Source of the DNA: Candidatus Chisholmbacteria bacterium RIFCSPHIGHO2_01_FULL_52_32
GTDB taxonomy: Bacteria; Patescibacteriota; Microgenomatia; UBA1400; Chisholmbacteraceae
Assembly: GCA_001816585.1 (NCBI GenBank)
Contig: MHCJ01000003.1
Coordinates: 220,228-284,227, forward strand
Reading direction: 5' to 3'
DNA length: 64,000 nt
This document shows positions 1 to 64,000 of the stretch, one piece after another. The position numbers and the translations under genes are program-made. The notes below the pieces were generated by a model. That model did no database searches. It had not been told where the DNA came from and was given only the letters and a program-made list of their open reading frames with translations. The stretch's first letter is position 1. Each line of letters opens with the position of its first letter.

Positions 1-1216
1 CCATTCCGGCCAGGGCAACGCCGTAGGCGGCAGTGAGGGGATCCGGGAAGAGGAGGAAGGAGGCGAGGATCGTGGCGCCGATTGCAAGAATTGCCCAAAC
101 GGTTGAAGAAAATCCCGAAACGAGCCCAGAGAGGATAACGGTTGCCGGTCCGGTCTGGCTTTGTTTGGCGATCTCTCTCACCGGTTTATGATCCCCTGTG
201 GCGTAGTCGGTCAGATAAAAGATAAGGACGGAAAGCGCAATACCGATGGTTGTGGCAATGGCGAGCTTCGGATTTCCAAAGATCAGGTTTGAGAGGAGGA
301 AGAAGCCGATGACCGAAGCGCCGGCTGAGATGCCAAAAGCCTTTAAAATTGCATTCATACCATCGCGGATTTGTTCTTTTCCGCGGGCACGGACTGCGAA
401 TATCCCGAGGATTGAGGTCAGGACGCCCAAGGCGCGGACGGCAAGCGGGAACAGGACACCGGGAAGTCCGAAGGTTGCCGCACCCAAGATCATGGCCGCG
501 ACCAGGGTAACTTCGTAGCTTTCAAACAGATCCGCCGCCATACCGGCGCAGTCTCCGACATTATCCCCGACCTGATCGGCGATCACGGCTGCGTTCCTGG
601 GATCGTCCTCGGGAATCCCCTTTTCGACCTTTCCCACCAGGTCGGCGCCGACATCGGCGGCCTTGGTATAGATTCCTCCGCCGACCCGCATGAAGAGGGC
701 AAGCAAACTTCCTCCAAACCCAAAGCCGATCAGGACTTCGGTTGCGAGAGCACCGTATTTCCAATAGATGAGGGTTGCTCCAAGGAGCCCTAAACCAACA
801 GTGAGCATACCGGTGGTGGCACCGGCCTTGAAGGAAAGTTCTAACGCTTCCGAGAAGCTACGCTTGGCTTGCTCCGCGACCTTCGTGTTGGTCCGTGTCG
901 CGATGTTCATGCCGATTGTCCCGACTAAGGCGGAAAAGAACGCCCCCAAGAGGAATGCCCCGGCGCGGCCCAAGGCGAGGCCGGGGTTCGGGCTTGCGGC
1001 GTAGAGAAGTACGGCGAGGATGACGACAATCGGGGCGATGGTGGTGAACTGACGCTTGAGGTAGGCGTTAGCCCCTTGAAGTATGGCGTTCCCGACTTCC
1101 TCCATCTTCGGATCTCCGGAAGGCTTTGCCAGGACAAGCTTGGCAAGGTAGATGGCTACCCCAATGCCGGCGAGGGCGGAGGCAAGGATAACGCTTAGGA
1201 ATGTGTTGGTATCCAT
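1..1216 (-). CDS. hppA: membrane-bound H+/Na+-translocating pyrophosphatase (M-PPase), N-terminal ~405 codons; gene continues past the left window edge
   Basis: Absent from the ORF track because it is partial. Minus-strand ATG at 1214-1216 opens a frame with no stop down to position 1. My translation MDTNTFLSVILASALAGIGVAIYLAK... contains GGGIYTKAADVGADLVGKVE and DQVGDNVGDCAGMAADLFESY, signature motifs of M-PPases. Strongly hydrophobic multi-TM profile. Confidence 0.8.
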   Translation of the reverse strand, partial: MDTNTFLSVILASALAGIGVAIYLAKLVLAKPSGDPKMEEVGNAILQGANAYLKRQFTTIAPIVVILAVLLYAASPNPGLALGRAGAFLLGAFFSALVGTIGMNIATRTNTKVAEQAKRSFSEALELSFKAGATTGMLTVGLGLLGATLIYWKYGALATEVLIGFGFGGSLLALFMRVGGGIYTKAADVGADLVGKVEKGIPEDDPRNAAVIADQVGDNVGDCAGMAADLFESYEVTLVAAMILGAATFGLPGVLFPLAVRALGVLTSILGIFAVRARGKEQIRDGMNAILKAFGISAGASVIGFFLLSNLIFGNPKLAIATTIGIALSVLIFYLTDYATGDHKPVREIAKQSQTGPATVILSGLVSGFSSTVWAILAIGATILASFLLFPDPLTAAYGVALAGM

Positions 1217-1374
1217 TACAATACAAGTTAAAAGTTTAAAGTGAAAGGTTTAAAATTGCAATTCAAATAAGTTAAAAGTTTAAAGTGAAAGGTTTAAAGT
1301 TGCAATTAAGAATTTAAAGTTTTCATTTTGTATTGAAATTTTGAACTTTGAATTTTAAACTTTGCACTTTCTTA

Positions 1375-3369
<1,995 letters not shown>

Positions 3370-3581
3370 TTAAATATTCAATTTTCAGTCCGCCTGCGCC
3401 AAGTCAGACTTGGCTACGGCAGGATTGCAGCTTCGGGATATGGAAAGGGCTCTCGTGATACCAGTCAGAGAATCCGAGGGCTCTTCGCCCTCGGAGCTTC
3501 AACAATCTCTTTAGCGTCAATTGTAACAGACTGATAACCGGGTGTCCAGGACATTTTGTCCCACAATCATGGGCTTTTCCT

Positions 3582-4283
3582 CTAGGAATTGCCTCTATTT
3601 CGATCGTTCCCTTTCCTATCTTGGGGAAACCGGAGCGCTAAATGTTCCAGGGTTAAGCGCGGATTGACGTTTGCATCAAGATCGAGAATCGCCTGATGAG
3701 TGAGTTTTACCACTTGGTACCACCAGGGGTCCAGCTTCATTTTCTCTCTTGCGAGCATGAGGATTTGGCGGAGCCTGGCCTTCGCTTCTTTTTGGTCAAT
3801 TTCGCCCACCGCTTTCAGACGCAGGGAAAGGGAGGGTTCCATGAGGCTCCGCGCGAGGTCAACTGCCTCGCCTCGGATCGTTGACCGCGGAGAAGGAGAG
3901 GTTGCCAGCATGAGCTGGCAGCGTGAACGAATGGTGGGGATGAGGGAATACTGGTTTCTGGTTTCCAGTATCAAGAAGGAGTTTGGTGCGGGTTCTTCAA
4001 GCGTTTTTAGGATCGCATGTTGGGCTTCGCGAGTCATGCGGTCGGCCCGAATTATAACGACGATCTTTGCTTTGCTTCTGAACGGTTTGAATTTAAGCGA
4101 TGAAATAATTCCCCTTATTGCCTCGATTCCGATGGTCGGATCGGGCCTTAAGATGAATGTGTCCGGATCGGAACGAATTAGCTCACTTTTATTTCCTGAC
4201 TCAGCCCGCAACCTGGCAATGAGATGCCTCACTTTTTCCCGGCGGGTTTTGGTTGTTCCTTGGCAGATGAGGAAGCTATGCAT
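3582..4283 (-). CDS. holB: DNA polymerase III delta-prime-like clamp-loader subunit
   Basis: 233 aa. SFLILETRNQYSLIPTIRSRCQ matches the delta-prime / AAA+ clamp-loader sensor motif (TIxSRC). Short for holB. Confidence 0.65.
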   Translation of the reverse strand: MHSFLICQGTTKTRREKVRHLIARLRAESGNKSELIRSDPDTFILRPDPTIGIEAIRGIISSLKFKPFRSKAKIVVIIRADRMTREAQHAILKTLEEPAPNSFLILETRNQYSLIPTIRSRCQLMLATSPSPRSTIRGEAVDLARSLMEPSLSLRLKAVGEIDQKEAKARLRQILMLAREKMKLDPWWYQVVKLTHQAILDLDANVNPRLTLEHLALRFPQDRKGNDRNRGNS

Positions 4284-4410
4284 GTTCCAAATTTAAAGTT
4301 TAAAATTCAAAGTTAAAAGTTACAACTAATAAAATTAAAAGTTTCTCTCCTAACTTGTAACTTTAAACTGCAACTTTGAACTTTACACTTTACACTTTAA
4401 ACTTTTTTGA

Positions 4411-4441
4411 CCCTCAACCCTCAACCCTCAACCCTCAACCC
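4411..4441. repeat. (CCCTCAA)x4 heptamer microsatellite in the holB/pilB divergent intergenic region
   Basis: ccctcaaccctcaaccctcaaccctcaaccc read directly, preceded by an AAAGTT-rich AT spacer. Confidence 0.9.
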
Positions 4442-4496
4442 TTTTCTATACCCCTTTCTTGCCTTGACATTCTAGCATAAAGCTTCATAATTTTAT

Positions 4497-6320
4497 TTGA
4501 CACCGCCCTCCTTCTCGCCTGGCGTATTTGGTGGAATTTATCATATGCCCAATGACCCTGCCACTTCAGACAGTCCACGTTCGAAACCGTCCTCTGCCCC
4601 CTCGTCCATTCTGGATTTCCTGCTTCAGGTAAAGACGCTTACTAAAGAGCAGTATGACCAGATTCGGTTTGAGTCGGCTAGCGGAGGAAGAAGCCCTGAA
4701 GATTTGATGGTTGAAAAAAACTTGGTCGGTGAAGAGGCGTTGGCTCGGGCAAAGGCCTCGTTCTATAATGTCCCCTTTCTCGATTTAGAGCGGACGGCCG
4801 CTTCTCCGGAGGCGCTTGATAAACTTCCCGAAAGTGTTGCCAGTCGGTATAAAGCGCTCCCTTTTGAATATAACCAGAAGGACAATACGTTGTCCGTGGC
4901 AATGGCAAACCCACTGGACCTTGAGGCAATCGAGTTTATCGAAAAGAAGTCTGGCTGTCAGGTCATTCCGTTCATGGTTGTTGAATCGCAACTTACGTCC
5001 TTGATCGGAGACCTCTATGCCCAGAGCCTTTCTGTCGAGGTTACCGAGGCTTTAAAAGAGGCGGCTCCGGGAGAGGGAAAGGTTACGACAATTGATATTA
5101 CGAAACTCGGGGAGGTCATCCGCGAGGCACCGATTGCGAAGGTCGTGGCAACCTTACTTGAGTTTGCGATTAAAGCCCGGGCTTCAGATATCCATATTGA
5201 GCCTTTGGTGGATAGAACACGGGTACGATACCGGATTGATGGGATTCTGGTAGAGAAGCTCATATTGCCACGGCGTGTCCATAACGCGGTCGTCTCGCGG
5301 ATCAAGATACTTTCCGGAATGAAGATTGACGAGAAAAGACTCCCGCAGGACGGTCGTTTCAATTTCAAGATTGGGGAGGAAGAGGTTGATCTTCGGGTTT
5401 CCACCTTGCCGATCGTCCATGGAGAAAAGGTGGTAATGCGGTTACTGAAGAAAACCGGTCGCGTTCCGACTATGCCCGAGTTGGGTCTGCGCGGTATGGC
5501 CCTGAAGAACCTCCAGGAAGCGGTTCGGGTTCCCCACGGAATTATCCTGATCACCGGTCCGACAGGATCTGGGAAGACGACGACGTTGTATGCGATTCTC
5601 TCCAAACTGAATACTCCTCAAGTGAATATCATCACCCTTGAGGATCCGGTGGAATACGAAATGGCCGGGGTGAATCAGGTCCAGGTTAACCCGCTGGCTG
5701 GCTTAACCTTTGCCTCAGGGATGCGCAGCTTCCTTCGGCAGGACCCCAATATCATCATGGTCGGTGAGGTACGAGATACCGAGACCGCAGAGCTTGCCAT
5801 CCAGGCATCGCTGACCGGGCACTTGGTCTTCTCAACCTTGCATACGAACTCCGCCTCTGGGGCTCTCCCCCGGCTTTTGGATATGAAAGCCGAGCCTTTC
5901 TTGTTGGCATCCTCGATGACTTGCGTAATGGCCCAGCGGGTGGTTCGAAAAATTTGTGAACATTGCAAAGCTCCGATTTCCCCCCCGCCCGAGCTCGTTA
6001 CGGATATGAAGAAGGTTCTCGGTTCGTTGTATGACACGGTCAGATACGGTCAGGGAACGGGAGAAGGAGCTGTCACGCTGTACCGAGGAAAACACTGTGC
6101 TGAATGCGGCGATACCGGATACAGCGGCCGGGTTGGGATTTTTGAAGTGCTGCCGGTGTCGGAGCGGATCGGGCGGCTCATCTTGGAACGTGCACCGGCC
6201 AGTCGTATTGAGGAACAGGCAGTTTCCGAGGGTATGGTGTTGATGAAGCAGGACGGATATTTGAAGGCTTTGGAAGGAATTACTACAATAGAAGAAGTGC
6301 TTAGAGTTGCGGAGTCCTAG
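4497..6320 (+). CDS. pilB: type IV pilus assembly ATPase PilB (GspE family)
   Basis: 607 aa. N-terminal GspII-like domain, Walker A ITGPTGSGKTTTLYA, C-terminal tetra-Cys (CEHC...CAEC). First gene of the pilus locus. Confidence 0.9.
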   Translation: MTPPSFSPGVFGGIYHMPNDPATSDSPRSKPSSAPSSILDFLLQVKTLTKEQYDQIRFESASGGRSPEDLMVEKNLVGEEALARAKASFYNVPFLDLERTAASPEALDKLPESVASRYKALPFEYNQKDNTLSVAMANPLDLEAIEFIEKKSGCQVIPFMVVESQLTSLIGDLYAQSLSVEVTEALKEAAPGEGKVTTIDITKLGEVIREAPIAKVVATLLEFAIKARASDIHIEPLVDRTRVRYRIDGILVEKLILPRRVHNAVVSRIKILSGMKIDEKRLPQDGRFNFKIGEEEVDLRVSTLPIVHGEKVVMRLLKKTGRVPTMPELGLRGMALKNLQEAVRVPHGIILITGPTGSGKTTTLYAILSKLNTPQVNIITLEDPVEYEMAGVNQVQVNPLAGLTFASGMRSFLRQDPNIIMVGEVRDTETAELAIQASLTGHLVFSTLHTNSASGALPRLLDMKAEPFLLASSMTCVMAQRVVRKICEHCKAPISPPPELVTDMKKVLGSLYDTVRYGQGTGEGAVTLYRGKHCAECGDTGYSGRVGIFEVLPVSERIGRLILERAPASRIEEQAVSEGMVLMKQDGYLKALEGITTIEEVLRVAES

Positions 6321-6355
6321 CTGTTCCATTAATTCTTAATTCGTGAAGGATCCTG

Positions 6356-7417
6356 ATGGATATTGTCAAGCTTCTTGAGAAAACGATTTCGGCTGCTGCC
6401 TCTGATTTACATATTGTTGTTGGTTTACCGCCAATGATCCGCGTTGAGGGAGAACTGTCTCCCGTCGAAGAGAGGCCGCTGACTGATGAAGAAACCCAGG
6501 AGATGGTCTTTTCGCTGCTTTCCCCGGAGCAAAAGGACCTCTTCTTAGTGAACCGAGAGCTCGATTTCTCCTATGACCATGAAGCGAAAGGGAGATTTCG
6601 GGTCAATGCCTACCACCAAAAAGGATTTGTTTCGGCCGCGCTGCGGCTCATCCCTTCCCAGATCCGGACCATTGAAGAGCTGAACCTTCCGAAGGTCCTC
6701 CATGATTTCGCCAAGCTCCGCCAGGGGTTTGTATTGGTCACCGGGCCTACCGGGCACGGTAAATCGACAACCTTGGCTGCGGTTATCCAGGAGATTAACG
6801 AGACTCAAGCCTCCCACATCGTGACCGTTGAAGACCCCATTGAATACGTCTACCCCATCGGAAGAAGCATCATTTCCCAGCGCGAGCTCCACTCGGATAC
6901 TCACTCTTGGGAAATTGCTCTCCGAAGTGCCCTTCGAGAAGACCCGGATGTGGTTTTGATCGGAGAAATGCGGGATTATGAAACCATCGCGGCAGCCCTC
7001 ACCATCGCTGAGACCGGCCACTTGGTTTTTGCGACCTTGCATACCAACAGCGCGGCCCAGACCATTGACCGGATTGTCGATGTGTTCCCCGAGCACCAGC
7101 AAGCGCAGGTCAAGATGCAGCTTTCAAACACGCTTGAAGCGGTGCTGTCCCAACGGCTCCTTCCTTCGGTAACCGGCGGAAGAATTCCCGTTGCAGAGAT
7201 TCTTTTGGCAAATGCGGCAGTCCGGACGACCATTCGTGAAGGAAAGACCCATCTTATCGATAACGTCATTCAAACTTCTGCCGACATCGGCATGAACACC
7301 TTGGAAACCAGCATGGCCTATTGGGTAAAGGCAGGGAAGCTTTCGCTTCAGGTTGCGACAGAGTGGGCGCTCCGGCCGGCTGAACTTCGGCGGCTGGTCC
7401 GTGGCGGAAAGGAGTAA
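6356..7417 (+). CDS. pilT: twitching-motility / pilus retraction ATPase PilT
   Basis: 353 aa. Walker A VTGPTGHGKSTTLAA and typical PilT size. Immediately downstream of pilB. Confidence 0.9.
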   Translation: MDIVKLLEKTISAAASDLHIVVGLPPMIRVEGELSPVEERPLTDEETQEMVFSLLSPEQKDLFLVNRELDFSYDHEAKGRFRVNAYHQKGFVSAALRLIPSQIRTIEELNLPKVLHDFAKLRQGFVLVTGPTGHGKSTTLAAVIQEINETQASHIVTVEDPIEYVYPIGRSIISQRELHSDTHSWEIALRSALREDPDVVLIGEMRDYETIAAALTIAETGHLVFATLHTNSAAQTIDRIVDVFPEHQQAQVKMQLSNTLEAVLSQRLLPSVTGGRIPVAEILLANAAVRTTIREGKTHLIDNVIQTSADIGMNTLETSMAYWVKAGKLSLQVATEWALRPAELRRLVRGGKE

Positions 7418-7447
7418 GATTGTTGGCTTTCTGGTGGGCCTGCCTGT

Positions 7448-8656
7448 ATGGAGCAATTTCGGTATAAAGCAAAATCTCATGAGGGTGGAAAAGCACAAAG
7501 CGGAAAAGTTGAGGCACGTGACATTCGTCAGGCAGCCTCCATTCTTCGTGAAAGAGGCTTAGTGGTTGTTGGGCTTTCTCCGATCAGCCACCACATCCGC
7601 TTCACCTTCGTTTCCTCCTTTTTACATCGGGTGAAGTTTGTCGACATCGCTAATTTTACCCGTCAGCTGTCTACAATGATTACGGCAGGATTGCCGCTCA
7701 CGGACTCGTTGTCTCTGTTGGAAACCCAGGTTTCCCCCGGGCTTCAGACGATCGTTTCCGAAGTCCTGCGGGACGTCGAGGGTGGAAAGCCGCTCGGTGA
7801 GGCGCTCGAGAAGCACCCGCATGTATTTAACACGGTCTACGTTTCCTTGGTCCGGGCCGGGGAGGCGGCGGGAAAGCTTGATGAAATGCTCGCCAGACTT
7901 GCCGACAACCTTGAGAAAGAGAGGGAGTTCCGGGCGAAGACCAAAGGGGCAATGATCTACCCTCTTATCATTATTATCGGCATGATCATCGTCACGGCGG
8001 TCATGATGATTTTTGTGATTCCGAAGATGACTCAATTGTATGACGACTTTGGGGCGAAGTTACCCTTTGCCACTCTTCTTTTGGTGAATATCTCCAAATT
8101 CTTTTCCTCATTTTGGTATATTGTGCTTCTCATTGGGGTGGGGTCAAGTTGGATGTTTCGCCTTTGGCGTGCAACCCCCATAGGACGGCGATCGTTTGAT
8201 GAGTTTATCTTCCGCATACCGGTCTATGGGAACTTGCGCAGAGAGGTGTTGCTTGCAGAATTTTGTCGGACGCTGGGTTTGTTGGTGGGTGCGGGTGTTT
8301 CGATCGTTGAGGGATTGAATATCGTATCCGATACCTTGCCCAACCAGGTCTACGCCGATTCCGTGCGCGAGACCGCAAAAAGAGTCGAAAAAGGGCTTTC
8401 CGTTGCGGCAACAATCGCTTTGTATCCCCATTTCCCCCCTATTCTTTCGCAGATGCTTTCCGTCGGAGAGGAGACGGGAAAAATCGATGAGGTGTTATTG
8501 AAACTCGCCGTCTATTTTGAAACGGAATCGGAACACCTCATAAAAGGCTTGACAACCGCAATTGAGCCTCTTATCATGGTTTTCTTAGGCATCGGTGTCG
8601 GGTTTTTGGTCATCTCAGTGATCATGCCGATTTATAACCTCACCAGCCAAATGTAA
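7448..8656 (+). CDS. pilC: type IV pilus inner-membrane platform protein PilC (GspF family)
   Basis: 402 aa. Two GspF repeats with TM segments. Confidence 0.85.
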   Translation: MEQFRYKAKSHEGGKAQSGKVEARDIRQAASILRERGLVVVGLSPISHHIRFTFVSSFLHRVKFVDIANFTRQLSTMITAGLPLTDSLSLLETQVSPGLQTIVSEVLRDVEGGKPLGEALEKHPHVFNTVYVSLVRAGEAAGKLDEMLARLADNLEKEREFRAKTKGAMIYPLIIIIGMIIVTAVMMIFVIPKMTQLYDDFGAKLPFATLLLVNISKFFSSFWYIVLLIGVGSSWMFRLWRATPIGRRSFDEFIFRIPVYGNLRREVLLAEFCRTLGLLVGAGVSIVEGLNIVSDTLPNQVYADSVRETAKRVEKGLSVAATIALYPHFPPILSQMLSVGEETGKIDEVLLKLAVYFETESEHLIKGLTTAIEPLIMVFLGIGVGFLVISVIMPIYNLTSQM

Positions 8657-8775
8657 TAAAAGTTTAAAGTTCAAAGTTGAAGAGCCGAATTATCTCATGA
8701 CTGTTAACTTTTCATTTTTAACTTTTCACTTTTTTGCTGTCCAGAGAGGGGGTGAAAGGAAAAGCTACTTTCCTT

Positions 8776-9324
8776 ATGAAACTCAAACTCTCAAGAGGAT
8801 TTACCCTTATTGAGCTACTGATCGTCATTGCGGTGTTGGGAATCCTTGTGGTTGCCATCCTTTCCGCCCTTGATCCTTTAGAGCAATTACGCAAAGCGCG
8901 GGATGCCGGACGAAAATCCGATGCGGCTGAACTGTTGGCTGCTTACGAGCGGTACTACACCACCTACAACTGTTATCCTTGGGATACCGGTGCACCGACC
9001 TGTACGGCAAGTGTCCTTCGGTCATCGGCGGTAAACCCAGATTTTGCCGTTGCGGGAGCTGATTACCGTCTGATCACTCAAGGTGAGATGAAAGCCCAGT
9101 TTGCCAACCGGCGAACCGTGGTAGCGACCACGCCGGCAAACCAAAGACTTTATGTCAGTGAAGCAGCCGGGAGACAAGTTTCCGTCTGTTTTGAGCCCGA
9201 GTCAGGATCTGCGAGAACCGCTGGTGCGCAGGGACCGCTTCGGAACAACACGAACAGTGCGACGGCGGTCTGCGGAGCGGGAGCGTATCCAAGTACGACC
9301 TGCTATATCTGCGTACCGCAATAA
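8776..9324 (+). CDS. type IV major pilin paralog 1 (GspG-like; prepilin leader, N-methylation domain)
   Basis: Preferred start MKLKLSRGFTLIELLIVIAVLGIL (ATG 8776); the track ORF starts upstream at 8734. Prepilin peptidase site G|FTLIEL, C-terminal Cys pairs. Its 5' ~245 nt plus ~30 nt of leader are nucleotide-identical to paralog 2. Confidence 0.8.
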   Translation: MKLKLSRGFTLIELLIVIAVLGILVVAILSALDPLEQLRKARDAGRKSDAAELLAAYERYYTTYNCYPWDTGAPTCTASVLRSSAVNPDFAVAGADYRLITQGEMKAQFANRRTVVATTPANQRLYVSEAAGRQVSVCFEPESGSARTAGAQGPLRNNTNSATAVCGAGAYPSTTCYICVPQ

Positions 9325-9433
9325 CATACGCAGTGATCGTTGGGCAAACGCGTTATTCTTTGCCCTGAAGCGGGATAGTGTAGAGTGCCTTAAATACAAA
9401 GAGGGGGGGTGAGAGGAAAAACTATTTTTCCTT

Positions 9434-9988
9434 ATGAAACTCAAACTCTCAAGAGGATTTACCCTTATTGAGCTACTGATCGTCATTGCGGTGTTGGGAA
9501 TCCTTGTGGTTGCCATCCTTTCCGCCCTTGATCCTTTAGAGCAATTACGCAAAGCGCGGGATGCCGGACGAAAATCCGATGCGGCTGAACTGTTGGCTGC
9601 TTACGAGCGGTACTACACCACCTACAACTGTTATCCTTGGGATACCGGTGCACCGACCTGTACGGCGGTTGTCAACAGAGCTGTGGCTGTCAATCCGAAC
9701 TTTGCCGTGGCCGGTGATGATTACCGTCTGATCACTCAAGGTGAGATGAAAGCCCAGTTTGCAAACCGGCGGACTGTGATAGCCACGACGCCCGCTGCAG
9801 AGCGGTTGTTTGTGAGCGAAATTGCCGCTACGCGACAAGCTTCAGTCTGTTTTGAGCCCGAATCCGGATCGGCGAGAAACGCGGGTGCCCAAGGACCATT
9901 GCGCACCAATACGAATGCGCCGGATGCGGACAACCTCTGCACCGGGACGTATCCGAACGCATCTTGCTTTATCTGCGTTCCGCAGTAA
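9434..9988 (+). CDS. type IV major pilin paralog 2
   Basis: MKLKLSRGFTLIELLIVIAVLGIL... The N-terminal 78 aa are identical to paralog 1. The C-terminal half is divergent but retains identical internal patches (DYRLITQGEMKAQFANRRTV) and Cys pairs. Confidence 0.85.
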   Translation: MKLKLSRGFTLIELLIVIAVLGILVVAILSALDPLEQLRKARDAGRKSDAAELLAAYERYYTTYNCYPWDTGAPTCTAVVNRAVAVNPNFAVAGDDYRLITQGEMKAQFANRRTVIATTPAAERLFVSEIAATRQASVCFEPESGSARNAGAQGPLRTNTNAPDADNLCTGTYPNASCFICVPQ

Positions 9989-10024
9989 AGACATACAAAA
10001 ATCGAGACAACCTCTGATCGTGGT

Positions 10025-10840
10025 ATGATTGGTACGATGATCATCGGAGCTGTCTCGGTTTTTTTATTCGGTTTGGCTATAGGGAGTTTTCTTAACGTTG
10101 TTATCTATCGAACCATCCATGGGGAGAGCCCGTTTGAGGGCCGCAGCCGTTGTCCTCATTGTAAAAAAACCATTCGGGCAATCGACAACATTCCCCTTCT
10201 CTCCTTTCTTTTTCTCGGCGGCCGGTGCAGATACTGCAAGACGAAGATCTCCTGGACCTACCCGGTCATTGAATTGTTGACCGGGGTTCTATTTGTCTGG
10301 TGGTGGCTGGGCGGTTCGCTTTTCTTTAAACTGACCGCTGCCCCGTTTGTTTACCTTCAACCGTTGTTTTGGCTTACGGTGGGGACACTCCTTCTTTCCC
10401 TGTTTTTTACCGATTTTCTCTACGGTATCCTCCCTGATATTCTGGTCGGCGTATTGGGAGTATTGGCCCTGGCGTACCGAGTGCTATTGACCTATACAGG
10501 AATCATGCAGTGGCCCGATTTTTGGTATTCTATCGCAAGCGGAATCGGCGCTTCACTGTTTTTCTTTGCCCTCCACGCATTAACCCGCGGGCGCGGGATG
10601 GGCATGGGCGATGTGAAGCTTGGTTTGGCCTTCGGAATCCTTTTGGGGTGGCCGAGGACACTTGTAGCGGTGTTTGCCAGTTTTGTCAGCGGGGCTCTGG
10701 TCGGGGTGTGGTTACTTGCGAGCGGTCGTCGGCAGTTTGGTCAGACTATTCCATTCGGTCCGTTTCTTGTTCTCGGGACGATGGTTTCTCTCCTTTGGGG
10801 CGGGGCACTTTGGAGTTGGTATATGGGGATGATATTCTAG
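10025..10840 (+). CDS. pilD: prepilin peptidase / N-methyltransferase PilD (A24 family)
   Basis: 271 aa. N-terminal CPHC...CRYC zinc-binding tetrad, multi-TM, catalytic Asp motif GMGDVKL. Confidence 0.85.
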   Translation: MIGTMIIGAVSVFLFGLAIGSFLNVVIYRTIHGESPFEGRSRCPHCKKTIRAIDNIPLLSFLFLGGRCRYCKTKISWTYPVIELLTGVLFVWWWLGGSLFFKLTAAPFVYLQPLFWLTVGTLLLSLFFTDFLYGILPDILVGVLGVLALAYRVLLTYTGIMQWPDFWYSIASGIGASLFFFALHALTRGRGMGMGDVKLGLAFGILLGWPRTLVAVFASFVSGALVGVWLLASGRRQFGQTIPFGPFLVLGTMVSLLWGGALWSWYMGMIF

Positions 10841-11038
10841 TTAAAAGTTAAAAGTTAAAAGTTAAAAGTTTCAGAGTGAACAGAAAACAGTTAAAAGTGG
10901 AAAGTGAGAAGTTGAAAACGCCCATTTTAAACGAGCGACGGTAACTTTGAACTTTGAATTGTAATTTAAACTTTTCATTTTTTATTTTTAACTTGTTCCT
11001 GTTGACAGGATTTAGGGAGGCTGTCATACTTTTTTTGA

Positions 11039-11437
11039 ATGCGAAAAAACAGGGGATTTACGATCATCGAGCTTCTGGTGGCTTTGACGATCGTTGCCAT
11101 CATCACCGCTCTGGCGGTGGCAAGCTATACCTCCGCCAGACGAAATAGCCGGAATGCCAAGCGGCGGGGCGACATGGTCGCACTTCAGCAGGCGTTCGAA
11201 CAGTATTATCTTTCGAACCAGACCTACGCAACTCCCTGCTCGACTATGGCAACGGGATATTTACAAGGTTCCTTCCCCGCGGAAACGCTCGTCGGTTGGA
11301 ACGCGTACGCGCAAAACTGTACGGCTACGACGTACTGCGTTTGTGCACGTTTGGAGGGCGGAGGAGGCGGAAATGCGTCGAACAGCACGTGTACGTTCGG
11401 AACGGGGGAATATTTTTGCGTTGCGAACCAACAGTAA
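11039..11437 (+). CDS. type IV pilin / pseudopilin (N-methyl domain)
   Basis: MRKNRGFTIIELLVALTIVAIITALAVASY prepilin N-terminus. Cys-rich C-terminal domain. Confidence 0.8.
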   Translation: MRKNRGFTIIELLVALTIVAIITALAVASYTSARRNSRNAKRRGDMVALQQAFEQYYLSNQTYATPCSTMATGYLQGSFPAETLVGWNAYAQNCTATTYCVCARLEGGGGGNASNSTCTFGTGEYFCVANQQ

Positions 11438-11500
11438 TGAATGGCAAATAGCTGATGGCGAATAGCACATAGCGTAGAGGATAGAGAGAATATCTAATTT

Positions 11501-11526
11501 CTAAACCCTAAACCCTAAACCCTAAG
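11501..11526. repeat. (CCCTAAA)x3 heptamer array
   Basis: ctaaaccctaaaccctaaaccctaag read directly; upstream of the minor-pilin block. Confidence 0.9.
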
Positions 11527-11538
11527 AACCTGACATTT

Positions 11539-11979
11539 ATGACTATAAACCAAAGACTGAAGACCAGCGACCAACATGAATCGTCTGGTTTTACCCTGAT
11601 TGAGCTCCTGGTGGCTGTTGCCATCTTTGCGATTTTGACCGCGCTCGCAGTGGTGAGCTACACTTCGGCGAACCGAAGGGCGCGGGATGGGCGACGACGG
11701 TCGGATTTGGAGCAGGTGAGAACTGCCCTTGAGATCTATCGGGCGGATAACACCAGTTATCCGGTCGGGACAAACTTCACGACCATGGTGAATACCTTGG
11801 TCGCGGGAAATTATCTGTCTACAGCCCCAACCGATCCCCGGGGATACGGCTACTACTACAATTCCGCGACCGGGGTTGATTACTACGTTTGTGGCTACCT
11901 TGAAACGGGTGGTCCTGCCAATTGTGGCGCGAACTGTGCTGCTCCCGGAAACTGTAATTATCGAGTGGATAGCCCATGA
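11539..11979 (+). CDS. GspG-like pseudopilin
   Basis: GFTLIELLVAVAIFAILTALAVVSY N-terminus. TAPTDPRGYGYYYN resembles the GspG PTDPWG motif. Confidence 0.8.
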   Translation: MTINQRLKTSDQHESSGFTLIELLVAVAIFAILTALAVVSYTSANRRARDGRRRSDLEQVRTALEIYRADNTSYPVGTNFTTMVNTLVAGNYLSTAPTDPRGYGYYYNSATGVDYYVCGYLETGGPANCGANCAAPGNCNYRVDSP

Positions 11980-12989
11980 AACAAGTTAAAAGTTTAAAGT
12001 TAAAAGTTAAAAGTTCTTCATTCGGCTTTACGCTGATTGAGATTATGGTTGCGGTGATGGTGATCAGCTTCATGTCCGGAGGAGGAGTGGCAGCGTATCG
12101 ACGCTTAAATGATCGGGCCCTGGTCGAAGGCGCAGCCAAACAAGTCGAGCAGGCGCTGCGGGAGACGCAGAAACGGGCTTCTTCAGGAGTGAAGCCAACG
12201 GGGTGCAGCGGAGCGTTGGCCTCGTATTCGATCTCAATGGGCGGGGCGCTCGGTGAGGATCGATATTCGATTCAAGCTGACTGCGCGACGACCGATCCTG
12301 CGGCGGAAACGTTTGATCTCCCAACCGGCACCCGTTTTCCACTGGAAAAAAGAGTCAGTTTCCCGGCTTTGGGAAAGGGGGCAACTCCGGAAACGATATG
12401 GGTGCAGAATGACTCGCAGCAGATTACGTATGAACTCCGTGTCAGTCAGGGTGGGTCCCTGAGCGGTTTGGGGCAGGCAGAGGGAGCCGTGCCAACCCCG
12501 ACGCCGACACCGATCCCGGAGGCGGCAAACTTGGTTCCCAACCCGGGCTTTGAGATAGGCTCGCCTGCCTCCTGGGGTACGAGTTCCTCCGGATGCAGTA
12601 TCACCCCAACCTATCAATGGACCTCCACTACAAAGCATAGCGGGACGTATGCGGTGGGGATTAAATATACCGGAGCTGTGGGCTGCACGGCTCAATATCA
12701 GACCTCATCGACTGCGGCCCCTGTTATTGCGGGGTCATCGTATTACTTCTCCGGTTGGATCAAAGCCTCGGGAGTGGTGAACAAGGCATTTCTTCGGGTC
12801 AGTTTTTACAACTCCTCTGGGTTGCTTATTACGAGCGTGAACTCGGCTTCGCAGGTGGGAACGACGTCCTGGACCCAGGTAACACAAACCATGAGTGCTC
12901 CGTCCGGTGCTGTGTCGGCGCGTATTCATGTCCGCCTGCTTGACGCCGGAACAGCGTACTTCGATGATCTCATGTTCGCCAAGCTCTAA
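11976..12989 (+). CDS. minor pilin with C-terminal carbohydrate-binding-module-like beta-sandwich domain
   Basis: Start overlaps the previous gene stop (ATGA). Prepilin-like N-terminus FGFTLIEIMVAVMVISF, a PTPTPTPIPE linker, then LVPNPGFEIGS...W...YFDDLMFAKL, resembling CBM4/9-type sugar-binding modules. Confidence 0.7.
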   Translation: MKQVKSLKLKVKSSSFGFTLIEIMVAVMVISFMSGGGVAAYRRLNDRALVEGAAKQVEQALRETQKRASSGVKPTGCSGALASYSISMGGALGEDRYSIQADCATTDPAAETFDLPTGTRFPLEKRVSFPALGKGATPETIWVQNDSQQITYELRVSQGGSLSGLGQAEGAVPTPTPTPIPEAANLVPNPGFEIGSPASWGTSSSGCSITPTYQWTSTTKHSGTYAVGIKYTGAVGCTAQYQTSSTAAPVIAGSSYYFSGWIKASGVVNKAFLRVSFYNSSGLLITSVNSASQVGTTSWTQVTQTMSAPSGAVSARIHVRLLDAGTAYFDDLMFAKL

Positions 12990-12996
12990 GGCACAT

Positions 12997-13461
12997 ATGC
13001 TTCGGAAAAATGGTCAAACCATGGTTGAGATGTTGGTTGCGGTGGCCATCGTTGTGTTGGTGTTGGTTGCGGTGGTATCAAGGGTGGTGGCAGCGGTCGC
13101 GAGTGCGAATTTTGCCAGGAATCAAGCCCTTTCCACCCGATTTTCCCAGGAAGGCCTTGAATGGGCGCGTTCCCAACGGGACTCGCTCGGTTGGGCCGGT
13201 TTTTCACCCTATGTCTCAAGCAGTCCTACTTACTGCGTTCCTGATCTTACGCAGGGAATCGGTTCGCTGACTTCCGGGAGTTGTTTGACAACCGCGACAA
13301 TTCCCGGGACGATCTTTTTACGCGAGGTGAGATTTATCTACGTTGCTCCCGGAGGTCAAGAGCCCTATACCGATATTATTTCAACCGTTTCTTGGAGAGA
13401 TCGGGTCGGGTGGCATCGTTCTACTCTCGCGACCCGATTAACACGGTGGAGCACACAATAA
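12997..13461 (+). CDS. pseudopilin (minor pilin)
   Basis: Preferred start MLRKNGQTMVEMLVAVAIVVLVLVAV at ATG 12997; the track ORF 12895 would overlap the previous gene. Hydrophobic prepilin-like N-terminus. Confidence 0.65.
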   Translation: MLRKNGQTMVEMLVAVAIVVLVLVAVVSRVVAAVASANFARNQALSTRFSQEGLEWARSQRDSLGWAGFSPYVSSSPTYCVPDLTQGIGSLTSGSCLTTATIPGTIFLREVRFIYVAPGGQEPYTDIISTVSWRDRVGWHRSTLATRLTRWSTQ

Positions 13462-13466
13462 AAATA

Positions 13467-13997
13467 ATGGGGAAAATTTCTGAACGCGGCTATACGATGA
13501 TGGAACTGATTATGGTCGTGGGGATTGTTGCCCTGCTGTCCTTGACTGCCACTGCCCTTCTCTTGGCGAGTCTTTCCGGAACCGGAAAGGCATCTGCCTT
13601 GGCGGTGGTCAAGCAAAATGGGGACTTTGCAATTGGGGTTATCGAACGTCTAGTTCGGGATGGCATGGGGGTTTCTTGTACTACCGTCGCAGGATTTGAC
13701 GAACTTACGGTGACCGATGCCAACGGAACGACGACTTTTAAAGTCGAGAATGACACGTCTCTCGTGCCTGCAGTTCCCCGAATTGCATCCAATTCGGCCA
13801 GTTTTCCGCAAAACTATTTAACCAGTGAGAAAATCCAGGCCTCAAACTTTCAATGCACGCATGCCGCCGGTTCGGATGGCGTCCCTGACGTCGTTTTCGC
13901 CTCTTTTCACCTCACTGTCGGTAATCCCGGCGTGGATCGACCTTCGGATGTCGCACAGGATACGTTTGAGACCCGGGTATCCCTGCGAACCTACTAG
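13467..13997 (+). CDS. pseudopilin (minor pilin)
   Basis: Preferred start MGKISERGYTMMELIMVVGIVALLSL at ATG 13467; the track ORF starts at 13281. Confidence 0.65.
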   Translation: MGKISERGYTMMELIMVVGIVALLSLTATALLLASLSGTGKASALAVVKQNGDFAIGVIERLVRDGMGVSCTTVAGFDELTVTDANGTTTFKVENDTSLVPAVPRIASNSASFPQNYLTSEKIQASNFQCTHAAGSDGVPDVVFASFHLTVGNPGVDRPSDVAQDTFETRVSLRTY

Positions 13998-14010
13998 GGG
14001 CGGAGAATAC

Positions 14011-14110
14011 AGGGTATAGCGTATAGGGTTTAGGGTTTAGGGTATAGGGTATAGGACAGAAGGCAGAGGACAGAAGACAGAGAAAAGAAAACAGAGAACA
14101 GAGAAACAGA
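14011..14110. repeat. (TTTAGGG/TATAGGG)n heptamer array followed by an (ACAGAR)n purine-rich repeat
   Basis: agggtatagcgtatagggtttagggtttagggtatagggtatagg, then acagaaggcagaggacagaagacagagaaaagaaaacagagaacagagaaacagac. The heptamers are the reverse complement of the CCCTAAA array at 11501. Confidence 0.9.
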
Positions 14111-14190
14111 CATTCTTTCACAAGCGTTTGCCCTTCACGTTCACTTCTCGTCGGTTGACACGATCAGCGGCATGCGGCTACAATGGATCT

Positions 14191-14964
14191 ATGAAGCGGA
14201 GCTTTTCCTGGCAGTATGGAAGAGGTCAAAGCGGTCAGGTTGGTATTGTTATCCTTCTTTTGACTGTAGTTCTGTTGACGATCGGACTTTCGATTGCCTC
14301 CCGTACCATTACCGATGTTCGTCTTTCGCGTCAGGAAGAGGAAAGCTCGCGGGCATTTAACGCGGCAGAGGCCGGGATTGAGGAAGCGCTTCGGCTAAAC
14401 CTGTCCGCATTGATCGCAGCCGGCGGGGCGGGGTCTGTGACGGTTGGCGGAATTACGGCAAATTATCGAGTGGCTGAAGAAAACACGCTTGAGACCCAGA
14501 TTGATGAAGGTGAGACTATCGAGGTGAATGTCGCAGGACTCGGAAGCGGCAACCAGGTTTCCATCGATTGGGCGCGGGATACTTGTCCGTCCGCCGCATC
14601 CGTTGTGGTTGCGGTGTACAACGGGACTTCGACAACCATCCGAAGGACTCCTTATCAGGGTTGCCCCCGAGGTGATAACTTTGCTTCATCGAGTCCTGGC
14701 GTGGATGGGTACCAATTCCGCACAATTGTTTCCCTTGCGAATGGCGACCAGTTCATTCGGGTCCGTGCCGTGTATGCCGGGACCCAGTTGCGTGTGTTGG
14801 GTGCCGGAGGTACGGCTTTGCCCGTCCAGTTTTGGCGAATCCGCTCGGAAGCACAGACCCTTGGAGGAGAGACACGCTCGGTTGAGGTTACTCAAACTCC
14901 CCCTGCTCCTCCGTCCATTTTCGACTTTGTCATTTTTTCAGGGAGCTCTCTAACGAAACCATAG
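14191..14964 (+). CDS. PilX-like minor pilin
   Basis: Preferred start MKRSFSWQYGRGQSGQVGIVILLLTVVLLTIGLSIA at ATG 14191 (track ORF 14128). Single N-terminal TM, then a predicted extracellular domain. Confidence 0.55.
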   Translation: MKRSFSWQYGRGQSGQVGIVILLLTVVLLTIGLSIASRTITDVRLSRQEEESSRAFNAAEAGIEEALRLNLSALIAAGGAGSVTVGGITANYRVAEENTLETQIDEGETIEVNVAGLGSGNQVSIDWARDTCPSAASVVVAVYNGTSTTIRRTPYQGCPRGDNFASSSPGVDGYQFRTIVSLANGDQFIRVRAVYAGTQLRVLGAGGTALPVQFWRIRSEAQTLGGETRSVEVTQTPPAPPSIFDFVIFSGSSLTKP

Positions 14965-14968
14965 ATAC

Positions 14969-16000
14969 TTGCCCATGGCGCGCCTCATTGGTCTTGACCT
15001 TGGAAGTTTTTCCATCAAAGTTGTCTGTCTGTCGAAACACGGAAAGGGGTATCGACTTGAGGCAATTGGTATCGCTCTCAACCCCTATGGTGCGAGGCCC
15101 GGCGGTGATGACGCAAGTCAGGTAAAGGTCGCCGAGGCGGTAAAAAAACTTCTTTCAGATACCCGACTGTCCTCTGCCAAGGCAATGCTGGCGCTCCCGG
15201 AATCCTCGGTGTATACCAGAGTGGTTGAGATGCCTTCCCTCTCCGATTCCGAACTCGCTTCCGCGATCCACTGGGAGGCTGAGCAATACGTTCCTGTCCC
15301 TTTGGATCAAGTCAATATTGATTACGAAGTGATATCCCGACCCGATAAGAGTAGCGAGAAAGAAAAGATGGAGATATTTTTGGTGGCGGCGCCGAAAACG
15401 GTCGTCTCAAGAACCGTCGAATTTGCCTCAAAGTGCGGTATTGAAGTGGTGGGATTGGAAACCGAGATGGTGTCGCTGGCGCGGGTGATGGTTCCTGAAG
15501 ATCAAGGACTCGGGCCAACAATGCTGATTTCTCTCGGGGCGTCAAGTACGAACCTGGCTGTGGTACGGGACGGAATGCTCGTTCTGACGCACTCCATTGA
15601 ATCCGGCGGAACGGCTCTGACGCGTGCGATCGCAACCGAGTTTGGACTGGATTTTCCCCAGGCTGAGGAGTACAAGCGAAGTTATGGTCTTGAGCCAACC
15701 CAGCTTGAGGGCAAGGTGCGGAACGCGTTGCTGCCTTTGGTTGATCGACTCCTTTCTGACGTGCGAAAGGCCATCCAATACTACAATTCCTCCAACCAGG
15801 AAGCCCCGATTAAACGAGCGGTTCTGGCGGGGGGAACGGCGCTTCTTCCAGGACTCGTGTCTTATGCTGCGGTGAACTTTGGTATGGAGGTTGTAATGGG
15901 AAATGCGTTTTCATTCGTTGAACCGTCTGCCAACGCCGCAATTCCTCAAGATACGGTTTCTTTTGGTACTGCAGTGGGGCTCGCGATGCGCGTCTTATGA
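14969..16000 (+). CDS. pilM: type IV pilus assembly protein PilM (actin-like ATPase fold)
   Basis: 343 aa. N-terminus LIGLDLGSFSIKVV, typical of PilM/FtsA-like proteins. Followed by PilN/PilO-like genes. Confidence 0.8.
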   Translation: MPMARLIGLDLGSFSIKVVCLSKHGKGYRLEAIGIALNPYGARPGGDDASQVKVAEAVKKLLSDTRLSSAKAMLALPESSVYTRVVEMPSLSDSELASAIHWEAEQYVPVPLDQVNIDYEVISRPDKSSEKEKMEIFLVAAPKTVVSRTVEFASKCGIEVVGLETEMVSLARVMVPEDQGLGPTMLISLGASSTNLAVVRDGMLVLTHSIESGGTALTRAIATEFGLDFPQAEEYKRSYGLEPTQLEGKVRNALLPLVDRLLSDVRKAIQYYNSSNQEAPIKRAVLAGGTALLPGLVSYAAVNFGMEVVMGNAFSFVEPSANAAIPQDTVSFGTAVGLAMRVL

Positions 16001-16545
16001 ATATATCAATTAACCTTCTTAAGGAGTCTCAACATCTTCAAGCCCGTTTGCGCCGCATGGGGCTTATGCTTCAGACAGGGAGCCTGGTCGTCTTAGTCGC
16101 TTTTGCCGCGGTGGTTTTTTTTACCATAAGCTATCTCGTTTGGTCTCAGACACAGGCTAACCGGCTAAATTCGGATATCGACCAAGCCAAGGTGAGCATT
16201 GAGGAAATGCGACCCCGGGAATCCAAGCTGTTGTATGTGAAGCAGAAGCTTTCCTTTGCCACGCGCGTTCTTGGCGAACCGGGTCTGCGGCACGATTTAG
16301 CAACCGAGCTTTACCGGATTGCTGAAGGAGAAGTCGAGGTTTCGCATATGACGATCAGCGGGGGAGATGAGGCGTTCAGGGTTGAAGCTCAAGCCTCCGA
16401 CGTTTTTTCTCTGGTCCGTTTGCTTGATTTAGTTATGACTTTTGCCGGTGAGAACGAGATAAACCGGATATCCGGAGAGAGCTTTACCCGCACGGAAGAG
16501 GGAGGCTACCAATTTTCCGTTTTGCTGGCTCTGGGAGGCGAGTGA
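15997..16545 (+). CDS. pilN: PilN-like bitopic membrane protein
   Basis: 182 aa. Short cytoplasmic N-terminus, one TM (LVVLVAFAAVVFFTISYLVW), coiled-coil periplasmic part. Start overlaps the pilM stop. Confidence 0.5.
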   Translation: MNISINLLKESQHLQARLRRMGLMLQTGSLVVLVAFAAVVFFTISYLVWSQTQANRLNSDIDQAKVSIEEMRPRESKLLYVKQKLSFATRVLGEPGLRHDLATELYRIAEGEVEVSHMTISGGDEAFRVEAQASDVFSLVRLLDLVMTFAGENEINRISGESFTRTEEGGYQFSVLLALGGE

Positions 16546-17375
16546 TGAAAATCGAATTTCCTTCACAAATTTCATTTCGACACTTACTTCAGATTAAGAA
16601 GTATGTCTACTTTCCGCTCATCACGCTGGTGGTGGTGTCGGCTCTGTTGGTTTTTGTGATCATCCCGACGTTTCGAAATTTGACCTTGCTCAGATCGGAA
16701 ATTTCACGGAGAAAGGAGATACAAAGAGGGCTCGAGATGAAGATTGAAATCCTTCGGGGTCTTGATGAAGCTCGTCTGCTTGAACAGGTGGAGACGCTCG
16801 AGAAGGCGATTCCCAGCCGAAAAGATGTATTCTTACTCCTCACTTCTCTCAATGGGTTGGCCTCTCAGACGGGGGTGGCTTTGGGGAGCTTTTCACTTAG
16901 CCCCGGAAGTCTGGCTACCGGGGCAGCAACGGGCTCCGCCACCAGCCAACCGGATAGACCTGCGGAAACCGGTTCGGGCAGGGCCGCCGCTTCCTCACAG
17001 CTTGCCTCAATAGAGGTCGGCATTGAAGTACTAGGCCCTTTTGAGGGAGTCCAGATGTTTCTTTCCGGTTTGGAACATGTTGTTCCTCTCATGAGGCTGA
17101 CCTCTGTGGATCTCGCACCCGCGACTTTAGAAACCCCCGTTTTCGCTTCTACATCCTCGGCTTTCCCTTTGGTTTCGGATATCACCGCAAACGCAATCCT
17201 TGGAATGTTTTACGCTCCTCTCCCGACCGAGCTCGGGGCCGTTACCGATCCCATTGAGACTCCTTCCGAAACTGAACAGGGGGTATACGAACAGCTACTT
17301 TCCTTTACTTCATTTCCGGCTTCTTCATCCGCCAACATTCCGACCGGCCGGGAGGATGTCTTTGCGCCGTTCTAA
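16542..17375 (+). CDS. pilO: PilO-like bitopic membrane protein
   Basis: 277 aa. One TM then coiled coil, Ser/Ala-rich linker. Start overlaps the pilN stop. Confidence 0.45.
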   Translation: MMKIEFPSQISFRHLLQIKKYVYFPLITLVVVSALLVFVIIPTFRNLTLLRSEISRRKEIQRGLEMKIEILRGLDEARLLEQVETLEKAIPSRKDVFLLLTSLNGLASQTGVALGSFSLSPGSLATGAATGSATSQPDRPAETGSGRAAASSQLASIEVGIEVLGPFEGVQMFLSGLEHVVPLMRLTSVDLAPATLETPVFASTSSAFPLVSDITANAILGMFYAPLPTELGAVTDPIETPSETEQGVYEQLLSFTSFPASSSANIPTGREDVFAPF

Positions 17376-17440
17376 AAATAAAGAATAAAGAGTAAAGATT
17401 AAAGAGTAAGGAGTAAAGAATAAAGAAAAAAGACTTCGTA
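17376..17440. repeat. (RTAAAGA)n tandem repeat in the convergent pilO/khpA spacer
   Basis: aataaagaataaagagtaaagattaaagagtaaggagtaaagaataaagaaaaaag. Confidence 0.85.
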
Positions 17441-17475
17441 CTTATTACCTAGTCCTTAATACTTAACTCTAAAGA

Positions 17476-17772
17476 CTAGGGGGTTTCTTCGGCTTGAGGA
17501 GGTTCAACCTGAGAGGGGGCTTGGTGTGAGGCGGCCGGCGGTTCTACGAGATCGACACGGACACGTTTCCCCTGCTTCATGGCAGCCAGACGCATGAGGG
17601 TACGGAGGGCGGTGATGATTTTTCCTTCCTTTCCAATGACCCTTCCGATGTCTTCCTGGTGGACCTTGAGTCTTAAGGTTGATGACCCTTGTTCATCCAC
17701 TATTTCTTCAACAGAGACTTCCTCAGGATGGTCCACAATTTTGCTCACGATGTCCAGGAGGAGTTGGTTCAC
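17476..17772 (-). CDS. khpA: KH-domain RNA-binding protein (KhpA/YlqC-like)
   Basis: KH core VNQLLLDIVSKIVDHPEEVSVEE...IGRVIGKEGKIITALRTLMRLAA. Likely GTG start at 17772 forming a GTGA start/stop overlap with rpsP; the track ORF extends to 17829, which would overlap rpsP by 60 nt. Confidence 0.6.
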   Translation of the reverse strand: MNQLLLDIVSKIVDHPEEVSVEEIVDEQGSSTLRLKVHQEDIGRVIGKEGKIITALRTLMRLAAMKQGKRVRVDLVEPPAASHQAPSQVEPPQAEETP

Positions 17773-17999
17773 GCTTTTTTCTCCAAAAGGCGCACCGTTT
17801 GGGTGGGCTGTGCACCTTTCTTTAACCAAGCATTGTAACGCTCTTTATTAATCCTCACGGTCGCCGGTTCCGTAAGGGGGTCGTAGATGCCGAGATTTTC
17901 GAAGTATTTCCCATTCGACTTACTTCGGTCAACCGCCACGACTATCCTGTATTTTCGCTGGTTTCGTTTTCCTGTCGGAAAAAGCTTTATCTTAAGCAT
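17769..17999 (-). CDS. rpsP: 30S ribosomal protein S16
   Basis: MLKIKLFPTGKRNQRKYRIVVAVDRSKSNGKYFENLGIYDP matches S16. Confidence 0.9.
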   Translation of the reverse strand: MLKIKLFPTGKRNQRKYRIVVAVDRSKSNGKYFENLGIYDPLTEPATVRINKERYNAWLKKGAQPTQTVRLLEKKA

Positions 18000-18012
18000 G
18001 TCGTTTATTGTA

Positions 18013-18699
18013 TCAGGAAGGGTTCAATTTCTCAAGGGCTGACCGGGCTCCTTCTTGCTGGGCTTGTTGCTTGCTCTTCCCTACCCCTTTGGCGACCCGT
18101 TCTCCGTTCACGAGCACCGCCACGGTGAATATCTTACTATGATCCGGTCCTTCTTCTTTTTCCACCCTGTAGATTGGAGCCGGGAGGCCTTTAGCCTGGA
18201 CCTTTTCCTGGAGGAGACTTTTGGCATCCCTGTCTAAATGATTGGTAATGATTTCTTCAAGGATGGGAAAGAGGTGTTTTTTCACGAACGCTTTAACCGT
18301 TGTTTTCCCGCTATCCTTGTAGATTGCGCCCACCATGGCCTCGAACACGTTTGCCAGAAGCTGTGGGTTTTCCCTCCCGCCTGTCGCATCTTCCCCTTTG
18401 GAAAGACGGAGATGGCTTCCTAACTTCAGCACCTGGGCAATCCGGGCAAGGGTTTCCGTCTTTACCAGAGATGATCGGAGAGCCGTAAGCGTTCCTTCCG
18501 GTTCTTCGGGGAATTTTTCATAGAGCTCTTCGGTTACTACCAATTCAAGCACAGCATCTCCCAAGAATTCGAGGCGTTCATTGGACTGAGTTCTTTCTTT
18601 CGGATGTTCGTTTAACCAGGAACGATGGGTTAGCGCTTGGAGAACGAGTCCTTCATCCTTTATCGGTATTCCCCTGATTTTCTTTGGGTGTTTCTTCAT
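18013..18699 (-). CDS. rnc: ribonuclease III
   Basis: Signature ERLEFLGDAVLELVVTEELY plus C-terminal dsRBD. Confidence 0.9.
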   Translation of the reverse strand: MKKHPKKIRGIPIKDEGLVLQALTHRSWLNEHPKERTQSNERLEFLGDAVLELVVTEELYEKFPEEPEGTLTALRSSLVKTETLARIAQVLKLGSHLRLSKGEDATGGRENPQLLANVFEAMVGAIYKDSGKTTVKAFVKKHLFPILEEIITNHLDRDAKSLLQEKVQAKGLPAPIYRVEKEEGPDHSKIFTVAVLVNGERVAKGVGKSKQQAQQEGARSALEKLNPS

Positions 18700-18706
18700 T
18701 GCGGCC

Positions 18707-18934
18707 TCAGGTTTCTTGGAAAAACGCGACGATATCGTTTACGGTCCGAAGCTTTCTCGCATCTTGAGGAGTCACGTGTTGCGAGAATTCCTTTTCAAGC
18801 TTTGTAAAGAGATCGGCAACCTCAAGATCTTCGGCGTTGAGGTCTTTTCGGAGATCTGCATTCGGGGTCAGTTCTTGAGCGGCGATACCCAGTTGATCTG
18901 AGATGATTTTTTTGATTTTTTCTTCGTCGTTCAT
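18707..18934 (-). CDS. acyl-carrier-protein-like protein with Asp in place of the phosphopantetheine-attachment Ser
   Basis: 75 aa. Aligns along its length with bacterial ACP ([14 protein letters not shown]...[20 protein letters not shown] versus EERVKKIIGEQLGV...[20 protein letters not shown]). The DSLD serine position reads EDLE. Sits in the conserved acpP-rnc synteny. Confidence 0.7.
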
Positions 18935-19353
18935 GACCGGATTTGCCTGTTTGTTTCCCCCTCGTTTCCTTGCGGTTTGGCCCCTCTCCCCTCTTTTTCC
19001 GGGAAGAGTTTTTTCAATGCGCTTCCGAGTACCCCGTTAACGAAAGATGCGCTCGATTGACTGCCGTAGGTTTTGGCAAGCTCAATGGCTTCATCAATGA
19101 CCACTTTCCGCGGTTCTTTTTTTATGAGCAATTCTGTGAGCGCCAGTCTTAATATTGCCAAATCGACTTTATTGATTTTTTCCAATGGCCACTCCGTTGC
19201 GCATGAGCGAATCAGGGCGTCCGATTGGGCTAATCCTTCGATTGCTTTTCTGGCCAATCCCCCCAACTTTCTGTGGGGATGGAAGCTAAAGGCAAATAAC
19301 TCGCGTACCGCTTCTTCCCGCCTTCGATGGCGAGGGTCATCTGCACGTTTCAA
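18931..19353 (-). CDS. nusB: transcription antitermination factor NusB
   Basis: 140 aa. NusB-like helical fold motifs ([12 protein letters not shown]..., ALTELL). Confidence 0.8.
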
Positions 19354-19372
19354 GTATCCCCTTTTTTACTGG

Positions 19373-19528
19373 CTACCATTTGCCGCAAGCAGGACAGATT
19401 CTGTGTGGAAGTTTCTTTGCACCACAATGGGGGCATGTTACGAGGTTACGCGCGGAAAGCCTCCTCTGCCCGCTTCTTCGCTTCCCTTGCCTTCTGGTTG
19501 AAATTTTGCGTTTTGGGAGTGCACCCAT
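19373..19528 (-). CDS. rpmF: 50S ribosomal protein L32
   Basis: Absent from the ORF track (51 aa). My translation MGALPKRKISTRRQGKRRSGQRRLSARNLVTCPHCGAKKLPHRICPACGKW has the basic N-terminus and C4 zinc ribbon of L32. ATG at 19526-19528, TAG at 19373-19375. Confidence 0.7.
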   Translation of the reverse strand: MGALPKRKISTRRQGKRRSGQRRLSARNLVTCPHCGAKKLPHRICPACGKW

Positions 19529-19622
19529 AAGATTAAAGGATAAAGATTAAATATTAAAGAATAAAGACGAACAGCTCACAACTTAACACTAATGACTATT
19601 AGCTAATGGCTAATAGCTAATT

Positions 19623-21668
19623 CTAGTTGGGTTCGATGTCTTTTTCAAGGGTAGAAAGCTTCGTTCTCACCGATTGCAGTTTCAGAAGCTTGGAGTTCTC
19701 CTCAAGGATTTCTCGAGCGAGCCTTTGAGTGGTTGCGATAAGCCGTGTATCTGAAAGTTCGGCGTACTTTAGGTTTACATACCCATGTTGTTTTGTCCCG
19801 TAGATTTCCCCTGGTCCACGCAGTTTAAGATCGAACTCCGCGAGCTGCCCTCCGGATTTTGCCGTTCCCAAGATCCGCAGCCGGGAGAGGCCCTGTGTCT
19901 TGGGATTTGAAGGAAAGAGGAGGCAGTAGCTTTCCTTGATCCCCCTGCCTACTCTGCCCCGGAGTTGGTGGAGCTGTGCAAGGCCAAAACGCTCCGCTCC
20001 CTCGATCATCATGACTGTCGCATTCGTGATGTCGATTCCCACTTCAACGACTGGTGTGGTGACGAGGATATTGGTTTTGCCTTTCCGAAACTTCTGGATT
20101 TCTTCCTCTTTTTTCCGTGACGAGAGGCGTCCGTGAAGCAGTGAAAGCGCAAGATCCGGGAAGACCTTGTCTTTCAGCCTGTCGAATTCCTCTGTTGCGG
20201 CACGGACTTGGAGCATCGTTTCGTTGGTACTCTCTTCGATCAGCGGACAAACGATGAAGGCTTGTTCCCCGAGCTTTATCCGCTCTCTCATCCATCTGTA
20301 GGCAGACTCCCGCTTGTGGGGAGGAATCACCCATGTCTTTATCCTGACCCGCCCCGGAGGCATTTCATCAAGGATGGAGAGGTCGAGGTCTCCATAGAGG
20401 GTGAGGGCAACCGTGCGAGGGATTGGGGTTGCCGTCATGGTAAGGATATGCGGAGTGCGGCTCTTTTTGATAAGCAAAGCCCGTTGTTCTACACCGAACC
20501 GATGTTGCTCATCGATGACCACGAGGGCATGGGAGCCGGTTTCTACCGTCTTATAGAGGAGGGCGTGTGTGCCGATCGCGACGTCGTATTTGGTGAGGTT
20601 TTCTTTCATTGATGAAGTTACCATCGCGATTCTCATCCCGAACGGAGCCAGAAGCTTCTTTATGGTCTCAAGGTGTTGCATGGCGAGGATCTCTGTCGGT
20701 GCCATCAGGGCTGACTTTTCCCCACTGATGAAGGCCGCATAGATCGCGATTGCCGCAATGACGGTTTTACCCGAGCCTACATCTCCCTGAAGGAGCCGGT
20801 TCATCGGTTTGTCCTGCCCTAAATCTCCCAATACTTCTTGGGTTACCCTCCTTTGTGCTTGCGTCAGCCTGAAAGGCAGACTGGAAAGGAAGACGTTCAG
20901 CTTGCTGTCCTCGATGACAAGTTTCTTTCCGAGCTTTCTCCTATCCCAACTTTTCCGTCTATTCTGAACTGCCAGCTGGATGTTTACCATCTCTTCGAAC
21001 GCAAGTCTGCCCCAAGCCTTTTTGGCTTCGGAGAGCGCACTTGGGAAATGGAGGGAAACAATCGCTTTGGGCAAAGGGACGAGGCTCTCTTGCTTTAGAA
21101 TAGATTCGGGAAGCCACTCCTCAAGTTCTGAGGCAAGGAGAGGAAGGAGCGGAGCGATCCGGGAACGGATCCACTTCGAGCTTACGCCTTTTGTTTCCGG
21201 GTAGACCGGGACGAGTCGGCCGGTGTGGATTGTGGTACCTTTTTCACGCATGTCGGTACTGGAGAGCTTCTCGTATTCCGGTGAGGTAAACTGGACCCCT
21301 TTTCCAAATTGTTGCGCTGTCCCTGCCAGGCTTACCCAGGACCCTGGTTTGAGCGTATTGGGGATATAGGGTTGATTAAACCAGGTTGCCTTAAGAGTTC
21401 CGGTTTGATCCGTGATGACGATTTTTTGGATGGTTTTGTGACTCCTGGTGAAAACGTTTCGGCTGGTTTTAACTTGTCCCCGGATCGTGACGACTTCCCC
21501 ATTTTGAACTGATCCGATCGGGGAAACCCGCGAATAATCCTCATACCGACGCGGGGGATGCATAAGGAGGTCTCCGACAGAATCAATGTCCAGTTTATTG
21601 AGGCGCCCGGCGTAGGTTGGGCCAACCATGTGCAGGGCTCGCACGGGGGTTTTTAAGGTGAGCTTCAT
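19623..21668 (-). CDS. recG: ATP-dependent DNA helicase RecG
   Basis: Wedge domain, helicase motif I GDVGSGKT, DEQHRFG, C-terminal helicase domain. Preferred start MKLTLKTPV at 21668; the track ORF extends to 21794. Confidence 0.85.
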   Translation of the reverse strand: MKLTLKTPVRALHMVGPTYAGRLNKLDIDSVGDLLMHPPRRYEDYSRVSPIGSVQNGEVVTIRGQVKTSRNVFTRSHKTIQKIVITDQTGTLKATWFNQPYIPNTLKPGSWVSLAGTAQQFGKGVQFTSPEYEKLSSTDMREKGTTIHTGRLVPVYPETKGVSSKWIRSRIAPLLPLLASELEEWLPESILKQESLVPLPKAIVSLHFPSALSEAKKAWGRLAFEEMVNIQLAVQNRRKSWDRRKLGKKLVIEDSKLNVFLSSLPFRLTQAQRRVTQEVLGDLGQDKPMNRLLQGDVGSGKTVIAAIAIYAAFISGEKSALMAPTEILAMQHLETIKKLLAPFGMRIAMVTSSMKENLTKYDVAIGTHALLYKTVETGSHALVVIDEQHRFGVEQRALLIKKSRTPHILTMTATPIPRTVALTLYGDLDLSILDEMPPGRVRIKTWVIPPHKRESAYRWMRERIKLGEQAFIVCPLIEESTNETMLQVRAATEEFDRLKDKVFPDLALSLLHGRLSSRKKEEEIQKFRKGKTNILVTTPVVEVGIDITNATVMMIEGAERFGLAQLHQLRGRVGRGIKESYCLLFPSNPKTQGLSRLRILGTAKSGGQLAEFDLKLRGPGEIYGTKQHGYVNLKYAELSDTRLIATTQRLAREILEENSKLLKLQSVRTKLSTLEKDIEPN

Positions 21669-22144
21669 GAGGAGATTATAACTGACTCTTTCTTTACTTG
21701 TCCAAACGCGGTGCAACTTTCTTTGCGTGCCCAAAGAAAGTGGCGAAAGAAAGGGCACCCCATGAGCGGTCTTTCGGGAACAGGTTTCGCTCATGCTGTG
21801 CGATCAAACTCCTATCCGCCAACTGGCGGATCGTTACACAGTGATCGCTTCTTTACAGTAATCGCTCAACCTGCTCTCGATACGCTTCGCTCAAAGGGGA
21901 ATTTGTTTCGGTTGAATTCGCTCACTTCGTTCTCGACCAAGTCTGACTTGGTTCTCGAATGGCTGCGTTCAAAGGGGGAAGGGATGGATTGGTCTTGTAT
22001 TTGCTCAATAGTAATAGAAAAGCGGTAGGAGTGCAGTGGTGGTAAGGACTTTTCCTGGCCGTGAGTTCCGTCTCTCGGTGCTCCCCCGCCGACGAGGCGG
22101 GGTTGCGCTTCATAGTCCATCTTGGTGTCAGTCGAAGGAAAGGA

Positions 22145-22600
22145 TTACTGTCGGATTAGCCGGTACGGGCCGAAGAATTCCGTTCTCTCGCCACATTCCT
22201 CTACTTGGATCCAGAAGACGGACCAGAGTCCGTCAATTCTCAGAGAGCGCCTCTGCCCGGACACGAGCTCGGTCTTGCCCGCACTATGTTGGTAGTTACA
22301 CGCTCCCTCGCCAACCACAGGAATTCTCTTTAATCCTACATAAGGGAAGAACGTCGATGCCAAATACTCCCGGTCTCCCTTGCAGACTAAGGATAGAAAC
22401 TTACATCGATACCCAAGGTCCGCGGGTTCCCGACCCTCCGTGACAAAGCCCTCGGCGAAACCCCCAGGATCATGGACGGCTTGTAGCCTTACAATCCGAA
22501 GGAAAGTGAGGAGCATGAAGGTGGCAAAACCAATAGCTGCGGTGAATATCAGAGCAAGCACCCACTGGTAGATTGGTCTCTTTCCCCATCTGTTCCCCAT
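22145..22600 (-). CDS. hypothetical membrane-anchored protein
   Basis: 151-aa ORF with one N-terminal TM (WVLALIFTAAIGFATFMLLTF). No recognisable family; it lies in a region otherwise free of long ORFs. Confidence 0.3.
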   Translation of the reverse strand: MGNRWGKRPIYQWVLALIFTAAIGFATFMLLTFLRIVRLQAVHDPGGFAEGFVTEGREPADLGYRCKFLSLVCKGDREYLASTFFPYVGLKRIPVVGEGACNYQHSAGKTELVSGQRRSLRIDGLWSVFWIQVEECGERTEFFGPYRLIRQ

Positions 22601-23310
22601 ACGGATAGCTGAAGTGTAGCAAACCTACTTGGTGAAAAAAAGGGGAAGCAGATACCGAGGAGACCACCAGATCAACTCTTCTACAACCGAGCTCGCTACC
22701 GATCCAATTCGACCGCAGCTAGATTGACGAAATCTGAGATTGTTGCGGCACCGACCTCATTCGGGTGGAAACAGTCACCTGGACCTTCCTCCTTCCTTCG
22801 TATTGGGAGAGGCAGGGGGGAGTTTGACTCTGGATCACCTGGGTACTGAATCCAGGTATTGGAGATTTCAGGCGGGTCATCACCACAAACCACCTTAGGC
22901 GATTCATGGCCATGAAAAGCCAGATGCAGTACTGCCGTCACGGACATTTGTTCCGGCTCTCCCAATGGAATCCAAACATCCGATTCGAAAGATCCGTTCA
23001 GGAGGTGGCGGATGAGAGACCCGCGGGCAAGGACGCTAGAGGCCTACATGCGCGTTGTGGCGGAATCCCTCCCGCAGGTTTTCCTTCTGGAGCATGTTCA
23101 CGGAATTGCGTACACTGGAAAAAAGGAGGGCTTCACTTATCTATTGACGCTTACTGACCAGATCAACAGGTAAAGAGGTGTTTCCTATCAGCTGTCTCGG
23201 GCCGACCTGATCCACTCGGGGCGCTCTCTCAGTGCTCCCCCCACCGAATAGGCGTGGTTGTGCTTTGTGATGGACCGTAGATCACCCACATGCTATGCTG
23301 AAGCTACACG

Positions 23311-23832
23311 ATGAGAATTCGCCAGCCGATGGTCTTCATCACCCTTGCGGTTGTCCTTGTTACACTACTCATTGTCGCAAGAGGCCGCTACCCCGCTTCT
23401 CCACCGGAACGGTCATCGCCTCGCGATACCTCCTCGCTTCTCCCTCCGAGAACTGGCGAGTCGCCAACACCCCTCCAGTCCTACACATCTTCAATTCCTC
23501 CAGGGGAACTCCCCAACCTTTACCCTGGAACTCAGTGGACAACTCCAAAGAGTGCCGAGTATCCATTTGTGACACTGACCGGTGAGGGCAAGTTCCTTGA
23601 TGGATTTGGGCTTGAATCGACCGCACTCGTGGACTCTCCAAACGATTTCCTCGAGCACTACCAGAGGGAACTAGCTCGAGGAGGTTGGACTTTCCTCGAA
23701 GTGGCAGGAGACGAAGTGTACAGTTACGCGAAGGGAGAATCGCTATTCATGTATCGTTACGATGAGATTACCGAAGGCGAGGGACTATCTCGCCACGTTG
23801 TCGGATATAAGCTGTTCGTACAATACAACTAA
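23311..23832 (+). CDS. hypothetical secreted/anchored protein
   Basis: 173 aa. N-terminal TM/signal (MVFITLAVVLVTLLIVA), Pro/Ser-rich linker, ~110-aa C-terminal globular part. Higher local GC than the flanks. Confidence 0.4.
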   Translation: MRIRQPMVFITLAVVLVTLLIVARGRYPASPPERSSPRDTSSLLPPRTGESPTPLQSYTSSIPPGELPNLYPGTQWTTPKSAEYPFVTLTGEGKFLDGFGLESTALVDSPNDFLEHYQRELARGGWTFLEVAGDEVYSYAKGESLFMYRYDEITEGEGLSRHVVGYKLFVQYN

Positions 23833-24112
23833 AGCATTCCCCCGGAAAGAGGGTCCGCGTGATGCGGCTGCATTCGTCCAGGTTTCCGGTGCTAATGTAC
23901 CCAAGTGTGCTGCATTGAAGCTCCGGCGCCTCCTACTGCCCACCCTTTAGCGACAACCATCCGTACAGGGGGACGCGCAGGAGATGTTCCGCCGCCTCAG
24001 CAAGACAGGTCTTCGAGAATTCTATGAGCCGTAGAAGACCCTTCTAGCGAGATACATTAATGCGTAGAGCCCAAGACTGTATCCCCTCTAGAGTGGAAGT
24101 TTCACTGCTCGT

Positions 24113-24328
24113 TTATCGAGTTCGGCTTGACCTATACCTTAGGTATTCGACAACGAAGGCAATAAGAGTGGTTATTAGTATGATTTGTGCGAGAAATGGA
24201 GGCAATACTCCTACCATAATAATCACTACCACTAACACAAACGTCCAGATCTTCCAGTTTGGCTGATTCAGGAATGGCGTGTCAAGCCTACGTTTCTCCC
24301 GCAGATAGTCAATTACTGAATAGCCCAC
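24113..24328 (-). CDS. small two-TM hypothetical protein
   Basis: 71 aa, two hydrophobic helices. First gene of an AT-rich block. Confidence 0.25.
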   Translation of the reverse strand: MGYSVIDYLREKRRLDTPFLNQPNWKIWTFVLVVVIIMVGVLPPFLAQIILITTLIAFVVEYLRYRSSRTR

Positions 24329-24347
24329 GAGGTCCTAGAGATTCAAT

Positions 24348-24605
24348 TTAACCGTAAAGATTGCTGTGCGAATCGATTACAACAAAAATTGCTTCTCCTG
24401 CTTCTCTTTTAAAAATTGCTCTTATATCGCCAGTAACATTTATGCTTCTGTAGCCGGAGTACTTCCCTTTGAGTGCGTGGTTGTTCAAAATTGGATGAAA
24501 CTCGTCTTTACTAAAAAGTCTTAATCTGTCTTCTAGTTTTTCTTTTACTTGGGGGAGCAATTTCTTATAACTCTTTTTGAAGTTAGCATGATAGACTATG
24601 ATCAT
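24348..24605 (-). CDS. relE: type II toxin, RelE/ParE superfamily
   Basis: 85 aa. LKGKYSGYRSINVTGDIRAIFKREAGEAIFVVIDSHSNLY matches the RelE/YafQ fold signature. Its start overlaps the stop of the upstream antitoxin gene (ATGA). Confidence 0.7.
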   Translation of the reverse strand: MIIVYHANFKKSYKKLLPQVKEKLEDRLRLFSKDEFHPILNNHALKGKYSGYRSINVTGDIRAIFKREAGEAIFVVIDSHSNLYG

Positions 24606-24877
24606 CGAGATTTCAGCCAGTCAATAGACTCTTTCACCGACTTAAATCTAGGGGATAGATTTAGACCCCTTTTTATGTCTTCATCTACTCTATCAAGAAG
24701 CTTCTCGAGCTCGCGACTCATATGAGGCGTATCGGAAAAAACTATTTTCCTTGTTCTAATAAAATTTCTTAGAGACGCATTAATGACATCACTCAGGTTT
24801 AACCCCAATTTTCGTGCAAGCGCCGCTGCATTTTCTTTCACCTCTTTATCAGCTTTGATGTGGATTACTGTTTGCAT
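24602..24877 (-). CDS. relB: RelB/DinJ-family antitoxin
   Basis: 91 aa. IKADKEVKENAAALARKLGLNLSDVINASLRNFI resembles the DinJ/RelB ribbon-helix-helix. 4-nt overlap with relE. Confidence 0.65.
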   Translation of the reverse strand: MQTVIHIKADKEVKENAAALARKLGLNLSDVINASLRNFIRTRKIVFSDTPHMSRELEKLLDRVDEDIKRGLNLSPRFKSVKESIDWLKSR

Positions 24878-25196
24878 AATAACTGAAGTATATACAATAG
24901 TTACTGATGTGTCAATAGTCCATTTTCGCCACCTATGATATCGGCACGGGACTAGAGGGAGTAGAACAGGGGTAGGAGGGAGGTTGCAACCAGGGCCAAG
25001 CTTGCGATGGCAACCAGGATAGTCCAGATTCGTTTATGGCGTTTGGAGAGGAGCACAGGAATAAATGTAAAATTTAAAATTCAAAGTTAAAAGTTACCGT
25101 GTAAGGTTAAAAGCTTGCGGAGTAACTTTCAATTTTGAACTGCATTTTTTCATTATTACCTTTTCATTTTGAACTTTTTATCCTATCCCCTACTGC

Positions 25197-26399
25197 CTAT
25201 TTCGTGAGGCGGATGAATTTCCGCTTGCCGGCCCTGATTACCGAGCCAGGTTGTAATTGAGGTTTCTCAAGCGGAGTATTGATACGCTTTCCGTTTATTG
25301 CTACGCCACCTTGACTGATGAGCCTTTTGGCTTCGGATCTGGTTTCAGCAAGCTTGGCTTTTGTCAGGATATCCGTGATGGTATCGTTTTCGGATATATT
25401 TTCCATTGAGAAATCCTTTAGTTCTTCAGGAGGTAGGCCACGTTGAACCACCCGCTCGAAGGCTTCTTTTATTTGTGATGCCTTGGATTGGCCATGGAAT
25501 GTCCGGGTGACCTCGAAAGCCAGGCGTTTCTTGTTTGCGAGAGGATCGTTGGGAAGGGACCTTATCTCCACAAGAGGAATATCAGTCACAAGCTCGAGGT
25601 AAGGGAGGATTTGGCTATCCGGGAGACTCATGATCTTTCCGTACATGTCTTCCGCCGAATCGGACAGCCAGATGCAGTTTTTAGAGGTTTTGCTCATCAT
25701 CTTTCCGTCAGTCCCCATGATCATGGGGACGGTGAGGATATATTTTTCCCTGTGATTGATTTTCGCTTGGAGTTCCCTTCCGATCAGCATGTTGAACTCC
25801 TGATCCGTTCCCCCGATCTCGAGGTCAACATCCATGACGACGGAATCATATCCCTGAAGGAGCGGGTACATGGTTTCGTGGTACCAGACCGTATCTCCTT
25901 GATCGAGGCGACGCTTAAACATGTCTCTCTTAAACAGCTGAATTGCCGAGATGTGCGAGGCGACAGTGATGATTTCCTTTAAGCTTAAGTTTGTGAGCCA
26001 GTCGGCATTCTTTCTGATCGTCACTTTCGTAAAGTCAACAATCGGTTCCACCTGTTTCTTCCAGGTTCTGATGTTTGACTCAATCTCTTCTCCTTTAAGG
26101 ACCTTCCTTCCGCTTTCCCGCTGTGACGGGTCTCCGACGAGGACGGTTCCCGTTCCGAACAGAAAGATAACCTCGTGTCCGAGACTGGCGAATTCCATGA
26201 GTTTCCGAAGCCCGATTGTGTGTCCCAGATGAAGCTTTGCACCGGTTGGATCAAACCCTTGGTACAGGCGAATTTTCCGGGTTGTGATAAGTTGTTTTAA
26301 GCCCTCTTTGGAGGGGAGAATTTTGTCTACCCGTCGGGAGAGCAACGAATCGATCGCATCTTTTGTGTTTCCGATAGTCATTTCGTTAAAATTATACAT
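25197..26399 (-). CDS. tyrS: tyrosine--tRNA ligase
   Basis: HIGH motif (KLHLGHTIG), KMSKS (KMMSKTS), C-terminal S4 domain. Start MYNFNEM (26399) or MTIGN (26381). The track ORF to 26525 would overlap the divergent PBP gene. Confidence 0.85.
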   Translation of the reverse strand: MYNFNEMTIGNTKDAIDSLLSRRVDKILPSKEGLKQLITTRKIRLYQGFDPTGAKLHLGHTIGLRKLMEFASLGHEVIFLFGTGTVLVGDPSQRESGRKVLKGEEIESNIRTWKKQVEPIVDFTKVTIRKNADWLTNLSLKEIITVASHISAIQLFKRDMFKRRLDQGDTVWYHETMYPLLQGYDSVVMDVDLEIGGTDQEFNMLIGRELQAKINHREKYILTVPMIMGTDGKMMSKTSKNCIWLSDSAEDMYGKIMSLPDSQILPYLELVTDIPLVEIRSLPNDPLANKKRLAFEVTRTFHGQSKASQIKEAFERVVQRGLPPEELKDFSMENISENDTITDILTKAKLAETRSEAKRLISQGGVAINGKRINTPLEKPQLQPGSVIRAGKRKFIRLTK

Positions 26400-26441
26400 C
26401 TTTTGAGTAAAGAGGAGGTTCGGGATGGACCCCTTGCTTGA

Positions 26442-29096
26442 TTGATCCATCGGACGAAGCGCGATACAATAAACCTTATGTTCCATCATCTTCCCTGGCG
26501 AAGAGCTTGGAGGAAGAGACTTCAAAAGATCGGGTTTCGTAAGGTGGGCAATTCTTCCTCCGTTCGAGCAAAGATCCTGCGCGGTGTCGCATTGTTGGCA
26601 TTTTTCTCCGTTCTTTTTCTGGCACTTGTCTCTTCTGTTCTGTTTGCTTGGTATGCAAAGGATCTCCCCAGGCCGGATAGGGTTGTGCGGCGGGAGGGGT
26701 TTGCTACCCAGATTCTTGATAGGGAGGGAAAGCTACTCTGGGATGTTTACAGTGAGCAGCGCCGGATTCCGGTTGCTTTGGACCAGGTTCCTGTTTATCT
26801 TCGGCAAGCCGTGATTGCCGTTGAGGATAAGGATTTCTATACCCACGAGGGATTTGATCCGCGGGGGATTCTCCGGGCTGTGAAAAATATTATTTTATAC
26901 CGCCGGCTGCAGGGAGGTTCTACGCTGACCCAGCAGCTTGTGAAAAACGTGCTTTTGACTTCTGAACGAACGCTTCCGCGAAAGATTAAGGAGTTTCTCC
27001 TGTCTGTCCAGATAGAACGCCGTTTCTCAAAGGATGAAATTCTGACGATGTACTTGAACGAAGCCCCTTTCGGAGGAACAGCCTGGGGCGTTGAGGCTGC
27101 GTCTGAGGTCTATTTCGGCAAGAAAGTGTCTGAGTTATCGCTTATCGAATCCGCCATTTTGGCGGGATTCCCCCAGCGTCCGACCGCGTATTCCCCGTTC
27201 GGACCCAACCCAAAGGCGTACTTGGGTCGAACCCGTGAGGTTTTGCGACGGATGCGCGAAGACGGTTACATCAATAAGGACCAGGAACAAGAGGCCGAGA
27301 CAGCCCTTTCGCAGATCACCTTTGCTCCCACCGACACAAGTATCTTGGCACCCCACTTTGTGATGTACGTGCGGGAAAAGCTGGCGGAGCTCTATGGGGA
27401 CCAGGTGGTTGAGCAGGGTGGGTTACGGGTAACCACGAGTTTGGATCTCACGCTGCAGGAAAAGGCCCAGCAGTTTGTTTCGGAGGAGATTTCGAAAGTG
27501 ACCGGAGTTCACATCACCAATGGTGCGGCAGTCGTCATGGATCCCCGGAGTGGTGAGATTCTGGCGATGGTGGGGAGTAAGGATTTCTGGGCTTCGGATT
27601 ACGACGGCCAAGTGAATGTTTCCCTCGCCTTGCGTCAGCCCGGCAGCGCGATCAAGCCGGTGACGTATGCGACTGCGTTTGGCAGGGGCTATACCCCCGC
27701 GACACCGATTATGGATGTTCAAACGGAGTTTCCCGGAAGGGTTCCGGAGGAGCCATACATTCCGGTTAACTACGATGGGAACTATCATGGGCCGCTTTCC
27801 CTCCGGTTTGCCCTCGGAAGCTCCATTAACGTACCGGCGGTGAAGATTTTGCAGCTTATAGGTTTGCGCGATATGTTAACGACGGCACATGAGATGGGCT
27901 TCACCACACTTTCCCCGAGCCAGGAGAACATGCAGCGGTTTGGGCTTTCCGTGACTCTGGGTGGAGGGGAGGTTAAGCTTATCGACATGGTTTCCGCATA
28001 CAGCTCTCTAGCAAACGGCGGTCTTCGAGTCGAACCGGTTTCCCTGCTTCGGGTTGAGGATCGTTCGGGTAAGGTGTTGCTCGAGCAAAAACCATTGGAA
28101 GGCCGGAGGGTGCTCACAGGTGAGGTCGCTTTCCTTATTAACAACGTGCTTTCTGATAATTCCGCCCGGCTCATCACCTTTGGACCCAATAGTCTTATTA
28201 ACATCAGCGGCAGTAATATTGCCGTAAAGACCGGGACCACCAACGATCGACGTGACAACTGGACAGTCGGTTGGACCAATGGAACGGCAGTGGTCGGCGT
28301 CTGGGTGGGTAATAATGACAACACTCCCATGCGTGAGGTTGCCTCGGGGGTAACCGGGGCGGCTCCGATCTGGCGGCGGATCTTTTTAGAAGTGCTTCGG
28401 ACGCGTGATGATCCGCCTTTTTCTGCCCCTTCCGGGATTGAGACGCACAAAGTGGATGCAGTCTCCGGTTACCCTGAACATGACGGTTACCCTTCCCGAG
28501 ATGAGTCGTTTATCCCAGGCACCCTTCCGAGCGGTGAAGACCCTATCCATGTGAAGCTCAAGGTTTGCCGTTCCTCCGGAAAACTGGCTACGTCGGCACA
28601 GATTGCAAACGGCGACTATGAGGAAAAGGAATTCTTCGTTTTTCAACCTCCGGTTGTATTGTCATCGGAAGTGCAGGCTCGTTGGAAAAAAGGGATCGAC
28701 GAATGGGCAACTTCTCAATCGGACGGGCGGTACCATCCTCCGACCGAACTGTGCGAAGGCCAGGGAGAGATCGTTGTTCGCGTTAAGAGTCCGGTTGACA
28801 AGACCCAACTTTCGTCAAACGATGTCGCCATGGATGTTGAGGTATTTTCCGATTCGTCGGTGGAGTGGGTACAGATCATGGTTGATGGTGTTGTCCGCGA
28901 TACCCTTGCGAACCGGCCATTTCGCACGACCATGTTTCTTTCCGACGGAAGGTACACCCTGAAGTTTCGGGCCCGAAGCGGCGGGAAGGAAGCGGAAAGC
29001 GGAGAGCTCGCAATCGGAGTGAATGTGCCTTGGGAGGTTCCTCCTACTCCTACGCCCTCCCCAACCCTTACCCCACCCCCAACCCCTACCCCCTGA
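26442..29096 (+). CDS. mrcA: class A penicillin-binding protein (bifunctional transglycosylase/transpeptidase)
   Basis: 884 aa. N-terminal TM, GT51 motifs (AVIAVEDKDFYTHEGFD, RRLQGGSTLTQQ), transpeptidase SxxK (GSAIKP). C-terminal extension ends in PTPTPSPTLTPPPTPTP. Confidence 0.9.
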   Translation: MIHRTKRDTINLMFHHLPWRRAWRKRLQKIGFRKVGNSSSVRAKILRGVALLAFFSVLFLALVSSVLFAWYAKDLPRPDRVVRREGFATQILDREGKLLWDVYSEQRRIPVALDQVPVYLRQAVIAVEDKDFYTHEGFDPRGILRAVKNIILYRRLQGGSTLTQQLVKNVLLTSERTLPRKIKEFLLSVQIERRFSKDEILTMYLNEAPFGGTAWGVEAASEVYFGKKVSELSLIESAILAGFPQRPTAYSPFGPNPKAYLGRTREVLRRMREDGYINKDQEQEAETALSQITFAPTDTSILAPHFVMYVREKLAELYGDQVVEQGGLRVTTSLDLTLQEKAQQFVSEEISKVTGVHITNGAAVVMDPRSGEILAMVGSKDFWASDYDGQVNVSLALRQPGSAIKPVTYATAFGRGYTPATPIMDVQTEFPGRVPEEPYIPVNYDGNYHGPLSLRFALGSSINVPAVKILQLIGLRDMLTTAHEMGFTTLSPSQENMQRFGLSVTLGGGEVKLIDMVSAYSSLANGGLRVEPVSLLRVEDRSGKVLLEQKPLEGRRVLTGEVAFLINNVLSDNSARLITFGPNSLINISGSNIAVKTGTTNDRRDNWTVGWTNGTAVVGVWVGNNDNTPMREVASGVTGAAPIWRRIFLEVLRTRDDPPFSAPSGIETHKVDAVSGYPEHDGYPSRDESFIPGTLPSGEDPIHVKLKVCRSSGKLATSAQIANGDYEEKEFFVFQPPVVLSSEVQARWKKGIDEWATSQSDGRYHPPTELCEGQGEIVVRVKSPVDKTQLSSNDVAMDVEVFSDSSVEWVQIMVDGVVRDTLANRPFRTTMFLSDGRYTLKFRARSGGKEAESGELAIGVNVPWEVPPTPTPSPTLTPPPTPTP

Positions 29097-29119
29097 GGCA
29101 TGGATAAGCGGAATGTTCC

Positions 29120-31147
29120 TTAGAGGTTACCCACAAGCTTGGCGTTGAAATGGTGCTCGAGGTTTTGTTTGATTTTTCTGCGGAGCGGGGCGACTTCTTC
29201 ATCGGACAAGGACTTATCCGGATGCCGATAAATAACCCTGAAGGTGGCATTTTGCCCAAAGACCTCCCCCAGTTCGACCTTTTCAACGTATCGACTGGTG
29301 TCATAAATTTCCTCTATGACCTCTCCGAGGTAGGTTTTGGTTGGGAGAATGAAGGTCATCTCCTCTTTTACCGGAGGATGCTTGGGTAAGGGTTGATAGG
29401 TCGGGTAGTACCTCGCGACTTTCTGGAGTTTGTCCATATCAATGATGACTGCCGAAACCCGAGGCGCGAGTCCTAACCCACCCAGAATCTCCGGCTTTAC
29501 TTCCCCGATTTCGCCAATCACTTCCTGGTTGGAGATAATGGCGGCTGATCTTAAGGGCTCCAACGTTCGGGCTACACCATCGGTCGGAAGAATTTGGTAT
29601 TCAACGTGCAGCCGCTCAAGGAGAGGCTCCAGTATTGCCTTGGCTTCCGGATATGAACCCACAATGGTGAAGAGGAGCTGGGTTTTCTCCTTGGGAAGTT
29701 TTGTTCCCTCTGTTTTGCGATACACGTTTGCACATTCGAAGATGTTCATTTGTTCAAAGGTGGGATTGCTTTTGATGACTTCTAGATGGGAAGGAATCAG
29801 AGAGCGGCGGAGATACACCTGATCTTCAGAAAGCGGATTTGAAACTTTCAAGTGTTTTTCTAAAGGTTCAGATGAGAGTATTGCCAGAGTCTCACTGACC
29901 AACGAATGGGTGTAGACCTCTATCAGACCCCAGTCTGCACAACTTTGTTTCACGAGCCGCTCAAGGCGAAACGTGTCAAACGGGCGGGTCGCGACAGGGA
30001 TTTCTCCTCCCATCAGAACACTGGGGAGATTATGATACCCGTAGATCCTTGCGATCTCTTCGATCGCGTCCTCGGGAATTGTCAGGTCAAGGGCTCTCCA
30101 GGATGGGGGTGTGATTTGATAGGAGATATTTTGTTTGTCTTTTTTATCGGTTTCCACCGTGCAGCCGAGACTGGTGAGGATCCGCTCGACCTTGGTCGGT
30201 TCGACTACAAGGCCCATATACGCGGTCAGTCGCTCCTGCGGCAAACGGATAGTGTGAATGCGAGGTTTGTTGGGGTATTGATCAACCAGGGAACTACCGA
30301 TTGTAGCCTGACAGTGATCGCGATAGAGCTCAATTGCACGAAGGATCGCATCTTTGCCAAGCTCGGGATCAACGCCTTTTTCATTAAGGATGGCGGCTTG
30401 GCTACGGATCGCAAGTCCCATCGATGCATGGCGGATTTTCTTTTTGTCGATAGACTCAATCCAAAGGAGGATGTTTTTGGTGGTTTCCGTTACGACGGTA
30501 TTTTCAGTTCCCATGATTCCGGGGAGGTCAATGAGTGTTCCTGTCCCGTCGTCGAAGACCACTTCACCGCCCCGTAGTACGTGCTCTTTTCCATCGAGCG
30601 TAACCAGGCGTTCGTCTGTTCTTCCTTCTCGGACAAGGATCGTCTTTGCCGCGAGTCGGTCGTAATCAAATACGTGGATCGGGTGTCCGAGTTCCCACAT
30701 GACATAGTTGGTGATGTCGATAATATTATTAAGCGGCCGTTGCCCGACTTTTGTGAGACGATCTGCGAGCCATGCGGGTGATTTTGTTATGCGGACGCAC
30801 GTAAGTTTTATGGCAAGAATGCGATGGCAGAGTTTCTGATCATTGACGATTTTGATATCGAGGGGTTTTCTGCTTGCGACGGGTGTGAGTGCCATGGGTT
30901 TTAGCCGCGCACTACTTCCGAACTCAGGAAGGATAGCTGCCGCCTCCCGGGCGATACCGCGTACGCTCATGCAATCGACTCGGTTGGTTGTTACTTCGAT
31001 ATCAAAGACGACATCCTTACCTGCGGGAATGGTCTTCTCTACGGATAAGCCACAGAGTGAGAGAGCATCCTTTAACTCCTCCGGTGTTGCCCGAGTGTCC
31101 AAATGCGTTTTCAGCCATTCATGAGGAATGAGAATGTTCATAATCAA
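29120..31147 (-). CDS. pheT: phenylalanine--tRNA ligase beta subunit
   Basis: 675 aa. B1/B3-B4/B5 domain order with ferredoxin-like C-terminus. Shorter than typical bacterial PheT. Confidence 0.85.
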   Translation of the reverse strand: MIMNILIPHEWLKTHLDTRATPEELKDALSLCGLSVEKTIPAGKDVVFDIEVTTNRVDCMSVRGIAREAAAILPEFGSSARLKPMALTPVASRKPLDIKIVNDQKLCHRILAIKLTCVRITKSPAWLADRLTKVGQRPLNNIIDITNYVMWELGHPIHVFDYDRLAAKTILVREGRTDERLVTLDGKEHVLRGGEVVFDDGTGTLIDLPGIMGTENTVVTETTKNILLWIESIDKKKIRHASMGLAIRSQAAILNEKGVDPELGKDAILRAIELYRDHCQATIGSSLVDQYPNKPRIHTIRLPQERLTAYMGLVVEPTKVERILTSLGCTVETDKKDKQNISYQITPPSWRALDLTIPEDAIEEIARIYGYHNLPSVLMGGEIPVATRPFDTFRLERLVKQSCADWGLIEVYTHSLVSETLAILSSEPLEKHLKVSNPLSEDQVYLRRSLIPSHLEVIKSNPTFEQMNIFECANVYRKTEGTKLPKEKTQLLFTIVGSYPEAKAILEPLLERLHVEYQILPTDGVARTLEPLRSAAIISNQEVIGEIGEVKPEILGGLGLAPRVSAVIIDMDKLQKVARYYPTYQPLPKHPPVKEEMTFILPTKTYLGEVIEEIYDTSRYVEKVELGEVFGQNATFRVIYRHPDKSLSDEEVAPLRRKIKQNLEHHFNAKLVGNL

Positions 31148-31164
31148 CAGATATAAACTGATTT

Positions 31165-31569
31165 TTAAGCGGATTTAAACAGATATTTGTTTGGTAATAT
31201 TAATCGTTTGATCTGAAGCTTTGGTTGTCTAAAGTTCGCGAGAAGCCCTACTCTCACTTGTAGTTGATTCATGTAAGAAAGGATTTGATGGTGGTATGTG
31301 CTCAGGGCGATGTCAGTTGTTTTGATTTCAAGAATTACTTTGTCCTCAATAACGAAATCGACTTTGTAGTGACCGATTTTCTGTCCATCAAGCAAAATAT
31401 TTACCGGTTTCTCTTGATTGAACTTGATTCTTTCTCGCGTAAGAAGCCTGGCAATTGCTCGTTGATAGTATTTTTCTTGCAAAAGATTCCCTAACTTATT
31501 CTGCGCTTCGAAAGCAATGCCTATTATCTGATGTGTTAGTTTCTGTTCGATAAGAGTTGACTTGTGCAT
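31165..31569 (-). CDS. GxxExxY-family protein (PD-(D/E)XK-like fold)
   Basis: 134 aa. IIGIAFEAQNKLG ... VDFVIEDKVILEIKTTD ... LLANF is the typical GxxExxY pattern. About 35% GC against ~50% flanks. Sits inside the pheS-pheT operon. Confidence 0.7.
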   Translation of the reverse strand: MHKSTLIEQKLTHQIIGIAFEAQNKLGNLLQEKYYQRAIARLLTRERIKFNQEKPVNILLDGQKIGHYKVDFVIEDKVILEIKTTDIALSTYHHQILSYMNQLQVRVGLLANFRQPKLQIKRLILPNKYLFKSA

Positions 31570-31606
31570 CTGTTTACATCTGCTTTAATCTGTTGCCATC
31601 TGGTGA

Positions 31607-32686
31607 TTAGAATTGTTCAAGGAATTCCAAGTTGTTGCTGTATAAGAGTCTGATGTCGTCGAGTTTCAGACCGGGCTTTAAGCGGTAGGCACGTTCAACT
31701 CCCATCCCGAAGGCAAAACCTGTGTACATCTTCGGGTCGATCCCTCCGGCCTGAAGCACAGCCGGGTGAACCATGCCTGCTCCCCCAACTTCCAGCCAGC
31801 CGCTCTTGCAGAATCGGCAGCGCTCACCTGTATCAAGCTGCCCTTTTCCCTGGCAGATTGTACAGGTAAAATCGACCTCAAAAGAAGGCTCCGTAAATTG
31901 GAAATGAAAGGGGCGAAGCCTTGCGCTTATTTCTTTGCCGTAGAACTCCCGGGCAAAATAGTCAAGTGTTCCCTTTAAGTGTTGGATGGTTATATTTTCG
32001 TCGATGACCAGGATTTCAAACTGATGGAACATGGATGTATGGGTAGCGTCCTGTTGGCGACGATAGCACTTTGCGATATTCAGCATGCGGATGGGAGGTT
32101 TACCGACCCGCTCCATTTCGCGTACCTGTCCATTTGAGGTGTGGGTCGTGAGGACAAGACCGCCATATTTCGGGTGTTTTGGACTTTTGATGAAAAACGT
32201 CTCCCATTCATCGCGAGCGGGGTGGTTTGCGGGCATGTTGAGTGCCGAGAAGACGTAATAATCGTAATCAACCTCCGGGTAGCGGGCACGAACAAAACCG
32301 ATTCGTTCAAAGATTTTCGTGATTTCATCTATGGCCTGGGTAACGGGATGGAGGTGCCCAAGCGGAGGGCGTTTAGCGGGCAGGGTGACATCGATCCAGT
32401 CTTCGGAAGATGCGGGTGGATTTTTTGTTTTTGACTCAAGGGCTTCTTGGACCGCAATCTTTGCATCATTGAGAAGCGTTCCGAATTCCCGTTTCTGACT
32501 TTCGTCTCCTTTCTTGATGTTCCCCACGAATTTGTTGATCTTGCCTTTTCTGCCCAAATAAACAACGCGAAGCCGTTCGAGCTCTGCTTCAGATTTCGCA
32601 TCCTGAATGAGTGCGATGGCTTCGTTTTTGAGGTTTAAGAGTTTTTCCCTTAACTGCTGATTGTCCATTGTCTTTATTGTAATCAA
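31607..32686 (-). CDS. pheS: phenylalanine--tRNA ligase alpha subunit
   Basis: 359 aa. Class II catalytic core motifs (FRPSYFPFTEPSFE-like RPFHFQFTEPSFEVD, GAGMVHP). Confidence 0.9.
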   Translation of the reverse strand: MITIKTMDNQQLREKLLNLKNEAIALIQDAKSEAELERLRVVYLGRKGKINKFVGNIKKGDESQKREFGTLLNDAKIAVQEALESKTKNPPASSEDWIDVTLPAKRPPLGHLHPVTQAIDEITKIFERIGFVRARYPEVDYDYYVFSALNMPANHPARDEWETFFIKSPKHPKYGGLVLTTHTSNGQVREMERVGKPPIRMLNIAKCYRRQQDATHTSMFHQFEILVIDENITIQHLKGTLDYFAREFYGKEISARLRPFHFQFTEPSFEVDFTCTICQGKGQLDTGERCRFCKSGWLEVGGAGMVHPAVLQAGGIDPKMYTGFAFGMGVERAYRLKPGLKLDDIRLLYSNNLEFLEQF

Positions 32687-32780
32687 TTCCTACCCTGAAA
32701 TGAAGACTCCATGCGCACGGAGACTACGGCCTGCCTGCTTATAAAGGCTAACGGATTGTGCGGGGGAAATATTACTTCGG

Positions 32781-33143
32781 TTACTCTTTGGAAGAGCTTC
32801 TTGCTTTGGCTACGATAGCCTGGAATGTTTCCGCATCCCTGACTACGAGGTCGGCGAGCATTTTTCGATTGAGGACAATCTTTGCGACTACAAGGTCGTG
32901 AATGAATGCGGCATACGAATAGCCGTCTTTTTTCAAGCTCAAACCGGCTTGGATACGTTGGATCCAGAGCCGTCTTTGGTCCCTTTTACGCAGGCGTCTC
33001 CCGACATAGGCATATTGGCCGGCATGGAGATCCGCTTCTTTCGCCACCTTGTACAGGCGGTGCTTGGTCATTCGCATGCCGCGAGTTCTTTTCAGGACCT
33101 TGTGATGGCGTCTTCTTCTGGTGATACCGGTTTTGACTCTCAT
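32781..33143 (-). CDS. rplT: 50S ribosomal protein L20
   Basis: MRVKTGITRRRRHHKVLKRTRG...YAYVGRRLRKRDQRRLWIQRI. Confidence 0.9.
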   Translation of the reverse strand: MRVKTGITRRRRHHKVLKRTRGMRMTKHRLYKVAKEADLHAGQYAYVGRRLRKRDQRRLWIQRIQAGLSLKKDGYSYAAFIHDLVVAKIVLNRKMLADLVVRDAETFQAIVAKARSSSKE

Positions 33144-33219
33144 ACAACAAGTTAAAAGTTAAAAATGAAAAGTGAAAAGTTAAAAAGCAAGGTAATAATA
33201 TTTGAATTTTAAATTTGTT

Positions 33220-33414
33220 TTATTGGCCGAGCATTCGCCGGATTTTGATCGCAAGTTTCCCAGTAACTCTGACCGGAACCTTGTAGCGACGGCGCTGTTT
33301 TGATGATTTCTTGCGTCTTAAGTGACGCATCGTTTGGACGCGCCGGAGGACCTTACCGGTTTTGGTGACCTTGAATCGCCTGGCGACCGATTTTCGAATC
33401 TTTACTTTTGGCAT
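33220..33414 (-). CDS. rpmI: 50S ribosomal protein L35
   Basis: MPKVKIRKSVARRFKVTKTGKVLRR. Confidence 0.9.
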   Translation of the reverse strand: MPKVKIRKSVARRFKVTKTGKVLRRVQTMRHLRRKKSSKQRRRYKVPVRVTGKLAIKIRRMLGQ

Positions 33415-33415
33415 G

Positions 33416-33955
33416 TTATGACCTCTTCTTGGCCGGCGAGAGAGTGGTAATGAGAAGCTTTCCCTTCAGCGATGGTTCGCGGTCCATGGTGGCGAGGTCC
33501 TCAAGGCTTTGACAGGCCCTTTTAATCAGCCCTACTCCGAATTCCTTTCGGGTGATTTGGCGACCAACGAATTTTACCACAAGGTTGACCCTGTTCCCTT
33601 CTTCCAGGAACGCCCTGGCTCTTTTCAGGCGAATTTGAAAGTCGTTTTCAGCAATGAATGGGGTGAATCTGATCTCTTTCAAATCCTGACCTTTTGATCC
33701 TTTCTTTTTCGCCAACTGATGTTTGCGACGTTCCTGGTATTTGAATTTGGCAAAATCAATCAGTTTCGCAACCGGAGGCGTTATTTTGGGCGCGACTTCT
33801 ACCAAATCAACGCCTTCCTCTTGAGCAAGCTTCAGGGCCTCACTAATTGGCATCACGCCGAGTTGTTTGCCCTCTTCGTCGACGACACGAACTTCTTTGG
33901 CTCTGATGTACTGGTTGAGCTGGTAGATTCTTCTCAAGGCTTTTCTCATTGGCAC
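33416..33955 (-). CDS. infC: translation initiation factor IF-3
   Basis: IRAKEVRVVDEEGKQLGVMPISEALKLAQEEGVDLVEV and the C-terminal domain. Classic thrS-infC-rpmI-rplT-pheST order. Confidence 0.85.
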   Translation of the reverse strand: MPMRKALRRIYQLNQYIRAKEVRVVDEEGKQLGVMPISEALKLAQEEGVDLVEVAPKITPPVAKLIDFAKFKYQERRKHQLAKKKGSKGQDLKEIRFTPFIAENDFQIRLKRARAFLEEGNRVNLVVKFVGRQITRKEFGVGLIKRACQSLEDLATMDREPSLKGKLLITTLSPAKKRS

Positions 33956-33991
33956 GAATTATATCATGTGATGACCGTTGGCGGAAATCAT

Positions 33992-35752
33992 TTATCGTTT
34001 CTCTGCGATTTGCTTAAGGAGCTTTTTTTCAAGGGTAGCGAGGCTCATTCTGCCGAGATCGGCCTTGCCTCTGGTTCGGACCGAAATGTCTCCTTTAATT
34101 CGCTCGTTATCGCCGACGATGATCATGAAGGGGACTTTGGCAAGTTCCGCATCTCTGATGCGTTTTTGCATCGAGCTTGGGCGATCATCCAGTTCGACAC
34201 GGAGGTGTTTATCGTTGAGTGATGCGGACACCTTTTTGGCATACGAATGGTGGCGGTCGGCAATAGGTATGACAATGACCTGTGTCGGTGATAACCAGAG
34301 AGGAAAGGCTCCGGCGTAATGTTCGATAAGTAAGCCAATGGTACGTTCCAATGATCCCGTCAGGCCGCGGTGGAGAATGACCGGGTGTTTCTCGGAACCA
34401 TCGGCGTCCGTGTAGACGAGACCAAGCTTTTTGGCCATGAAGAGGTCAAGCTGCAAGGTGCTCATCTGCCAAGCCCTTCCGATGGCATCCTTGACCATGA
34501 AGTCAATCTTGGGACCGTAGAAGGAAGCTTCCCCTTTGGCAATTTCATAGGTAAGCCGGCTCTTTTTGACAATTTCCTCAAGTTTCCTGCCTGCTTTTTT
34601 CCACGTCTTCGGATCGGCGATGTATTTGGCGTGGTCGGCAGGGTCATTGAGGGACAGGCGAACCCAGTACTTGTTAAGACCGAAGGCTTTAAACATTGCC
34701 AGCACAAGATTGATGCAAAGTTCGAACTCGGCGTCGATCTGCTCCTCCCGCATGAGGATATGGGAATCGTCGATAGTGAGAGACCTCACCCGGGTTAATC
34801 CACCGAGCTCTCCTGACTTTTCGTACCGATAACAGGTTCCGGGCTCGGAGAGACGGAGCGGCAACTCGCGGTAGCTTCTGGGTCGGGACGCATAGATCAT
34901 GTAGTGGTGGGGACAGTTCATGGGTTTTAACACATAGGTTTCTGACTCGATCCCGAAGGGAGCGTACATTATTTCCCGGTAGTGATCCCAATGGCCGGTA
35001 CGCTTATAGAGATCGCTTTTGGCAATGTGCGGGGTCCAAACTTCCTGGAAACCCGTACGACCTTCAAGCTCCTTTTCGTAGGCGAGGATCTCGTTTCTTA
35101 CAACCGTTCCTTTCGGGGTGAGAAGCGGAAGCCCTTTTCCGATGTCTTCATTGATTACAAACAAGTCGAGCTTCGGACCGAGTTTGCGGTGGTCGCGCTT
35201 CTTGGCTTCCTCGATTTGCCAGAGGTAGCGATCGAGCTCTGGCTTCGTCTCGAACGCAGTCCCGTAAATGCGTGTGAGCATCTTTTGATTTTCGTCACCG
35301 TGCCAATAGGCACCGGCAACCGTGAGAAGTTTGAAGGGACCTATTTCACCCGTTGAGGCAACATGCGGGCCGGCGCAAAGGTCAACGAACTCGCTGCCCG
35401 TCCAGTAGAGTGTGGGGGTTTCTCCTTTTTTCTCTATTTCGTCAAGCCATTCTTGTTTGTAAGGGTTGTGGTTGAAGAGCTCACGGGCTTTTTTCATCGG
35501 ACAGGCTTCTTTTCTGATCGGGAGGTTCTTTTTAATGATATTTTTCATCTCGGCTTCTATATTGGGTAAATCCTGTTCGGAAATCTTGCCAGAGAAATCG
35601 AAATCGAAGTAGAACCCATCCTCTATTGCAGGGCCCATAGCCATCATGAGGCCGGGATAGAGCTTGAGCATGGCTTGTTCGAGCACGTGCTCAGCTGAGT
35701 GACGCATTGCTTGGAGTTTTTGAGATCGGGGGGTTTCTTGACTCTGTTTCAT
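33992..35752 (-). CDS. thrS: threonine--tRNA ligase
   Basis: 586 aa. Class II core plus anticodon-binding domain. Lacks the long N-terminal TGS extension. Confidence 0.9.
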   Translation of the reverse strand: MKQSQETPRSQKLQAMRHSAEHVLEQAMLKLYPGLMMAMGPAIEDGFYFDFDFSGKISEQDLPNIEAEMKNIIKKNLPIRKEACPMKKARELFNHNPYKQEWLDEIEKKGETPTLYWTGSEFVDLCAGPHVASTGEIGPFKLLTVAGAYWHGDENQKMLTRIYGTAFETKPELDRYLWQIEEAKKRDHRKLGPKLDLFVINEDIGKGLPLLTPKGTVVRNEILAYEKELEGRTGFQEVWTPHIAKSDLYKRTGHWDHYREIMYAPFGIESETYVLKPMNCPHHYMIYASRPRSYRELPLRLSEPGTCYRYEKSGELGGLTRVRSLTIDDSHILMREEQIDAEFELCINLVLAMFKAFGLNKYWVRLSLNDPADHAKYIADPKTWKKAGRKLEEIVKKSRLTYEIAKGEASFYGPKIDFMVKDAIGRAWQMSTLQLDLFMAKKLGLVYTDADGSEKHPVILHRGLTGSLERTIGLLIEHYAGAFPLWLSPTQVIVIPIADRHHSYAKKVSASLNDKHLRVELDDRPSSMQKRIRDAELAKVPFMIIVGDNERIKGDISVRTRGKADLGRMSLATLEKKLLKQIAEKR

Positions 35753-35759
35753 AGGTTGA

Positions 35760-36110
35760 CTATGGACGTAACGATTCTGGCTGCGATCCTTTTTCCAGTT
35801 GGAGTTGTTGCAGTTCCTGCAGTACCCCCGGGGTAAGTCCGCCCTGCTGTTCTGATGGGGCGTTAAAAAGCGGCATGGTTGAGATTACGCTTTGGAGGCG
35901 CGGGACGATAATCGTTGACGTTGCGTAGTACAGAACGGCAATGACAATGAGGTAGAGAAAGAGCATACCCAAGGCGTGGGAGAAGCCGGCGAGGAAGTTT
36001 CTGGCAAAAATCGAGGCATACGAAGCGTCATAGATAGTTTGTTTTTCTTTTTGTGAACGAGTATCTTCCTGCATTGTTTTCCTTAAATCTATTGCAACAA
36101 AAAAACCCAC
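35760..36110 (-). CDS. hypothetical small membrane protein
   Basis: 116 aa with one or two TM helices (LGMLFLYLIVIAVLYYA). No family recognised. Confidence 0.35.
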   Translation of the reverse strand: MGFFVAIDLRKTMQEDTRSQKEKQTIYDASYASIFARNFLAGFSHALGMLFLYLIVIAVLYYATSTIIVPRLQSVISTMPLFNAPSEQQGGLTPGVLQELQQLQLEKGSQPESLRP

Positions 36111-36168
36111 TCAGCGCAAGCGGCGCTTGGGGGTCGTTCTCCTCTTCCATATACCATTCCTGGCCTGC

Positions 36169-36244
36169 TGGTGACCGCTGGTGGGCTCGAACCACCGACC
36201 TTCACGATGTCAACGTGACGCTCTGCCGACTGAGCTAAGCGGTC
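36169..36244 (-). tRNA. tRNA-Val (anticodon GAC), CCA encoded
   Basis: Reverse complement folds as GACCGCT/AGCGGTC acceptor, GCTC..GAGC D-stem, TCACG/CGTGA anticodon stem with loop TTGACAT, GGTGG/CCACC T-stem, TTCGAGC T-loop. Confidence 0.85.
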
Positions 36245-36290
36245 TCGATAAGTTTTCCCATCTTGAGGCTACGGATAATGTAAAGGAATC

Positions 36291-36358
36291 CCTGCCTCGA
36301 ACCACCGACCTGTCCGATGGATCGGACCGCTCTAACCAACTGAGCTACGGACCCCCCC
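36291..36358 (-). pseudogene. truncated tRNA-like element
   Basis: Reverse complement begins GGGTCCGTAGCTCAGTTGGTTAGAGCG (good acceptor 5' strand plus D-arm). It continues as a perfect hairpin GTCCGAT-CC-ATCGGAC where the anticodon arm should be, then AGGTCGGTGGTTCGAGG (variable plus T-stem/loop identical to the neighbouring tRNA-Val). No T-stem 3' strand or acceptor 3' strand follows. Confidence 0.4.
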
Positions 36359-36403
36359 AGATAGCGGTATTGTACACAAGCGGAGCTTCTCACGCAAACG
36401 TAT

Positions 36404-36577
36404 CTAGAATGAGCTCGTATGATCTAAATCTGCCTCGAGCTCCCGAAGTCTCTCGGGAGTAAGGACTTGAGAAGGATGTGCTTCGGCATCCACACTTTGG
36501 TCAGTCTCCAATTGTTCACCTTGCAGCGCGGCACCTTCTCCCCTACTTTCATCGTTCTCCACTTCTGGCATAATCAT
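36404..36577 (-). CDS. small acidic hypothetical protein (ORF A, 57 aa)
   Basis: MIMPEVENDESRGEGAALQGEQLETDQSVDAEAHPSQVLTPERLRELEADLDHTSSF. Perfect SD AAAGGAGGTG 9 nt upstream of the ATG. 18 nt downstream of the ORF B stop. Confidence 0.45.
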   Translation of the reverse strand: MIMPEVENDESRGEGAALQGEQLETDQSVDAEAHPSQVLTPERLRELEADLDHTSSF

Positions 36578-36595
36578 AGAGTATTCCACCTCCTT

Positions 36596-36850
36596 TCAGT
36601 AACTATTTTTCTCATCCTCTCCTTTCTCTGCCTGCGTATGCGTATGAAATGAGTTCCTGTACCTCTTCTCGTAGATGTGGATTAGACGCGGTTGTATGTG
36701 AAAGATATTCACCTTCCAAATATTCTTGAGGAGGAAGGGTGGGGGTGGGTGTCCGTTAGGATTCCACCATGCCCCACCCCATTTGCTGTTTTCTCTTATT
36801 GTTTGGTAACTCCGTAATCCACTAATGATTGTTCGTGTTCGTCTTGCCAT
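36596..36850 (-). CDS. small basic hypothetical protein (ORF B, 84 aa)
   Basis: MARRTRTIISGLRSYQTIRENSKWGGAWWNPNGHPPPPFLLKNIW... Preferred ATG at 36850; the track GTG at 36859 lies inside the SD. Perfect SD AAAAGGAGGTGA with 5-nt spacing. Confidence 0.45.
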   Translation of the reverse strand: MARRTRTIISGLRSYQTIRENSKWGGAWWNPNGHPPPPFLLKNIWKVNIFHIQPRLIHIYEKRYRNSFHTHTQAEKGEDEKNSY

Positions 36851-36870
36851 CTTAATCACCTCCTTTTATC

Positions 36871-36900
36871 CCAACAAAAAACCTCCCTTTTTGGGGGAGG
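36871..36900 (-). terminator. intrinsic terminator hairpin immediately upstream of the ORF B SD
   Basis: Minus-strand CCTCCCCCAAAAAGGGAGG followed by TTTTTTGTTGGG, read directly. Confidence 0.6.
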
Positions 36901-36931
36901 TTGGTTTGGCTTTTTTCTGTTAGTTAGTTAG

Positions 36932-37012
36932 TTACGATACACCACCATACCTCCCCTTTGCGAGGCTAAAAAAGAAGACAAAGTACTTGGTATGGTTTGC
37001 TGCCATCGTCAT
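36932..37012 (-). CDS. candidate leader peptide L2 (26 aa, Phe-rich)
   Basis: Starts 2 nt after a TAAAAT -10 box (37015-37020). MTMAANHTKYFVFFFSLAKGRYGGVS. Its last codons overlap GGGGAGG, which is complementary to the terminator 5' arm CCTCCCC. Followed by stops in all three frames (TAACTAACTAACTAA). Confidence 0.35.
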   Translation of the reverse strand: MTMAANHTKYFVFFFSLAKGRYGGVS

Positions 37013-37096
37013 ATATTTTATTCGTTTGTTGTCATGTTAACCACCGGTTGTGGATTGCATTTCTCTGGCCACTGCGAATTCCCGATTCACATAAAT

Positions 37097-37327
37097 CTAG
37101 AGATTTGGGAGTTCCGGTAAGAACCTTGTTAATGCCGCACGCTTCTGACGCAGCGGTTCGGCTAACTGCGCTACCTCCGGCAAGAGGCTGCCTGTATTCG
37201 GATCGCGCGGCAGGGTTCTGAGTGTTTCGTTCAGCTCCTCCCGAAGAACCAGGGCTTCGTTTGGCGATAGAGAATCCGGTAAAGTCACTGAGAATGTCGT
37301 CTGTTGTAGGGTTTCTTGGAATGCCAT
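37097..37327 (-). CDS. small hypothetical protein (ORF C, 76 aa)
   Basis: MAFQETLQQTTFSVTLPDSLSPNEALVLREELNETLRTLPRDPNTGSLLPEVAQLAEPLRQKRAALTRFLPELPNL. Perfect SD AAAAAGGAGGTGA 7 nt upstream of the ATG. Confidence 0.45.
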   Translation of the reverse strand: MAFQETLQQTTFSVTLPDSLSPNEALVLREELNETLRTLPRDPNTGSLLPEVAQLAEPLRQKRAALTRFLPELPNL

Positions 37328-37347
37328 CTGTTTTCACCTCCTTTTTC

Positions 37348-37375
37348 CAACAAAAAACCTCCCTGGTTTGGGAGG
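37348..37375 (-). terminator. intrinsic terminator hairpin immediately upstream of the ORF C SD
   Basis: Minus-strand CCTCCCAAACCAGGGAGG followed by TTTTTTGTTGG. The hairpin plus a T-run also reads as a terminator on the plus strand. Confidence 0.6.
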
Positions 37376-37403
37376 TTTCTATTTTCTTGTTTTGTATTTT
37401 TCC

Positions 37404-37487
37404 TTACACCAACAGACCTCCCAAACCACGTCTGGCCATGATAATGAGGCCGAAAAAGATGCAAGGGTTTGTGGAAGTTCTGTTCAT
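37404..37487 (-). CDS. candidate leader peptide L1 (27 aa)
   Basis: ATG 7 nt after a TAAAAT -10 box. MNRTSTNPCIFFGLIIMARRGLGGLLV. Its 3' end overlaps TTTGGGAGG, which is complementary to the terminator 5' arm CCTCCCAAA. Confidence 0.35.
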   Translation of the reverse strand: MNRTSTNPCIFFGLIIMARRGLGGLLV

Positions 37488-37494
37488 CAGTATG

Positions 37495-37524
37495 ATTTTA
37501 CGATGTGTGTAATAGATGTGTCAA
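37495..37524 (-). promoter_or_regulatory. sigma-70-like promoter TTGACA-18 nt-TAAAAT driving L1 / ORF C
   Basis: Minus-strand TTGACAcatctattacacacatcgTAAAAT, read directly. Confidence 0.55.
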
Positions 37525-37573
37525 CTGGTAAATGGCTTATAGCTAATAGCAGATGGAAAAAGCGTCTAAACGA

Positions 37574-38191
37574 TTATCCGGCTTGCGTACTCATGTAGCG
37601 CTCTTGAGAAAGCATATACTTGGTTCCGGACTTTCCGACCTGTGACCAGAAGAAGGAACGGGCTTGGGCTCTGGAATTGACCGAGTGCATCCAGGTTTTG
37701 GAGTCGGCCACCTTTTTTCGAAGCAGGATAAGTGTTTGCCGTATCTTGTCAAAGAAGTTGAGATGATAAACACCGGGATCGACGACCATCTGCTCTACGG
37801 CGACTTCAACCTCCGCAGCAAGTCCAGCCGCCTCCCCAATGAGCTTTTTTAATTCTTCCTGAATCGCGTTGATTTGAAGCTTGATTTCTTCCTGCTTTCT
37901 TGAATAGACCAGCTGCTCCTGCCTTCGTAGGTGCTGGAAATGCATGCGCTCACTGCGGATGGCATCCTCTTCTCTCCGGCGAATTTCTGTTTCGATGTCG
38001 AGGGATTGTCCGGGCCGTAACTCACCTGATACCGGTTGCCTTTGGGCAAATGTGGAGATCTGGGAAATTACATCAGAAGCGGCATCCGTGACAGCATCTG
38101 CTCCGTTTCTTACGGTTTGATTGCCGAGTTCGCGAAAGGCCTCAAAGAAATTGTCGGATTGGTAGTTTGTTTGGGTTTTCGGCTTGTTCAT
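37574..38191 (-). CDS. hypothetical coiled-coil protein
   Basis: 205 aa, central charged coiled coil. No family recognised. Confidence 0.45.
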   Translation of the reverse strand: MNKPKTQTNYQSDNFFEAFRELGNQTVRNGADAVTDAASDVISQISTFAQRQPVSGELRPGQSLDIETEIRRREEDAIRSERMHFQHLRRQEQLVYSRKQEEIKLQINAIQEELKKLIGEAAGLAAEVEVAVEQMVVDPGVYHLNFFDKIRQTLILLRKKVADSKTWMHSVNSRAQARSFFWSQVGKSGTKYMLSQERYMSTQAG

Positions 38192-38269
38192 CTTCTCTCC
38201 AAAGCTACATACTTCCTATGTAGGAAGCGTGATGGATGGTACCATACAAGTCTTCCGTAGTCAAGTGTA

Positions 38270-39169
38270 CTACATTTTCAGCAGCGCATCGACAACCTTG
38301 CGTTTTTTTAGGCTTGCCCCAATGGTACGTCGTTGGTCCTCGGTACTCAACCTTTCCCGGAGTTTTTCATCCCCTACAGCCTTAATGAGTTCGTCAATTT
38401 CTTCCTTTGTGATCGTGATTTGGAGATCGATCGCGATTTCGTTTAAGATAAGCTCAAGCTTGATCTCTTCTTCCGCTCTGGTTCTGTACTCCGTACGGAG
38501 CTGATCGCTGGTTTTCCCTAAGGAAGTAAGATACTGGTCGAGCGACAAATCGAGCCTTTGCAGTTGTTCGATAAGGTGGGTCAGGGAGTGGTTGAGTTCG
38601 TCTTCAATCAGGATTTCAGGTACCGGTATTGAAATTGCCGAGAGTAAGGCTTGGAATATTTTGGCGAGCTTCTCATCGGTTGACGGTTGGGAAGGAGCGT
38701 TTTTGGGTTGGGTTGATCCAGGTTGTTCAGGTGACGGCTGGTCTTTTCCGGGGACCCAGATTTTCGCAGTGGCCAGAGCCCCTGAAACCACTTTCCTATA
38801 ATTTCCCAGGGTAAACGGAGGTTTTTCTGCGAGCGTGACCGTCAGTGTCCAATCCTGTCCTTCCTCGATCTTTTGGGGTTCGATTTTTGGACTTGCGATG
38901 GGCTTTAGGTTAAGCCGATTTACCTCTTTTAAGTATGCCTCTGGGAGAACCCGTTTGAGTACGGTGGTGTAGAGCTGTTGTTTCCCAACCTTTTCCTCAA
39001 CAAGATTGGTTGGGGCTTTGCCTTTCCGAAACCCACTTACTTCCGTATTTTTCGTGGCATCTGTCAAGACCTTTTCGTACTCTGAAGCGACCGTATCTTT
39101 GGGGATGACGAGCTCAAAGACCGCTGTCCCATCCGGTTTTTTGTTTATTTCTGTCGCGTCTGTTGGCAT
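38270..39169 (-). CDS. tig: trigger factor lacking the PPIase domain
   Basis: 299 aa. N-terminal ribosome-binding domain with GFRKGKAP signature and a C-terminal chaperone arm. The FKBP domain position holds a Pro/Ser/Gln-rich linker. Confidence 0.8.
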   Translation of the reverse strand: MPTDATEINKKPDGTAVFELVIPKDTVASEYEKVLTDATKNTEVSGFRKGKAPTNLVEEKVGKQQLYTTVLKRVLPEAYLKEVNRLNLKPIASPKIEPQKIEEGQDWTLTVTLAEKPPFTLGNYRKVVSGALATAKIWVPGKDQPSPEQPGSTQPKNAPSQPSTDEKLAKIFQALLSAISIPVPEILIEDELNHSLTHLIEQLQRLDLSLDQYLTSLGKTSDQLRTEYRTRAEEEIKLELILNEIAIDLQITITKEEIDELIKAVGDEKLRERLSTEDQRRTIGASLKKRKVVDALLKM

Positions 39170-39397
39170 TTCTGGTTCGTTTTGGGAAACTACCTGGATT
39201 TCGGACTCCCCTTCTTCATTGGTGCGAACTCGGCTTTTAAAATATTTTTCTCATATTTTATCGTTCTCCTGAACCAGTTTGGAGTGCGATAGGCCAGTTT
39301 ATCCCTGCCTTTGATCTTTGAGTAAAACTTCGGCATTCGGTACCTTTCTTTGGGTAAAGATCGCTTTGTGTGTATGCAAAAGCCCTTAAATATGGAG

Positions 39398-39480
39398 TGC
39401 CGCAGGGAGGATTTGAACCTCCATGGGATTTCTCCCACACGGTTCTAAGCCGTGCCTGTCTGCCATTCCAGCACTGCGGC
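39398..39480 (-). tRNA. tRNA-Leu (anticodon TAG)
   Basis: Reverse complement: GCCGCAG/CTGCGGC acceptor, CACGG/CCGTG anticodon stem with loop CTTAGAA, long variable arm TGGGAGAAATCCCAT, GGAGG/CCTCC T-stem, TTCAAAT loop. Confidence 0.8.
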
Positions 39481-39660
39481 TGGTTTTCTCATTTTACCCT
39501 GGCGAAGGGAAAGAGACAAGTGGTGTGTATTCCGTGTGTAGAAATGTAATCCCATAAAAAAACCCCAAAGTACTCCCCGGTGAGGGATTACTTCAGGATC
39601 TGCGCGATATTATATCTATTTCTATAGGGTTGTCAAGAACCTTTCTGTATTGGACTGTTT

Positions 39661-40272
39661 TTAAAAATTTCCAGTGGTTAACTCTTCGATAAACTGATCG
39701 ACACCGCTTGCCCATGAGCCATTGGAGAATGGTGTGTACGTCCGCATGATATCTTCCGGGTCGGTCAGTCCTCGCTCGAGATATTTATTGCTCAAACCCT
39801 TAAGGACCGTTTCGATACCCTCTTCCCAGGAGGTGAAGCAGAGTGTTCCTCTGGAATGGATGCCATATCCCCAGGCGTTGTAGCAATCGCTTGACGGCAT
39901 TTTTTTCCCAAGGTTTGATTCCTGCTGGGCAATTGCGATGAAAAGGTATGGATCAACGTCGTAGCGCTCTGCCGCTTGCACGATGAACTGCCCGTATCCG
40001 GCAAGAGGAGAATCGTAGCGCGTCAGGTACTGGTCAATCATCACCGGCCTGGCATCTTCTATCTGAACCGCTGTTTTTATGGTTGTTGACGCTTGCGGGA
40101 TGGCTGCGTATGCCAGGAACGGTGTTTGAGACGAAAGCACCTGGCGCGCCTGGACCTTTACAAGGGACTCGAGGTCCTTGGTTCTTACCAACTGTTCATA
40201 CATCCGCAGGCTAGTGAAAATGGTGAGAAGAGTGATGGGGAACCAACTGATGAAAAGAACAAGTTTTTTCAT
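39661..40272 (-). CDS. lytic transglycosylase / lysozyme-like protein
   Basis: 203 aa, signal/TM N-terminus. FIAIAQQESNLG resembles the catalytic E-S motif of SLT-family enzymes. Confidence 0.55.
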   Translation of the reverse strand: MKKLVLFISWFPITLLTIFTSLRMYEQLVRTKDLESLVKVQARQVLSSQTPFLAYAAIPQASTTIKTAVQIEDARPVMIDQYLTRYDSPLAGYGQFIVQAAERYDVDPYLFIAIAQQESNLGKKMPSSDCYNAWGYGIHSRGTLCFTSWEEGIETVLKGLSNKYLERGLTDPEDIMRTYTPFSNGSWASGVDQFIEELTTGNF

Positions 40273-40411
40273 ACGGCAGGCTGACTGGGTATGGGAATTT
40301 TCCTGTCCATTTGTGATAAGAGGATCTTGCCGTATCCTGACATATCGTGATACGGAATGTCAAGCGATTTGAAGTTTTTTTAGGTTAAAGGGCTTTGTTT
40401 CGGCGGAAGGA

Positions 40412-40708
40412 TTATAAGGAGAGCTTTTTTAAAAGCCTTCGGAAGAGCGATGGTTTGCGGGTTTCTTTTTCCTGTTTTGTCCACACGGAAAGGATGACCC
40501 ATTCTTCTTTCTCATTCTTTTTTGCCACGACCCGCATGGACTGGTTTTCCCATGTCTTCTTGTATACCCAGGCACCTTTGATCCGGGCGTATTCGGAGAG
40601 ATCGGGATTTCTCCATGTAGCCCAGGCGTCTGACTGTTTGATGCCCCGTTTTCGCATCCGATCGAGCGCATGGTTTGTCCAGATGACACCGCCGAAATGT
40701 TGGTCCAT
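40412..40708 (-). CDS. DUF4258-like small protein
   Basis: 98 aa. IWTNHALDRMRKRGI resembles the DUF4258 N-terminal motif. Confidence 0.45.
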   Translation of the reverse strand: MDQHFGGVIWTNHALDRMRKRGIKQSDAWATWRNPDLSEYARIKGAWVYKKTWENQSMRVVAKKNEKEEWVILSVWTKQEKETRKPSLFRRLLKKLSL

Positions 40709-40741
40709 AAGGTGTGGGAGTGATTGAACGAGCTTTTCCTT

Positions 40742-40816
40742 TGGTGAGCCGCACAGGGGTCGAACCTGTAACCTACTGCTTAAGAGGCAGTTGCTCTACC
40801 ATTGAGCTAGCGGCCC
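40742..40816 (-). tRNA. tRNA-Lys (anticodon CTT), CCA encoded
   Basis: GGGCCGC acceptor, GCTC/GAGC D-stem, ACTGC/GCAGT anticodon stem with loop CTCTTAA, ACAGG/CCTGT T-stem. Confidence 0.85.
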
Positions 40817-40878
40817 AGTACAGATACTTGTCTTTTGTCTTTAGCCAATAGCCACGAGCTATGAGCTGATTGCTGACT

Positions 40879-40954
40879 TGGCGCTCCCGGCGTGATTTGA
40901 ACACGCAACCTCCTGTTCCGAAGACAGGCGCTCTATCCGTTGAGCTACGGGAGC
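40879..40954 (-). tRNA. tRNA-Arg (anticodon TCG), CCA encoded
   Basis: GCTCCCG/CGGGAGC acceptor, CCTGT/ACAGG anticodon stem with loop CTTCGGA, GCGTG/CACGC T-stem. Confidence 0.85.
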
Positions 40955-40958
40955 TTTG

Positions 40959-41031
40959 TGCCGAGGGCAGGAGTTGAACCCGCATCTCGTGTTTTTCAGA
41001 CACGCGCCGTGACCACCTTGGCTACCTCGGC
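40959..41031 (-). tRNA. tRNA-Phe (anticodon GAA) with atypical 3-bp D-stem and long D-loop
   Basis: GCCGAGG/CCTCGGC acceptor, CGTGT/ACACG anticodon stem with loop CTGAAAA, 4-nt variable loop, GCGGG/CCTGC T-stem. The D-arm GCC-AAGGTGGTCAC-GGC resembles class II tRNAs. Only 4 nt separate it from tRNA-Arg. Confidence 0.7.
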
Positions 41032-41082
41032 CAGTTAAAACACTGGTTATTGAAACCTATCTCTTTTTAAAAAGCTACTATG

Positions 41083-41156
41083 TGGTCGCTGCAGGGATCG
41101 AACCTGCGACCTTGCGGATGTAAACCGCACGCTCTAACCGGCTGAGCTAAGCGACC
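41083..41156 (-). tRNA. tRNA-Val (anticodon TAC)
   Basis: GGTCGCT/AGCGACC acceptor, TGCGG/CCGCA anticodon stem with loop TTTACAT, GCAGG/CCTGC T-stem. Confidence 0.85.
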
Positions 41157-41161
41157 TCATG

Positions 41162-41245
41162 TGCCGAGGAGAGGACTCGAACCTCCAAGGGATTTCTCCC
41201 ACAGCCTCCTCAAGACTGCGCGTCTGCCAATTTCGCCACCTCGGC
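41162..41245 (-). tRNA. tRNA-Leu (anticodon GAG)
   Basis: GCCGAGG acceptor, CAGTC/GGCTG anticodon stem with loop TTGAGGA, long variable arm TGGGAGAAATCCCTT. Confidence 0.8.
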
Positions 41246-41267
41246 ATAATACGAAAACATGATTTTG

Positions 41268-41351
41268 TGGGCAAGAGAGGACTCGAACCTCCAAGGACTT
41301 TCGTCCATACGGTCCTGAACCGTACGCGTCTGCCAATTCCGCCACTTGCCC
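41268..41351 (-). tRNA. tRNA-Leu (anticodon CAG)
   Basis: GGGCAAG/CTTGCCC acceptor, TACGG/CCGTA anticodon stem with loop TTCAGGA, long variable arm TGGACGAAAGTCCTT. Confidence 0.8.
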
Positions 41352-41423
41352 AGGAGCAAGTTCCAATTATATCATCGTCTTTTCTCTGGGACAAATTGGT
41401 TATCAGGAATTCGATAGGCAATA

Positions 41424-42158
41424 CTAGGAGCTTGAAGGCAGTCTCAATCGTCGGGCTGTTTTGGGGAACTTATTTCTGAAGGCTTCGATGACAAGTGAAG
41501 CTGCGTTCTCAATCGTCATAGAGGTGGTGTTAATCACGATGTCGTAATAATTGGGGCTAGAAACATCTTTTCCGAAGTACTGACGGATGAATTCTTTCCT
41601 CTTCTTGTCGGTTTCACGGATGACATTGATTGCTTTTTCTCTGTTGATGTGTTCGAACTTGACTGCCCGTTCGACGCGTACGAGGTAGGGCGCGCATATC
41701 CGAACGTGAAGACCCTTGCTAAACGGTGTAATAAAATTTGCACCTCTGCCGAGGATAACAACTTCTCCTCGAATTGCGGCAGAGAGAACGATAGAAGAAA
41801 GCGAATGAATATATCGGATGTCTGAAACATAGTCCGGGTTGAAGGTTGAATGAATGATATCGTCTATCGCGGTTCGGCTGTGTTCGTCAATTGACTCAAG
41901 GAGTGCGCGCCTTTGGTGCACATTCTTTGCCACATCCTCGATGATCTTGCGGTCATAAAGGGTGAAGCCGAGACGTTTGGCAACGAGGGATGCGACTGGT
42001 TTGCCTCCGCTCCCCGGCTCCCTGGAGATGGTGATGAAGGGCTTCTTGAATCGCCCGGATGGTGACTCCGTTTCTTCTTGCAGCTCGCTGCGTTTCAGGC
42101 GTACAAAGGGTGCAGAGCTGAGGACTTTATTGATCAGGCGGCCATAAAAATGGTGCAT
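41424..42158 (-). CDS. cytidylate-kinase-like family protein (P-loop NTPase)
   Basis: 244 aa. P-loop ISREPGSGGKPVASLVAKRLGF and Cytidylate_kin2-like organisation. Confidence 0.7.
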   Translation of the reverse strand: MHHFYGRLINKVLSSAPFVRLKRSELQEETESPSGRFKKPFITISREPGSGGKPVASLVAKRLGFTLYDRKIIEDVAKNVHQRRALLESIDEHSRTAIDDIIHSTFNPDYVSDIRYIHSLSSIVLSAAIRGEVVILGRGANFITPFSKGLHVRICAPYLVRVERAVKFEHINREKAINVIRETDKKRKEFIRQYFGKDVSSPNYYDIVINTTSMTIENAASLVIEAFRNKFPKTARRLRLPSSS

Positions 42159-42205
42159 TTGGAAAGACGATACACAGTTTAGCGGTTCTGGTCAATGCTC
42201 CGTCG

Positions 42206-42235
42206 TTACACCAGATACCTATCTTTTGTTATAAT
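42206..42235 (+). promoter_or_regulatory. candidate promoter for tRNA-Gly(GCC): TATAAT -10 at 42230-42235
   Basis: TTACAC-18 nt-TATAAT, ending 9 nt before the tRNA 5' end. Confidence 0.35.
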
Positions 42236-42244
42236 GCGGGAGAT

Positions 42245-42316
42245 GCGGGTGTGGTGTACCGGTAACACGACTCCTTGCCAAGGAGTAAACAGAGGGTTCG
42301 ATTCCCTTCACCCGCT
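42245..42316 (+). tRNA. tRNA-Gly (anticodon GCC)
   Basis: GCGGGTG/CACCCGC acceptor, GTGT/ACAC D-stem, ACTCC/GGAGT anticodon stem with loop TTGCCAA, GAGGG/CCCTT T-stem, TTCGATT loop. Confidence 0.85.
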
Positions 42317-42477
42317 CTGGTTCGACAGGCTCACCATTCGCGTGAGGCTGTCGAAGCAAATTGATGAAGGGATGAGAAGTTTACCTCTTCGAGCCTGAGC
42401 GATTCGACTGAGCTCATCGTAGATAACCTCAGAGCCGAAAGCCTGAGTGAAATCGAAGGGATTCCCTTCACCCGCTC
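42317..42477 (+). repeat. 160-nt tRNA-associated mini-element ending in an 18-nt direct repeat of the tRNA-Gly 3' end
   Basis: gattcccttcacccgctc at 42300-42317 (T-loop to 3' end of the tRNA) recurs at 42460-42477. The segment between starts with a perfect 14-bp hairpin ttcgacaggctcac/gtgaggctgtcgaa and shares gggatgagaagtt ... cctgagtgaaatcgaaggg with the element after tRNA-Gln. Confidence 0.5.
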
Positions 42478-43540
42478 ACTTGTTGTTCCTTCGAAGTCCG
42501 TAGCGCGTTTCGGCTGCGCTTATGAGAGTTTTTATCAGCTCATCATAATCCATCCCCGCTACACGGGCGGCGAACGGAAAATAGGAACTTTTTGAGACCT
42601 CTGGGGGAGTTAGCCCCGGCGGAGAGTTGATTTCGAGGAAAAACGGATTTTCCTCTTCATCGCAGCGGATATCGATTCGGGAGAGATCTTTGATGTCCAA
42701 TGCCTCCCAGATTTGTCTACCCATGTTCTCCAATTTTCCGCGGAGTCTGGTATCGATTTTGGCGGGACAGAGGAGATGGTCGCTATCTTTTTCTTCTTCC
42801 ACGTACCATTTCACTTCGAGGGAATCGAGCGGTTGGTAGCCTTTGGGTAAGTGTGCGTGGTTTGATTCGATAATCGGGAGAAATTTTGGCGGATTGCCAA
42901 GCATTGCAATAGAGAATTCCCTGCCTGTCAGGAATGGCTCAACGAGGGCGGGTTCGTGAAATGTTTTTAGAATCAGAGTTACCTGCTTTTTCAACTCGGC
43001 ATCGCTTCGGACGACGCTGTCGTTTGTTATCCCGGCTGAAGAACCTTGACCAACCGGTTTGACGATGAGCGGATAAGAGAGACGGCTTTCCCGCTTGTCG
43101 TCTGGGGAGCTGAACAGTTGGTACGGGAGCGTCGGTATTCCGTACGCCTTGCAAAGCTGTTTGGCTTTTGCCTTGTTCATCACCAGCGCTTGGGTTAACG
43201 GAGAGGCGCCGGTATAGGGAATACCTAGCATTTCACACATCGCCGGGATGTGGGCGTAACGATCTTTACCGTGTATCCCGAGGGAATAGTTCAATGCCAG
43301 GTAAATTTCATATCTGTGGCTGTAAAGCGACAGGTAGGCTTTCTCGTCGGCTTCTATTTGCAGGACGTTGTAGCCCACGTGTTTGAGGTGGCTCACCATC
43401 TCCTCGATAGCTTGTGGGTCATCGTAGTCCGCTTCTGTGTACGTTGAGGGGTCTTTAGGGTCCGGATAGCGGTGCCTGACGTTATACAAGAATGCGATGA
43501 GGCGTTTGTTCACGGGTTTGCGGGTAGTTGCCATGTCCAT
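42476..43540 (-). CDS. D-alanine--D-alanine ligase family ATP-grasp enzyme (paralog 1)
   Basis: IHGKDRYAHIPAMCEMLGIPYTGASPLTQALVMNKAKAK matches the Ddl N-terminal/central region. ATP-grasp C-terminal part (EPFLTGREFSIAMLG...IRCDEEENPFFLEINSPPGLT). Start uncertain; the track ORF runs to 43588 and overlaps paralog 2. Confidence 0.7.
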   Translation of the reverse strand: MDMATTRKPVNKRLIAFLYNVRHRYPDPKDPSTYTEADYDDPQAIEEMVSHLKHVGYNVLQIEADEKAYLSLYSHRYEIYLALNYSLGIHGKDRYAHIPAMCEMLGIPYTGASPLTQALVMNKAKAKQLCKAYGIPTLPYQLFSSPDDKRESRLSYPLIVKPVGQGSSAGITNDSVVRSDAELKKQVTLILKTFHEPALVEPFLTGREFSIAMLGNPPKFLPIIESNHAHLPKGYQPLDSLEVKWYVEEEKDSDHLLCPAKIDTRLRGKLENMGRQIWEALDIKDLSRIDIRCDEEENPFFLEINSPPGLTPPEVSKSSYFPFAARVAGMDYDELIKTLISAAETRYGLRRNNK

Positions 43541-44621
43541 TACCGTCCGGTGTCGGTAGTACCTTTGTTCCGACTCCCGTTGCGTCACGCATGGTATTTA
43601 ACAGCAGTCTTTTGAGAATTTCCACAAAAGAAATTCCGTACAGATTCAGGATGTTTGCAAGCGCGCAATCCACTTCTTTCGGGCCGAAGGCCGGATTGGA
43701 GTTTGCGTCGATGAAAAAGTAGCGTCCGGAGCTGTCCATGCGAACGTCAAACTTTCCGTAATCGGCCATTTTCGTAATCTCAAATGCCCGTTTGACGTAC
43801 GCTTTCAACAGCTCATCATGATACCGTTGATAGTGGAACGATTCATCTCCGTGCAGTAACCATTGGTCCTCAAAGGTTGAGAAGACGTACTGTTGGTTTT
43901 CTTTATGGAAGACTTTTTCAGCCAGGTATACTTTCTTGTTTAAGCCTTCAAGGAGCATACCGGTAATTTCACGGCCGACAATAAACTCTTCGACTAAGAC
44001 CGGCTGGTCGTATGTTTGGGTTAAGAATTTGATGCGATCGCGGAGGTGTTTCTCGTTTTCCGAGATTGCGTCCACGGTTATTTCAACGCCGCCGTGGATT
44101 TCGTTTAACTTGGAGATAAGGGGAAAGCGAAGCGTTGGATCGAGTGGGTCATTGGGCGTGTTGAATAGCTGGTTGTTCGGTACGGGAACGCCGTACTGTT
44201 GGAGGAGTTTTTTGACCAAAAACTTGTTGTAGTCAAGTGACTCTCCCAAGATTCCGGCTCCGGTATAGGATATTCCCAACAATTCGAGCACAGCGGGAAT
44301 GGTTGATGCCAAGTATTCGTTTCCTTTGACGGAACCGACCAAATTCATGACGATATCAGGCTTATCGCGGCGAAGCTTTTGCGGGAGCAGAGCATCTCCG
44401 GGGTAAAGCTCGGTTCGGATGCCCATCTTTTCCAAGTAGCTTACGATGATTTTCGCATCATGGAGTGCGTCTTTTTCCGTGAGGTACTGCGCTTCTGTGG
44501 GAAAGTATTCTCGCTTGACTTCGCTATAGGTGACTGCGACTTTCTTTGGAAGCTCAAGGGGAGTTTTGCCGTTTTGGGTCGTTGGCTGGCTGGGCGGTTT
44601 GTCTTCGGTGTCTGCGTTCAT
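43482..44621 (-). CDS. D-alanine--D-alanine ligase family ATP-grasp enzyme (paralog 2)
   Basis: VMNLVGSVKGNEYLASTIPAVLELLGISYTGAGILGESLDYNKFLVKKLL and an ATP-grasp C-terminus. Tandem to paralog 1. Confidence 0.7.
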   Translation of the reverse strand: MNADTEDKPPSQPTTQNGKTPLELPKKVAVTYSEVKREYFPTEAQYLTEKDALHDAKIIVSYLEKMGIRTELYPGDALLPQKLRRDKPDIVMNLVGSVKGNEYLASTIPAVLELLGISYTGAGILGESLDYNKFLVKKLLQQYGVPVPNNQLFNTPNDPLDPTLRFPLISKLNEIHGGVEITVDAISENEKHLRDRIKFLTQTYDQPVLVEEFIVGREITGMLLEGLNKKVYLAEKVFHKENQQYVFSTFEDQWLLHGDESFHYQRYHDELLKAYVKRAFEITKMADYGKFDVRMDSSGRYFFIDANSNPAFGPKEVDCALANILNLYGISFVEILKRLLLNTMRDATGVGTKVLPTPDGNGHGNYPQTREQTPHRILV

Positions 44622-44753
44622 TGTTCAATTCTCTTTTTCGTGTACTATCCATAATTTATTCATTTTTCACAATTGTCAAGTAGGAATATTGGAAGAATCC
44701 TGATAAAATATACTCGTTTCAAAGTATTTGCGTAGTGGTGGAGCTGGAGTCAT

Positions 44754-44824
44754 TGGGAGGTCGTCTAACGGTAGGACATCAGGTTTTGGACCTGAGTATC
44801 GGGGTTCGAATCCCTGCCTCCCAG
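44754..44824 (+). tRNA. tRNA-Gln (anticodon TTG)
   Basis: TGGGAGG/CCTCCCA acceptor, GTCT/GGAC D-stem, TCAGG/CCTGA anticodon stem with loop TTTTGGA, CGGGG/CCCTG T-stem. Confidence 0.85.
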
Positions 44825-44927
44825 CACTTCGACAAGCTCAGTGCTTTAGCACCGGGGTTGTAGAAGCATTGGCAGGGATGAGAAGTTGACCCTGAGTGAA
44901 ATCGAAGGGAATCCCTGCCTCCCAGCA
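44825..44927 (+). repeat. ~100-nt tRNA-associated mini-element ending in a 19-nt direct repeat of the tRNA-Gln 3' end
   Basis: gaatccctgcctcccagca at 44808-44826 recurs at 44909-44927. The element shares ttcgacaRgc, aagca, gggatgagaagtt and cctgagtgaaatcgaaggg with the tRNA-Gly(GCC) element. tRNA-Leu(TAA) begins 7 nt later. Confidence 0.5.
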
Positions 44928-44933
44928 TCACTT

Positions 44934-45017
44934 GCCGCGGTGCTGGAATTGGCAGACAGGCCAGACTTAAAATCTGGTGACCGCAAGGTCGTGTGGGTTC
45001 GACTCCCTCCCGCGGCA
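44934..45017 (+). tRNA. tRNA-Leu (anticodon TAA)
   Basis: GCCGCGG/CCGCGGC acceptor, CCAGA/TCTGG anticodon stem with loop CTTAAAA, long variable arm TGACCGCAAGGTCGT. Confidence 0.8.
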
Positions 45018-45120
45018 CAAATGACTTAAAACTTAAAACTGAAGACTTAAGACGCAAAACGAAAGAGGAGCATGACATTTAGTATTTGGTCTTTCCTGTT
45101 AAGTTGACTATAAGGCAATC

Positions 45121-45175
45121 GCGGAGAGTGGAGCAGCTGGTAGGACGCCCCGTGAGATAAAGAAGTTAAGCGTAT
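45121..45175 (+). pseudogene. tRNA 5'-half-like fragment
   Basis: GCGGAGAGTGGAGCAGCTGGTAGGAC resembles an acceptor strand plus D-arm. Anticodon/T arms are not recognisable downstream. Confidence 0.3.
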
Positions 45176-45189
45176 CACTATTACAATTT

Positions 45190-45264
45190 CGGAGCGTAGT
45201 TCATCGGTAGAACGCTCGGTTTGGGACCGAGAGGTAGTGGGTTCAATTCCCTCCGCTCCGACCA
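45190..45264 (+). tRNA. tRNA-Pro (anticodon TGG), CCA encoded
   Basis: CGGAGCG/CGCTCCG acceptor, GTTC/GAAC D-stem, CTCGG/CCGAG anticodon stem with loop TTTGGGA, GTGGG..CCCTC T-arm, ACCA 3' end. Confidence 0.85.
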
Positions 45265-45269
45265 ATTAA

Positions 45270-45410
45270 TTTTGGTGAGTAGAGCCAGTGTTCGAGTCTC
45301 GACCTCCAACATTGTATCTCACGGGGAGGTCCCGGGTTCGAATCCCGGCTCTCCGACATCGTATCTACCGGGGGGGTCGTCAGTTCAAATCTGACATCCC
45401 CGACATTGCT
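45270..45410 (+). other. array of three ~45-nt tRNA acceptor/T-arm minihelix-like units
   Basis: Unit 2 (45322-45358): CGGGGAG-GTC-CCGGG-TTCGAAT-CCCGG-CTCTCCG-ACA, where the 7-bp acceptor pairs and a T-arm is closed by a 3-nt linker. Unit 3 (45369-45405): CGGGGGG-GTC-GTCAG-TTCAAAT-CTGAC-ATCCCCG-ACA. Unit 1 (about 45270-45310) is degenerate. Each is preceded by tNgtatctNNc. Confidence 0.4.
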
Positions 45411-45434
45411 CATGCTTTGCTCAGTGTTATTGGC

Positions 45435-46421
45435 TCAAAGTCCCCGTTTTTCCCTTCGTATTTTTTCTATGAAATAGGTTATCCAATATCGGGGAGAGAG
45501 TACGTAGTCCTTTGCGTGAACGTACGTTTCCGCATACCCTCCGAATCCCTGTTTAAATAGAGTAATACCCGCCCATGGATGATTAGGTTCATTTTCCGGG
45601 GCAATACCCCAAAAGTTATAGCGTTTTAGGCCGCTCTTTTTTGCTTCACGGATAGCTTCCCATTGCAGCAGAGCGGACGCGGGGACGCTCGGGTACTTTT
45701 GGCTTGAGGCGCCGTGATGGTAAAAGGCGCTTCCGTTACTTTTGATTACCATTGCTCCCGAAACAATTTCCCGGTTGTACTTTGCAAAGAACCACATTGC
45801 CTGACCGTCTTTTCGGAAAACCTCAAATTCCGTTGTGAGGTACTGTTCGGAGAACGGGGTAAACCGCTGACGGTCGACGGTGGTTCCGTAGAGAGGGAAA
45901 AAACGTAGGCTGTGTTTCGGATTATCGCTTTGTATTATTCGGACGCCGTCTCTTTGGGCTTTACGGATTGAATATCGAGTCGTTTTTCGCATGCTTTTTA
46001 AAAGTTCCTCTTCACTTGGCCGTAAATCGAGAATCCAAGAACGCTCCGCATGCATATGGGTAGGAGCGTTGCGAAATCCAAGAGAAAGGAAGAGCTTTTC
46101 GTTGTCATCCGCGGCCTCCATCAGCGGGCTTACTCTCACGAACGAGCAATTTTCTTTTCTTGCGATCAGTTTCCCTTCACTGAGAAATTTTTTGATGTCT
46201 GTTTTTCTTTCCTCAAGCGACCGCGCTTTGAAGATCGGGCCGTGCGGACAAAAAAGAAATGTTCCCCGGCGGGCGGGGATTTTTATGAACAAGGCAACGG
46301 CAATGAGGCCATTCTTTTTGCTTATGCCTAAACGGAAGATTTTGTAGCCAAGTTTTTTATGGAATTCTCCCCAATTCCATGAATGCAGGAACGTGTTTGG
46401 GGCTTGGGATTCCATGAACAC
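45435..46421 (-). CDS. FemAB-family peptidoglycan interpeptide-bridge aminoacyltransferase
   Basis: 328 aa. FemAB/FemX-like pattern (two GNAT-like halves, ...SAFYHHGASS...). Confidence 0.75.
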   Translation of the reverse strand: MFMESQAPNTFLHSWNWGEFHKKLGYKIFRLGISKKNGLIAVALFIKIPARRGTFLFCPHGPIFKARSLEERKTDIKKFLSEGKLIARKENCSFVRVSPLMEAADDNEKLFLSLGFRNAPTHMHAERSWILDLRPSEEELLKSMRKTTRYSIRKAQRDGVRIIQSDNPKHSLRFFPLYGTTVDRQRFTPFSEQYLTTEFEVFRKDGQAMWFFAKYNREIVSGAMVIKSNGSAFYHHGASSQKYPSVPASALLQWEAIREAKKSGLKRYNFWGIAPENEPNHPWAGITLFKQGFGGYAETYVHAKDYVLSPRYWITYFIEKIRREKRGL

Positions 46422-46462
46422 TTCCCACTTCGATTTGGAATCAATTGGAGAGAGTGCCGTAG

Positions 46463-47695
46463 TCAGCGATACCTCCTCAAGTGGTTGATAATTGTCTGTG
46501 CGTCGTTTTCCGATATGTGGATGTGGGTCGGCAGATTGATCGATTGGCGACAGAGTTTTTCGGCAACCGGACAGCTACCCGGTTTATAACCCACCTTTCT
46601 TACGTTTACTCCGGCCGGTGCCACCGGAGTTTGGTACCAGTCCCCCAGCTCGATATGGTTTTGCCTCGCTTCCCTGATAATACGCGTTGCCATATTAGAA
46701 CGGACTGTATAACGAAGGTAGATGGGTTTTATGTTTTTCTTCTCGATCGGAAGCACGAGTTCACTGTTTTCCAGTTCCCTATTGTAGATCTTGGTGATTT
46801 TTCTTCGGTGCGCGTTAAAGCGCTCTAATTTTTGGAATTGGTGTAAGGCCAGAAGGGCAAGTGCATTGGGTATTTTTTTGTCTATGAAGGAGGGTTTCCG
46901 GCCCTGCTTTTCCAGTTCCTCCACCGCTTTTGAAAGCAGCGTCAATCGATACGCCAACCAGAGCAGTGCCTTTCCGAAGGAAAACATTTCGTACATCGGT
47001 TTTGCAACTGCCGTCATGGGAAGATGGCGGAGCTGCTTAAGAATCCAGTATCTTGATGGATACGGTAATGATTGCTGATACCGGCTTATTTTGAGAGCCA
47101 ACAAAGAGTTATTTGTCACGGCAACGCCGCCGAAAATTGAGGACAGCACTTTATCTCTTCCAAAGCTAAAAAAACCGGCGTCACCGAATGACCCGACAAG
47201 CTTTCCTTTGTACCTTGCGCCCATTGCGTGCGCGCAGTCCTCAATCACAAAAAGCTTATGTTTCTTCGCGAGTTTGAGAAGAGCATCCATTTCTGCAGGG
47301 TGGCCGAAGGTATGTTGGATAATGAGGACTTTGCTTCTCGCGGTGATCTTACGGGTGAGATCCGCCGGGGACATCGTAAAGGTTTGTTCTTCGCAGTCGA
47401 CGTACACGGGTGTTACCCCTGCCCAGATAACCGGGTCCGGTACCGCCACGCAGGTATAGGCTTGGAGTAATACCTCATCCTCTTTATTGAGGTTGAGCGA
47501 TGACAGAATAGCCAGGAGACAGGACCGTCCGCATGAGAATGCGAACGCATGTTTTATTGGTAACCAGTTTTTGAACGCGTTTTCAAGACTTACGGCTGCG
47601 CTGCCCGTGACCCATTTTCGGGGTGAGAAGAACGTTTTTATCGCGAGCACGATGTCATCTGTCTCTGCGTTCGGTGAAAGACTGGTAAAAATCAT
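46463..47695 (-). CDS. DegT/DnrJ/EryC1/StrS-family PLP-dependent sugar aminotransferase
   Basis: 410 aa. EDCAHAMGARYKGKLVGSFGDAGFFSF...K resembles the AAT I-fold sugar aminotransferase active-site region. Confidence 0.7.
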   Translation of the reverse strand: MIFTSLSPNAETDDIVLAIKTFFSPRKWVTGSAAVSLENAFKNWLPIKHAFAFSCGRSCLLAILSSLNLNKEDEVLLQAYTCVAVPDPVIWAGVTPVYVDCEEQTFTMSPADLTRKITARSKVLIIQHTFGHPAEMDALLKLAKKHKLFVIEDCAHAMGARYKGKLVGSFGDAGFFSFGRDKVLSSIFGGVAVTNNSLLALKISRYQQSLPYPSRYWILKQLRHLPMTAVAKPMYEMFSFGKALLWLAYRLTLLSKAVEELEKQGRKPSFIDKKIPNALALLALHQFQKLERFNAHRRKITKIYNRELENSELVLPIEKKNIKPIYLRYTVRSNMATRIIREARQNHIELGDWYQTPVAPAGVNVRKVGYKPGSCPVAEKLCRQSINLPTHIHISENDAQTIINHLRRYR

Positions 47696-48684
47696 CGCAG
47701 TCGTTTTGTTACCACCTTTTTCGTAACCTTGATGGATGTTGGGCCGCGGTCGGCAAGGATAATCGGATTTTGCAGGATATCCACACTTAACGTTTTGCCT
47801 CCGAATTTCAGAGGAATGTCACAGCCTATTGAACAAGCAATGCGGTCGCTTCCGACAAAACCGAACCTGCCTGATTTTGAAAATCTTCCGGTTGTCCGTA
47901 AGTTTTCTGCCGAAGGATCGACCGGAAGCCATCTCCCATCGGGAAGCAGGACTTCGGCCCAGGCGTGCATGGTGCTTTTCGGATAGCCCGCCCAAAAGCC
48001 GGAAACGAGGCGGGCGGGCAGATGTTGGGCAATACAGAAGCTTATAAACAAGGTGTTAAATCCCCCGCAATCCACGCTTGGCATCTCAAGGGCATCCAGG
48101 GACGTGTAAAGCCCTTCAATGGGATTTCCATAGGTCAGATGAGTTACCACATATCGGTTGAGTTTGCGGGCTATGAGGCGCGGATCGGTTTCTCCGCGAA
48201 CGATGGTTTTTGATAAAACTTTTATCCTGTTTGAGTTTGATTGAAGGTGTGTGCTCGGACGGAAGAAAAGCAATGCCTCTTTGGGAACGACTTTCGTGTG
48301 TTTGATGCCCGAAAGCCCGATCATTTCCACTTTCCTCGGTGAAACCTCCACTGCGGCGGTGAGGCTAAATCGTCGTGTTTCGTTGGACGCAAGGACTATG
48401 TTCCAACTTGCATACTCGTTTCCGAAGACATCATCTGTTCGGATGTCGGTCGGAATTGGCCGATATTTTGTCCCTGCTTGCCTTCTTTGGTACGGCGTCT
48501 CCAGAGGAACGGGGATTGAAACGGAAATGCTGTTTTTCCTCGCGGCCGTGTTTTTGACCGAGACTCTGAAGCGAAGCAGATAGGTTTGTTTTGTGGTGAA
48601 GAAAGACAGACCCAGTTTTTCCCGGGCCAGCGATATGTTTTTCTTGATGAACACTGAAGAGGATGAGCCCATTATTACCAGCAC
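47692..48684 (-). CDS. transglutaminase-like cysteine peptidase superfamily protein
   Basis: CGGFNTLFISFCIAQHLPARLVSGF...HAWAEVLLPDGRWLPVDP: Cys-His-Asp transglutaminase core. Confidence 0.65.
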   Translation of the reverse strand: MLVIMGSSSSVFIKKNISLAREKLGLSFFTTKQTYLLRFRVSVKNTAARKNSISVSIPVPLETPYQRRQAGTKYRPIPTDIRTDDVFGNEYASWNIVLASNETRRFSLTAAVEVSPRKVEMIGLSGIKHTKVVPKEALLFFRPSTHLQSNSNRIKVLSKTIVRGETDPRLIARKLNRYVVTHLTYGNPIEGLYTSLDALEMPSVDCGGFNTLFISFCIAQHLPARLVSGFWAGYPKSTMHAWAEVLLPDGRWLPVDPSAENLRTTGRFSKSGRFGFVGSDRIACSIGCDIPLKFGGKTLSVDILQNPIILADRGPTSIKVTKKVVTKRLR

Positions 48685-48909
48685 GTCGTCCGCTTATTCT
48701 ATCCTATTTAACAATCTACCGCCTCCATACCGATCGTTAAACGAGACAGCATTATTCAACTTCCTGGCTTGTGGAAATCGATCTGCGGACATCTGTTTTG
48801 TCTATCGGTCGGGCTGTGGTAAAATTTGGATGTCTCACGCGGGTATAGTTGAAAGGCTGGACGTCAAACGTCCCAGGCAATGCCACCCTTCCCCGCCTGC
48901 AGACGCTAT

Positions 48910-48980
48910 GCGGGATTAGTACAATGGTAGTACGCCACCCTTCCAAGGTGGATGTGCCAGTTCGATTCTGGTATCCCGCT
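48910..48980 (+). tRNA. tRNA-Gly (anticodon TCC)
   Basis: GCGGGAT/ATCCCGC acceptor, GTAC/GTAC D-stem, CCACC/GGTGG anticodon stem with loop CTTCCAA, GCCAG/CTGGT T-stem. TTGTCT-16 nt-TAAAAT promoter-like sequence ~45 nt upstream. Confidence 0.85.
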
Positions 48981-48994
48981 CAGAGCGTTGCATT

Positions 48995-49040
48995 GCGGGC
49001 AGGCAAGGTGGAGATGCGGGTTCGATTCCCGCTATCCGCT
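48995..49040 (+). other. internally deleted tRNA-Gly copy (acceptor 5' strand + anticodon-loop-to-3'-end half)
   Basis: GCGGGCA-G-GCAAGGTGG-AGAT-GCGGG-TTCGATT-CCCGC-TATCCGC-T. CAAGGTGG equals the 3' half of the tRNA-Gly(TCC) anticodon loop and stem. Lies 15 nt after the intact tRNA. Confidence 0.45.
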
Positions 49041-49067
49041 CATCTTGCCAAAAGGAGGATGAGCGAG

Positions 49068-49110
49068 GCTCGCCCCGCACAAGAGGCGGGCGGCCCGCTA
49101 CGGGCTTTTT
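49068..49110 (+). terminator. tandem GC hairpins plus T-run (intrinsic terminator)
   Basis: cgccccgcacaagaggcgggcg, then gcccgctacgggc followed by ttttt. Confidence 0.5.
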
Positions 49111-49162
49111 GGCGTAATTTAATGGATGGAGATACTTATTTTGGTATGCCAAAAAGGTGATT

Positions 49163-49234
49163 GCCCCTGTAGCTCAATGGATAGAGCACGCCCCTTCTAA
49201 GGGCAAGATGGAGGTTCGATTCCTCTCAGGGGTG
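49163..49234 (+). tRNA. tRNA-Arg (anticodon TCT)
   Basis: GCCCCTG/CAGGGGT acceptor (one GU), GCTC/GAGC D-stem, anticodon loop CTTCTAA on a 4-bp stem plus mismatch, GGAGG/CCTCT T-stem. Confidence 0.8.
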
Positions 49235-49339
49235 CAAGATAAAGTGAAAAGTTAAACCCATTCGACAAGCCCTTCGGCCGCGAGCTCAGGACCGAGTGGC
49301 TCAGAGCAAGAATGAAAAGTTAAAAGTTATCATACGTTT

Positions 49340-49528
49340 ATGGGATATGATGATCCGCTGACAGATGCCTATTACGATCGGAAGCTTGCCAACGATATCA
49401 AGTGGCAGGCTCAGCAAGCGACTCGTAAGGGCTATCATAAGGTTGCCAAAGAGCTTTGGGACGCGTACAATTCCCTTCTTTCTGAGGCTCACCTTGAAGA
49501 AGAGAAAGCGCGAGAAAAAAGCGAATGA
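49340..49528 (+). CDS. small hypothetical protein (62 aa)
   Basis: MGYDDPLTDAYYDRKLANDIKWQAQQATRKGYHKVAKELWDAYNSLLSEAHLEEEKAREKSE. Between two tRNAs, downstream of an AAAGTT-rich spacer. Confidence 0.3.
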   Translation: MGYDDPLTDAYYDRKLANDIKWQAQQATRKGYHKVAKELWDAYNSLLSEAHLEEEKAREKSE

Positions 49529-49531
49529 CAT

Positions 49532-49607
49532 GGTGGTCGTAGCTCAACGGTAGAGCGTCGCCCTGTGGAGGCGAATGTTGCGGGTTCGATTCCCGTCGGC
49601 CACCCCA
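49532..49607 (+). tRNA. tRNA-His (anticodon GTG) with encoded G-1 and CCA
   Basis: G-1 plus GTGGTCG/CGGCCAC acceptor, discriminator C, TCGCC/GGCGA anticodon stem with loop CTGTGGA. Confidence 0.9.
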
Positions 49608-49659
49608 AGGAAAAGGTCACGCCTCGCTGTCTATTCATCTTTTTTTATATGAAGCGGTT

Positions 49660-51282
49660 GTGAAGACTTTTTTCTCTTTCAAAAAGCGCTTTCCTATGCC
49701 TCTTCCATGGAAATTTCGGTTCAAGCTCGGTAGAAGGGCTTTGCTTCAGAAGCATGAACAATATCTTATCCTGATTCTCTTTTTCCTTGCGGTGCTGTTT
49801 CGTTTTATCCTGGTTCGCGACAACTCCGTTCATTTCTACTTTGATCAAGCGCGAGACGCTTACACTTCCCGCCATATTCTTGAGAAGAAAGATTTCAAGA
49901 TCCAGGGGCCCTCGGCCAGCGCAACGGATGATTCCGTTTATCACGGAGTTCTCTACTACTATCTTATTGGCCCAATTTATACCTTTTCCGGGGGAAACCC
50001 GGGAGCTGCTGTATCTTTCCTGATTGTTCTTACTTCTTCCGCTGTCGTGCCTATTTACCTTATTGCCAGAGGACTGTCAGGATCTATTATCGTTTCGCTT
50101 TTTTCTGCTGTCCTTTACGCTTTCTCGGCTGATGCTGCACAGATGGATTCTCAGCTTATCAATTCAAGCCTAGCCGGTGTGACGATGGCTTGGGTATATT
50201 ATTTTCTTTGGAGGGTATTTTTCGACGGCCAGACAAAGTACCTCCCTGCATTATTTCTCTTCCTGGGACTGACCCAGCAATCGGCGGTATTCTCTGTTTA
50301 TTTGTTCTGGAGCATTGCCGTTTTTTATTTTATACGGGCTCAAGAAAAGAACCGAGTTATCCTGTTTGAGGCAAAGACGTTCGTACGAGCTGCTGCGGTG
50401 TATTTCCTGGCAACGGCTAGCATGATTCTGACCCAAGTTCGCCTGTTTCAAGCCGGAATTTTTTCCCCGCAAAAAGTCCTTTCGGGGGTTCGATTCGATG
50501 TCGATGCAGCGGAAAAATTTTCCAATATTTTCAATTTCTACTTAAGGAAAATATCAAATGCCTTGTTCCCTTCCCTCCCAACAATTTCCTTATTCACTTT
50601 TTTTATCGCTTTTATTTGGTTTTTCTCACAGCGGAAGTACAGACATACAAGGCTTTTTTTAACGGTTTGGTTACTTGGCCCACTGTTTCTGTTCAGCTTT
50701 GCCTTCCGGGATCATTACCACACCATGGTCGGGATTCTTCCTTCCATCTTTATTATCCTTTCCATTGCGCTTTCCGTCCTTACAAAGACTGGGATTGGTA
50801 AAATCCTGGTCGCATCATTTTTTTTCCTTTTTCTTTTGTCTAATTTTACTGTGCTTAACACCTATCGCCGGCAACAGTTCGACGATCTGTCGGTCCAGAA
50901 AGGTGCGTACCTTCAGAGACAGATTAATCTGATTGATCGAACGTACAAGATTGCTTTCGGAAAGCCTTTTTCCATTTCTTCCCTCACCGCTCCGCACGGA
51001 TACGGCACCACCTGGGCGTACCTTTATGATTGGTATGGGCTTAAAAAGTATGGCTATAAACCATACTGGTTTGGGGGGTCCCAGGTCGGTATCCCGGCGG
51101 GAGAGCTACTGGAGCGGGTTGAGAAGCCTTCCGATCTTCACTTTACCATTTATGAACCGGACCCGGGCACCATCGAATTTCACCGTTTACAGTTCATTCA
51201 GCTTCAGAACGATTATATGGGGTCCCCGTCGGCAGACTATCGGTTCGGGCGTCTTCAGCTTGAGCAGCGGGACCGGTATTGA
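49660..51282 (+). CDS. GT-C-fold glycosyltransferase-like polytopic membrane protein (ArnT/PMT-like)
   Basis: 540 aa, >10 TM. N-terminal FDQARDAY loop motif. Size and topology match the ArnT/PMT family. Confidence 0.55.
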   Translation: MKTFFSFKKRFPMPLPWKFRFKLGRRALLQKHEQYLILILFFLAVLFRFILVRDNSVHFYFDQARDAYTSRHILEKKDFKIQGPSASATDDSVYHGVLYYYLIGPIYTFSGGNPGAAVSFLIVLTSSAVVPIYLIARGLSGSIIVSLFSAVLYAFSADAAQMDSQLINSSLAGVTMAWVYYFLWRVFFDGQTKYLPALFLFLGLTQQSAVFSVYLFWSIAVFYFIRAQEKNRVILFEAKTFVRAAAVYFLATASMILTQVRLFQAGIFSPQKVLSGVRFDVDAAEKFSNIFNFYLRKISNALFPSLPTISLFTFFIAFIWFFSQRKYRHTRLFLTVWLLGPLFLFSFAFRDHYHTMVGILPSIFIILSIALSVLTKTGIGKILVASFFFLFLLSNFTVLNTYRRQQFDDLSVQKGAYLQRQINLIDRTYKIAFGKPFSISSLTAPHGYGTTWAYLYDWYGLKKYGYKPYWFGGSQVGIPAGELLERVEKPSDLHFTIYEPDPGTIEFHRLQFIQLQNDYMGSPSADYRFGRLQLEQRDRY

Positions 51283-51694
51283 TTGAAGGTTCACCGATAC
51301 CCGGTGTATTGGTGGGTTTTTGCGGTGGTTGAGAAGGTCTGTCATTCGTATCCGTTTCCGATTGGATTATGTTTGATTTGAACTTGGAGCGGCGGATGAT
51401 GCCGATTACGCTCCCAAGGGTTAAGCCGGGTAACAGTTCTTTTCCTTCGTACAGCGCTTTTTTGTCTTCGAGCTGTTTAATAAGGTCCGTGAGGTCATCT
51501 GCGACGGAGATCGCGCGCGTCAGCTCCTCGTATTTTGAGATTTTCGTGCGGGCGAAGTGGGCGTATTCATAGAACAGGAGGATGAGGCCGAGAAGGATAA
51601 GGACGGCAAGGAGCATACCTTTCTGGGTGGCGTCACCGGCTATGAAGACAAAAAGACTGTAGGTGACAACAAGGACTGCGATCACCGCTTTCAT
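51194..51694 (-). CDS. hypothetical membrane protein
   Basis: 166 aa, two N-terminal TMs, Pro/Thr-rich tail. Overlaps the convergent GT-C gene's 3' end by ~90 nt. Confidence 0.3.
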   Translation of the reverse strand: MKAVIAVLVVTYSLFVFIAGDATQKGMLLAVLILLGLILLFYEYAHFARTKISKYEELTRAISVADDLTDLIKQLEDKKALYEGKELLPGLTLGSVIGIIRRSKFKSNIIQSETDTNDRPSQPPQKPTNTPGIGEPSINTGPAAQAEDARTDSLPTGTPYNRSEAE

Positions 51695-51996
51695 AGAAGT
51701 TTTTTTGTTGTTTCCTCCTCCTTCTTTTCAAGTTGATGTTCCAGCTCTTCTAAGCGCTCGGAAAAGCGTTTTTTTGTTTCTTCAAGATCCGCTTTAAGCT
51801 GTCTTTCCTGATAGAAAGCAGTAATGGCAACAACGCCCGTGAGGAAGAAGAAGGTTTCAGCCAATGTTCTTTTCCCGAAGAACAAGAATGCGAGCCCGCC
51901 CGCAACAACCGCGACAATAAGCATTACCCGACGATTCGGCATTTTTATCGCCTTCTGTATAAAAGCGTAGACCGTTTCGCTGAATTTGGCAAGCAA
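51691..51996 (-). CDS. hypothetical membrane/coiled-coil protein
   Basis: 101 aa, two TM helices and a C-terminal EEL-rich coiled coil. Confidence 0.35.
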   Translation of the reverse strand: MLAKFSETVYAFIQKAIKMPNRRVMLIVAVVAGGLAFLFFGKRTLAETFFFLTGVVAITAFYQERQLKADLEETKKRFSERLEELEHQLEKKEEETTKKLL

Positions 51997-51999
51997 ACG

Positions 52000-52242
52000 C
52001 TACGGAGTAACTTCAAAGAGCGTCATAATAATTCCTTTCAGTTCGACCCTTACGGGTCTGAAGCCCATGAATGCCTCTCCGGTCGGGACAATTTCAACAC
52101 TTGGATCCAGGTGGACTAACTCTGCATCGAGGCTTGGTCCGGAGAGGAGCAAGCGAGCCGATTTATTTTCATACGACACAGCTCTCGGTTGACTTTCTGA
52201 AGATCCCATGTATGTTTTGGCTTCTTTATTGCGAATACACAA
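52000..52242 (-). CDS. hypothetical small protein
   Basis: 80 aa. No family recognised. Directly upstream (on the minus strand) of the two small membrane proteins; the GspE-like ATPase lies further upstream. Confidence 0.3.
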   Translation of the reverse strand: MCIRNKEAKTYMGSSESQPRAVSYENKSARLLLSGPSLDAELVHLDPSVEIVPTGEAFMGFRPVRVELKGIIMTLFEVTP

Positions 52243-52340
52243 AAAACCAGAGCGCTTCCTTCGACAAGCTCAGGATAAATAGGCTCTGGGAATTAATCCT
52301 ACTTTTACGAGGCAGGCCGTGTCAATACGACGATTTTCCT

Positions 52341-53621
52341 CTAGGTCTTTCGGATGCTGTTACGGAGCACCTCCTCCGGAGTTGTAATACCTTGTTCGCA
52401 CTTTTCCAGGCCGTCCCGGAAAAGTGAGATAAAGCCTTCTTTCTGAAGCGTGTCGCGGAGGATGTCCTCGTTGGCTTTGGCACGGATAAGGTCCCTCATC
52501 CTTGCAGTCATCGTCAGTACTTCATAGATTCCGGTTCGTCCCTGGTAGCCAAGGTCCTGGCAGGAAAGACAGCCTTTTCCCTTGACGAGTTTTTTCGGAG
52601 GTCTGCCAAGAATTTTCTGAAACAGGTCCAATTCCTGAGGAGAAGCCTGGTACTCGGCATTGCACTCCGGACATACTCTCCTGACCAGCCGCTGGGCAAC
52701 GATTCCCAATATGGAGGAGTTTAAAAGGTAGGTTTCAATGCCGAGGTCAAGCAGTCGAAAAAGGGCGCCGACCGCATCTCCGGCATGGATGGTTGAGAGG
52801 ACAAGTTGTCCGGTAAGGCCGGATTCGACGGCGATTTCGGCTGTTTCTTTGTCACGAATCTCTCCAACCAGGATAATATCGGGACTTAACCGGACGATCG
52901 TCCGTAAACCCTCTGCGAAGCTGAACCCGGCCTCTGCGTTTGTCTGCATCTGATTGACTCCCGGGAGCTGAAATTCCACGGGATCTTCAATGGTCATGAT
53001 ATTGTAGTTCTGATTGAGGTTGATTTTTGAAATGGTTGAGTACAAGGTTGTTGTTTTTCCGCATCCCGTTGGGCCGCAGACAAGAATCAGGCCGCTCCTG
53101 GCATTGAGCATTTCCTGATAGTTTTGGTAGGCTTGGGCGTTGAACCCCAGTTCGGAGAGTTCCATGATAATGGTTCGCTTCTCGTGAATACGTATGACGA
53201 TCACTTCTCCGTGGACGGTCTGCGCAATTTCAACCCGAAGATTTACTGCTCTTCCCTCGATGTCCAAAGACAACTGACCTTCCTGGATTTTCCTTTTTTC
53301 CGTAGGATCAAGCTTTGCCAGGATCTTGATGCGGGAGGACACTTCCGGGTAGTCATCGTGGGTGATCTCGCCGAGCTCGTAGAATACTCCGTCGATCTTT
53401 GCCCTGATCCGAACGACCGCCTTCATCGGCTCTATTAGGAGATCTGAAGCCTGAAGCGAGGCGGACTCGCGCAGTAGCGTGTTCACGAACGGAATCGCAT
53501 CAATTGGAGATTGGGCAAACGCATCCCGCAAGAAGCGGGTTGAGACCTTCTGTGGGGTTTGGGGTTCGGTGGGCAAGGTCTTGGTCATTGAGGGCTTCTT
53601 TGACCAGGTTAACATAGCCAA
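52341..53621 (-). CDS. GspE/PilB-family secretion ATPase lacking the N-terminal GspII domain
   Basis: 426 aa. Walker A VCGPTGCGKTTTLYS, Asp/His boxes, C-terminal CPEC...CLSC tetra-Cys. Confidence 0.8.
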   Translation of the reverse strand: MAMLTWSKKPSMTKTLPTEPQTPQKVSTRFLRDAFAQSPIDAIPFVNTLLRESASLQASDLLIEPMKAVVRIRAKIDGVFYELGEITHDDYPEVSSRIKILAKLDPTEKRKIQEGQLSLDIEGRAVNLRVEIAQTVHGEVIVIRIHEKRTIIMELSELGFNAQAYQNYQEMLNARSGLILVCGPTGCGKTTTLYSTISKINLNQNYNIMTIEDPVEFQLPGVNQMQTNAEAGFSFAEGLRTIVRLSPDIILVGEIRDKETAEIAVESGLTGQLVLSTIHAGDAVGALFRLLDLGIETYLLNSSILGIVAQRLVRRVCPECNAEYQASPQELDLFQKILGRPPKKLVKGKGCLSCQDLGYQGRTGIYEVLTMTARMRDLIRAKANEDILRDTLQKEGFISLFRDGLEKCEQGITTPEEVLRNSIRKT

Positions 53622-53659
53622 AACCTCGGGTCAATTCAAAAGCAGGATCCCTTAATGGA

Positions 53660-55015
53660 TCAGGAGCGCTCGATGGTATAGGTCGTTAAGTGGAAGAGGA
53701 ATGCAGCGGGGCTGTCTTCAACCAGAAATCGCTGGAAATCCTGATAAATTTGGGTGCGTTCTTTTTGGTCTTCGATTTGGCGTCCGTCTTCGAGCAGTTT
53801 ATCGATCTTGGGGCTGTTGTAACGAGTCAGGTTTGTTCTTTGGGTTGAATGCCAGAGGCTGTACTGGTCCGGGTCAGGAGGGATCTCCTGACCAATGAGG
53901 AGCGTCTGAAATGAATCCGGGATAAAGGTTGCCACTTTGACCGTTGTGGGGATACCCAAAGCCAACCACTGCTCTTTGATATGCTCCGCCGTCGTCAGAT
54001 ATGGGAGGGTCGTCGTTAATTCCAGATTTGGATTAAAGTTCGGATTTCCTTCTTTTTCCACTTCGAGGAGACGTTTCGCATCTTCGAGGTTAAACTCGTA
54101 TGGTTTTACCTGTGGGTTGAACGCCCAAGAGGTCGGACTAATCGGGCTAATTGTGCGTTTGTCATCAGACGGTTTGTCCGGAATGGCATATGTTAATGCC
54201 TGACGAAATCCTTTACTCACAAGAAACTGATCGTTGGTGTTGTAAAAAAGTGCGACGTATCGGTCCTTATGATGGACCTCTTCAATCTTTGTATTCGGCC
54301 ATTGGGCTAACTCACCAGGAGAGGAAAGTTCAAGGACTTTGTCGACTTCGCCGAGCTTGAATGCAACGACCGCAGATTCTTGCGTCGGATAGAACCTGTA
54401 GTGGATGTTTCGTTCATCAGACTGGATGAACAGATCCGTTATCTCGTGGCCATTCCTCTTGATTTGCCTGACCCGCATCGGGCCTAAGCCAATCAGTGAC
54501 AACCTTCCCATGAAGAGTGGGGATTTTGTTTGCCGGAAGAGCGGTTGGCTGACGACCGTTGGAAGCGGGGCGAAGGGTTCTTTCAGATCAAAGGCAACCG
54601 TTTCTTTCGAAAGCACCGTGGTTGTAACATTCTGGAAATTGTATTTCACGTCTTCGGCAACAAACGGCTTTCCGTCTTGCCAGCGTACGTCTTTTTTTAG
54701 CGTGAAGATATATCGTTTTCCTTCCTCTTCGATCCTGAAGGATGTTGCAAGGGCCGGTTGGGCTTCCCCTTCCGGCGTTATACGGGTTAAGCCAAGGCTG
54801 ATTTGGTTTTGAATTTCCATAGGCAGTTCTGCCAATGTCGGACGCCCGATAATGGCAATTTTTTCTGTCGGGATAAGTTTCGGAAAGAAGCGAATAAGCC
54901 CCGGAGTTAGCAGAGACCCTGCTACGCCAAGTGCGACGCTTGAAATAAGAAGTTTCGGATGTTTTTTAAAGAAACCGGCCAGGAGCCAGTACGTGAAGCG
55001 GATTTTTTTGATCAT
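53660..55015 (-). CDS. ABC transporter substrate-binding protein, family 5 (peptide/nickel type)
   Basis: 451 aa, N-terminal TM/signal. GKRYIFTLKKDVRWQDGKPFVAEDVKYNF matches the SBP_bac_5 signature region. Confidence 0.6.
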   Translation of the reverse strand: MIKKIRFTYWLLAGFFKKHPKLLISSVALGVAGSLLTPGLIRFFPKLIPTEKIAIIGRPTLAELPMEIQNQISLGLTRITPEGEAQPALATSFRIEEEGKRYIFTLKKDVRWQDGKPFVAEDVKYNFQNVTTTVLSKETVAFDLKEPFAPLPTVVSQPLFRQTKSPLFMGRLSLIGLGPMRVRQIKRNGHEITDLFIQSDERNIHYRFYPTQESAVVAFKLGEVDKVLELSSPGELAQWPNTKIEEVHHKDRYVALFYNTNDQFLVSKGFRQALTYAIPDKPSDDKRTISPISPTSWAFNPQVKPYEFNLEDAKRLLEVEKEGNPNFNPNLELTTTLPYLTTAEHIKEQWLALGIPTTVKVATFIPDSFQTLLIGQEIPPDPDQYSLWHSTQRTNLTRYNSPKIDKLLEDGRQIEDQKERTQIYQDFQRFLVEDSPAAFLFHLTTYTIERS

Positions 55016-55024
55016 ACTCAGGCC

Positions 55025-55243
55025 TTAGCGCAGGGCGAAGTTCACCGCTGCAAGTGTGAGGAAGAGAACGGTAAGAACCACGGTTGCCACGAGGAGTACG
55101 CGTTCGACACCTCTTTTGGAGCGGTACATTTCACCGCCTCCTCCCCATGCCGATCCGAGCCCGGTTCCTCTTGCTTGGAGGAGAATTGTTCCCATAAGAA
55201 GAATTGAAACAATAATCTGGATTACCAGAAGTACATTGCGCAT
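55025..55243 (-). CDS. secG: preprotein translocase subunit SecG
   Basis: 72 aa, two TMs. LLQARGTGLGSAWGGGGEMYRSKRGVERVL matches the SecG Gly-rich loop. Confidence 0.75.
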   Translation of the reverse strand: MRNVLLVIQIIVSILLMGTILLQARGTGLGSAWGGGGEMYRSKRGVERVLLVATVVLTVLFLTLAAVNFALR

Positions 55244-55271
55244 CAGTGCCCTGAGTATACCATAACCCGGT

Positions 55272-55679
55272 TTACTCTTCGCTTGAGACCCAGATAAGGA
55301 AGCTACTGGTCAGGCTGATTGTCAGGGAGGCTACTACAAGCGTCCAAAACTTGGTCACCTCAAGCTCCGGCATCACGAATCCCCGGAATGTGTAACCCGG
55401 AAAAGTGAAAGAAGTTATCTTTATCTGTGAAACCGCAAGGGTTAAGAGAAACAACACCATCACGTTCACGATCCATCGAAAAGCCCCCATGGTAATAAGA
55501 TTCACCGGAAGGAGGAGAAGCGAAATGAGCGGTCTAATGAGACGGTTCATGAGCCCTAGGACCAAGGTAGCCAGTACGAGTGATTTTGTCCCGCCGTTAT
55601 TGGACACACCCGGTATCAGGAGAATTGCGGACTGGAGCGATGCCAAGCTAATGATGAAGGAACGCAGCAGCGATTTCAT
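55272..55679 (-). CDS. hypothetical 4-TM membrane protein
   Basis: 135 aa, four hydrophobic helices. Confidence 0.35.
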   Translation of the reverse strand: MKSLLRSFIISLASLQSAILLIPGVSNNGGTKSLVLATLVLGLMNRLIRPLISLLLLPVNLITMGAFRWIVNVMVLFLLTLAVSQIKITSFTFPGYTFRGFVMPELEVTKFWTLVVASLTISLTSSFLIWVSSEE

Positions 55680-55717
55680 GCTTATTGCTTACAGTATTCT
55701 CTAGGTTGAGTAGCCTG

Positions 55718-57124
55718 TCAATTGGAATTCGATTTGTGGGTGTTTTCGAATGCGCGTTCACGAAGGACACGGTGGTAGTTCCTCGCAAAGCGGTGGGCTT
55801 CGTCGCGTACGTGCATAAGGAAGAGGATCACCGGGGAATGCTTCGGAATACTCAAGACGTAAAACCTTTGTTTGTAGATGACCAACTGCTCAAACCGCTT
55901 GGCCAGTCCTACGATCGGAATCCGATGGTGAAGTCCATAGCCTGCAAGGGCTTGCTTTGCGGCTTTAACCTGACCTTTGCCCCCGTCGATTAAAATAAGA
56001 TCCGGAAGCGGCCACTCACGATGACGAAGTCTTCGGAAGAGCACCTCGGACAGCATTGTCAGGTCATCAGGTCGGTCAGAAAAGCGGATTTTAAACATGC
56101 GGTAGTTTGTTTTATCCGGTATTCCATCGGTAAATACGACCATCGCGCCGGTTGCATTTTTCCCGGAGAGATTTGAGATATCGTACGCCTCTACCCGACG
56201 AAATGGATTTTCCGGGACGATTTGGTTGGTTTTGGCATAAAATGGCGCCAGCGTTGACCAAAGCTCCTGCCTCGGATCTTTTCGATGAGGTGCGTATCCC
56301 ACTGCGTCGCTTCCGTTCGCTGATGTTCTTCTGTTTACGACATCCTCAATTGCTTGCATTTGGTCACGAAGATCGGCAGCTTTTTCAAAATCGAGCGTAT
56401 TCACCGCTTGTTTCATCATTCTTTTCAAGTCCCGAATGACGGTTTGTTTTTTCCCGAGGAGAAAACGGCGAAGATTATCGATCATACGAGCATAGGCTTC
56501 TTCGCTGATCTTCCCTACACAGGCACCCGGGCAGAGAGCGAGGTGGAAATAAAAGCAGGCTTTTCCCTGTTTCTTTTGGGAAGGTTTTGCGTTGCAAAAG
56601 GGGAAGGCGTGGCGTATTACCTGTAACACTTGACGCGTTTGCTGGGCGGATGGGTATGGCCCGAAGATGGTACGTTTTTTCCCGCTTTCTCGTCCTTCAG
56701 GTTTTCGGATCATCAGGACACGGGGAAATATCTCATCCGTGATGGAGATATAGATCGGGGATTTGTCGTCCTTCAGGCGGACGTTGAATCTCGGCTGATA
56801 AGAACGGATGAGTTCCGCTTCCGAAAGGATTGCCTCAAAATCGCTTTCACAACGAATCCACTTGAGCCTTTTGGCAAGCTTTAGCATGAGTTGTATTCTT
56901 GGTTCAAGGTTTCTTTTGTGCTTGTAAGAGCGAATGCGCTTATTGAGATTTCCGGCCTTACCGACGTACAGCACCTCTCCTTCTTGAGAGAGAAAGAAGT
57001 AGACTCCCGGCTCTTGTGGAAGCTTTGGCGAGCGCTGCGCCCACGAGGAGCGCGAGTGTGTATTTTGCAATTTCCCCTGAGATCGGTTGAAACGTAATTT
57101 GTGTTTCACTTTTCTCGTTCCCAA
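55718..57124 (-). CDS. uvrC: excinuclease ABC subunit C (short form)
   Basis: GIY-YIG (GVYFFLSQEGEVLYVGKAGNLNKRIRSYKH), UvrB-interaction region and RNase H-like endonuclease domain. 468 aa at most. The GIY-YIG motif itself lies within the last ~50 nt of the upstream gene, so the start is uncertain. Confidence 0.8.
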   Translation of the reverse strand: MGTRKVKHKLRFNRSQGKLQNTHSRSSWAQRSPKLPQEPGVYFFLSQEGEVLYVGKAGNLNKRIRSYKHKRNLEPRIQLMLKLAKRLKWIRCESDFEAILSEAELIRSYQPRFNVRLKDDKSPIYISITDEIFPRVLMIRKPEGRESGKKRTIFGPYPSAQQTRQVLQVIRHAFPFCNAKPSQKKQGKACFYFHLALCPGACVGKISEEAYARMIDNLRRFLLGKKQTVIRDLKRMMKQAVNTLDFEKAADLRDQMQAIEDVVNRRTSANGSDAVGYAPHRKDPRQELWSTLAPFYAKTNQIVPENPFRRVEAYDISNLSGKNATGAMVVFTDGIPDKTNYRMFKIRFSDRPDDLTMLSEVLFRRLRHREWPLPDLILIDGGKGQVKAAKQALAGYGLHHRIPIVGLAKRFEQLVIYKQRFYVLSIPKHSPVILFLMHVRDEAHRFARNYHRVLRERAFENTHKSNSN

Positions 57125-58862
57125 CGGTTATTGTAAGCTCTCCAGCCGTATTGCTCAGCCAGTCCCGGTTTTTGAGCCGTATCGGTATGCTGGTTGAAGT
57201 AGAGGGCAGGAGTAGTTCGAGGCTTTGCGGAGGCAGTGTGAGTATATCAAACCCGTGAGACTCAAGGCGAATTGGTATTTGATGGAGGGCTGTCCCTCCA
57301 ACGTTCGTGACTTTAAGGAGCCCAGACACCTGAACACCACCGATAATATTTTTCGGTAACTTCAGAGTGAGAAGCATCTTTGATTCCAGGTCAGGATCTT
57401 CGTCATCCGGGGTAATGACGATGTCTTTTCCTTCGGAATTATCAATTTTGTAGAAACCGGCCGGGTAGGGCGTTTCAGCATTATTTCCGTGAATCACGAA
57501 GACCATGTGATTGAGGTCAAAGCGGGAGAAGTAGTCGATTCCTTGGGTTGTATTTTCCCAAGTAGGATCAACCGGTATCCAGCTTCTTTTTTCCTGATCG
57601 TAGTATTCAGGCCATGCATGAAGAATATCTTCGCGAAGGCTTAACGGGCGAAGGGTGGGGTTTTGGGTGTAGGCAAAGCCGTTGATCTCCCTGGCCGGAA
57701 TACCAGCGGACCGGGCGAGAGCGATGAAGAGGTCTGTGAATTCCATGCAGGTGGCTTGGTCCGGTTGCTCTAAGGCCTGTTTTGCTCCCAAGCGTCGTGC
57801 GCCGATCTTTACCCTATCATAGTTGTAGGAAAGTGTTTTTACGACATAACTATAGATGTTTTCGGGAGATTTCAGTTGTTGCGCGAGTGACCGGATCGCT
57901 TCGTCGTCCACCTGCCATGGTGGTTCGGGTTTCAAATATTCCTCCAGGTTGATTGATGTATCATTGGTGCTTGCTGTGTTACTCCAGCTTTGCGGCGTCA
58001 GATACAGAAGAGCTTTTCCTGTTGCATGGATTTCGAGCTCTTGATTTGCCCTGACGATGTAGGTTGCGAGCCAATTGCCATCGGTGTCCATCCGTATCGT
58101 TTGAGGAGGAGGAGAAATCCTGTCGTAGACCATCCGTTGGTATGCAGTATCGGGCGGTAAGGCAATTTCAAGCGACTTACTGATTGGGCCTTGGTTGTCT
58201 AATGCATAGCGAAGGTCGAAGTCAAACACCTGTTTATCTCCGAAAAGCGCGGTGACACCGCGAGACTTCAGGTTTTCATCCGTAAAGATATAGTGCGTTC
58301 CATCCGATCTGACCGCCACGCTTTGGGGTTCCGGGGTGATTTGCACCGGAGCCTTAAATTCCTTTGGAACGATGAGCGTGATGGTATAGGAGGTAAACTC
58401 GGTCAGGTCTTCCGGACGGGGAACATTGATTTCCCAGACCCTGCCAACTTTTGAGGCAATATCTTCATCGTCGTATCCGATCGTAAAATGCAGAATTTGC
58501 CCGAGTCCCACGACCTTGTCTCGAAAATCTACCTTAATCGTTGAGGCATTGGGGCTCGTTTGTATTGAAGGCTCAAGGTTACCGATTCCATCTTTCGCCC
58601 AGACATGATTAATTCTTGTGGTTCCGATTGTCATTGAGTACTGGGTGGCGTAGATATTGTGGCGTTTGTTCTTAAGGGAAATTGTGTGGTTCACTGAAGT
58701 CGTTCCAGAAAGGTCCACCCGGTAGGTAGCTTGGGCAGATGCATCGAAATCTTCGGAAGCTTGGGCCGCTTTTCCCGTTAAGGCCGAAAAGACTATCACG
58801 CAAAGAAATACGCGCCAAAATCGTTTAAGGAATGACATCTTTCCCCATTGTAGTGAAAGCAT
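56958..58862 (-). CDS. secreted transglutaminase-like protein
   Basis: 634 aa, signal peptide. C-H-D transglutaminase core (TCMEFTDLFIALARSAGIPAREINGF...HAWPEYYDQEKRSWIPVDPTWEN). N- and C-terminal beta-rich domains. Confidence 0.6.
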   Translation of the reverse strand: MLSLQWGKMSFLKRFWRVFLCVIVFSALTGKAAQASEDFDASAQATYRVDLSGTTSVNHTISLKNKRHNIYATQYSMTIGTTRINHVWAKDGIGNLEPSIQTSPNASTIKVDFRDKVVGLGQILHFTIGYDDEDIASKVGRVWEINVPRPEDLTEFTSYTITLIVPKEFKAPVQITPEPQSVAVRSDGTHYIFTDENLKSRGVTALFGDKQVFDFDLRYALDNQGPISKSLEIALPPDTAYQRMVYDRISPPPQTIRMDTDGNWLATYIVRANQELEIHATGKALLYLTPQSWSNTASTNDTSINLEEYLKPEPPWQVDDEAIRSLAQQLKSPENIYSYVVKTLSYNYDRVKIGARRLGAKQALEQPDQATCMEFTDLFIALARSAGIPAREINGFAYTQNPTLRPLSLREDILHAWPEYYDQEKRSWIPVDPTWENTTQGIDYFSRFDLNHMVFVIHGNNAETPYPAGFYKIDNSEGKDIVITPDDEDPDLESKMLLTLKLPKNIIGGVQVSGLLKVTNVGGTALHQIPIRLESHGFDILTLPPQSLELLLPSTSTSIPIRLKNRDWLSNTAGELTITVGNEKSETQITFQPISGEIAKYTLALLVGAALAKASTRAGSLLLSLSRRRGAVRR

Positions 58863-59083
58863 GTTTGAAAAGGAACTATACCCCTTTTACTCCAGATTGT
58901 TTCGTTCGTGGGCTTATTCCCTCAATCGCACCAGATGTTTCGCCTTTGTCATCAGCCAGGGCTTTATTCTGGCTGCTTCGGCGGGCAGGCAGCCAAACTC
59001 CACATCTGGAGAATCGGGCTCGCCTCGCTGTCGAAGCGGGGTATTGCACGCTATTGTTATTTGCAAATTCAAGTAAGATGAGT

Positions 59084-62020
59084 TTAGGATGTTAACGGAA
59101 GAAATTGCCTCAAGTATTGACCGGTGTATGATCGTTTTACTTTTGCCACTTCAAGCGGCGTTCCTGTGGCGACCACTTCTCCCCCATCGTCTCCTCCGTC
59201 GGGGCCAAGGTCAATGATGTGGTCGGCATTTTTGATGACATCGAGGTTGTGTTCGATGACAATGACGGTGTTCCCGGCATCGGTCAGCTTACGGAGTACC
59301 TTCAAAAGCTTTTCAAGGTCTGCGAAATGCAGACCCGTGGTGGGCTCATCGAGAAGGTAGACGGTGTGGCCGGTGGTTTTTACCGAGAGTTCCCTAGCGA
59401 TTTTTATTCTCTGGGCTTCGCCTCCGGAGAGGGTTGGGGCTGGTTGTCCCAGTTCGATGTATCCCAGACCAACGTCCTTGATCGTCTGAAGCTTCTCCTG
59501 AAGAACCGGTACGTTTGCGAAAAAGTCCAGCGCTTCTTCCACCGTCATTTGTAACACGTCGCTCACCGTTTTTCCCTTGTATTGAATTTCCAGTGTTTCG
59601 GTATTATAGCGTTTTCCAAGGCATACCTCACACTTCACGTATACATCCGGGAGAAATTGCATTTCTATTTTCACCTCTCCGCCACCTTGACAGGCTTCGC
59701 AGCGCCCTCCGCGGATATTGAAGGAGAAACGACCGGGTCGGTAGCCTCGGACAGCGGATTCTTTGGTGAGTGCGAAGAGCTGGCGGATGTGGTCGAATAC
59801 TTTGGTATAGGTGGCCGGATTTGATCTGGGGGTTCTCCCAATCGGGTTTTGGTCAATCAATCGTACCCGTGCCACGCCTCCGAGACCGACGATCTCTTCG
59901 AATCTGCCCGGCTTATCCCGATGAAGAAAATTAAGTTCCCTGGCAATGGCGTGATAGAGAATACTGTGAACCAGCGTCGATTTTCCGGATCCGGATACCC
60001 CTGTCACGCAGATCAATCTTTGCAAGGGAAAGGATACTGTGATGTTCTTCAAGTTGTGCTCTTTGCATCCGCGCAGGATAAGATTTGATGGTTCCGAAGG
60101 TTTCTCGGTCAGATGTTTCTCAATTGCAATTCTTTTCTTGCCTGAGAGATACTTTCCGGTGAGTGAAACGGGAGATCGTTTAATCATGTTCGGTGGTCCT
60201 TTGGCAACAACCTCTCCCCCACGCTTCCCCGCACCGGGACCGAAGTCGATGATCCAGTCCGCGTTCTCCATAGTTTCGCGATCGTGTTCAACCAAAAGGA
60301 CGGTGTTGCCCAGGTCTCTCAACTGCTTCAGCGTGGTCAGGAGTCTCCTGTTATCTTTTTGATGAAGACCGATGGTCGGTTCATCTAGCACATACAGAAC
60401 ACCCGACAGTCCACTGCCGATCTGTGAGGCGAGCCTGATCCGCTGCGACTCTCCTCCGGAGAGCGAAGACGCTTCTCTTGAGAGGGTGATGTATGAGAGA
60501 CCAACGGAAGTCAAAAATCCCAAGCGTGCTTTCAACTCTTTGAGGATTGGAGATGCAATTTGCGTTTCGCGCTGCGAGATTGCATTCTCCTGAGACAGAC
60601 TTTGTACCCACTCCAAAGACTCGCTAATTTGAAGGTCTGTTGATTCGACGATGTTGTGATCCCGTATCGTTACGGAAAGGGCTTCTTTTTTCAGGCGTTT
60701 TCCTTCACATGCCGGACATATTTCTTTACGCATGAACTTTTCTATCTCTGCCCGGATGATTTCAGAGTCGGTCTCTCTGTATCTTCGATTGAGATTTTCG
60801 ATTACTCCCTCGAATACGGTATCAAAGGATGTAGTTCTCCCGAACCGATTCGGACCGTATACCGTAAAAATGCGGGAGGGATCTCCGAACAAAAGCAAAT
60901 TTCTTAACGATTCAGAACAATTCTTCCAGGGGGTATGAGGGGATTCATTGTAGGCCTCAAGGATCGTGCCGATGGTTCTTGCGAACCATGTTTCCCTTTG
61001 TACTGTCCGTGCATACGGCAAGATTGCTCCCTGGGCGATTGTGAGGTCCGGATTTACTACGAGCTCCGGGGCAACCTTTAATAAGGAACCGATACCGTTG
61101 CAGGTTGGACAGGCTCCATGGGGAGAATTAAAGGAGAACGAACGCGGTTCAATTTCCGGGAGGCTCAGGTTGTCCTCCGGGCAAGCAAACCATTCTGAGT
61201 ACAAATGATCCGTTGTTTGCGACGGTTTTTCCGGAAACGTAAACCCACTATCTTTGACTATACATGCCGTGAGGAGGCCACCGGAGACCTCAAGGGCTTG
61301 CTCAACGGTACCGGCGATCCTGGCGCGGAGATTTACCTGTGCTTCTGGTTGACGTGATTCCCTCATTGTCCAGGTGATCCTGTCAAGAACAACGTCAATA
61401 CTATGCTTGTTCGTCTTAATCAGGAGGAAATCTTCGTCTAAGGCGAACATCCGGCCATCGATACGCACCCTTTGAAAACCTTGTGAGCGCAGGTTTTCAA
61501 ACAGAGCCGTGAACTCCCCTTTCCTGTCCCGGATTACCGGAGCGAGAATGATGGCTTTTACCTGCCCACTATTTTGGATTTCCGAACCAAGAAGTTTCAT
61601 CACTGAATCTGTGATCTCGCCCGGAGATTGCTTGGAGATTTCGCGGCCGCATTTCGGACAATGCGGGTGGCCGATGCGTGCAAATAGCAAGCGCAGGTAG
61701 TCGTATATTTCGGTGGTGGTACCGACCGTAGACCTTGGGTTGTGGGAGATGGATTTTTGGTCAATGGCGATTGCGGGTGAGAGACCGTCAATCGTCTCGA
61801 CATCCGGTTTGTCCATGATACCTAAAAACTGCCTGGCGTAGGCTGAGAGTGATTCTACGTATCTCCGTTGGCCCTCTGCGTAAATCGTGTCAAAAGCAAG
61901 AGAGCTTTTACCGCTACCGGAAAGTCCCGTGAGTACGATCAATTTGTTCTTCGGAATATCTACGTTTATATTTTTGAGGTTATGTTGTCTGGCTCCCTTG
62001 ATGCTGATCACGTCTTTCAT
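59084..62020 (-). CDS. uvrA: excinuclease ABC subunit A
   Basis: Two ABC ATPase modules (GLSGSGKSSLAFDTIYAEGQRRY, second Walker A GVSGSGKSTLV), zinc fingers. Preferred start MKDVISIKGA at 62020 with SD AAAGGAGGG; the track ORF runs to 62047. Confidence 0.95.
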   Translation of the reverse strand: MKDVISIKGARQHNLKNINVDIPKNKLIVLTGLSGSGKSSLAFDTIYAEGQRRYVESLSAYARQFLGIMDKPDVETIDGLSPAIAIDQKSISHNPRSTVGTTTEIYDYLRLLFARIGHPHCPKCGREISKQSPGEITDSVMKLLGSEIQNSGQVKAIILAPVIRDRKGEFTALFENLRSQGFQRVRIDGRMFALDEDFLLIKTNKHSIDVVLDRITWTMRESRQPEAQVNLRARIAGTVEQALEVSGGLLTACIVKDSGFTFPEKPSQTTDHLYSEWFACPEDNLSLPEIEPRSFSFNSPHGACPTCNGIGSLLKVAPELVVNPDLTIAQGAILPYARTVQRETWFARTIGTILEAYNESPHTPWKNCSESLRNLLLFGDPSRIFTVYGPNRFGRTTSFDTVFEGVIENLNRRYRETDSEIIRAEIEKFMRKEICPACEGKRLKKEALSVTIRDHNIVESTDLQISESLEWVQSLSQENAISQRETQIASPILKELKARLGFLTSVGLSYITLSREASSLSGGESQRIRLASQIGSGLSGVLYVLDEPTIGLHQKDNRRLLTTLKQLRDLGNTVLLVEHDRETMENADWIIDFGPGAGKRGGEVVAKGPPNMIKRSPVSLTGKYLSGKKRIAIEKHLTEKPSEPSNLILRGCKEHNLKNITVSFPLQRLICVTGVSGSGKSTLVHSILYHAIARELNFLHRDKPGRFEEIVGLGGVARVRLIDQNPIGRTPRSNPATYTKVFDHIRQLFALTKESAVRGYRPGRFSFNIRGGRCEACQGGGEVKIEMQFLPDVYVKCEVCLGKRYNTETLEIQYKGKTVSDVLQMTVEEALDFFANVPVLQEKLQTIKDVGLGYIELGQPAPTLSGGEAQRIKIARELSVKTTGHTVYLLDEPTTGLHFADLEKLLKVLRKLTDAGNTVIVIEHNLDVIKNADHIIDLGPDGGDDGGEVVATGTPLEVAKVKRSYTGQYLRQFLPLTS

Positions 62021-62192
62021 TAACGGTGGCCCTCCTTTCAGTCCCAAACTGCCATTATACCTCGGGCAGCTTGGTTTTGGAAGGTACCAGCTAGTCTATT
62101 TATTTAAGGAAAGGAGAGGAGTTTGGGAGAGCCGCTTGAAGAATTTAAAGCGCCTTTCGGAATGTCCGGAAGGTGTGTTCTGGGTTTCTTTA

Positions 62193-64000
62193 TCATTCAC
62201 TTGTTAATTTAGCAATCGCATCGCGAAGTTTTGCTGCGAGCTCGAAGTTTAAGTGCCTCGCTTCGGCATGCATTGCCTTGGTGAGTTTGTCTTTCAACTG
62301 GTTTTTGTTTTGAGGAGTCAGGGAGTCAACTTCTATGTTATCGAGGCTTACAGAGTGCCATTTTGACAGTTGAATTTGATATCCCTCCCCTTGCTTGGCC
62401 GAAGCTTCCCTTATTAACTTTTCGCGGATTGGTTTTTGTATCGACTTTGGTGTAATGCCATGTTTTTTGTTGAACTCGAGCTGAACGCCGCGTCTTCTTC
62501 GGACCTCTTCAATTGCCCTTTGCATAGATCCGGTAACGCTGTCCGCATACATAATCACTCGTCCATCGAGATGCCTGGCTGCACGGCCCATCGTTTGAAT
62601 GAGTGATGTTTCGGATCGTAGGAATCCTTCTTTATCTGCATCGAGGATAGCTACAAGTGAAACTTCCGGAAGGTCAAGCCCTTCCCTGAGGAGGTTGATG
62701 CCCACAACGACGTCGTATGTTCCCTGCCTAAGATTGTCCAAAATATCGCTTCTTTTGAGTGTCGTGATATCGCTGTGAAGGTAATGAATACGGATTTGGC
62801 GTGTCTCAAGGTATTCCGACAGGGCTTCGGCAGTCCTTTTCGTCAGTGTTGTTACGAGAGTACGCTCTCCCCGGTTCACCCTTTGGCGGATTTCTTTCAG
62901 GAGGTCGTCAATCTGATTTTCCGTCGGCCGGATTTCAATCTCCGGATCAATAAGTCCTGTCGGGCGGATGAGTTGCTCGACCGTTTGGGTGGCGGCGCGT
63001 CGTTCCCAGTCGTTGGGTGTTGCAGAGGTACAGATGATCCGCGGCGTTCTCGAAAGGAATTCGGTAAAGTTCAACGGGCGATTATCGATTGCAGATGGGA
63101 GCCGGAATCCATAATCAACCAGCGTTTGCTTGCGCGACTTATCTCCTTCGTGCATCCCTCGAATTTGGGGGATAGTGATATGGCTTTCGTCGATCATGAC
63201 AAGGAAGTCCGGATCGCAATGAAGGAAATGGTCAAGAAGAGTTTGGGGCGGCTCACCCGGCCTTCTGCCGTCAAAATACCGCGAATAATTCTCGATGCCG
63301 TTAACGTAACCGAACTCCTTAACCATTTCTAAGTCAGCTTGGACACGCTGCTTTAAGCGATGCGCTTCGAGCTGTCTGTCTTCTTGGTTCAGCTGTTTGA
63401 CTCTCTGCCGCAGGTCTTTTTGGATTTCCAGAAAGACTTCCTTGTACGATGCCGGATCGGTTATGTAGTGTTTTGACGGGTAGATGATGACTTTGCCCGG
63501 ATTACTATCTGCTTTGGACTTTGGCTTTGCGCGCGTGAGCGGGTCAAAGGAGGTGATGCTTTGCACGGTATCCATGAGCCACTGGATTCTTAACGCTTTG
63601 TCCTCATATGCCGGCCAAACCTCGGCAGAATCACCCCTGACACGGAATGTCCCTCTTTGGAGTTCGTAATCACTCCGTTCGTATTGGAGTTCAACCAAAC
63701 GGGACAGGATTTCTTTTTGAGGCCTGGTTTCCCCGACCTTGATCTCGAGAATAAACCTTCCGTACTCGATCGGAGAACCGAGATTATAGATACACGATAC
63801 CGAGGCAACGACAATGACGTCTTTCCTCGTCAGAAGGTTTGTTGTAGTTGCGAGCCTTAACCTATCAATTTCCTCATTTATCTCCGTTTCCTTGTCAATG
63901 AAGGTGTCGGTTTGAGGGATGTACGCTTCCGGTTGATAGTAGTCGTAATACGAGACGAAGTAACTGACCGCGTTTTCGGGAAAAAAGTCCCTGAATTCCT
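62193..64000 (-). CDS. uvrB: excinuclease ABC subunit B (5' end beyond the right window edge)
   Basis: The track lists only from an internal TTG at 63698. The same frame stays open to position 64000 and encodes ...VVASVSCIYNLGSPIEYGRFILEIKVGETRPQKEILSRLVELQYERSD, which includes the UvrB VSCIYGLG motif. C-terminal helicase domain and UvrB/UvrC interaction region present. Confidence 0.9.
   Translation of the reverse strand, partial: EFRDFFPENAVSYFVSYYDYYQPEAYIPQTDTFIDKETEINEEIDRLRLATTTNLLTRKDVIVVASVSCIYNLGSPIEYGRFILEIKVGETRPQKEILSRLVELQYERSDYELQRGTFRVRGDSAEVWPAYEDKALRIQWLMDTVQSITSFDPLTRAKPKSKADSNPGKVIIYPSKHYITDPASYKEVFLEIQKDLRQRVKQLNQEDRQLEAHRLKQRVQADLEMVKEFGYVNGIENYSRYFDGRRPGEPPQTLLDHFLHCDPDFLVMIDESHITIPQIRGMHEGDKSRKQTLVDYGFRLPSAIDNRPLNFTEFLSRTPRIICTSATPNDWERRAATQTVEQLIRPTGLIDPEIEIRPTENQIDDLLKEIRQRVNRGERTLVTTLTKRTAEALSEYLETRQIRIHYLHSDITTLKRSDILDNLRQGTYDVVVGINLLREGLDLPEVSLVAILDADKEGFLRSETSLIQTMGRAARHLDGRVIMYADSVTGSMQRAIEEVRRRRGVQLEFNKKHGITPKSIQKPIREKLIREASAKQGEGYQIQLSKWHSVSLDNIEVDSLTPQNKNQLKDKLTKAMHAEARHLNFELAAKLRDAIAKLTSE

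Follow-up and report, generated by a model that had tools for sequence, protein, structure and literature searches.

Probable scars of repeated gene replacement around the tRNA-Pro gene of a Candidatus Chisholmbacteria genome

The tRNA-Pro locus

The window analysed here, a 64-kb stretch of the Candidatus Chisholmbacteria RIFCSPHIGHO2_01_FULL_52_32 genome and the sole part of that genome covered by our copy counts, contains a live tRNA-Pro(UGG) gene with an encoded CCA at positions 45190-45264 of the forward strand, the strand that also carries the other parts of this locus. The gene is recognised by ARAGORN and scores 64.7 bits against the Rfam model RF00005; by both methods, it is the only complete cloverleaf at the locus above the RF00005 threshold (29 bits). 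Three independent metagenome assemblies of this species contain the locus without a single difference in sequence, so that an assembly artefact can be dismissed, and the repeat units described below show no variation among the three contigs. The organism is present in the samples ERZ4903070, ERZ28563591 and ERZ27254756. The neighbouring genes encode Ddl-like ligases and a FemAB/DegT/transglutaminase-like operon, with the gene for a FemAB-family aminoacyl-tRNA-dependent transferase located 30 nt from the array of units. Genes for integrases, transposases or nucleases were not found within or adjoining the locus, nor was any GIY-YIG gene detected in the 64-kb window. In relatives, tRNA-Pro is directly followed by tRNA-Gly(UCC) and the array is absent, whereas here the two tRNA genes are separated by a 3.3-kb cell-wall operon that starts directly after the units.

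Upstream of the live gene, positions 45122-45152 appear to represent the 5' half (tRNA positions 1-31) of an older tRNA-Pro copy that we denote v2. This fragment comprises an acceptor strand (CGGAGAG), a D-arm (GAGC-AGCTGGTA-GGAC) in which only two of the four stem pairs can form, and an anticodon-stem strand (CCCCG), and shares 20-21 of its 31 positions with the corresponding part of CPR tRNA-Pro genes. The old anticodon-stem strand together with the next 7 nt makes up the left arm, CCCCGTGAGATA (45148-45159), of a perfect 12-nt inverted repeat. The spacer that leads from the old 5' half to the live gene (45160-45189) is devoid of recognisable homology: it does not match the model of the T-loop element discussed below, nor is it significantly similar to the sequence preceding the 5' fragment.

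Downstream of the live gene, three units are arranged head-to-tail with a period of ~47 nt, so that tRNA-like pieces are indeed present on both sides of tRNA-Pro, as had been noticed in a sequence-only reading of this DNA. Judging from sequence and fold, unit 1 (45274-45311) is a decayed tRNA-Pro 3' unit with a TTCGAGT motif and the end CCTCCA-ACA; it has no T-stem and lacks the GTATCT leader, and its 3' end, which reads A followed by CAT, aligns with the 3' ends of units 2 and 3. Unit 2 (45322-45358) follows a leader, TTGTATCTCA (45312-45321), the last 7 nt of which, together with CGGGG, form the right arm (45315-45326) of the inverted repeat; the unit itself would be the 3' half (positions 39-76) of v2 and consists of CGGGG, AGGTC, CCGGG-TTCGAAT-CCCGG, CTCTCCG, A and CA. 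Unit 3 (45369-45405), preceded by the leader TCGTATCTAC (45359-45368), consists of CGGGG, GGGTC, GTCAG-TTCAAAT-CTGAC, ATCCCCG, A and CA, and is probably the 3' half of a third tRNA-Pro version, with an acceptor of the type found in the other CPR tRNA-Pro genes compared. The T-arms of units 2 and 3 (45332-45348 and 45379-45395) have perfect 5-bp stems, and both units are preceded by T[TC]GTATCT; unit 1, which the sequence-only reading had counted among three acceptor/T-arm minihelix-like repeats, has neither feature. Units 2 and 3 abut, with the 10-nt conserved leader and no cargo between them.

The two better preserved units differ from each other in 12 positions, 8 of these in the T-stem and all 8 compensated, and, when 37 nt are compared, show 73% (unit 2) and 62% (unit 3) identity with the 3' part of the live gene. 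Furthermore, unit 3 matches the tRNA-Pro genes of two other CPR loci (L012 and L158) in 28 of 38 positions, compared to 23 of 38 for the adjacent live gene. Thus, units 2 and 3 appear to derive from different functional tRNA-Pro genes. The description of these units as the top half of a tRNA with the D and anticodon arms deleted needs correcting to that of ordinary 3' halves that span positions 39-76 and include normal variable loops. Both CGGGG and the [AG]GGTC variable loop are exact features of real CPR tRNA-Pro genes, and what looks like an acceptor strand joined to GTC can equally be read as the 3' strand of the anticodon stem followed by the variable loop. The terminal ACA is present in the units, yet is hardly a special ending: it seems to correspond to the discriminator and the ordinary flank of a tRNA gene, given that C follows the discriminator in all 15 tRNA genes of the window and CA in 8 of these, and that the live tRNA-Pro of a relative ends in CCCCG-ACAT. 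The combination of normal variable loops with the normal gene flank (A, then CAT) implies that the units are genomic copies rather than copies of a CCA-tailed RNA.

Does the upstream fragment lack a 3' half, as had been proposed? Its acceptor strand is complementary to that of unit 2 (CGGAGAG/CTCTCCG) in 7 of 7 positions, and CCCCGTGAGATA (45148-45159) is complementary to TATCTCACGGGG (45315-45326) in 12 of 12, 7 nt of the repeat extending beyond the anticodon stem; among 20000 shuffled versions of the 400-nt region, 59 contained a 12-nt inverted repeat with separate arms. ARAGORN calls a tRNA in the in silico fusion of the 5' fragment with unit 2, which has 7/7 pairs in the acceptor stem, 5/5 in the anticodon stem, 5/5 in the T-stem and 2/4 in the D-stem. 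Unit 2 thus appears to be the missing partner, and the two pieces would be the halves of a single older tRNA-Pro gene interrupted at the anticodon loop. The 169-nt insert between the halves contains the live tRNA-Pro(UGG) and the decayed unit 1, and where v2 would have had its anticodon loop, the stem continues for another 7 bp (TGAGATA/TATCTCA). For unit 3, no 5' partner was found, the complement of its leader and stem having no copy in the window.

The window contains 16 perfect T-arm patterns, whereas dinucleotide shuffles give 1.75 on average and no more than 5, and such T-arms therefore are not a chance occurrence; all three orphan T-arms lie no more than 120 nt from a tRNA gene. The fold put forward for the units, a 7-bp stem joined by GTC to a T-arm, is predicted for unit 2 in isolation (with GUC in the RNA), but the stem of unit 3 is 6 bp long. 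Compared with shuffles, the predicted folding advantage is modest for unit 2 (z -1.7) and unit 3 (z -2.3 to -3.5) and does not extend to unit 1 (z -0.8). In the minimum free energy structure of the whole locus (z -3.5), unit 2 pairs with the 5' fragment around the live gene instead of forming a minihelix. A relaxed-cutoff tRNA search had been suggested as a check on the units; run with Rfam and ARAGORN, it accepted none of them, the best score being that of a partial match to unit 2 (14.4 bits vs the threshold of 29). RF00005 did not match units 1 and 3 or the 5' fragment, ARAGORN with relaxed scores and introns allowed reported no credible extra tRNA at the locus, and Rfam searches at gathering and relaxed thresholds yielded only tRNAs and sub-threshold noise.

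tRNA debris, cargo islands and a hairpin element at other loci

Debris of this kind is found at 5 of the 15 tRNAs in the window, namely tRNA-Pro and four others. At tRNA-Gly(UCC), an old 5' half (48839-48892) and an old 3' half (49004-49042) enclose the live gene; the old acceptor strands pair in 7 of 7 positions, the T-stem differences are compensated, and in the predicted fold the live gene is bracketed by complementary flanks. The same order of old 5' half, live gene and old 3' half is seen at tRNA-Cys in another Patescibacteria genome (L055), with the break between G34 and C35 and 7/7 pairs between the old acceptor strands. Thus, in three cases, an older copy broken in its anticodon loop encloses the live gene. 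Arrays of orphan 5' parts are found at L243 and L238, the latter with clean 82-nt tandem repeats of a truncated tRNA-Ala. In the window, direct repeats of the 3' part also follow tRNA-Gln, tRNA-Gly(GCC) and tRNA-Gly(UCC), and the displaced 3' copies start either in the anticodon loop (Pro, Gly-UCC) or in the T-loop (Gln, Gly-GCC). A truncated tRNA is present near tRNA-Val as well; its 9-nt match to the Gln element is at the chance level for 64 kb and was discarded.

In relatives, tRNA fragments flank small islands of defence genes and stand among GIY-YIG nuclease genes. The islands bounded by tRNA 3'-end copies include a Fic/SoFic-type gene at L230 (E = 2e-32) and PDC-M68A at L154 (6e-26); in the syntenic tRNA cluster of L158, GIY-YIG genes are interspersed among the tRNAs, and small GIY-YIG genes also occur within that of L208, next to tRNA fragments. 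Foreign cargo between an intact gene and a fragment was seen only in related loci of the T-loop type (L154 and L230), and no recombinase was found in the cargo of the L154, L208 and L230 islands. Integrase, transposase and nuclease genes were likewise not found in the cargo of the related islands.

A separate observation concerns a conserved hairpin element that joins tRNA 3'-end copies to such islands. It combines a stem that covaries with the target tRNA and an invariant 31-nt loop, carries no recombinase, and is absent from Rfam and from the literature that we searched. In the window, a covariance model of the element with filters off detects only the Gln and Gly(GCC) copies. We considered the trailer of the 5' fragment (CCCCG-TGAGA..GAAGTT) as a homologue of the loop start of this T-loop element (X-TGAGAAGTT) and rejected this possibility because the same model finds nothing in the Pro locus. 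The tRNA-Ser loci compared have only the tRNA and the hairpin element in common and are therefore uninformative with regard to presence/absence polymorphism of the islands.

The array is not conserved beyond this species and has no copies elsewhere. The unit motif has no other copy in the 64-kb window and no matches in JGI metagenome contigs, findings that speak against the proposal of tRNA-derived mobile repeats. A phage or viral origin was likewise rejected, neither unit 2 nor the core of the hairpin element having matches in viral contigs. Our search of the literature on repeat sequences, tRNA introns or islands in CPR produced nothing relevant.

Replacement of tRNA genes and its rivals

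How could such an arrangement come about? The pieces at the Pro locus are probably scars of repeated tRNA-gene replacement, and we consider it fairly likely that what lies around the working tRNA-Pro(UGG) are non-functional leftovers of two or more tRNA-Pro versions that were either older or foreign. Most likely, the pieces are debris rather than a new kind of small RNA. The order of events that we infer is as follows. Incoming DNA would land preferentially in the tRNA genes of these bacteria and break them in the anticodon loop or the T-loop. On the assumption that the tRNA is essential and probably present as a single copy, the only insertions to survive would be those that bring a replacement for a part or for the whole of the gene. 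The old half or halves would be pushed aside and decay, and repeated rounds would build arrays. Under this scenario, v2 is represented by two matching halves that were parted by an insert with the live gene and unit 1, and unit 3 would be the 3' half of a version still earlier than v2. The agent could be a site-specific recombinase acting in trans or break repair after cutting by a GIY-YIG nuclease of the kind encoded within these tRNA clusters in relatives. The lost T-stem of unit 1 and the 2/4 pairs in the D-stem of the 5' fragment look like signs of decay, and the same debris at other tRNAs and in related CPR loci supports displacement scars. Thus, the earlier suggestion of serial displacement of tRNA 3' ends by integrative elements remains the best fit, although it needs amending in that 5' halves were displaced as well, and it has to contend with the lack of an integrase and of cargo between the units. 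A nested version of this scheme, with one insertion inside another, predicts homologous leaders upstream of the 5' fragment and of the live gene; their alignment is no better than those of shuffles (2582/5000), and we discarded it.

Several features fit less easily. Units 2 and 3 abut without cargo, so that classical integration would have to be combined with three exact deletions, unless the inserts were tiny and "empty". With standard integrase chemistry, a single half of the target is displaced, and a displaced 5' half with its matching 3' half therefore calls for two events or for another mechanism. The 7-bp extension in place of the v2 anticodon loop is predicted by no simple insertion model. 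Furthermore, a functional RNA under selection would likewise be expected to show perfect T-arms, intact acceptor complementarity and a conserved leader. A more radical, rather unlikely possibility is that CPR renew their probably single-copy tRNA genes via a dedicated, so far undescribed insertion system. The anticodon loop or the T-loop would be the landing site of short cassettes, either empty or loaded with defence genes or GIY-YIG nucleases, that bring a replacement part or a whole replacement gene, and the hairpin element would serve as an attachment or guide module. The well-retained halves, for instance units 2-3 or unit 2 paired with the 5' fragment, might even be expressed as tRNA-like RNAs.

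Expression of the pieces also is the essence of a quite improbable rival, in which they are functional, CCA-tailed tRNA-like RNAs used outside translation: either minihelices (units 2 and 3) cut from the tRNA-Pro transcript or a two-piece molecule in which the 5' fragment anneals to unit 2, the resulting 12-bp "anticodon" arm being devoid of an anticodon. In isolation, units 2 and 3 fold as minihelices, but when the whole transcript is folded, the predicted partner of unit 2 is the 5' fragment and no minihelix results from it, and expression as minihelices is not favoured. The fully compensated T-stem differences and the conserved 10-nt leader are suggestive of selection, yet the compensated stems are equally well explained by descent from different functional genes, and unit 1 and the D-stem have decayed. 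Debris would not be expected to feature a 12-bp extension of the old anticodon stem, and the whole locus folds better than shuffles, as noted above; against this, the array is missing in relatives, where tRNA-Gly directly follows tRNA-Pro, and has no copies in metagenomes. Bacterial ProRS depends on the anticodon bases G35/G36, which these RNAs do not have. The nearby FemAB-family transferase gene made minihelices that serve as dedicated aminoacyl carriers an appealing candidate, which we rejected: in four homologous loci, where FemAB is 55-59% identical and the Transglut-DegT-FemAB or DegT-FemAB operon is kept, FemAB never has an adjacent tRNA, none lies downstream of it (4/4), and the only tRNA found (L126) is 4.5 kb upstream.

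A purely local origin, through tandem copies of the tRNA-Pro gene or its 3' half that arose by replication slippage or unequal crossing-over and then underwent drift and deletion, with no foreign DNA or mobile element involved, appears to be similarly improbable. The head-to-tail order, the 47-nt period and the common leader of the units are compatible with such duplication, and the truncated tRNA-Ala repeats of L238 provide a precedent. However, drift would not be expected to swap four of the five T-stem pairs with perfect compensation while the leader and the loops stay nearly constant, and unit 3 is closer to tRNA-Pro of other lineages than to its neighbour. Nor does duplication place a divergent live gene between matching halves, as is the case at tRNA-Pro, tRNA-Gly(UCC) and the L055 tRNA-Cys.

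We regard as very improbable the notion that the 5' fragment and unit 2 form a processing stem that presents precursor tRNA-Pro, and likewise tRNA-Gly, to a double-strand-specific RNase, in the manner of the stems flanking rRNAs: complementary flanks do bracket both live genes in the predicted folds, but their D-arm and T-arm identify them as tRNA halves rather than generic complementary sequence, the helices are short and interrupted, relatives have no such flanks at tRNA-Pro, and the other 13 tRNAs of the window lack them as read through, which was not a systematic check. An intron-containing tRNA was rejected after ARAGORN, with introns of up to 300 nt, found none, and a group I intron because these introns are not known to be shorter than 200 nt whereas the insert is 169 nt, 75 nt of which are a high-scoring tRNA.

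If replacement of tRNA genes indeed accounts for the locus, minihelix-like fragments beside Patescibacteria tRNA genes should, in annotation, first be read as remains of replacement and not as new RNA genes. The three live genes inside broken older copies, along with the arrays of halves, suggest that the tRNA genes of these loci turn over by insertion and not by point mutation alone. The same tRNA sites would be entry points of cell-wall operons and small defence islands, and the hairpin element could provide a handle on the integration of mobile DNA in CPR, where the loci examined yielded no integration machinery.

Comparison with known systems

An acceptor-like stem with a T-arm, as in minihelices, mascRNA and the plastid tRNA-remnant motifs RF04351 and RF04354, is a possible fold for units 2 and 3 and for the Gly(UCC) orphan. 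The matches to the respective models are far below threshold, however: RF04354 weakly matches the Gly(UCC) orphan (23 bits), RF04351 matches the opposite strand of unit 2 (15 bits), and the mascRNA model matches only full live tRNAs, below threshold. Unlike in these systems, the Pro units are not conserved, and their "5' acceptor strand" is better accounted for as the 3' strand of the anticodon stem plus the variable loop.

The split tRNA genes of Nanoarchaeum equitans resemble v2 in that the 5' and 3' halves are apart and the sequences after and before them are exact reverse complements (12 nt here). The organism studied here, however, is a bacterium, and the two halves of v2 are encoded in cis, on either side of another tRNA and with 169 nt between them. 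The helix is continuous, with no bulge-helix-bulge, and the anticodon loop sequence is gone on both sides, so that, with no anticodon in either half, joining could not yield a decoding tRNA.

Free-standing GIY-YIG homing endonucleases occur in tRNA clusters, as exemplified by SegB of phage T4, and the interleaving of GIY-YIG genes with the syntenic tRNA clusters of L158 and L208 is reminiscent of this arrangement; break repair after the cutting of a conserved tRNA gene could insert a resistant copy. In contrast, this window has no GIY-YIG gene, and classical homing replaces its target seamlessly and leaves no pair of old halves.

The attachment-site scars of integrated islands are the remaining comparison. 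As reportedly described by Williams in 2002, islands and prophages are flanked by attL/attR repeats of the 3' part of a tRNA gene, with crossover in the anticodon loop or the T-loop; tRNA-bordered islands include CIMEs, which are cargo-poor cis-mobilisable elements. The loci described here depart from this pattern in having no integrase in or near any of them, and the Pro locus does so in further respects, namely units that abut with 10 nt between them and no cargo, displacement of the matching 5' half such that the live gene sits inside the old one, and replacement of the old anticodon loop by the 7-bp stem extension. What they share with island scars is the order of a live tRNA followed by displaced copies of the 3' part, with units 2 and 3 running from position 39 to the discriminator plus CA, the origin of the displaced copies from a different allele, and the presence of accessory or defence cargo bounded by such copies at the related loci.

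The tRNA-Pro gene and the repeats beside it

The window, which comes from a Patescibacteria (CPR) genome, contains 15 tRNA genes that are grouped in two clusters (ARAGORN, Rfam), and the sole tRNA call at the locus discussed here is the live tRNA-Pro(UGG) gene at 45190-45264 (ARAGORN; Rfam, 64.7 bits), which is followed by three repeats of ~47 nt (units 1, 2 and 3, at 45274-45311, 45322-45358 and 45369-45405). Contigs from other metagenomes, three in all, match the window at 99.2-99.8% identity and show no difference throughout 45118-45410, so the locus is reproducible and, for the same reason, these contigs carry no information on its evolution. The sequence-only reading had described the repeats as minihelix-like, and this description holds for two of them: the T-arms of unit 2 (CCGGG-TTCGAAT-CCCGG, 45332-45348) and unit 3 (GTCAG-TTCAAAT-CTGAC, 45379-45395) are perfect, and both units fold as described, with modest z-scores in isolation (-1.7 for unit 2, -2.3 to -3.5 for unit 3), whereas unit 1 lacks a T-stem and its fold is no more stable than shuffles. 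Perfect T-arm patterns number 16 in the window compared to a mean of 1.75 in shuffles, and the three that fall outside tRNA genes each lie within 120 nt of one.

What, then, are these units? Over 37 nt, units 2 and 3 show 73% and 62% identity, respectively, to the 3' part of the live tRNA-Pro, and alignment with seven reference tRNA-Pro genes from the fetched loci, mostly of CPR, identifies both as positions 39-76, in the order CGGGG (the 3' strand of the anticodon stem), [AG]GGTC variable loop, T-arm, 3' acceptor strand and A. The reference genes have CGGGGAN/NTCCCCG acceptors or near variants with discriminator A, and in five of the seven the variable loop is AGGTC or GGGTC. In this alignment, the GTC that had been taken for a linker between acceptor stem and T-arm forms the end of the variable loop, and the 5' acceptor strand is only apparent, CGGGG[AG]G resembling the tRNA-Pro 5' end by chance. 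The terminal ACA, judged by comparison with complete genes, is the discriminator plus gene flank and not a degenerate CCA: C follows the discriminator in all 15 tRNA genes of the window (CA in eight), all three units end in A followed by CAT, and the live tRNA-Pro of the related locus L158 ends CCCCG-ACAT. Because the unit ends match ordinary gene flanks, the units are copies made from genomic DNA, gene and flank together, and not from mature RNA.

The fragment upstream of the live gene (45122-45152) is, as had been noticed, part of a tRNA: a tRNA-Pro 5' half with an acceptor strand, a D-arm (two of four stem pairs) and an anticodon-stem strand. It had been thought to lack a 3' half; the partner exists, however, and is unit 2. 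The fragment's acceptor CGGAGAG is the exact complement of CTCTCCG in unit 2, and 45148-45159 (CCCCG and the next 7 nt) exactly complements TATCTCACGGGG (45315-45326), which consists of the leader preceding unit 2 and the first 5 nt of the unit. Of shuffles of the 400-nt region, 0.3% contain a 12-nt inverted repeat whose arms are separate, and the one observed fits the register of the tRNA structure. When the two pieces are joined in silico, the product is called as a tRNA; the RNA fold of the whole locus (MFE -113.3 kcal/mol, z -3.5) pairs them around the live gene and leaves unit 3 as the only local minihelix. Thus, the complementary acceptors, the 12-nt repeat, the tRNA call and the joint fold lead us to conclude that a single older tRNA-Pro gene, v2, survives as two halves, the 5' fragment and unit 2. 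Its anticodon loop is the site of a 169-nt interruption holding the live tRNA-Pro and unit 1, and no anticodon-loop sequence is retained; in its place stands a 7-bp stem extension, which no simple insertion model predicts.

Debris at other tRNA genes and the case for gene replacement

Such debris lies beside five of the 15 tRNAs in the window, tRNA-Pro included. tRNA-Gly(UCC) (48910-48981) has the same architecture as tRNA-Pro, being nested within its own older version: the 5' half of that version (48839-48892), starting with GCGGGTA-TA-GTTG and ending within the anticodon, comes first, the live gene lies 17 nt further on, and another 22 nt separate it from the old 3' half (49004-49042; positions 36-76 plus CA, 74% identity), which starts within the anticodon. 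The old 5' half terminates in an exact 11-mer corresponding to positions 26-36, GCCACCCTTCC; the old acceptor strands GCGGGTA/TATCCGC pair in 7 of 7 positions; the differences between the old (GCGGG/CCCGC) and live (GCCAG/CTGGT) T-stems are compensated; and complementary flanks bracket the live gene, as they do at tRNA-Pro. This nesting replicates the tRNA-Pro arrangement independently. Furthermore, exact 18-19-nt self-copies from T-loop to 3' end follow tRNA-Gly(GCC) (42460-42477) and tRNA-Gln (44909-44927). On the minus strand, ~45 nt upstream of tRNA-Val(GAC), there is a 5' three-quarters of a tRNA (~36290-36352; no Rfam score) with acceptor, D-arm, anticodon arm with a 6-nt CAT-containing loop and 5' T-stem strand, cut inside the T-loop (TTCGAG). 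A gene for a 98-aa protein with DUF4258 (E = 6e-9; 40412-40708, minus strand), a domain that we take to be toxin-like, lies directly after tRNA-Lys(CUU), where the minus-strand cluster borders on other genes.

The same kind of debris is found in other genomes. In L055 (Patescibacteria, 1860-2150), the 5' half of an older tRNA-Cys ends at G34 and is followed by an insert, the live tRNA-Cys and the old 3' half from C35, and the old acceptor strands pair in 7 of 7 positions; L243 (1-300) carries two orphan tRNA-Cys 5' halves, each cut after G34 and continued by T(G)TCCC; and in L238 two truncated tRNA-Ala copies form an 82-nt tandem upstream of the live tRNA-Ala(GGC) (9872-9944 of the oriented segment). 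Across 247 sources, an orphan copy of the gene's own 3' part lies within 220 nt of 28 of the 180 tRNAs, downstream in 27 of the 28 cases, in a sample that is biased, having been mostly fetched by the element motif discussed below.

Of the three readings offered at the outset, serial displacement scars provide the best explanation, and we favor, as reasonably probable, the view that the array consists of scars left where inserted DNA has repeatedly replaced the tRNA-Pro gene. The original version has to be extended because 5' halves were displaced as well and an old gene can enclose the live one. Pairwise comparison over 38 aligned positions gives 23-26 identities among the live 3' half, unit 2 and unit 3, whereas unit 3 shares 28 of 38 with the tRNA-Pro of L012 and L158; units 2 and 3 show 12 differences, eight of these in the T-stem, every one compensated. 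This pattern fits descent of the units from different functional tRNA-Pro genes; a 5' partner for unit 3 is not present in the window. The same pattern would also fit selection on an RNA, and a function of the pieces as putative small tRNA-like RNAs could draw on the intact T-arms, the conserved leader (T[TC]GTATCT before units 2 and 3, at 45312-45321 and 45359-45368) and the stem extension of v2, but we consider such a function improbable. Neutral drift after local duplication is at odds with the compensated differences and with the likeness of unit 3 to L012 and L158. Of further leads, neither a leader shared by the 5' fragment and the live gene, as nested insertion would predict, nor homology of the 5' fragment's trailer to the element described next is supported; the unit motif had no matches in JGI metagenome contigs, and unit 2 had none in viral contigs.

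An element between tRNA genes and copies of their 3' ends

Between tRNA-Gln and tRNA-Gly(GCC) and the respective 3'-end copies lies a conserved hairpin (T-loop element; 44827-44927, with the hairpin at 44869-44921, and 42318-42477) that recurs in L004, L012, L061, L115, L155, L158, L178, L206, L211, L230 and others. After a spacer, 6 nt to 2 kb long, it comprises a 7-9-nt segment complementary to the 3' T-stem strand of its own tRNA, a nearly invariant loop of ~31 nt, (T)GAGAAGTTTAYCCTGAGTGAAATCGAAGGRA, and a copy of positions 57 to 73/76; the Gly(GCC) copy in the window carries a ~60-nt insertion in the loop. The 22 distinct instances, at tRNAs including Asp, Gly, Gln, Ser, Leu, Arg, Glu and Phe, have stems that are 79.8% paired, with compensatory changes in seven of nine pairs; doubly changed cells number 41, against 16.1 +/- 3.3 in shuffles (none of 500 reaching 41) and 6-14 with the register slid. 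The hosts are Blackburnbacteria, Levybacteria, Parcubacteria and other Patescibacteria, and the element is also present in groundwater and sediment metagenomes. The hairpin may act at the DNA level, as an attachment site, or at the RNA level. At the tRNA-Gln element (44870-44895), none of the three same-species assemblies is undisturbed: L003 ends there, L002 contains a gap of Ns and mismatches are clustered in L001, a pattern that points to failure of short-read assembly in the repeat or to population polymorphism at the site.

The element has no Rfam family, and we found no description of it in the literature searched; the same literature yielded none for a very widespread class of short palindromic repeats that includes its 18-nt core. 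This class, the 18-mer CCTGAGTGAAATCGAAGG with the reverse-complement-type partner CCTTCGAC..CTCAGG and near variants, spans many phyla (Chloroflexota, Planctomycetota, Omnitrophota, Acidobacteriota, Pseudomonas and others; L005-L123 and L130-L249 generally, e.g. L078 and L195), sometimes as arrays of 24-nt units arranged head to tail. In most cases no tRNA lies nearby, and the class shows no link to tRNAs there.

Gene blocks and islands in tRNA clusters

An ancestral cluster, ...Leu-UAA, Pro-UGG, Gly-UCC, x, His..., with Gly(UCC) directly after Pro, is common to L158, L012 and L061. In the window, it is broken by two cell-wall gene blocks, each starting right after tRNA debris: a Transglut-DegT-FemAB operon (45435-48684) between the Pro units and Gly(UCC), and two genes for Ddl-like ATP-grasp ligases (42476-44621) between Gly(GCC) with its duplicate and Gln, which are adjacent in L158. 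The FemAB-family protein (45435-46421, minus strand) has its top matches in Uhrbacteria, Wolfebacteria, Woykebacteria and other CPR groups (protein search), with at most 59% identity to any match outside its own species. The DegT-FemAB block, usually with a transglutaminase-like gene, occurs in unrelated contexts in other CPR genomes. A link of FemAB to the array was rejected, given four loci with FemAB homologues and no tRNA downstream of FemAB.

The L158 cluster (6255-8603), syntenic with that of the window (Gly-GCC, Gln ... Leu-UAA, Pro, Gly-UCC, x, His, Arg, Lys), is interspersed with four intact genes for GIY-YIG nucleases of 82-92 aa and a stop-interrupted one, beside tRNA fragments; no GIY-YIG genes are found in the window. 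Among the neighbours of the GIY-YIG genes in L158 is also an aberrant tRNA-His-like sequence that carries large insertions (~7690-7790). L208 likewise has a GIY-YIG gene (3583-3867). Replacement of tRNA genes could be the work of a trans-acting recombinase or, alternatively, of break repair following GIY-YIG cleavage.

Islands of ~2 kb beside a tRNA gene, bounded by the T-loop element and a tRNA 3'-end copy, are present in L230 (4030-6470), L154 (248-2360) and L208 (3583-6260), and in L230 the full element with a tRNA-Ser 3' end lies on both sides of the cargo. The genes of these three islands include no recombinase and match candidate anti-phage defence families, namely a PDC-S04/SoFic-type Fic protein (2e-32), an endonuclease-like PDC-M68A (6e-26) and PDC-M28A.
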